DNA from: Folioceros fuciformis
Lineage: Eukaryota
Length of the DNA: 56,804 nucleotides
Assembly (NCBI GenBank): GCA_049999805.1
Contig: JBNGIO010006230.1
Coordinates: 129,494 to 186,297 of the forward strand
Reading direction: 5' to 3'
Under the pieces are notes generated by a model. That model had not been told where the DNA came from. It worked only from the letters and a program-made list of their open reading frames with translations, and did no database searches. Positions 1 to 56,804 of the stretch are shown piece after piece; the first letter of the stretch is position 1; each line of letters begins with the position of its first letter. The position numbers were made by a program, and so were the translations under genes.

Positions 1-274
1 TCCCACAAGCACAGAATCATGGATACAAAAAAAGGAAGCGGTCGGCTGCATATCAAGTAGGGTATGTGGGGGATTCCGACACGGGCAACCATGGAGGAAC
101 AGAGCAGGAAATAACCTTTGCCGGTGACAAAAACCCATGGCCGGTGGGTCAACAAAACCTTGGTTGTCATCACCCCCAACATCACCGAAACATAACCATT
201 GCGTCGCAATAGAATCAATTACCCAAAAGCAAAGGATGGACCCCAGCCAGTCCCTCCACTAGAAAAACGCCCCT

Positions 275-1927
275 TCATTCAGGCCACTCATGGGATGCAC
301 CATTCTCATCGTGGACTGCACCATTCTCGTTCTGCAAGGCAGAATCACTGTCCCCTGCGCCATCTGAAGCAGAGGCTGCGGCAGGGAAGAAGTCCGCAGC
401 TGGAAAGAGCTGGTGAAAGATACTCTCCGTAGCAATCACAACGTCGCCGTAGTGGACACTCTGGTCCGGCATGGGGCAGACAGCGACCTGACCATTTAGC
501 AATGCCTCGCACCCTCTCCCACCCCCAACTGCACCGAAGAAGAAAGCGGACCACAGCACTTTGGGCCTGTCACTGCCACCCTCACCAGACAGCAAAGCCC
601 GGGCAGCTGCGACCAGAACATCCTCAGCATCATCCCCTTCCCACGCAGTCGACAAATACACCGCAAACCGGTCCTGCGGACAAATAGACACCCCGCCTCC
701 CAACTGCAAAGCGTACACAGGACGGGAGAACCCACTCCGCACAGAACCAGGAGGAAAAACCACCAACACATTGGTCTGGCCGTCCTTCAAAGTCGCATCC
801 GTCACAAAAACCAGCCTAGCCACCTTCCCCGCCCTGACGCCTGCCCCGACAGCCCTTCCTTCATCCGAAAGAGCCTCAGCAAGCTCGCCCTCCACCTCCA
901 CAGGCAGGTGCGGCCGCCCCGCTACCAGCGTCCGGCTGAAGAGCAGTTGCCCGGCCCGGGTGCGGACTCCCTTGTAAACCTCAGTCTGCCTGTCCACCAG
1001 CAACGCATCAACAGGCCGCCGGAGCACGTATAACGCGCCCTTCACAGCCGCGCATCTGCAGAACGCCTGCGGTAGCTCCCCCTGCCCGTAGAGCGGGTAG
1101 ATGAATGCGCCGGGCGCGTTGGTAAACCTTCCTACGGACGCACGATACACCGCCAGACGCTGCAGCCCGTCGCGCGACGAGAGCTTCTCCCCGCCTGCCT
1201 CCTCCTGGTCGCTCTCCGCGAACGCAAACGCATACAGCACCATGGCCTGGAGCGAGGCCGGAAGCCGCTGCTTCCGCAGCAATTCCACGAATGGGCCATC
1301 CAGATCCTCCTCTGCAAACCCAGCTCCCCCCTGGCCCGTCACCAGCTTCAAAAACCGCATGAGCAGACGCTTCTCAACCAGGCTCAGCGACTGATCCTGG
1401 AAAACCTCAGCCTGCGAGGCCGGTACCGTGACCAGGCCCCCCGGTGTCCAGAGGTAAGACCTCTCCACCGCCTTGAACTCTAGGTAACTGGTCGCGCCTG
1501 CTCGCAGCATCAGGTCCACCAACGGCCCTGCGGAGAAGGCCAGCTTCGGCCCTGCCAGATCCAGGTTGTACGCACTCAGCCTTCCCAGCTCCGGGGCCCC
1601 TGCCCCGGCCTCTCCTCCATCGTCCAACAATCCAGCCTTGAATCCTGAGAAGGCGCCGGATCCGGCCGTGCTGATCAGCTTCCAGTCTGCCGCCCCTGCG
1701 CCAGCCGTCACGCCGTCCTCTTCTCCGGACACAGCTCCCCCGACGTGCGCCGCCACGGCCTCCGGGGACAGCGAGGCCCAGGCGGAGCCGTACACATCCC
1801 CTCCATCCAGATGCAACACCGAGAGGCCGGCCGCAGCGGCGGCGGCCGCCAAAATGGATTCCGGCAGCCCCGTGCCGAGCACGATCACGTCAAAGGAGTC
1901 GGGGTGGATCTCCAAGTCGCGCTCCAT
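275..1927 (-). CDS. REP: Rab escort protein (REP; GDI/CHM family), single exon
   Basis: 550-aa ORF with FDVIVLGTGLPESILAAA, YLEFK, LVEKRLLMRFL and YPLYGQGELPQAFCRCAAVKGALYVL, all typical of REP/GDI proteins. Confidence 0.92.
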   Translation of the reverse strand: MERDLEIHPDSFDVIVLGTGLPESILAAAAAAAGLSVLHLDGGDVYGSAWASLSPEAVAAHVGGAVSGEEDGVTAGAGAADWKLISTAGSGAFSGFKAGLLDDGGEAGAGAPELGRLSAYNLDLAGPKLAFSAGPLVDLMLRAGATSYLEFKAVERSYLWTPGGLVTVPASQAEVFQDQSLSLVEKRLLMRFLKLVTGQGGAGFAEEDLDGPFVELLRKQRLPASLQAMVLYAFAFAESDQEEAGGEKLSSRDGLQRLAVYRASVGRFTNAPGAFIYPLYGQGELPQAFCRCAAVKGALYVLRRPVDALLVDRQTEVYKGVRTRAGQLLFSRTLVAGRPHLPVEVEGELAEALSDEGRAVGAGVRAGKVARLVFVTDATLKDGQTNVLVVFPPGSVRSGFSRPVYALQLGGGVSICPQDRFAVYLSTAWEGDDAEDVLVAAARALLSGEGGSDRPKVLWSAFFFGAVGGGRGCEALLNGQVAVCPMPDQSVHYGDVVIATESIFHQLFPAADFFPAAASASDGAGDSDSALQNENGAVHDENGASHEWPE

Positions 1928-2106
1928 GGCAGTGAAGCTGCGAACGCGAGCGCCTGCCCTTCTACCTGGGCTGGGGCCTTAGAGATTGTCCCATGGAGAA
2001 CGAAAACGCTTCAAGCTGTTGAAAGAACCGTTTCTTTCCTTCACCTTTCGGCCCTGGAGGTGGAGGAGGAGCCGGAGAAATCGCAGGCAGCAGCAGGGCA
2101 GGGAAG
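1928..2106. promoter_or_regulatory. Putative compact bidirectional promoter between REP and RPH1
   Basis: Divergent start codons at 1927 (-) and 2107 (+) leave only 179 nt between them. Confidence 0.55.
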
Positions 2107-3243
2107 ATGGAGACGGCAAGCGTGACCTTCCAGGGCTTTCGGGGTGGATTGCCTGGGAGCGTGAGGTCGGGCTCCTTCTGCTTTGCAGCCATTCCAGGTC
2201 GTTGCTCCCCCAGGTATGTGCTTGGAGATGAGGTCGGGTCGGGAGGGAATGGGATCCTGCATTCAGCTTTTTGAATGCAGTTGCTCTTTCTTGCAGCTCC
2301 TCCTCACGGGAGATCCAGAAGCTGGAACTATGCTCCCGGATACGATTTAGACGGTCAAGAGAAAGCACGGTGGCGAGGGCCAGCTTGAAGCGAGAGACCG
2401 AGCAGCGTCGAGAAGATGAAGCTGTTTCGGAAAGGGCTACTGGCACGCAACAACCTTCACCTTCGTCATCCTCCGCTCCATCTCTGGACAAAGAACTGGA
2501 AAAGGTTTGGTTCTGGACACTCACCTCCTTGGTTTTGGAGAGAGCGGAACATTGTCTCACCGCTATGCCAATTCCTCGCTCTCCAGGCGGTGCGGAAAAC
2601 AGCTGCGACCTTTGCTCCCAGGTCTTCAACAGCTAAGAAGAATCCTGCTACCCCTGGATCCACTCTGTACACTGTGTTCGAGGTCCAGGCCTATGCCTCG
2701 ATGCTTGTCGGAGGAGTGCTTTCGTTCAACCTGCTGTTTCCTTCTGATCAACCGGACTTATGGAGGCTAATGGGCATGTGGTCCGTATGGATGTTCAGTG
2801 AGTGGTGCTGCCCTTTTCTGGTTTGACAACCTTCTGTTTGATTTGTTCCTTCCTTCAACGTGTGAGCCCTGAAGATGACAGATGTGAGTCCTCTTCGTCC
2901 AAATGATGCAGCCATTCCCTCTCTCAGAGCACGAGACTGTTCCAAGAATGAGAAGGAAGCCCTGAATTACTTGTTTCTGGTTGTCCCGGTCATCAACGTG
3001 ACACTCCCAATACTCTGGAAGTCCTTCGCAGCTGTATGGACTGCAGACGTTATCGCCTTTTTCGCCATGTATGCCTGGAAGGTGAGTGGCACTGGAACCT
3101 GTAGCGTTTCATCCTTTTATGTGACACTATTCTTAACAAGACCTGATTGATCCCATCTCGGGCTGTTTGTGTCGGGGATCCAACAGATGCAATGGATAGC
3201 GGGCACAAGCAGTGCAGACGACTCCTCCTCTGGTCTAGACTAA
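2107..3243 (+). CDS. RPH1: RESISTANCE TO PHYTOPHTHORA 1-like chloroplast membrane protein (5 exons)
   Basis: Spliced product METASV...SLDKELEK|AVRKTAATFAPRSSTAKKNPATPGSTLYTVFEVQAYASMLVGGVLSFNLLFPSDQPDLWRLMGMWSVWMF|IPSLRARDCSKNEKEALNYLFL...AFFAMYAWK|MQWIAG...*; GT-AG introns keep frame (e.g. 2214-2266, 2505-2586). Confidence 0.88.
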
Positions 3244-3650
3244 AGATGGTGTATACCAGGGAAAAAAAAAACAGAATTTATGCGCCCAAAATACTGGACA
3301 GTGTTCAATTCCGGACATATCAAGAACATCGTTTGTGGTACAACTTCTAAAATTCTTTCAGTATTACAATGGTCTTATTGCATCGCATGCAAACGACCTT
3401 CCCTGCCAGATAGCAGAAAATCAAAGCGCACACCAAACTCGAACGACAGAGGCGGGATAAGGTGCCGAGCACAAGTCGCAAAAATTGTCGAGTTTGCACT
3501 CTAAACAGCGGAATAACATACAGGTGACCTTGGAACTACAGCTAGCTAGAAGACCCTGGCTGGTGTTGGAACTCTGGTGTTGGGCACACTTCACTGCCTA
3601 GCCGTTTCCTATACTACTGACAGCCACACTGGCAGGAATAATATCACATA

Positions 3651-6137
3651 TTACGCCACCAGATTGAACCCAGGGGTCAGCATGTGATTTGGAGAAGAAA
3701 CCCCAAGGTGAGCAAAATGTCTAGATTGTAGATCCATAAAGGCAAGTTCTTGTTGAGTCAGCTCCACAGACAGCCTTGCAACACTCTCTTCCAGCGAGTT
3801 CGCCTGCACGAAGTTATTATCAGGAGATCAACGAACATGAGGTCTCTTGCATTCCCGACCACAGCTGAAAAGAAGCACACTCTTGGACTGCACGAGACGT
3901 TAAGGATGGCTTGAGACTGACCTTTTTCTGTGTCATGTCTAGAAGCTGCAAAGCCTCCCTCTCTCTTGCTTCGGCCATCTGCAAAGCCAAAGCAAGCTCT
4001 TCACATTTCGACACAAGCCTCCCATACCTGGGGCTCACTGCCTCAGCTTTTGAGGTCTTTGTCTTATTGGAGGGTGGAGGGTGGTGGGCAGTATCCTGTT
4101 GCGGAGGTGGTGAGTGCTCTGTCGCATGAATGCTCGGTGAAAGAGGAAGAGATCCCACCAGCACATCTCCATCCATAGCTCCATCAACAGCTCCCACCAT
4201 GGCTCCATCAACAGCTCCCTCCATGGCTCCATCAACAGCTCCCTCCATGGCTCCATCAACAGCTCCATCCATGGCTAAATCTCTTCGAAACGAAGTATAT
4301 GCACCGGTGGACTGGCATTCCTGAGGCTTAGGCAACCTTTGCTTCACCTTGGGAGTATCATCCCTAGCCTCCAACACAATATCTCGAGGTGATAAGCATG
4401 AATCTTCATGAGGGCTCCCATTGCTGCCGACTAATTGGGGAGACTTGGGATGCAGAGGTGGTGACAATGGATATTCTGGCGTGGTGGCATTTCCAGAGTT
4501 TTGTCTTTGATCTTCAGACTTCTCCCTGGAGAGAGCATCATGAAAGCCGCCATGATAATTGCTGTCCAGATGAAACCCTTCCAGCACCAAATAATCCTCC
4601 TCCGCCCTTTCGTCGTCGTCGTCGTCCTCGTCATCATGGTCCTCATCAACCCTAGGCAAGTGATCTCCCGCTCCTCCTGAGGAGGCAAGATCCAACTGGC
4701 CAGAATGGCTTCTAACCAACGTTTCAGCCGTGGCCAATCCCTCTCCTTCTTCAAAGAGCTGAGGAACATAGTCAGGTCTCAAAAGATCGTTAGCGTGACA
4801 GATGGTGAAAAGGCTAGTTTCTGGCTCCGATGGCGTAAGACGAACAAGCTCCTGAGAGGACCTGTTAGAGGATTTGACCTCAAGTTCTACCCACGTTTCA
4901 GGCTCAAGAATGGGGAAGGATGCCACAGGCAGAGGGGAGCCTGAGATTCGCTGAAGCGTAAGCTCCACTAGCCCTACGGAGCCAGACGGTGAAGTGAGAG
5001 GAGGCAACGCATGACCATTGGAGTGGAGCTCAAATACTGCCTGCATATCGCCTGACACGCAGTAGTCTGGAGAAGCAAACGGGGAGGCAGAGTAAATTAC
5101 ATCAGCCTCCCTAGCTGCACCTTTCACAGAAAAGGTGGATGTCAAGAGCTGAGCAAAAGGCACCTCGGGCGAGAAGGAGGCCGTGGTAGCCTGTCCAGGC
5201 TCAGGGGGTGGTGTGACAGGAGCAGTGGAAGACGCCGTGGTGCCGTCAGACTGCGGCAAGACTGTGGCGTTGACAGCAAAGGAAGATGTCAAGAGCTGGG
5301 CAAACGGCACCTCCGGTGAGGAGGGGGTGGTAGCCTGCGCAAGCTCAGGAGGAGGTGTGAAAGGGGCAGTGGAGGAAGCTGTGGTAGTATCAGACTGCTG
5401 CCGGACTGGACCCTTGACATTCAGCGAGGACGTCAAGAGCTGAGCAAAGGGCACTTCGGGGGAGGAAGGTGTAGTGATGTGGTGGGCAAGCTCAGGAGGA
5501 GGCGTGAAGGGTGCTGTAGAGGGAGCAGTGGTGAAGGTAGAGAAGACAGGCGGGGTGACAAGGGCAGTCTCGTGGGCGTACGGGCCAGTCTGAAACATCA
5601 TGGCCGTGGTTTCCACCTGCCGGGTTACATGCAGGGAGGGTGACTGAGCAGAGGAATGTACAGCCGAATTCTGAAAGGAAGCAGGAGAAGAGGGAGGAGC
5701 CAGCAAGGAAGGGGAGAGAGTGGGAGCAGCACCCGGCGCCGGCTGGCGCGCCCCAACCCAGGCCTGCGAGGAAGACGCGGCACCATCAGCCATCCGCGCT
5801 GCCGGCACGATCCTCCTTCCCCCCTTCCTGGGTTTCAGGCAAGCGAAACCACTCCAGCACCCCATCTGGCGCCTCTGCAATACAGCCACCAGGCCAACAC
5901 ATCACAGACGTGCCTCAACTCAACCCCAGTGCCCCGTCCCCAGGCNNNNNNNNNNNNNNNNNNNNNNNNNNNNNNNNNNNNNNNNNNNNNNNNNNNNNNN
6001 NNNNNNNNNNNNNNNNNNNNNNNNNNNNNNNNNNNNNNNNNNNNNCGCATACTAAAAAGCCACACCCCTGCAGCACCAGCCCCGCCTACCGCAGATTCAG
6101 CTTCGCGAGATGAGAGACCGGCCGCGCCGACATGCAT
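3651..6137 (-). CDS. At1g76660-like Pro/Ser-rich protein with internal repeats and a C-terminal coiled-coil-like segment
   Basis: KGGRRIVPA, SLLAPPSSPASF and GPYAHETALVTPPVFSTFTTAPSTAPFTPPPELAH match this family. The large exon spans about 3921-5875. A short first exon (~6137-6066) and last exon (~3803-3651) are inferred from splice signals. Confidence 0.75.
4169..4276. repeat. 24-bp coding tandem repeat (~4.5 copies; MEGAVDGA)
   Basis: ccatggctccatcaacagctccct is repeated in frame. Confidence 0.9.
5141..5520. repeat. Coding triplication of a ~48-aa module (STAPFTPPPE...PSSPEVPFAQLLTS)
   Basis: gtcaagagctg(a/g)gcaaa..gcac anchors at 5141, 5288 and 5432 (periods 147 and 144 nt). Confidence 0.85.
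5946..6045. other. Assembly gap (100 N)
   Basis: Run of N. Confidence 1.
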
Positions 6138-8106
6138 GCAACTCCCTACTCCTGCTCCTGCTCCTGCGCCTGCTCCGACATGGCAGCCAGCAAGCCTTAA
6201 CCAGCAACAACGTTTAGTATCATCCCGCCATACCCTGGCCCGTACCCTGCGTGCCTCGATCCGCCGCCGCGGCCTTAGCTCGGCGACAGGAAGTAACTCA
6301 CCACACTCCAGCTCCCCGCCATCCCGGCTCCCGTGCCCTTAGGTCTCCCGGGGGAGAGCAACCCCCCGCTCTGACGCCACATTCCCTCGTCCTCTCCTGC
6401 CCCACAGGATTCCACCTCTCCGTACCTCCCCTCCCCTTCGCTTCCCTCACCGGATCGGGCCCCCGGGGGCTCACTCCCCCATCCCTACCCCTCCGCAAAT
6501 CCTCCCCGCAGCAGGCCCGCCATCTCAGGCCGGCGCACAATTCCTCCGCCCCTCCACCATGCCCCGGCCAAGCGGCGCTACAGCTCCCGCCTCCAGTCAG
6601 TCCCGAACCGCCGGAGCGCCGCTCCCGCAAGCAAGAACGGGCACGGCAGCCCCCGCATCCGGGCCCCTACAATCCGAGCACGCCTTCCCCTTCCTGCACC
6701 CCGTGCTGCGGAAAGAAAAATCTGCAATGCGTGCGAGTCAGCGAAGCCCGGGCCCGACGCCGGACTCCGGGCGCGGGAGCGAGACCGGACTAAAGGCGAT
6801 GGCAGGCAGTCCGAATGCCGGCTGGCAAACCAGGATCCCCGTTCCCTGCCTCACTCTGTTCACCTCTGCTGTGCCCTGCTCTACTCTACTCTTCTCTTCT
6901 CACACTGCCCCAGCCCCGGCTCCCGAGTCCTCGCCCCTGCTGCAGCTCCGCCCCAGTCCTCCTCCTGCTGCTCCCCAGCTGCCGCTGTGTAACAACAAGG
7001 CGCAAGGCTGCAAGTGTTGCTTTTGTCTGTCTGTCTGTCTGTCTGTCACGCTCCTGCCGCCGCTGGCCGCTTGTACACATTACGGGCGGCGCAACTGGCG
7101 ATTTCCGTTTACACCGTTTCGCCGCGCTGCCGCCGCCCGCGCCCACGGGTGGATTGCGATCTCTGCTACATTGTAAGTATGTATTTCTCTCTTCGCACGC
7201 CCGGGCAGCGCAGAGAGCAGAGAGCAGAGAGCAGAGCACGCCGGCTTCACCACTGCGTGCCTCCCGCACCGCATTCATTGAACTTTCCTCCGCTCTTCAA
7301 TGTTTCTCTCTTCCGCAAAAACCCTTTCCTTGCCTTCCTATCGCCTCGGAAAAAGTGCCTCCACTCCACTTCCCAGGGCCTCGCTCCCAGCCTCTCCTAT
7401 TTTCTTATTTATTTATTTATTCATTTAGCTTGCTTCCCCCCTGTACCCCCTTTCCAGCATATCACACATATTCTTAAATTAAAAATTTCATGAATTTAAT
7501 AAGAGGACTTGGATTCAAACACCCGATTCCCATGTGGATATTCTCCTAGGACTTGAGACAAACACATAACACAAGACCTACCTAACCTTTCATTCAAACC
7601 TTTCTCAAAAATATTATTATTATTATACATAAATTAAACTCAAAGTCAATATTCCTTGCTCTTCAGCAACTTTGGAGTCCGGACAAACCATAAGGCCCAC
7701 AAGCCATAAAATAATTTCTAAATATCATGCAAATTGATGGAAATATCTTGCATGAAAAAACATAATGACAAGCCTTGGTTCAAGTCTGCAAAATTGGAGT
7801 ATAGTATTGAAGTAATGCACAATTTGTGAATTTAGACTCTCTCCAGTGCTTGAGTCTTGTGAAGAATGTCTTGCTTTACAAATCACTATGTTATTTTTTC
7901 AAATTTGATATCTGGTTGCTGCATTTGGCTTACCATAGCTTCTCTATTCAAGAAAAGAAACACTCACTAGATTGAAAAGGTAGCTTTCAAGTAGGAAAGA
8001 AACAAAGATAAGAAGGATCAAGTCACATAAGTAACATAGTTTGTGGAGTTTTCTTGATTATACATTCTTGTATTGTGATTTGATGTTTTGATGAGGGAGG
8101 TACTTT

Positions 8107-8475
8107 TTATGCTTCTCTAGACCTTGGGATGTTTGGAATCTTATTCTTTCGAAGCTCATTGACATCTTGCACTTCAAATGCAGTACGAGTTTGCACAACA
8201 ATATGATACAAGTTAATTATGCTGAATTTTTCAAATTCTGTTGGTAGTTTTATGATGTACTCTGACACTCCACCAGCACCCAGGTGGTAGTAGATTCTGA
8301 CACCGGGTTTCCTATCAGCCTTCTTCTCCCATCCCAAGACGAAAAGCTTACTTTCTAAGGCATCGTAGTTGGTGATAACCTCCTTTGTGGCTCGGAACAA
8401 GAGGCATGGCGGTAGCGGTTTCCAAGCAGTTGGTTTTCTATGTTTTTTTACTCTTCTTAATCTTACCTTTTGCAT
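8107..8475 (-). CDS. Divergent FLOWERING PROMOTING FACTOR 1-like small protein, intronless
   Basis: LLFRATKEVITNYDALESKLFVLGWEK...IIKLPTEFEKFSIINLYHIVVQTRTAFEVQD parallels the FPF1 core [27 protein letters not shown]...[31 protein letters not shown]; the N-terminus is divergent. Confidence 0.72.
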   Translation of the reverse strand: MQKVRLRRVKKHRKPTAWKPLPPCLLFRATKEVITNYDALESKLFVLGWEKKADRKPGVRIYYHLGAGGVSEYIIKLPTEFEKFSIINLYHIVVQTRTAFEVQDVNELRKNKIPNIPRSREA

Positions 8476-9030
8476 TGTTGTGGTGGAATTGCTGCATGAG
8501 TTTTGTGTAGAGGTTGGAATCTTGTATTACTACAGCCTTCTGGTTGGTGCTTCACGTTTGTGAGATGTACAGATCTTGATTAAGGTTTAGGTTATAGCTT
8601 TGAAAACGCTCGTGTCAGGTAGCACCAATAACCAGACACCTGCCAACGGTACCGGCCTGACCTAATAGGGATGGATGGGTGTGTGTACTGTATGTATGTA
8701 CCGGTCTGCCTACCTGTGCAAGCATGTGGCTGTTTGGAAGCGAAACGATTCGGGAAATAAGGTGGTCTGATATCTTGCTGGAAAATTCATGAGTTGGCTA
8801 AATATGGAAACTGCTGGTGTGGCAACTCCATGTCATGCCTGTGCAGATGTGGCCACAAGGAGTTGCGTTGAGAAGAGTGCTGCAAACGTGCTCGTGCACA
8901 TGACCGGGATCTGGGAAAAAATCAAGGCCTGACAAGGCCTTGTTTCTGCATCGGTTGTTGGTTTCCACGGGCTTGCCCACCTGGGTCCTGCTCCGGCTCC
9001 TGGGCCACTGGTCTTTCGCACGAGGCCACC

Positions 9031-12000
9031 ATGTTTTTGTATCTCAGCAAGAAGATTAGCATGCCCGATGGGCTGAAGGTGAAATGTGTCGCGTGGAACT
9101 TGGAGCAGGGCTGGCTGGCGTGTGGTGGAGAACTGGGCCTCCTCAAGGCAATTGCCTTCACTGGATTGCACATGTTGTTTTGGAAGCTCGCTCTGGTCTT
9201 GGATGTGAGGTGATGTGATGTGATGTGATGTGATGTGATGTGATGTGATGTGATGTGATGTGATGTAATGTGATGTGATGTGAGGTGATGTAATGTGATG
9301 TGATGTGAGGTGATGTAATGTGATGTGATGTGATGTGATGTGATGCGATGTGATGTGCTGTGAGGTGGGGACTTGCACCGGTGAGGCCATTGAGGTTTGG
9401 TGTATGGTTGGCAGGTTTTGAAGCTCGACTCTGGGCAAGGAGGAGGGGGAGGGGTGGCTGCGAAGGGGGGAGTTATTGTTCCCTTTGTGGCAGCTGCTTC
9501 CAACCTCTCCATGAACCAGACTTTGGAAGGGCATCACGGGACCGTTCTTGCTGTGAATTGGAATCCTAATTACCGGAAGTTGACGTCTAGTGATGAGAAA
9601 GGGCTCGTCATCGTGTGGGTTCTGCACAAGGTTGGTTGTGAATGTGGTGGATGGGGCTACTGTGGAGGGGTTGTCGAGTGGAGTTCTCATGTTTCGCTGT
9701 TTGTAGGGACTGTGGTTCGAGGAGATGATAAACCATCGGAACAAGAGCGTGGTTCGGGACCTGAGGTGGTCGGGAGATGGACTCAACATCTGCATTGTGT
9801 ACGAAGATGGGCAAGTTGTGATTGGGGACGTGGATGGGAACAGAATATGGGGCAAGGAACTGGGTCTTCAATTGTGTTTGGCGGCGTGGTCGCCAGATTC
9901 CAGGATGCTTCTGTTCTGCTCGCCACAGGTTCTAGTTCTGAACCTTCCGTTGGACAAGATTGGGAGGGAAGCAAGAGTGGGGAGTGGCTCAGTTCCGTTG
10001 TGCTTTTCAGAGAGCTAATGCTGCAGACTTGGATGGAGTGGTGACTCTTGCTTGTGGAAAGGAGCACTCTGCAGATGCGGATACCATGATCTAGTTGCTG
10101 GTCGTGCAGGGAGAATGCCACGTTTATGACAGCAACGGGACTTTTGTTTCACAACTTGCTCTTAGCTTCCCGCCTGAAGAGGAAGCCTGCCCCATCGCTG
10201 GCCTAGACTGGTACTATGGCTCGGACGGTCAAAATATTGATGTGCCAACACTAGCAATCGCTTTGCTTACGGGAAACATTCAGGTGGGTTGCCTGCTCCG
10301 TGCGTAGATGAGTTATTCCAAGCCACCTCTTGATTTCGCAGTGTGAGTAGGGTTCAAAGGAGCCACAGGCTTCTCTTGATGGTCCACAAGAACTTTGGAG
10401 TGGTTGTTGCTGACTTGGATGATGTATTAGCTGATGCGACACGAGCTGGATGAGGAGCCTATCTTGGTAGGTACCAGGATGACTGTATCATCCATCAAAT
10501 GGAATGCAGATGGTGAGGTTCTTGCTGTTCTTGGACTTGAGACAGGCAAAACTGGGGCTGCATCTTGCACAGTGCAGCTTTATTCAAACTTTGGTATCCA
10601 CATAAGGACACTTCATGTACCTGGGACTAGAGCAAGGTAGCCGTAGGGACATACTTAAACACTAGATTCATTGTCCAGGTAGCCCCGGCAGTCAACCATT
10701 TAAGGTCTGTCATTTATTGTTCCACATTTCCTAGAGTGGAAAGGAATGAACAGAATGTTCTTGAGACTCTCTATCGCCTTTGCTTCTTGACACTGCGGTT
10801 GTGCATTCTGCAGTGCTCTGGCGTGGGAGGGTAGCGGGCTGAGGCTGGCTCTTGCAGTTGATGAATTTGTATACCTCGCAAGCATACGGCCAGACTACAA
10901 GTGGGCTTTTTTCGGAGGAAGCACCTGTGTGTACTCCTTCAAGAGAAAGGACCTTGAGGAACACTCTGTCATGTTTTGGGATATTATGACGGGCGAGAGG
11001 TAAGCGTGCTGGGCTGAGAGCATACCCTAGGCACAGTGACATCAAGCTCTCCACGTGCAAGCTGACCTTCAACGGGAAATCCTTCTGGAATAGGTATCTC
11101 AAATACGTGAAGCGACTTGTCACAGTCTGTGGTTCAGGAGAATACTGTGCTCTTGCCACAAAGGTAGGCAGGCCTTCCCGATGCTGCTCCTGCGAACTGT
11201 GTTGCCAACGATTGGAGTTGTTGGTGGATGTTGATGTCTTCCTGCTGTTATGGTTGGTGCCAGAGTGGAGAGCCGGAGTCTTATATCTTGATTCTATGCA
11301 ATGCTATTGGCAATCCTATTGATTCAAAATACATGCATGTGGAGCCCCTCTTTCTGTGCATGAACTCGGTTAGTACGAGCGTTCTCTTCCAATTGACAAC
11401 GGTAGTATCGTAGTCGTTGGCTAACTGGTGCCTTTTTCTCAGACCACTATCTTCGTGTCATCAGAGCATACTGTATTCTGGTGGAAATATGGCAAAGGTC
11501 TACAACGACTAGCATCAGGCACTCAAGGATTCGGGGCAGAAGCAGACAACGGCTCCTTAGGCAGCTTCCATATCGATGACGAAATGTCCTCCTCGGGCCA
11601 GGTAAAATGTTCACGCTGCATCCTTCGCACAATGCCCGGCTTTCTGTTTCTGGCATATAGTTGAGATTCATCGAGCTGATTTCCTGTTGGCATATCAGAG
11701 GGCTGCAGGCTTTTACGGCGAGGACCAGATTTGTTGTGTGTGTGCAAACGAGAAATATTTGATGGTGGGTCGGGAATCTGGGATTGTTCATCGCTACAGT
11801 CTGCCTGCTCTTGCACTTGAGGCCCAGGATGTTCTGAAATGCAGACCTCAGGGTAATGTTCTCTCTTGCAAACGTGGCGAGTAGTTCCTGGGTGCTGCAC
11901 GCGCTCTCAAACATCTTGGTGTGCATTAGTGCAGTTATTCAGCTGAACTGCAATAGTACACGCCTGGCAGTCATCGACATGGATGGTCTTTTGACATTCT

Positions 12001-35647: not shown

Positions 35648-38600
35648 CTAGTGATCCAGTGAAACTTGCCGCATTTTACACACAAGGCGGACCGTTGGCA
35701 TGTCCAGCTGGGCTCCACCATCCTGCTTCACCAGCTCAAGCAGCTTCGACCTGGGGAGGCTGACGCAGGCTTGGAACGTGGCCAGGACCGCCGGGGTGGC
35801 CATGGAGAGAGCTGATAAGACGTTGCACAGGTATTCGATGTCCGCCGACAGCTGCTGAGCTCCCTGATCGCTCAGCGACTGAATGCCTCGGATCTGCTCG
35901 ATATACAGAGCTGTTGCGCCTTCGGCAACCTGCAAGAGAAGGGAATATACATCGAGTGTAAGGAGACTGGTGAGACCTTACCAAAGGATGTTCTGAGAGG
36001 AGAACAGTACCTTGAACATCCATTCCGTCGCGAAATACTGTGCTTCCTCTGAATGATATTCCCCCGTTTCTGATGCACCTCCAGTCGCACCTCCTCCCAA
36101 AGGTTCCAATTGCTGGGGCAGAGTGAACAAGTACTCACCGATGCTGGTGACATAGGGTAAAGGGTAGGCGCTGAAAGAAGGAAGCTCAAAGTCGTTGGCC
36201 TCCTCCTCAGCACTCCAGACAGCCAGGCGGGCCACGTCAGCCAGCTTCAACCGTACCTTGGATATGAGCACCTCATACACAAGATCGTTCACGGCTTCTG
36301 AGAACGCTGCGACTCGTTGAGATGTGTGAGGCAGGGCATGGAAACGTGGGTCCTTGGTCTGCATGACATCAAGCAAAGCGTTTGAGACAGACTGGGGAAA
36401 AGCATGATAGATACACGACCCCAACTGCCAGCGGTTACACCTACCTGCTCGAAAAGGCTGGCGAGACGCCTAGCCTTTTCAGGAGCATCAAAAAGTCTCA
36501 AGATGGCCATGTCTAGGGTCCATGCAGGTCCGAATTCCTCCGTTGCAGGCCCTGTGAGGGCTGACGCTGAGCTCAACAAACCAGACGCCAGAGCCTGAGT
36601 AAGTTGCAAGCGAGTACCCAATCTGACTAGTGTTGCTCGGAGTGACACTTCAAATACTGACGACCGTCCACTCAAACTGTCTGCAACAGTCAGCAATTGC
36701 AGGGCTCCTTGGACAACCGACCATTCCTCCTCCTCCGGAACCAACTCCGCTGCACTTAATGCATTTAAACCCGACCCACTGTCTCTCCTCCCAAAACCGA
36801 CCTCAGAAGCCTGTCCATCTGGTGCAGATTTATCCACTCCACAAACTTGGCGTAGTGAATTAAGGATTTCGACCAAGGATGCAAGGTAATGAAGCATCAC
36901 TTCATCAAGAGCGTGTACAAGAGCTTCTGCTTCGGAGCCTCCTGTGAAGCTAGTGCAACGCTCAACTGCTCCTTCCAATGCCAAAGTAACTGCTGGGATA
37001 GACGCCTCCATGCGTCGAACAGTCTCACTTAATTCTACTCCACGTGCACCCACGCCACCAGGTACAGGTCCCCGCAGATCCAATGCTGTTACCTCAGCGA
37101 TCAGCTCACTTTGTTCCAGTTCGCCGTACCTGAAATATTCCCACAAGAGCTAAAAGCTGAAAATAACAGAATTGATTACTTGCAGAAATACTCGAGAAAC
37201 AAAAAGCAAAACGGCTGACCTTTGCTTGTATGTCTCAAATGGTGAATAAACAGCTCTCAAGACACGAGCAACCTCCATGATATCAACAGCGGAGAACAAG
37301 TGCTGCACGTTCCTTGCAAATGCTCCAGTCATGCTGTGAAGTGCTAGAAGTATGCCCATCTTTGTGCCGCGCCCCTTGTCGCCTCCGCTCTCTGGCATAC
37401 CTCAGACTTAAGGCGATGCTACAAAGTCCAAAGTTCCCAGTAACATGACAAAGCAGAAAAGTGGCAAGCACAGCACAGACACCGGTTGTCACCTGAGGCA
37501 GAACCTTTGGCCCCCACTATTGCCTCTTCTGTGGCAGCGTCAACACGTGCAGTGAAGCTAGCAGAAATGGCTGACATTGTTTCAATCAGCACCTTAGGAA
37601 CAAGGGAGTTGTAGTCTTCAGCAAATGCCACTTGGCACCTAACACGACGTGAGTGAGGAGGCGGTGAACATAAATCCAATGCTGAAGAGTAATGTCGCAG
37701 TCGAGTCACTGACAACCCCTGACAAGGTTCCTGGACATGCCACTCACCACTTGTATTCCTGCTCAAGCTGAAGGAGGACCTCGTCATAGAATCTGGGCAA
37801 CCAATCTGAGAAGGAAGCCGCTGAAGCTCCATTGGCAACCGCAATTGCTGGCTGGTGTCGATCACTAGATTGCTTCTCGTTATGCGCCGGTTTGCCAGCA
37901 GCAATGGCCCCCTTCCCTGACTCAAACTCCTCCCACAAACGCCGGAGAGGCCGCACACGGACACGCGTGTAGTGCTGCTCCAAAGATCCATATCTGCCAA
38001 TGGTGATAAGGATATCCCGCAACCCCTGAGTGCTCTCAACCTGCAAAACACACAATGAGGACAAAGGAAATTGCAATGCCCAAAGAATCCCTGTCCTTCC
38101 ATCCATCAAATCACAAACGATCACCTTGCGCTGAGACAGGGCATCGGACAACCGTGGCTGGACCATTCCTTCCAGCCGATCCTCGAGAACTTCAAGCTGC
38201 CTTTTCACGTTGGCAAATTCCGGCACCTGGAAACCCCCGTCACTGCTCAGATACCGTTTGATCTGTACCCAGAAGTGCACAAAGATTGCAATCGCCTGTT
38301 AAGCCAAGGCCATCACCTCTCCCACTACTGCCAAGCACCGTCTCATGTTCGCTAGGGTTTCCGCAGCCCGGGGAAGGTCACCACTCGCGAACACATTCTC
38401 CACGCTCGCACTGAGTTGAGCCAAACCTGCAGCATCCTGCAGACGACTCAGACCAGTGAACCTCGCACCTGCAACCGCGCAACTACCCTACCGATCGCCA
38501 GAAACGATTCACTCAACCTGCAAAGTCTCGTGCGCAGCCTCCATTCTCTGCTTCACTTTGTCCACCCGCGCCAGCGCTGCCACGGACTCCGCAGACATGC

Positions 38601-38970
38601 GCCCCACCTACACACAATCTCCTGTCATCAATGAGCTACCTCCATCCCCACACACGCAGGCCCCTCCCACACCCCCATCACTTCCCACCTGCTCCAGCTT
38701 CAGCGAGATCCCAGACACAGTCGACCGCAAGCCGAGCGCATCGTCCCGCAACCGCACCACGTCCCGAAGAGCCCGCGGCGTCCGCAGCAGCGCAGCCACG
38801 CTCTGCTCCTCCAGGGCCCCTGCGATGTCCTCCGCCATCAACTGCAGCTTCATCTCCACATCCGCCAGGTACCGTTCGATACTGTCGTCCGCCCGCCGCT
38901 GCTTGCACACATCGTTCACCCACGCCTTGGCCTGGAAGGACTCTTCCGCGAACGCACCCAGATCCACCAT
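35648..38970 (-). CDS. COG7: Conserved oligomeric Golgi complex subunit 7
   Basis: MVDLGAFAEESFQAKAWVN...LADVEMKLQL, LEVLEDRLEGMVQPRL, WLPRFYDEVL, YVTSIGEYLFTLPQQLE, QQLSADIEYLCNVLSAL. Confidence 0.9.
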
Positions 38971-39166
38971 CGCGGTTGCAGCTCCCGCGAGCCCTGGATC
39001 TGTCACGTTGCTGGGAACCCGTTCTCACAACACCGCTACCCAGCGACCGTAGAACTAACTCACGTAACCAGATGGGGCGAGACGAAACGAGACGAAACGC
39101 TTACAGCGAGGACAAAAACGCTGGAAATGCAAATCGTTCGCAAGCACAGCGCGGAGATCCACGGCG

Positions 39167-40702
39167 ATGCAGCTGAACCTGCAGTGCCGGACTCCTTTGC
39201 AAGCCGCGCTCGCCAATGACAGCCCCAGCCCATGGCCGGATAGGCCGATGGCTTCCCGGGATTTCGCGCAGGGAGCTACGCGGAGGGAGCAGGAGGAGCT
39301 TCTGTGGCAGCACCTCTGCTCCAATCCGGGGGACTGGTGGGACAACAGGGGGGACAAGCGAAGCTCTCGGCATCCCAACTTCAGGCACAAGACGTCCAAG
39401 GGGCCGCTGTGGGTGGACAGCTACAACAAGCCGAGCTGGGTGGATTCACAGCTGGCCCGGACGGATTGGGCTGGGGAGGCCTGAGGGGAGGATGTAGAGC
39501 TGGGGGATGCTGTGGAGGCCTTGGATGACTTGTGCTAGTGTGGGGGCGCTGGAGGATGGGAGGGAGGTTCATTTGAGATTAGGGGAATGGGTTAGAAGGG
39601 GATGCTTTGTTGGTTACGAGTTTGGTGCACATGTATCCGAAATGTGGGAGGCTGGAGGATGCAAGGAGAGTGTTGGACAGTTTGCCCAGGAGGGAGGTGG
39701 TGGCATGGAATGCGATGATAACTGGCATACGCAGCAAGGGCGTGGGCGGGAAGCCCTGTGGTTGTATGGCAGGATGAGGAACGAGGTGGGTATGCCTTCT
39801 GCCAATCACGTAACCTTTTCGTGCCTCTTGCAAGCTTGTCACAGTGTTGGGGCATTGCAACAGGGGAAGGAAATCCATTTGGAAATTATGGATCGAGGGC
39901 TTGTGAGGGTAATGCGCTTATTGGCAGCTGCCTGGCGGAGATGTATTCCAAATGTGGGAGTCTGGAGGACGCTCGCAGGGTGGTCAACTCATGGCCTGCA
40001 AGGAATCTGGTGACATGGACAGCGATGCGCAAGGGCTATGCCGAGCACTGTGATGGGCACATGGCGATCCGGTGCTTCCAAGACATGCTGCAAGACGGTG
40101 TTGAGCCGGACGAGACGACCTTCACATGTCTCATGGTGGCGTGTAGCCATGCGGGCCTGGCGCGTGAGGGTCAGATGTATTTCAGGATGATGGTGGAGGA
40201 GTATGGGATCGTGCCTTCCGACTACCACCATAGTTGCATGGTGGATCTTCTTGGCCGGTCAGGACAACTGGAAGCCAGCGCACAGGAAGGAAAACCTGAG
40301 ACAGTCAGCAGGTGCTGCGGAGAAGGCCGCAGAGGCATGCATCGAAGTGAAAAACGAGGTGCACAGTAGGAGAGGAGAGGTCCGACTTCGGCTCAAAGCT
40401 GAAGAGCGTGAACACGAAGTTAAAGGAGGAAGGTGGGTCTATCCCTCCAACTCAGTTGGTGGTGAAACCAATATTCGAGCAAGAGAAAGAGGATATGTTG
40501 TCTGGTCTTGCTGAGAAACTGGCCTTGGCATATCGATTTTTGAACATTCCAGAAGGTACTACTTTGTTGGAGGGAAAGAATGTGCGGATGTGCAATGATT
40601 TGTCACAGCAGCACGACTGAGAATTGAGAGGTCATTGTTAGGGATGTTTCCAGATTACATCAGTTTGAGGAAGGTTTTCTTTCATGTGGTGAGTGCCATT
40701 GA
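39167..40702 (+). pseudogene. Decayed PLS-class PPR gene with an N-terminal OSB-type PDF motif and a C-terminal DYW:KP-type deaminase-like domain
   Basis: WWDNRGDKRSSRHPNFRHKTSKGPLWV motif. P/L/S repeats lie in shifting frames (VTFSCLLQAC, MYSKCGSLEDARRV, ACSHAGL, HSCMVDLLGRSG), followed by KAAEACIEV, LAEKLALAY, KNVRMCND and VIVRD..LHQF..GFLSCGECH*. Several stops and frameshifts; E region largely deleted. Confidence 0.85.
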
Positions 40703-40946
40703 CAAAGATCAGTTTGCGGAAGGCTTTTGTTCATGTGGTGAATGCCATTGACAAGTAGGCTGAGGAAATACAAAAGTTTTTGATGTTTTTGCACAATCAA
40801 AAAGCAATGTCGAGCAACAACATGTACAGGTTGGGACTATGAATGTGTAAGATACAGTAGGACAGGGCTACGGATCTTTGGTCTATGAAAGACCACACTG
40901 TTCAGAACAGAACTACTCTTGCTGGATAATGTACACAAGGCTGGAT

Positions 40947-41749
40947 CTAGGAGGAGTGTAGGAAGCCGAGGAGAGGGCCGTGCAACAGAAATTGCTCGGT
41001 GACGATGAGTGACACGAATCCGATCATGGCTGCCCTGCCGTTCCATCTCTCAGCCTTGGCGTTGAATGGGCCTGCGGCTCGGCTGTCGGGGGACTCCCCA
41101 CTGCCGAAGATGGGAATGAAAGACGCCCACACCACAATGGGGGCAGCTGCCAGGAACCAAAGCAGGCCGTTGCTCTCCGTCACCTGCTGCACCACGCTCT
41201 GGCCCGTGAGAAGCTCGGCAATGAAGGCCCAGGTGATGCCCAGCATGGAGAGGCGAGAGTTGATGGTCTCAGGGGCCGGTCCGTCGAACTTCATCACGCT
41301 CTCCACGGACGTGTTCCCCAGCTCCGGCCTCCTCTCGCTCTCGGGCCGGAAGAACTGGGCCGCGGGGGAGCCGTCGAACACCCGCAACGGCTCCTGCCCC
41401 TCGTTCTTCTTCACGTCCTGCTCGGTGATATCCACCTTCGTCTGCGGCTGCATGCACAAGCAGCAGCAGCAGGAACGGGAACAAGCGGAATCAGAATTGG
41501 AGCAAAGCCAGCTAGAATTGCAAGCTGCAACGTTAATCAGGGCTCTTTCTCCACGATCCTCCACGATCCTCCACGCACCAGAGGGGTGTCCTTATCCTGC
41601 TGCTGCACTGCACGGATAGCCAGGCCTCTCCTGGACGGCAGGCCCAGGTTCAGTCTCTGCCCGGCCCCTGCACGGAGATCTGCTGGCGACCCGCGGATAG
41701 CTGCGAGTGGTGACCTTGTGAGGCTGGAAGTTTGCACCATGGTTGCCAT
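40947..41749 (-). CDS. ELIP: Early light-induced protein (ELIP; LHC-like, three helices), 2 exons
   Basis: Transit peptide, then FDGPAPETINSRLSMLG and AERWNGRAAMIGF chlorophyll-binding helices; a GT-AG intron joins DTPL|PQTK. Confidence 0.85.
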
Positions 41750-41914
41750 TTTGGCGATGGAGTCCTCGAATGTGAGCGTGCAACGATCACGCAGCGAGAC
41801 AGGTGATGAGCCACAGAGCTGCAGCCTGGAGTGCTCGCTGGATGATCGATGCTCCAGGAGTAGAAATGGTGCAGTGGAAGCCGTGGGTCGGAGAGGGAAG
41901 AACAGGCACCGTTC

Positions 41915-41982
41915 TTCTATACAGCTGGAGGGAGGGAGAAGAGAGTGCCAATTGGCCATGGTCTATGCCCGTGCCACGTGCC
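41915..41982 (-). promoter_or_regulatory. Putative ELIP promoter elements: G-box/ABRE (GCCACGTGCC, core 41975-41980) and TATA-like TATAGAA (~41915-41921)
   Basis: The motifs lie 170-230 nt upstream of the ELIP ATG in a plausible order; G-box control of ELIPs is established in angiosperms. Confidence 0.45.
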
Positions 41983-43362
41983 TTTCCTGCAGTGCGGGCA
42001 TCCAGCATGTGAATTGACTTGGTCCAGATGTGTCCGCGCGGAGGAACGGGTGATAAATTGTACTCATCAGCGGCAGGTAATCAGGCACAGACGTTGCGCA
42101 GGCTGAGAGGCTGATCCCCCACATCGTTGCCACGAAGCCTTACACTTGGGGAGCTCACACTCCACCACGGCCTTGGCCAAAGGGCCTGACACGAAGCCGT
42201 TTTCCCCCTTGGAGGCTCTGAAAGCTGATGTGACAGAGGTTCATTGGCTGTGGTACCGTCGAAGAATGCGGGACCTCTAATCTGATTCCCGATGACAAAG
42301 AAGGCAAGGGTGCACCCAGCCCTGGTGCTTGCTTGTTCACAAGCATTCCCGGCTCACAAGAGATCCTCAAAGTTGCGCAAGTCATTGGTGACAGGCCAGA
42401 GAGTGAGCCAAATGGATTGCGCTTCTTCATGTCTCGCCTCGCCTCCAAGCTAGCACGAACATGTGCCGTACCAGTGCCAGGAAGGATGCTGCTGGCTGAA
42501 CACAGACGTGCAAGACCACAGACCTAGAAAATGTCGAGCTCATCCCTAGTAGCTTAGTGCTCGTACAACAACTGCCCCGAGGCAGAGGCCCACAAAAGCA
42601 TTTGATATGGGCTCCTCAACACACCTGGCCCAGCACATGTACAGCCATAGCTTCTTTCACTATTCGGGATCACAAGAGGTACCCACCACTCAGAAGAGCA
42701 TACTGGTGCTCCTGAGCCGACAGCGTTCCACATCCTGTCGGCTTCCCAGAAGGTTAATCGCCTGTTATAACACATGTGAGCAGGCGAGCACAAGCACATT
42801 TTAATTCAGGTCCTTGTGGCTGGCTGATCACACCCTTCATGTTGTTCCTCTGCTATGCGCCTTCATACAAATCATGAGCCTTCAATGTCTGATACGAGTG
42901 GGATTTCCACACAATCTACACTTTCTTTCTTCACGGTTTCCGCTTCGTGCTTCAGTGCTCACCATCGTGCTGCCTCGTGCAGGTGGGACCATGTGCATGT
43001 TTATAGCCCTTCCACCTCTTGTACACTACATTATAAGTCCACCACTGCCCTTTATCCTCATCGGATGAGGACCTCATCCTATGAAGGAAACAAGAGTTAA
43101 GGGAGCTCAAGCATTCTTCTCAACACCGCCAGCCACCATCTCTCCCTCTCTTTCATAGTTCCTCACTCATGAAAACATATGATCACAAGTGCATTATGGG
43201 CTCCAAGGTTCATCCTACCACAATAAGGTGTCATTCTAACCTCCCTACAATCATTGGCAACCAGAAGAGGAAAAAGCGATTGCAACACCATGTGACAACA
43301 CCTTACACTTTCCATAACATCTCATCACAACCCCTTCGTTTGTTGGCAACAAAGAAGAAGAA

Positions 43363-44290
43363 AGCTGGTGCAAGCACATATGACTCATGTCACTGAAGAA
43401 AGTTGGTGCAAGCACATATGACATATGACTCCTGGCACTGAACAAAGCCCCGGTGCAAGCACATGACATATGACTCCTGGCACTGAACAAAGCCCCGGTG
43501 CAAGCACATGACTCCTGTCACTTTTACAACAAGCACATGACTCCTGTCACATTTACAACTCATTCTGTATTGGTTCCTTGTAACAACTGGCTCTATGACA
43601 ATGTTCACTTTTATGACACTCTCTCGTTATTAGTTGTTTGGTTACAGCTTGGCTCCATGACAATGTTCAATTCACTTTATTACTGCTTACAGCTGGGCTT
43701 TTAAGCAACGGTCACTTTTACGATGCTTTCTCTTTATTGGGGCTTTATGGCAACGTTCACTTTTAGGATGCTCTCTCTTTATTGGGGCTTTATGGCAACG
43801 GTCACTTTTACGATGCTCTCTCTTTATTGGTTGCTCGTTACAGCTGGGCTCCAAGGCAATGTTCAATTCACTTTATTGTTTCACTTGTACCACAAACTCT
43901 TTATTGGTTGCTCATTACAGCTGGGCTCCAAGGCAACGTTCAATTCACTTTATTGTTTCACTTGTACCACACTCTCTCTTTATTGGTTGCTCGTTACAGC
44001 TGGGCTCCAAGGCAACGTTCAATTCACTTTATTGTTGCTTACAGCTTGGCTCCATGGCAATGTTCAATTCACTTTATGCTTCCAGTTGGCCTCTATGGCA
44101 AAGTTCACTTTTATGACACTCTCTCTTTATTGGTTGATTACAACTGTGCATGGCAGCATTCACTTTGATGACAATCTCTCTTTATTGGTTGCTCAATATA
44201 GCTAAGGTGCATGACAGCAATAAGTTCTACAATATACTCCCTTTTCATTGGTTGCAGGTTCCATGGCAGCATTGGCTTTTATGACTTTTT
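43363..44290. repeat. Complex AT-rich minisatellite array with two repeat families
   Basis: ggtgcaagcacatgac(tcct) units at ~43363-43560; ttcacttt..ctctctctttattggttgctcgttacagctgggctccaaggcaacgttcaa units at ~43590-44290. Confidence 0.85.
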
Positions 44291-44880
44291 TGAAACAACT
44301 CTCTCCTTATTTCCACCCAAAAGCAACTTGCAACATCAAATTTGAATTTGACAACAACTCATCACAATTCGCTCAACAACTTCAGAATCTTGAAATGATT
44401 CTCAAACTATCTAGTAACAATTCATAATCAATGTCTTCACAATCCCCTTCTTGTAGCAAGGATGTGTAGCTTGTTATAAGTCTTGTAGGATTTGTAGTTC
44501 TCTGTTGTTGTGGAGCCTTGTAGGAATGATTGTGAAAAAAGGTTTATAACTTGTTTTCTTGATATTTGTGATCGGTCTATAGTTGGAGGTGTTGTTCAAA
44601 GACGAATTTAATGTACGCGTTTTCTTCTTGCTGGAAAGCATGACAGGCTGTGGACACATAACGAAGATCGAAAAGGGTGTAGTACATGGGACAGACCGCA
44701 TAGGGCTTGCCAATGAGCAGCAAGGACAGCACACAGGACCGGCGGCCGGTGCGTTTGGTGGGAACGGAACAACGGAACGGGGGGCTTTAAAGGTGGTGAG
44801 TGGAGACGCACTACTTACATTGAGCTGCAATCCGCTTCTCCTCTCAGGGCCACAGCACAGCGCCTTTCCGCTCTGGAACG

Positions 44881-46057
44881 ATGCTGGCTCGAGGCTCCGC
44901 GCTGCTGCTGCGCCACCGCTGGAGTCCTGCGCTGAGGCAATTCGCGGCCGGGCTGCATGGTGAATTGCTCCCCCTGCATGATGCGCGTGTGCGCGGATTT
45001 AGCCGCCGCTGGCTCTGCTGACTGTTGGACGCTGCTGTGGCTGTCTGTTTTGTCCAGGTGCGGCACCACCCGCCCCAAAGAAGGAGGATGATCCGGAGGA
45101 GTACAAGGATTGGTCCTCAGGTGAGCTCGGTGGCCAGGGTTTGAGGTGCAGCTTGAATTGGCGATGCTGTCTGGATGTCCGTAACATGTCTTTCTGATCT
45201 GTGTGTGTGTGTGCGTGCGTGCGTGTGTGGCTGCAGTGTTGGACAAGAGCATGAACACTCTGTTCCTGACTGAAATGGCGCGGGGGATGGCTCTCACGTT
45301 GAAGTACTACTTCGACAAGAAGGTCACGGTGCGTGTTGCTTGTCGTTTGTCGATGCTGCTCGGTGCCGGATTGTGGTTAGGTTTGGACGCTGCTCATGGT
45401 GCGCGGTGCGTGGCAGATCAACTACCCGTTCGAGAAGGGCCCCTTGAGCCCACGGTTTCGAGGGGAGCATGCCTTGCGGCGGTATCCCACCGGGGAGGAG
45501 CGGTGTATAGCTTGCAAGCTCTGTGAAGCGGTATCTGCGTCCGCAGCGCTGGGGTCGTTGCTGGTTTGTTGCGTCTGGGATGGGATCCTGACGTTGTAGG
45601 TGGTTTGCAGGTCTGTCCAGCCCAGGCCATCACGATTGAAGCTGAAGAGCGAGAGGATGGAAGCCGTCGTACGACAAGGTGGGGCCACGAGGTCTCCGGT
45701 GTATGTGATTTGGTTTCACGTTCGTGCATCTCATGAATCTTCTGCTTGTTGTTGCGCAGATATGACATCGACATGACGAAGTGCATCTACTGCGGTTTTT
45801 GCCAAGAGGCCTGCCCTGTTGATGCCATTGTTGAAGGGCCCAACTTTGAGTTTTCCACCGAGACCCATGAGGTATGTGCGCGTGTCCTGTTAGTTGAGAT
45901 CCAGGGCCTGGATACCGTCTTCACAGCTCAAGGTGTCGCCCCGTGTCGGTGTCCGTCGCAGGAGCTCCTTTACGACAAGGAAAAGCTGTTGGAAAATGGA
46001 GATCGTTGGGAGACTGAAATTGCTGAGAATCTGCGGTCAGAGGCTCTGTACCGATGA
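44881..46057 (+). CDS. NDUFS8: Mitochondrial complex I iron-sulfur subunit TYKY/NDUFS8 (7 exons)
   Basis: [96 protein letters not shown]. Confidence 0.97.
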
Positions 46058-47043
46058 CTTGATCGATTAAGGCAACCGGCTCCATCTTGTGTTGATCATT
46101 TTCCTGTCTGCGTAAAACTGATTTTGTGGAGCACTTGTGCTGATGCTTGGTTGGGCCTTGGGAGTGGTGAGTTTAACTCCGTGCAAGCTACATCGTTCGT
46201 TTTCCATGAAAAACCAATGGACAGGTTCTTGTAACAACTATTGTTACGTTATTCAATGCAAGAGGTCAGCCGCCTGCTGATGGCGGGTTGTAGGAAGATA
46301 TCATGTGGAGGAGTAACCAGCGTTTGATTCTAAAAGGAAAACTGTCATTTTTCTCCCGAGCTTGGGAAGGAGGAGGGGATTGTTCTTGATTTTGTCATTT
46401 TTATTCTACACCGGTGGAAGTGTTTCTGTCTGTGTTCACTATTCATGGGTGGTTGATCTAGATTGTGGACCAGATGGTATCTGCGCGTTACTGTGACTTA
46501 ACTTTGTGCTCATGCCTTGTGCACTCCCAGGCTGCAGCGAGTGACATCTGACGTCATGTTGATGGGCCGCGCCTCGTCCTGTACAGTGGGCGTTCTTCTG
46601 TGTTGTTGCGGGTTGATGGGCTTTGAGGATGCAAGTATAGTGCATCAACCAAAGCTTATCAATACGCAACACCTTAGAAGAAAGTCTAGCGCTGGATTTT
46701 GGAACCTGAGCCCGACGCAAGTGAAATACTGAGGACGAAACTCTGAATCCCTCTGCTGACAGGGGTGTGAACTCTGAAACAGGATTCTGCTACATACGTG
46801 CGATCTTGCCGTTATAGAAGGTCGAACCATATCTGAAGCAAAAGCTGCAGGCTGGTTCAAAAAGACCTGACAGGTTTGTCTGCAGAGGCGTACCTGCCCT
46901 CATAAATGTATGACGAAAAGTTTAAGCAAAACATCTAGATATAGGTCAGCTCATTCAAAATTCCTGCTGTACAGCTACTAATTTCCTGCAAACCAATAGA
47001 ACACTACAAACGTCTGTGACCTGTACAAAAAACATTACAGAAT

Positions 47044-47828
47044 TCACTTCGTCAGAAAGTACGCAAGAAGTAGCAAGCAAACAAAGGACGCGGAAATGGT
47101 CACGATCTTCCGACTCGACTTCGTGCTGAACACCTGCAAGTATGCACACACGAAATTTTAAAGAAGTCCTGAACTGTTTCGAAACACAAAAATCTCGTGG
47201 GTTTTGCTAATCTTACGGCAGTCATACGATCCGCAACACCAGACATCGTCCCTCGGGCAGTCTCCACATCAATTCCCTGCAAGCACGCCACACATCCAAA
47301 ATCAACAAAAAACAGGGGCGCATCTGCTGAAGAAGCAGTCACAATTGTAGGGACTCGTCTTACCAGACGATCCAGCAACTTGTTGTGCGTCTGCACCTCA
47401 GTATGTACATCAGAACTCAACTGCCGCAACGCCAGACGAGACGAAGTCTGGTAAGCAAAGAGATCGGAGTCGCATCAAACTCAAACTTCACTTGCACCAC
47501 TGCACATATGCCATACCATTTTCAGCAACTTAACTCGATCTTGAAGTTCTCCCAAAGCCTGCTCATTCTCGACCTCGGCAATCTCGTTGGAGCTGTAGAA
47601 AGACGACGCAACCCGAGCCCCTCCGTCTTCGAGGTCGTCGAACAGAGCAGCACGAGTTCCCCGAGAATCTCTGCAACGCACACCCCACACATGAGCCCTA
47701 CAAACCGATAACTGGCAATCCGAGAGTTCCATCTCCGTGAAACCCATAACCTGTGCTCAGTCCCTACCACCCCAACGCAGCAGCAGGTCACCCGAAAAAA
47801 TCGGCTAGTGGGCTCACCTGTACGCCAT
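47044..47828 (-). CDS. BET1: Bet1-like Qc-SNARE (5 exons)
   Basis: MAYR|DSRGTRAALFDDLEDGG, ENEQALGELQDRVKLLK|LSSDVHTEVQTHNKLLDRL and a C-terminal TM segment ...LLLLAYFLTK*. Confidence 0.88.
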
Positions 47829-48479
47829 CGCGAGCAGACGATCGTCTCACTCGCCCTTCTCGGAAACAGCTGGGACACTTGTAGTCGTCAACTGGAAAAC
47901 AACAAGCCCCTGCTCCGCTTGCGTTGAATCCTTGCAACTCTTTCACAAAACCCTGAAGGACAAAGGAAGTCCGTATGCCCAGTAGACGATGCGACCTCAC
48001 GACAAAGTTCGAGTCACAGCGCAGGTATCCGCTCACCAAGCTACGATCCAAAAGCAGACTGCCACAGATTATGCGAGATCCTTGTCGGAATTCATTTCTC
48101 AATTCAAGGCCTTAAGCAAGATTTCGTTGCTTATACAGTATGTATATCTGGCAGCCCTAACGTGAGCCACCTCGAGCGGAGTAGAAAGAGTCTACCCAGA
48201 TTCCTGTTAGTGTACACGGCGCCCTCGGAGATCGTCTCAAGGTATGACAAGTCGAAGCAACAGCTGGCCACGAGTGTTCAGAAGGGATTAAAATTGGACA
48301 ACGCTCGGAACCGAACACGATAAGATGAAACAGATGCGCGTATCGAGTCGGAGCTTCTCCTAGAGCCTGTAAGTATTTTATGGGGGAGAGATGAAACTGT
48401 AGGATCTTCCGACTTAGTGTTACCATTAGGGTTTAGGCTTAGCAATTTGGAGCTCGAGGTTGGGCAGTGTGTTCCGTCC

Positions 48480-51605
<3,126 letters not shown>

Positions 51606-52391
51606 ATGCCGGTAGTTTACGGAGGAAATTGGGCAGAATTCACCGCCAGTTTCTTTGTATTTCCTACTGAACTATTCAGGAGATCAGTCAACTGTGGAGG
51701 AGCTCCTCCAGCAGTTATTCAGTCCGTGCGCCGTGTCCAAGCGCCCTGCCACTCCGTAGTGCCACCACCACTCCTTAGGTGCCCCTGCACCGCGCTAACC
51801 TCTGTGTGTCGGGCTCCCCGACACCACCACGGCCTTGCTGGCACCATCCGGGCGATCCTTCCCTCGGTGCCGAACTCAGCCCGCGCCGTTCGGTGACCTG
51901 GTCATATACGACTTTTCTGGACCCTTCCAGGTGCTCCAACATGTCGGGATTAGACAGGGACAACGAGACAGCGGTGGGCTTCCAAGCTGCCGACCGCTGA
52001 AGAGTTCACTGGCATACTGGATATGAGCGGCTTAGTAGCTGCCTGGCTGCAATACCATGGAGTAGGTGTTTCCACGGATTGTTGTAGGAGGAAATAAAAA
52101 GTGCTTCTTTCGTCTCGTAGCCGTGGGAGTTGGGGGCGAAGTGGCACGAATTTGGCAATGTTGACTTCGCAGGATTGCCGTAAGGACAAGGAGTGGCTCT
52201 CATGAGAGAGGCGTTTGACGGTGAAAACCACGCATTGAGTTATGTAGAACGCGAACTTGTGCTTCATATCCGCAAGGGAGACCATCTGCCCAGTCAGTTA
52301 CGTATGTATACAAGAACAAATACTTCTGAAGTGAATAAACTAGTACCATGGATTCAAAGCCGTGAGGGTTGGAGTGCCACATAGGTACCCT

Positions 52392-54240
52392 CTATTTTTC
52401 AATACCATGCTCAGGCTTGTGCGTCACCTCATAATCTAAGTGCACAAATGCACGTTCAATGTCGGGCAGCGATTCCAGTTTATTCTGAAGGGCCTCCCCG
52501 ATATCATGAGCTCTCTTCAAGGGCATATCATCCGGCAGCACGATGTCTACTTCTGCAAAATAATGTGCCCCAAAGGTGTACGCCCTCACGGTGTCGATCT
52601 GTAAGATGTCTTTGTGGTGGTTCCAGCAGAGGTATGTCAACTTCTGAAGAAACTCCGGAGGAGCGGTTTTTCCAACCAATGATGTCACGTTCTCCCACAC
52701 AGTCAACCCCCATGTGCGAGTAGTGTACAAAGCGAGCTGCCATGTAGACCACTTTCAATTCACATACCATTCGACAAGCATGACATGCCTTAATTTAAAG
52801 TACGCCGGACAGTATGAGCGATAAGCGGACGTACCAGTACTGCACCAGCCGGATCCATCCACCACTTGTTTGTTTTACTTGCCAGCACAGCTGCCAACAA
52901 TCCGATGCTGTTGGTTACCACATCAAAGAAGTGATCCAGGGCATAGGCCCGAACGATCTCATTTTCAAACATCCTGCAGTACACCATAAGAGCCAGCTTC
53001 ACGAACGTGACCCCAACCATGACTCCGATCACCCAAGGCCAGGTGTCCCCAGACAAAGACATCGCAGTGTTCTGCACAAAAAGATGTTTAAGCGGCGTCA
53101 GAGTCATGCCCTTGAATTTGCTGAAAAGACTGTACGAACTGTATGTTTAACGTCAAGCAACCCAGCACAATGAGAAACTGGACAGATAGCAATTGGTCGG
53201 CAGTGCAAACAACTTGCCTGGGATATCAGCTGCTGTGCTGCTTCCACAAGGATTTGGACTCCAAGCATTGCCATGACCACGGCAAAGACGAGAATCCCCT
53301 GCGCAATACACCACCACGGGGGGGACTAAGCTTCTACACAAATGAAATTTTCACATGACACAGCTCACAATGCAAGTACACCACTTACCACAGGCTGCAT
53401 GCGCTTTTTCCCTATGGGATACAAGTGTCGGTCAGGTCTTTGCATAGAGAAGGCGGTGAGCCAAAGAATGAACCCAGATAGCAAGTCCAGTAACGAGTCC
53501 AAAGTTGATGCGATAATAGCCAAAGATTTACTCCTTACGGATACGTAGACCTTCGCAATAAACAGAACAAGATTGGCAAGGTTTGAGATCCGGATGGCCA
53601 TAGTCTCCCCCTTAGCTCTGGCCACGCGCTCCTCCTGCACAGCAACAGAAAACATAAAACACATTCAGCACAGCATAAACTATCATCCCCTGCCCTTTAT
53701 CCCGCTGTTCTCACTGACTTGAACAATTACAACAAAGGCTACCTGTGACAATCCATGGTAGCCCCCATCCGAAATGCTATCCATTTCCGTAAACCCCTCC
53801 AACATCTCATCCTGCTGCTGGTAGTACTCTTCAACTCCACTGGCCCCGCCTGACAACATGGCGCATGACAAAACCACGTGAAAAATCCAGGAGAACTTCT
53901 CATTCTGACCCACGCTGCTCACCCTTGCAGTTGCGACAGATCTACATGGAACCAAGGAAAACGAAACATTGATCTACTATAGCTCAAAACAACCCCTCCA
54001 ATCCAACGTAACATGAGACATCCTTCGGCACACAGTTACAACGCTGGTACAAAGTGCACGGCCAGAACACCTACCAAATTTCTTAAGGCAGTCAGTGAGG
54101 TATGCAGTCGGGGAGTTCTGCGGACTGTGCGGCCGCTCCTGCCCAGGGGCTCTGAAATTGCTGGCCTTAAGTTGCCACGGCCTCTCCTCTTCCACCCGAT
54201 CCAGCAGAGCCGTCGAAGAGCTTTCCATGCCTGGGTCCAT
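52392..54240 (-). CDS. MTP11: Mn-CDF metal tolerance protein (MTP9/10/11 clade)
   Basis: [102 protein letters not shown]. Confidence 0.92.
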
Positions 54241-56804
54241 CAATCCTTCTCCTGCTCCACTCCCTTTCCCGTTCTGAGGCCCCACTTCAACCTCCTTGCC
54301 CCTACTGGCCCTCCCAACCCGTGCCGTCTCGGACTACTTAGCTGCCTCGATTATCGGTAACTCTTACCCGTCGTTGCACGTCACTCCACCACCGATTGCT
54401 CAAGTGAGCAAAAACACCGCCTAGCGGAGCCGGACGACACCATCCAACCTCGCCCGCATCGAATTTTCTCAACCTACATCTAGCCCCGAGCAAACTCCAA
54501 GCTCATCGGTGCAGACTCTCAATAACAAAGCTTGAGCGAGCAGGACACGCAATTGACAGACTCATCGCACGCAATTTGCCCTAAACGAAATGACCAGACC
54601 TCAGCAGCACCAGAACTTCGGAGTCTGGTGCTGACAGAGCCTCAACAATTCCACACCGGCTCACACCTTTGCGGCAACACCAAAAAACAGTAACAAAACC
54701 TCAAGAACCCGCAGCAGCATGCGGCAATGCGCAGCCCGCACTGCCCGGCAGTGCCACGGGAAGCAGGCGGCGGGCTTGAGCCGAGGCGCTCGCGGCCGAT
54801 CCCGCCAGCACAGCCACCGTGCACGCTCGCAGGAACAGGCTCGAGTCTCGACACCGCGACACTCCAATCAACCGTGAAGAAGACGAAGACGATAAGTTGT
54901 AAGCGGCAGGCCGTAGCGGTACCCAAGAAAGAGGCTCACGAGCACCATCCTAGCCCTCCTGGGTAGACCGGTGGCAGTGAAACCACAGCCGAGGTCTTTG
55001 AAAACTGCTCAATTTATCATTTGGACCGTCCGTGCTTGGAAAGTTTCACTCCGCCGTTGTTTCTGCGCTAGCTAGCTACATGTCTGGCAGGTGAGTAGTA
55101 GTTGATCGTCCTTTGGGGCCCATCTCTAAACGGTTTCCCGTCTTGGATTCCATCACATGTCCGAGGTACAAGAGCAACACTTCAAACGTGAATGCCTCCA
55201 TCCCAGATTCCGCAGGCAGGATGCTCGCCGCAGATTTGCTAGACGTGGTAAAGTGTCTCTGGGTTTCTTGCACCAGGAATCTATGTAGACTACACAGGTG
55301 CACTACTTGCCACCAGTAAAACGCATATCCCATCTCAACGCCCCAATCAGTTTTGACGAACCCTGAGCAGCACATCAACCCGAGCTGGCGTACTTTACAT
55401 GTCGTTTGATCACAGAACCTGGTGGATTCTATGCTCGCCCGTCAAACACGTCCCCATCCGCCCATGCGCTGCCGATAACCGGGTCGAGAGCATGCTGTGA
55501 CACGAACGTCGGCATACTTTTGATTCCCGTCAGCAGGCTCCATCAATTCTGCTTCCGGAAACAGCAGCTGACCTCCAGGCAGCCATGGCCGTGCTCTCGA
55601 TGAGCCTGCTGCAGAAGCTGCTGCGGGTTACGTGTAAAATCAAAGTTTCCAGGTTCTGCAGACTCTAGGGGAAAATGCCCGCTAACCTACTGGCTGGGAC
55701 TGCAACCGCTGTGCAGACACTACTCCAATCAGTGCGATCGTCCACTCACATGGAATCAAACTTTTTGAGTGAGGGAGTTTCATGTGATGTTTCTGCTGCC
55801 TGTCGTGCTATGCCATCCAGCTGACCTTTCTTCCGTGGCAATGGCAGACGGATCACACCAAGTTATCCTAAACAGACCGCATCAGCAACAGGTGCAACGG
55901 TGATCGCCAAGAGGATTTCTGCGGGCAAATTTCTGGGGAAGGCAGGCGAAATGTGAGCGGCACTCAGGTGAAGATAGGAGCGTGACGGCTGAAGCAGTGG
56001 GCAAGCTGTGTGATGGAGGCGGCCGTCGTAAAGCACTGCGTTTTCGTGGCCCTTTTCATGAAGCTGATCAAGGAAGGATGGTGTTGTGGCTCAGCCGTGT
56101 CCAATCTTTGGCGTTGCGAATGGTTTGTTATTTTGACGTGCTGTGGGGCCTGGACGAGGTACACAGACTTGGTAAGAAGAGCGTGGTGACATGGACAGGG
56201 TATTTTTAGCACAAGGGTGCGGATCACAAAGCCCTTCGGCGCTGTGCTGCGATGCAACAATAAGCATGGCTATGCGTGATTCCGTGACATTTGTGTGCCG
56301 CCTGCAGGCATGCGTGAGGGTGAGAAGGCAAGGAATTTCATTCTCAAATCACGGGAGAGGACATGAAGGTGAGTGTTTATGACCACCAACAGTGTAGTGA
56401 ACATGTAAGCGAACTGTGGAAGCTTGAAAGAGGACGTATGTCCAGAGAGCATTGGATAGACTCCAGCGGAAAGATCTGTAGTGCCGTGGGAATACCTTAG
56501 TAGCCGGATTCCCAGAAAAGCACGAGGCTGGAGGCTATTCGTGCGTACAGTGCTATGCAAGAATTTGGCGTGGCCGTCATCCATTCTTTAACATAGGGCA
56601 AGTGTGGGCACCTGGGCCAGCATCTGAACAGGGTGAATATGTACTTATAACTGGGCCCATGCCGAATATTCTAATGTAAAAAGCTCCTCGCACTTGGTCC
56701 AAAGTTTTGACGGCCCCCAAAACGACTACGCAAACGTTACCACGAGCATATATCTAAACCAGAGGTGACAAAAAGGAAGGGGGGGGAGAGAGATGGGGTT
56801 GCAA

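Follow-up and report, generated by a model that had tools for sequence, protein, structure and literature searches.

The DNA analysed here, which we call the window, is a stretch of 56,804 nucleotides from Folioceros fuciformis, and the locus of interest occupies its positions 39167-40754 (+) between two genes on the opposite strand (Table 1). To one side lies a divergently oriented COG7 gene (PF10191) at 35000-39066 (-), in which a spliced RNA contig (6088 nt) confirms nine short introns, each 81-109 nt long, and to the other lies an ELIP-like gene. Against database proteins, a COG7 exon of 227 aa reaches at most 60% identity, and a lycophyte, a conifer, a moss and a liverwort score much the same (54-59%). 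This points to a land plant with no near named relative in the protein database, which is compatible with a hornwort without showing it to be one. Given the 101 nt between the 5' end of COG7 and the ATG at the front of the locus, COG7 and the first open reading frame (ORF) of the locus may share a bidirectional promoter. The locus itself is made up of this ORF of 105 aa with one PDF motif, an in-frame stop, and the remains of a PPR array and of a DYW deaminase domain, all in one orientation. Judged by its sequence, the locus is a pseudogene. With the ORF and five intact relatives as tblastn queries, no further PDF or PPR locus turned up in the window.

An open frame of 105 codons is unremarkable per se, since ORFs of 100-200 aa are common on both strands of this GC-rich stretch. 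A tandem-repeat block at 43376-44107 (periods of 45, 29 and 77 nt, with 83-96% matches) also yields long spurious ORFs on both strands.

Table 1. Features of the PDF-PPR locus and of its two neighbours, in window coordinates.
Feature	Position	Strand	Remarks
First exon of divergent COG7 gene	38684-39066	-	RNA contig end at 39066, 101 nt from the ATG of the ORF
105-aa ORF, short leader and one PDF motif	39167-39484	+	ATG to TGA; 584 database matches at E ≤ 1e-3
PDF motif proper, 62 aa (ORF residues 39-100)	39281-39466	+	14 columns invariant in 12-sequence alignment
In-frame TGA separating the PDF part from the remainder of the former gene	39482-39484	+	Spanned by contig of the RNA run, 0 differences
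Same-frame continuation GEDVELGDAVEALDDLC (17 codons), then TAG	39485-39538	+	By-eye likeness to first PPR-like helix
Remnant of PLS-type PPR array	39528-40288	+	Readable only with frame switches
PPR block, frame 3	39528 to about 39590	+	
PPR block, frame 1	39583-39753	+	
PPR block, frame 3	39738-39902	+	
PPR block, frame 2, final PPR motifs	39905-40288	+	47% identity to P0150 residues 621-736
Remnant of DYW deaminase domain, split between frame 1 (40384-40617) and frame 2 (40577-40693)	40384-40693	+	PF14432 at 5e-11
Last codons and stop of the former gene, present twice in tandem (period 49 nt, 89% alike)	40659-40754	+	
ELIP-like chlorophyll a/b-binding gene (PF00504, 2.5e-10)	40761-42383	-	Intron 41448-41578 confirmed by RNA contig joint

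The ORF at the front of the locus carries an OSB-type PDF motif

The 105-aa ORF was found exactly where a sequence-only reading of this DNA had placed it, with the residues quoted there, and its motif turned out to be the one that had been named, the PDF motif of OSB proteins. A phmmer search of 1.84 billion representative sequences puts the motif far beyond chance, with 584 matches at E ≤ 1e-3, of which 133 pass a threshold of 1e-10 and 13 one of 1e-30. The matches map to about residues 40-100 of the ORF. The typical matched protein is 300-500 aa long and has 2-4 copies of the motif close to its C-terminus. A search with a profile built on 12 PDF motifs brought up proteins called OSB1, OSB2 and OSB3 in their source records, and we therefore equate the motif in the window with the PDF motif of OSB proteins. 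For the small ORF as such, the protein database held no close ortholog (best identity 58%), and Pfam had no family at E ≤ 1. A word-index search of the ORF against longer proteins, which returned 125 candidates with none at E ≤ 1e-3, was superseded by the exhaustive phmmer search.

In an alignment with 510 other PDF domains, the window copy keeps 16 strongly conserved positions (W10, P17, W20, W21, D22, R24, K27, P33, F35, H37, K38, L44, W45, P52, W54 and V55 of the profile). It departs from the others at two sites. The D of the P-D-F triad is N in the window copy; the residue is D in 97% of the 86 PPR-linked domains and in 95% of the 424 other domains (a class that includes fragments, possibly of PDF-PPR proteins that were cut), and it is N in 1% and 0% of them, respectively. 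The second site is usually F and is C in the window copy, as in 0 of the 510 other domains. Both changes, D to N and F to C, suggest that constraint on the motif has relaxed.

Within the leader of the ORF, the segment at 39221-39283 (+), …SPSPW..PDRPMASR.DFAQGATR, shows a weak likeness to the core of PDF motifs in Diphasiastrum proteins, without significance (E 4-5 in a set of 268 proteins). The segment could be what is left of another PDF copy ahead of the present one; two or three copies are present in many intact relatives.

An AlphaFold2 model of the motif, based on the 12-sequence alignment, is a small alpha/beta unit predicted with confidence (mean pLDDT 89.1), in which two helices (residues 2-14 and 53-61) enclose short strands at 19-21 and 34-36. 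Foldseek gave 0 matches of this model to the PDB at E ≤ 0.001 (best 3.7), and VIA-align against 48,161 chains gave 0 at Z ≥ 5, the best reaching Z 3.3 with an rmsd of 3.1 over 55 residues. The PDF profile matched only chlorophyll-binding proteins among PDB sequences (E 0.5-0.85), and the best score in the ESM Atlas, 0.83 to phage clusters, is at chance level. In the two structure searches the modelled PDF motif thus has no clear solved structural relative, which is not proof of a new fold.

A decayed PPR-DYW gene follows in the same orientation

The claim that the motif stands before the remnant of a PLS-PPR/DYW gene was borne out by Pfam, which recognised PPR_2 (PF13041, 2.8e-12), PPR (PF01535, 4.1e-12) and DYW_deaminase (PF14432) behind it on the plus strand. 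The PPR and DYW pieces are scattered across the three forward frames. The remnant has no single uninterrupted reading frame, as the reading changes frame six times or more and meets several stops; the frame changes are located inside PPR motifs.

The extent of the loss can be read from P0150 (KAJ7558666.1 of Diphasiastrum complanatum), a protein of 957 aa with complete PDF, PLS, E, E+ and DYW parts. Of the about 1450 nt that encode its residues 137-620, the window retains the equivalent of only 450 nt, and for residues 737-848 (336 nt, covering E1, E2, E+ and the beginning of DYW) it has 119 nt. By this measure the PPR array has lost about 1 kb, and with most of E1/E2 absent as well the deficit comes to some 1.2 kb; the E1/E2 motifs expected between array and deaminase have no counterpart in the window. 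Compared with P0150, the deaminase remnant has L at the H of H-S-E and L at the second C of C-G-D-C. We take the H-x-E and C-x-x-C residues of a DYW deaminase to be its zinc site, two residues of which are thus replaced in the remnant. The DYW domain owes its name to its C-terminal tripeptide; both tandem copies at the end of the locus close on …SCGECH-stop and not on that tripeptide.

At the junction of the two parts, the wording GDAVEALD after the in-frame stop had been read as the start of the PPR array. This part of the reading stood by eye, as the wording looks like the PPR-like helix that comes first in intact relatives (P0053, P0090, P0138, P0081 and P0268 were compared), but it did not gain statistical support. 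BLASTP alignments with intact relatives end where the PDF motif ends and do not bridge the PDF-PPR junction, and continuity across it therefore rests on position, frame and the by-eye motif. As to position, the PDF motif ends at 39466 and the first PPR-like wording begins at 39485-39528, within a few tens of codons.

An RNA run reproduces the lesions

Two sequencing runs were compared with the locus, the DNA run X1, which is the probable source run of the window, and the run X2, which comes from another study and year. No listed run, X2 included, is recorded as RNA. However, X2 contigs skip nine CT..AC introns (81-109 nt) of the minus-strand COG7 gene and one intron of the ELIP-like gene, whereas X1 skips none of these, and X2 is therefore RNA. 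One X2 contig covers 39113-39545 (433 nt, depth 7.1) and another 39593-40696 (1104 nt, depth 7.8), both with 0 differences and 0 gaps, and across these two intervals the X2 contigs have no well-supported joints. Over these intervals X2 is unspliced and agrees with the window at every letter, which rules out assembly errors as the source of the stop and the frame changes and shows that splicing does not remove them. Small-side joints and loose ends within 39391-40363 were left unused as evidence, as they come from pieces of paralogous PPR genes that are 90-95% alike.

The 105-aa ORF lies wholly within the 433-nt contig. In X2 the depth over the pseudogene is about 7, against 97.5 for COG7 and 50.9 for the ELIP-like gene, the contigs being unstranded and giving no ends or level. 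The RNA cover at the locus is probably due to low-level or read-through transcription. It could represent the pseudogene's own transcript, begun near the divergent COG7 start, or equally read-through from the ELIP-like gene, which could explain the cover because this gene converges on the pseudogene.

One X1 DNA contig of 854 nt matches the PDF core at 39335-39395 with 6 differences in 61 nt. Because of this resemblance the genome would have a paralogous PDF motif elsewhere, and the contig is the single hint of a paralog in Folioceros fuciformis.

Intact PDF-PPR proteins occur in a lycophyte and in ferns

The sequence-only reading had proposed that the ancestral gene encoded one PDF-PLS-DYW protein, and a database protein search supports this with intact relatives that have the same order and strand. 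ORFs that combine intact PDF and PPR parts were found in Diphasiastrum complanatum, Ceratopteris richardii (KAH7415344.1, P0081), Adiantum capillus-veneris (KAI5076972.1, P0092) and transcripts of Pteridium aquilinum (the transcript-contig ORFs P0170 and P0077), with further members from other assemblies (P0002, P0053, P0090 and P0268). Diphasiastrum complanatum has 37 such clusters plus P0113 and P0150, equal to at least 37 locus tags, and six of the clusters include DYW. The source annotations call the intact proteins only hypothetical, uncharacterised or PPR proteins. Since the Pteridium ORFs come from transcript contigs and P0002 is a 1371-aa product on a single 4755-nt contig, the fusion of PDF and PPR is not merely an artefact of genome annotation.

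Among the best 150 of the 584 representatives matched by the ORF, 11 were PPR-positive, and the PDF motif was on the N-terminal side in all of them (11/11). Pfam analysis of ten hand-picked long hits gave PPR families in 8/10, the remaining two being a kinesin and an SSB-domain protein. The PDF profile matched 726 proteins at E ≤ 1e-5; among the best 120 of these, 42 were PPR-positive, each with one to three N-terminal PDF copies, and 5 of the 42 had DYW. In P0184, one of the 42, two additional PDF copies lie internally, which suggests that two gene models were run together. P0135, with 153 aa, exemplifies the fragments that could derive from PDF-PPR proteins, since its cluster mate P0268 is a PPR protein of 692 aa. 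In the fern PDF-PPR proteins P0002, P0170, P0081, P0092 and P0138, acidic insertions interrupt the PPR arrays at regular places. The fern proteins end after the E motif without DYW, unlike the DYW members of Diphasiastrum.

By similarity, the PDF motif in the window sides with the PPR-linked domains. The seven most similar of the 510 PDF domains are all PPR-linked (54-59% identity), although the margin is small, as the best OSB-type domain has 54% identity to the window motif against 59% for the best PPR-linked one. In a FastTree tree of 511 domains, the five rows nearest to the window by path are PPR-linked, and the PPR label changes 7 times on the tree as against about 80 times when shuffled; the tree contains no well-supported clade that includes the window motif.

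Interpretation of the locus

We consider it likely that the locus is the wreck of one nuclear PLS-class PPR-DYW editing-factor gene with an N-terminal OSB-type PDF motif, that is, a member of the PDF-PPR family that died here. The ancestral gene would have been one nuclear gene, and its product an organellar RNA-editing factor of the PLS-class PPR-DYW type headed by the PDF motif. Proteins of the parent family begin with one, two or three PDF motifs, which precede a PLS array and a terminal E or E+DYW part; the family is intact and numerous in the lycophyte and present in ferns. The copy in Folioceros fuciformis is dead by virtue of the in-frame stop about seven codons past the motif, the frame changes, the deletions and the zinc-site replacements, while its first 105 codons would be open by survival rather than by demonstrable selection. 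In the intact family, we infer by analogy with OSB1 that the PDF motif would serve as an extra binder of single-stranded nucleic acid, independent of sequence, beside the sequence-specific PPR tract. The bound strand might be RNA or, in line with the tethering to nucleoids that the sequence-only reading suggested, displaced DNA at nucleoids.

Three other explanations were weighed against this one. The 105-aa ORF might be a working small gene of the PDF motif alone that was kept after the PPR-DYW part decayed, which we regard as unlikely. The ORF is intact next to a remainder with at least six frame changes, and a frameshift-free PDF part beside these downstream changes could hint at selection on the ORF. 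At the downstream density, however, about 1.8 frame-breaking events are expected in 318 nt, and as the chance of seeing none is roughly 0.17 by this estimate, their absence is unremarkable and not significant. Likewise, the sixteen strongly conserved positions are retained and the model has a pLDDT of 89, but the triad D, found in 97%/95% of domains elsewhere, has become N, and C occupies a position that is never C in the 510 domains. The ORF lies fully inside the 433-nt contig of the RNA run and starts 101 nt from the end of the divergent COG7 transcript, which would permit a shared promoter; against this, the RNA depth of 7 falls far short of that over COG7 (97) and the ELIP-like gene (51), and the unstranded cover may be ELIP-like read-through. 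The database does contain short PDF-only predictions of 102-165 aa, yet many of its short entries are fragments, and it holds no close ortholog of the ORF, 58% being the best identity.

It is still more doubtful that the PDF piece broke away from an OSB-type gene and came to lie, by chance, beside an unrelated PPR-DYW pseudogene. Single OSB-type PDF domains do reach 54% identity, near the 59% of the best PPR-linked domain, and the OSB protein P0093 aligns across the entire ORF, leader included, at 44%. But the leader alone has no significant match to OSB or PDF proteins (best E 3.1 among 268 proteins), the window holds no OB-fold remnant, the seven most similar domains are PPR-linked, and the orientation, order, spacing and frame of the parts agree with the architecture of intact PDF-PPR proteins. 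That the gene is intact, its breaks being introns or assembly errors, we hold to be scarcely credible: nothing beyond the general possibility speaks for it, while the independent run X2 matches the window at 39113-39545 and 39593-40696 without a single difference or gap although the neighbouring genes are spliced, the frame changes fall within PPR motifs, some 1.2 kb is missing and catalytic residues are replaced. Thus the dead member of a PDF-PPR family is the explanation that we prefer.

A bolder version, in our view rather improbable as a whole, would make the PDF-PPR proteins an overlooked large subfamily of editing factors in seed-free land plants. Their PDF motif would clamp single-stranded RNA, or a displaced DNA strand at nucleoids under transcription, non-specifically and so couple editing to transcription, and the member in the window would be reduced to a transcribed, stand-alone PDF mini-protein that keeps its single-strand binding.

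As for novelty, a literature search, with a scope that left aside PPR-evolution papers in subscription journals, found no description of PDF motifs on PPR proteins, and neither "PPR" nor "pentatricopeptide" occurs in the main text of a 2026 paper that traces how OSB genes, 182 in all, evolved across 59 species (PMC13393729). The PDF-PPR architecture, numerous in seed-free plants, is apparently undescribed. It would place a second nucleic-acid-binding module on dozens of PPR proteins in a lycophyte and in ferns, and it presents the PDF motif as a mobile module that reaches beyond OSB proteins. If the motif aids target binding or the placement of the factor, it bears on editing in plants with very many sites and could become a new part for engineered PPR editors. 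The copy in the window, an ordinary pseudogene, is of value mainly as a pointer to the PDF-PPR family.

Comparison with OSB proteins and PPR editing factors

OSB proteins guard organellar DNA against illegitimate recombination, and to our knowledge the PDF module has been studied so far only in them. PPR tracts bind single-stranded RNA; PPR editing factors usually consist of a PPR tract plus E/DYW, and accessory domains are rare. The PDF motif of OSB proteins is described as a unit of ~50 aa named for a conserved Pro-Asp-Phe, and that of AtOSB1 is reported to suffice alone for binding of ssDNA (PMC6963530). In the OSB layout given by the same source and by the 2026 study, the motif is C-terminal to an OB-fold-like domain (PMC6963530, PMC13393729).

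A PDF motif of roughly 60 aa is common to the OSB family and the locus in the window. In the window, however, the motif is N-terminal, lacks an OB-fold, has PPR repeats behind it and carries N in place of the triad D. No OB-fold remnant was found there: tblastn with 11 OSB proteins gave nothing outside the PDF motif at E < 0.09, except for one match of P0169 that is driven by composition and crosses a COG7 exon. There is also no room for an upstream OB-fold, since the COG7 transcript starts 101 nt 5' of the ATG. The leader of the ORF was considered as the end of an OB-fold from its place in the full-length alignment with P0093, and this candidate was dropped, the leader alone being without a significant match.

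PDF motifs turn up in several other settings. Among the database proteins P0043, P0001, P0176 and P0185, they are present in a 1526-aa kinesin of Coptis chinensis, and a 1160-aa protein of Kingdonia uniflora has 13 stretches that match the motif. They also occur in proteins of Chlamydomonas incerta and Edaphochlamys debaryana; C. reinhardtii is stated to lack OSB genes in the 2026 study (PMC13393729).

With PLS-class PPR-DYW editing factors, the locus shares the customary order of parts, PPR repeats worded as in other PLS arrays followed by a DYW domain. It differs from them by the extra N-terminal PDF motif ahead of the array, and in that the gene is broken, E1/E2 are mostly gone and two zinc-site residues are replaced. 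The intact PDF-PPR proteins are uninterrupted and often have two or three PDF copies, whereas the window has one clear copy in a pseudogene; in the order and strand of their parts they are the same as the locus, and their PDF motifs are 43-59% identical to its own.
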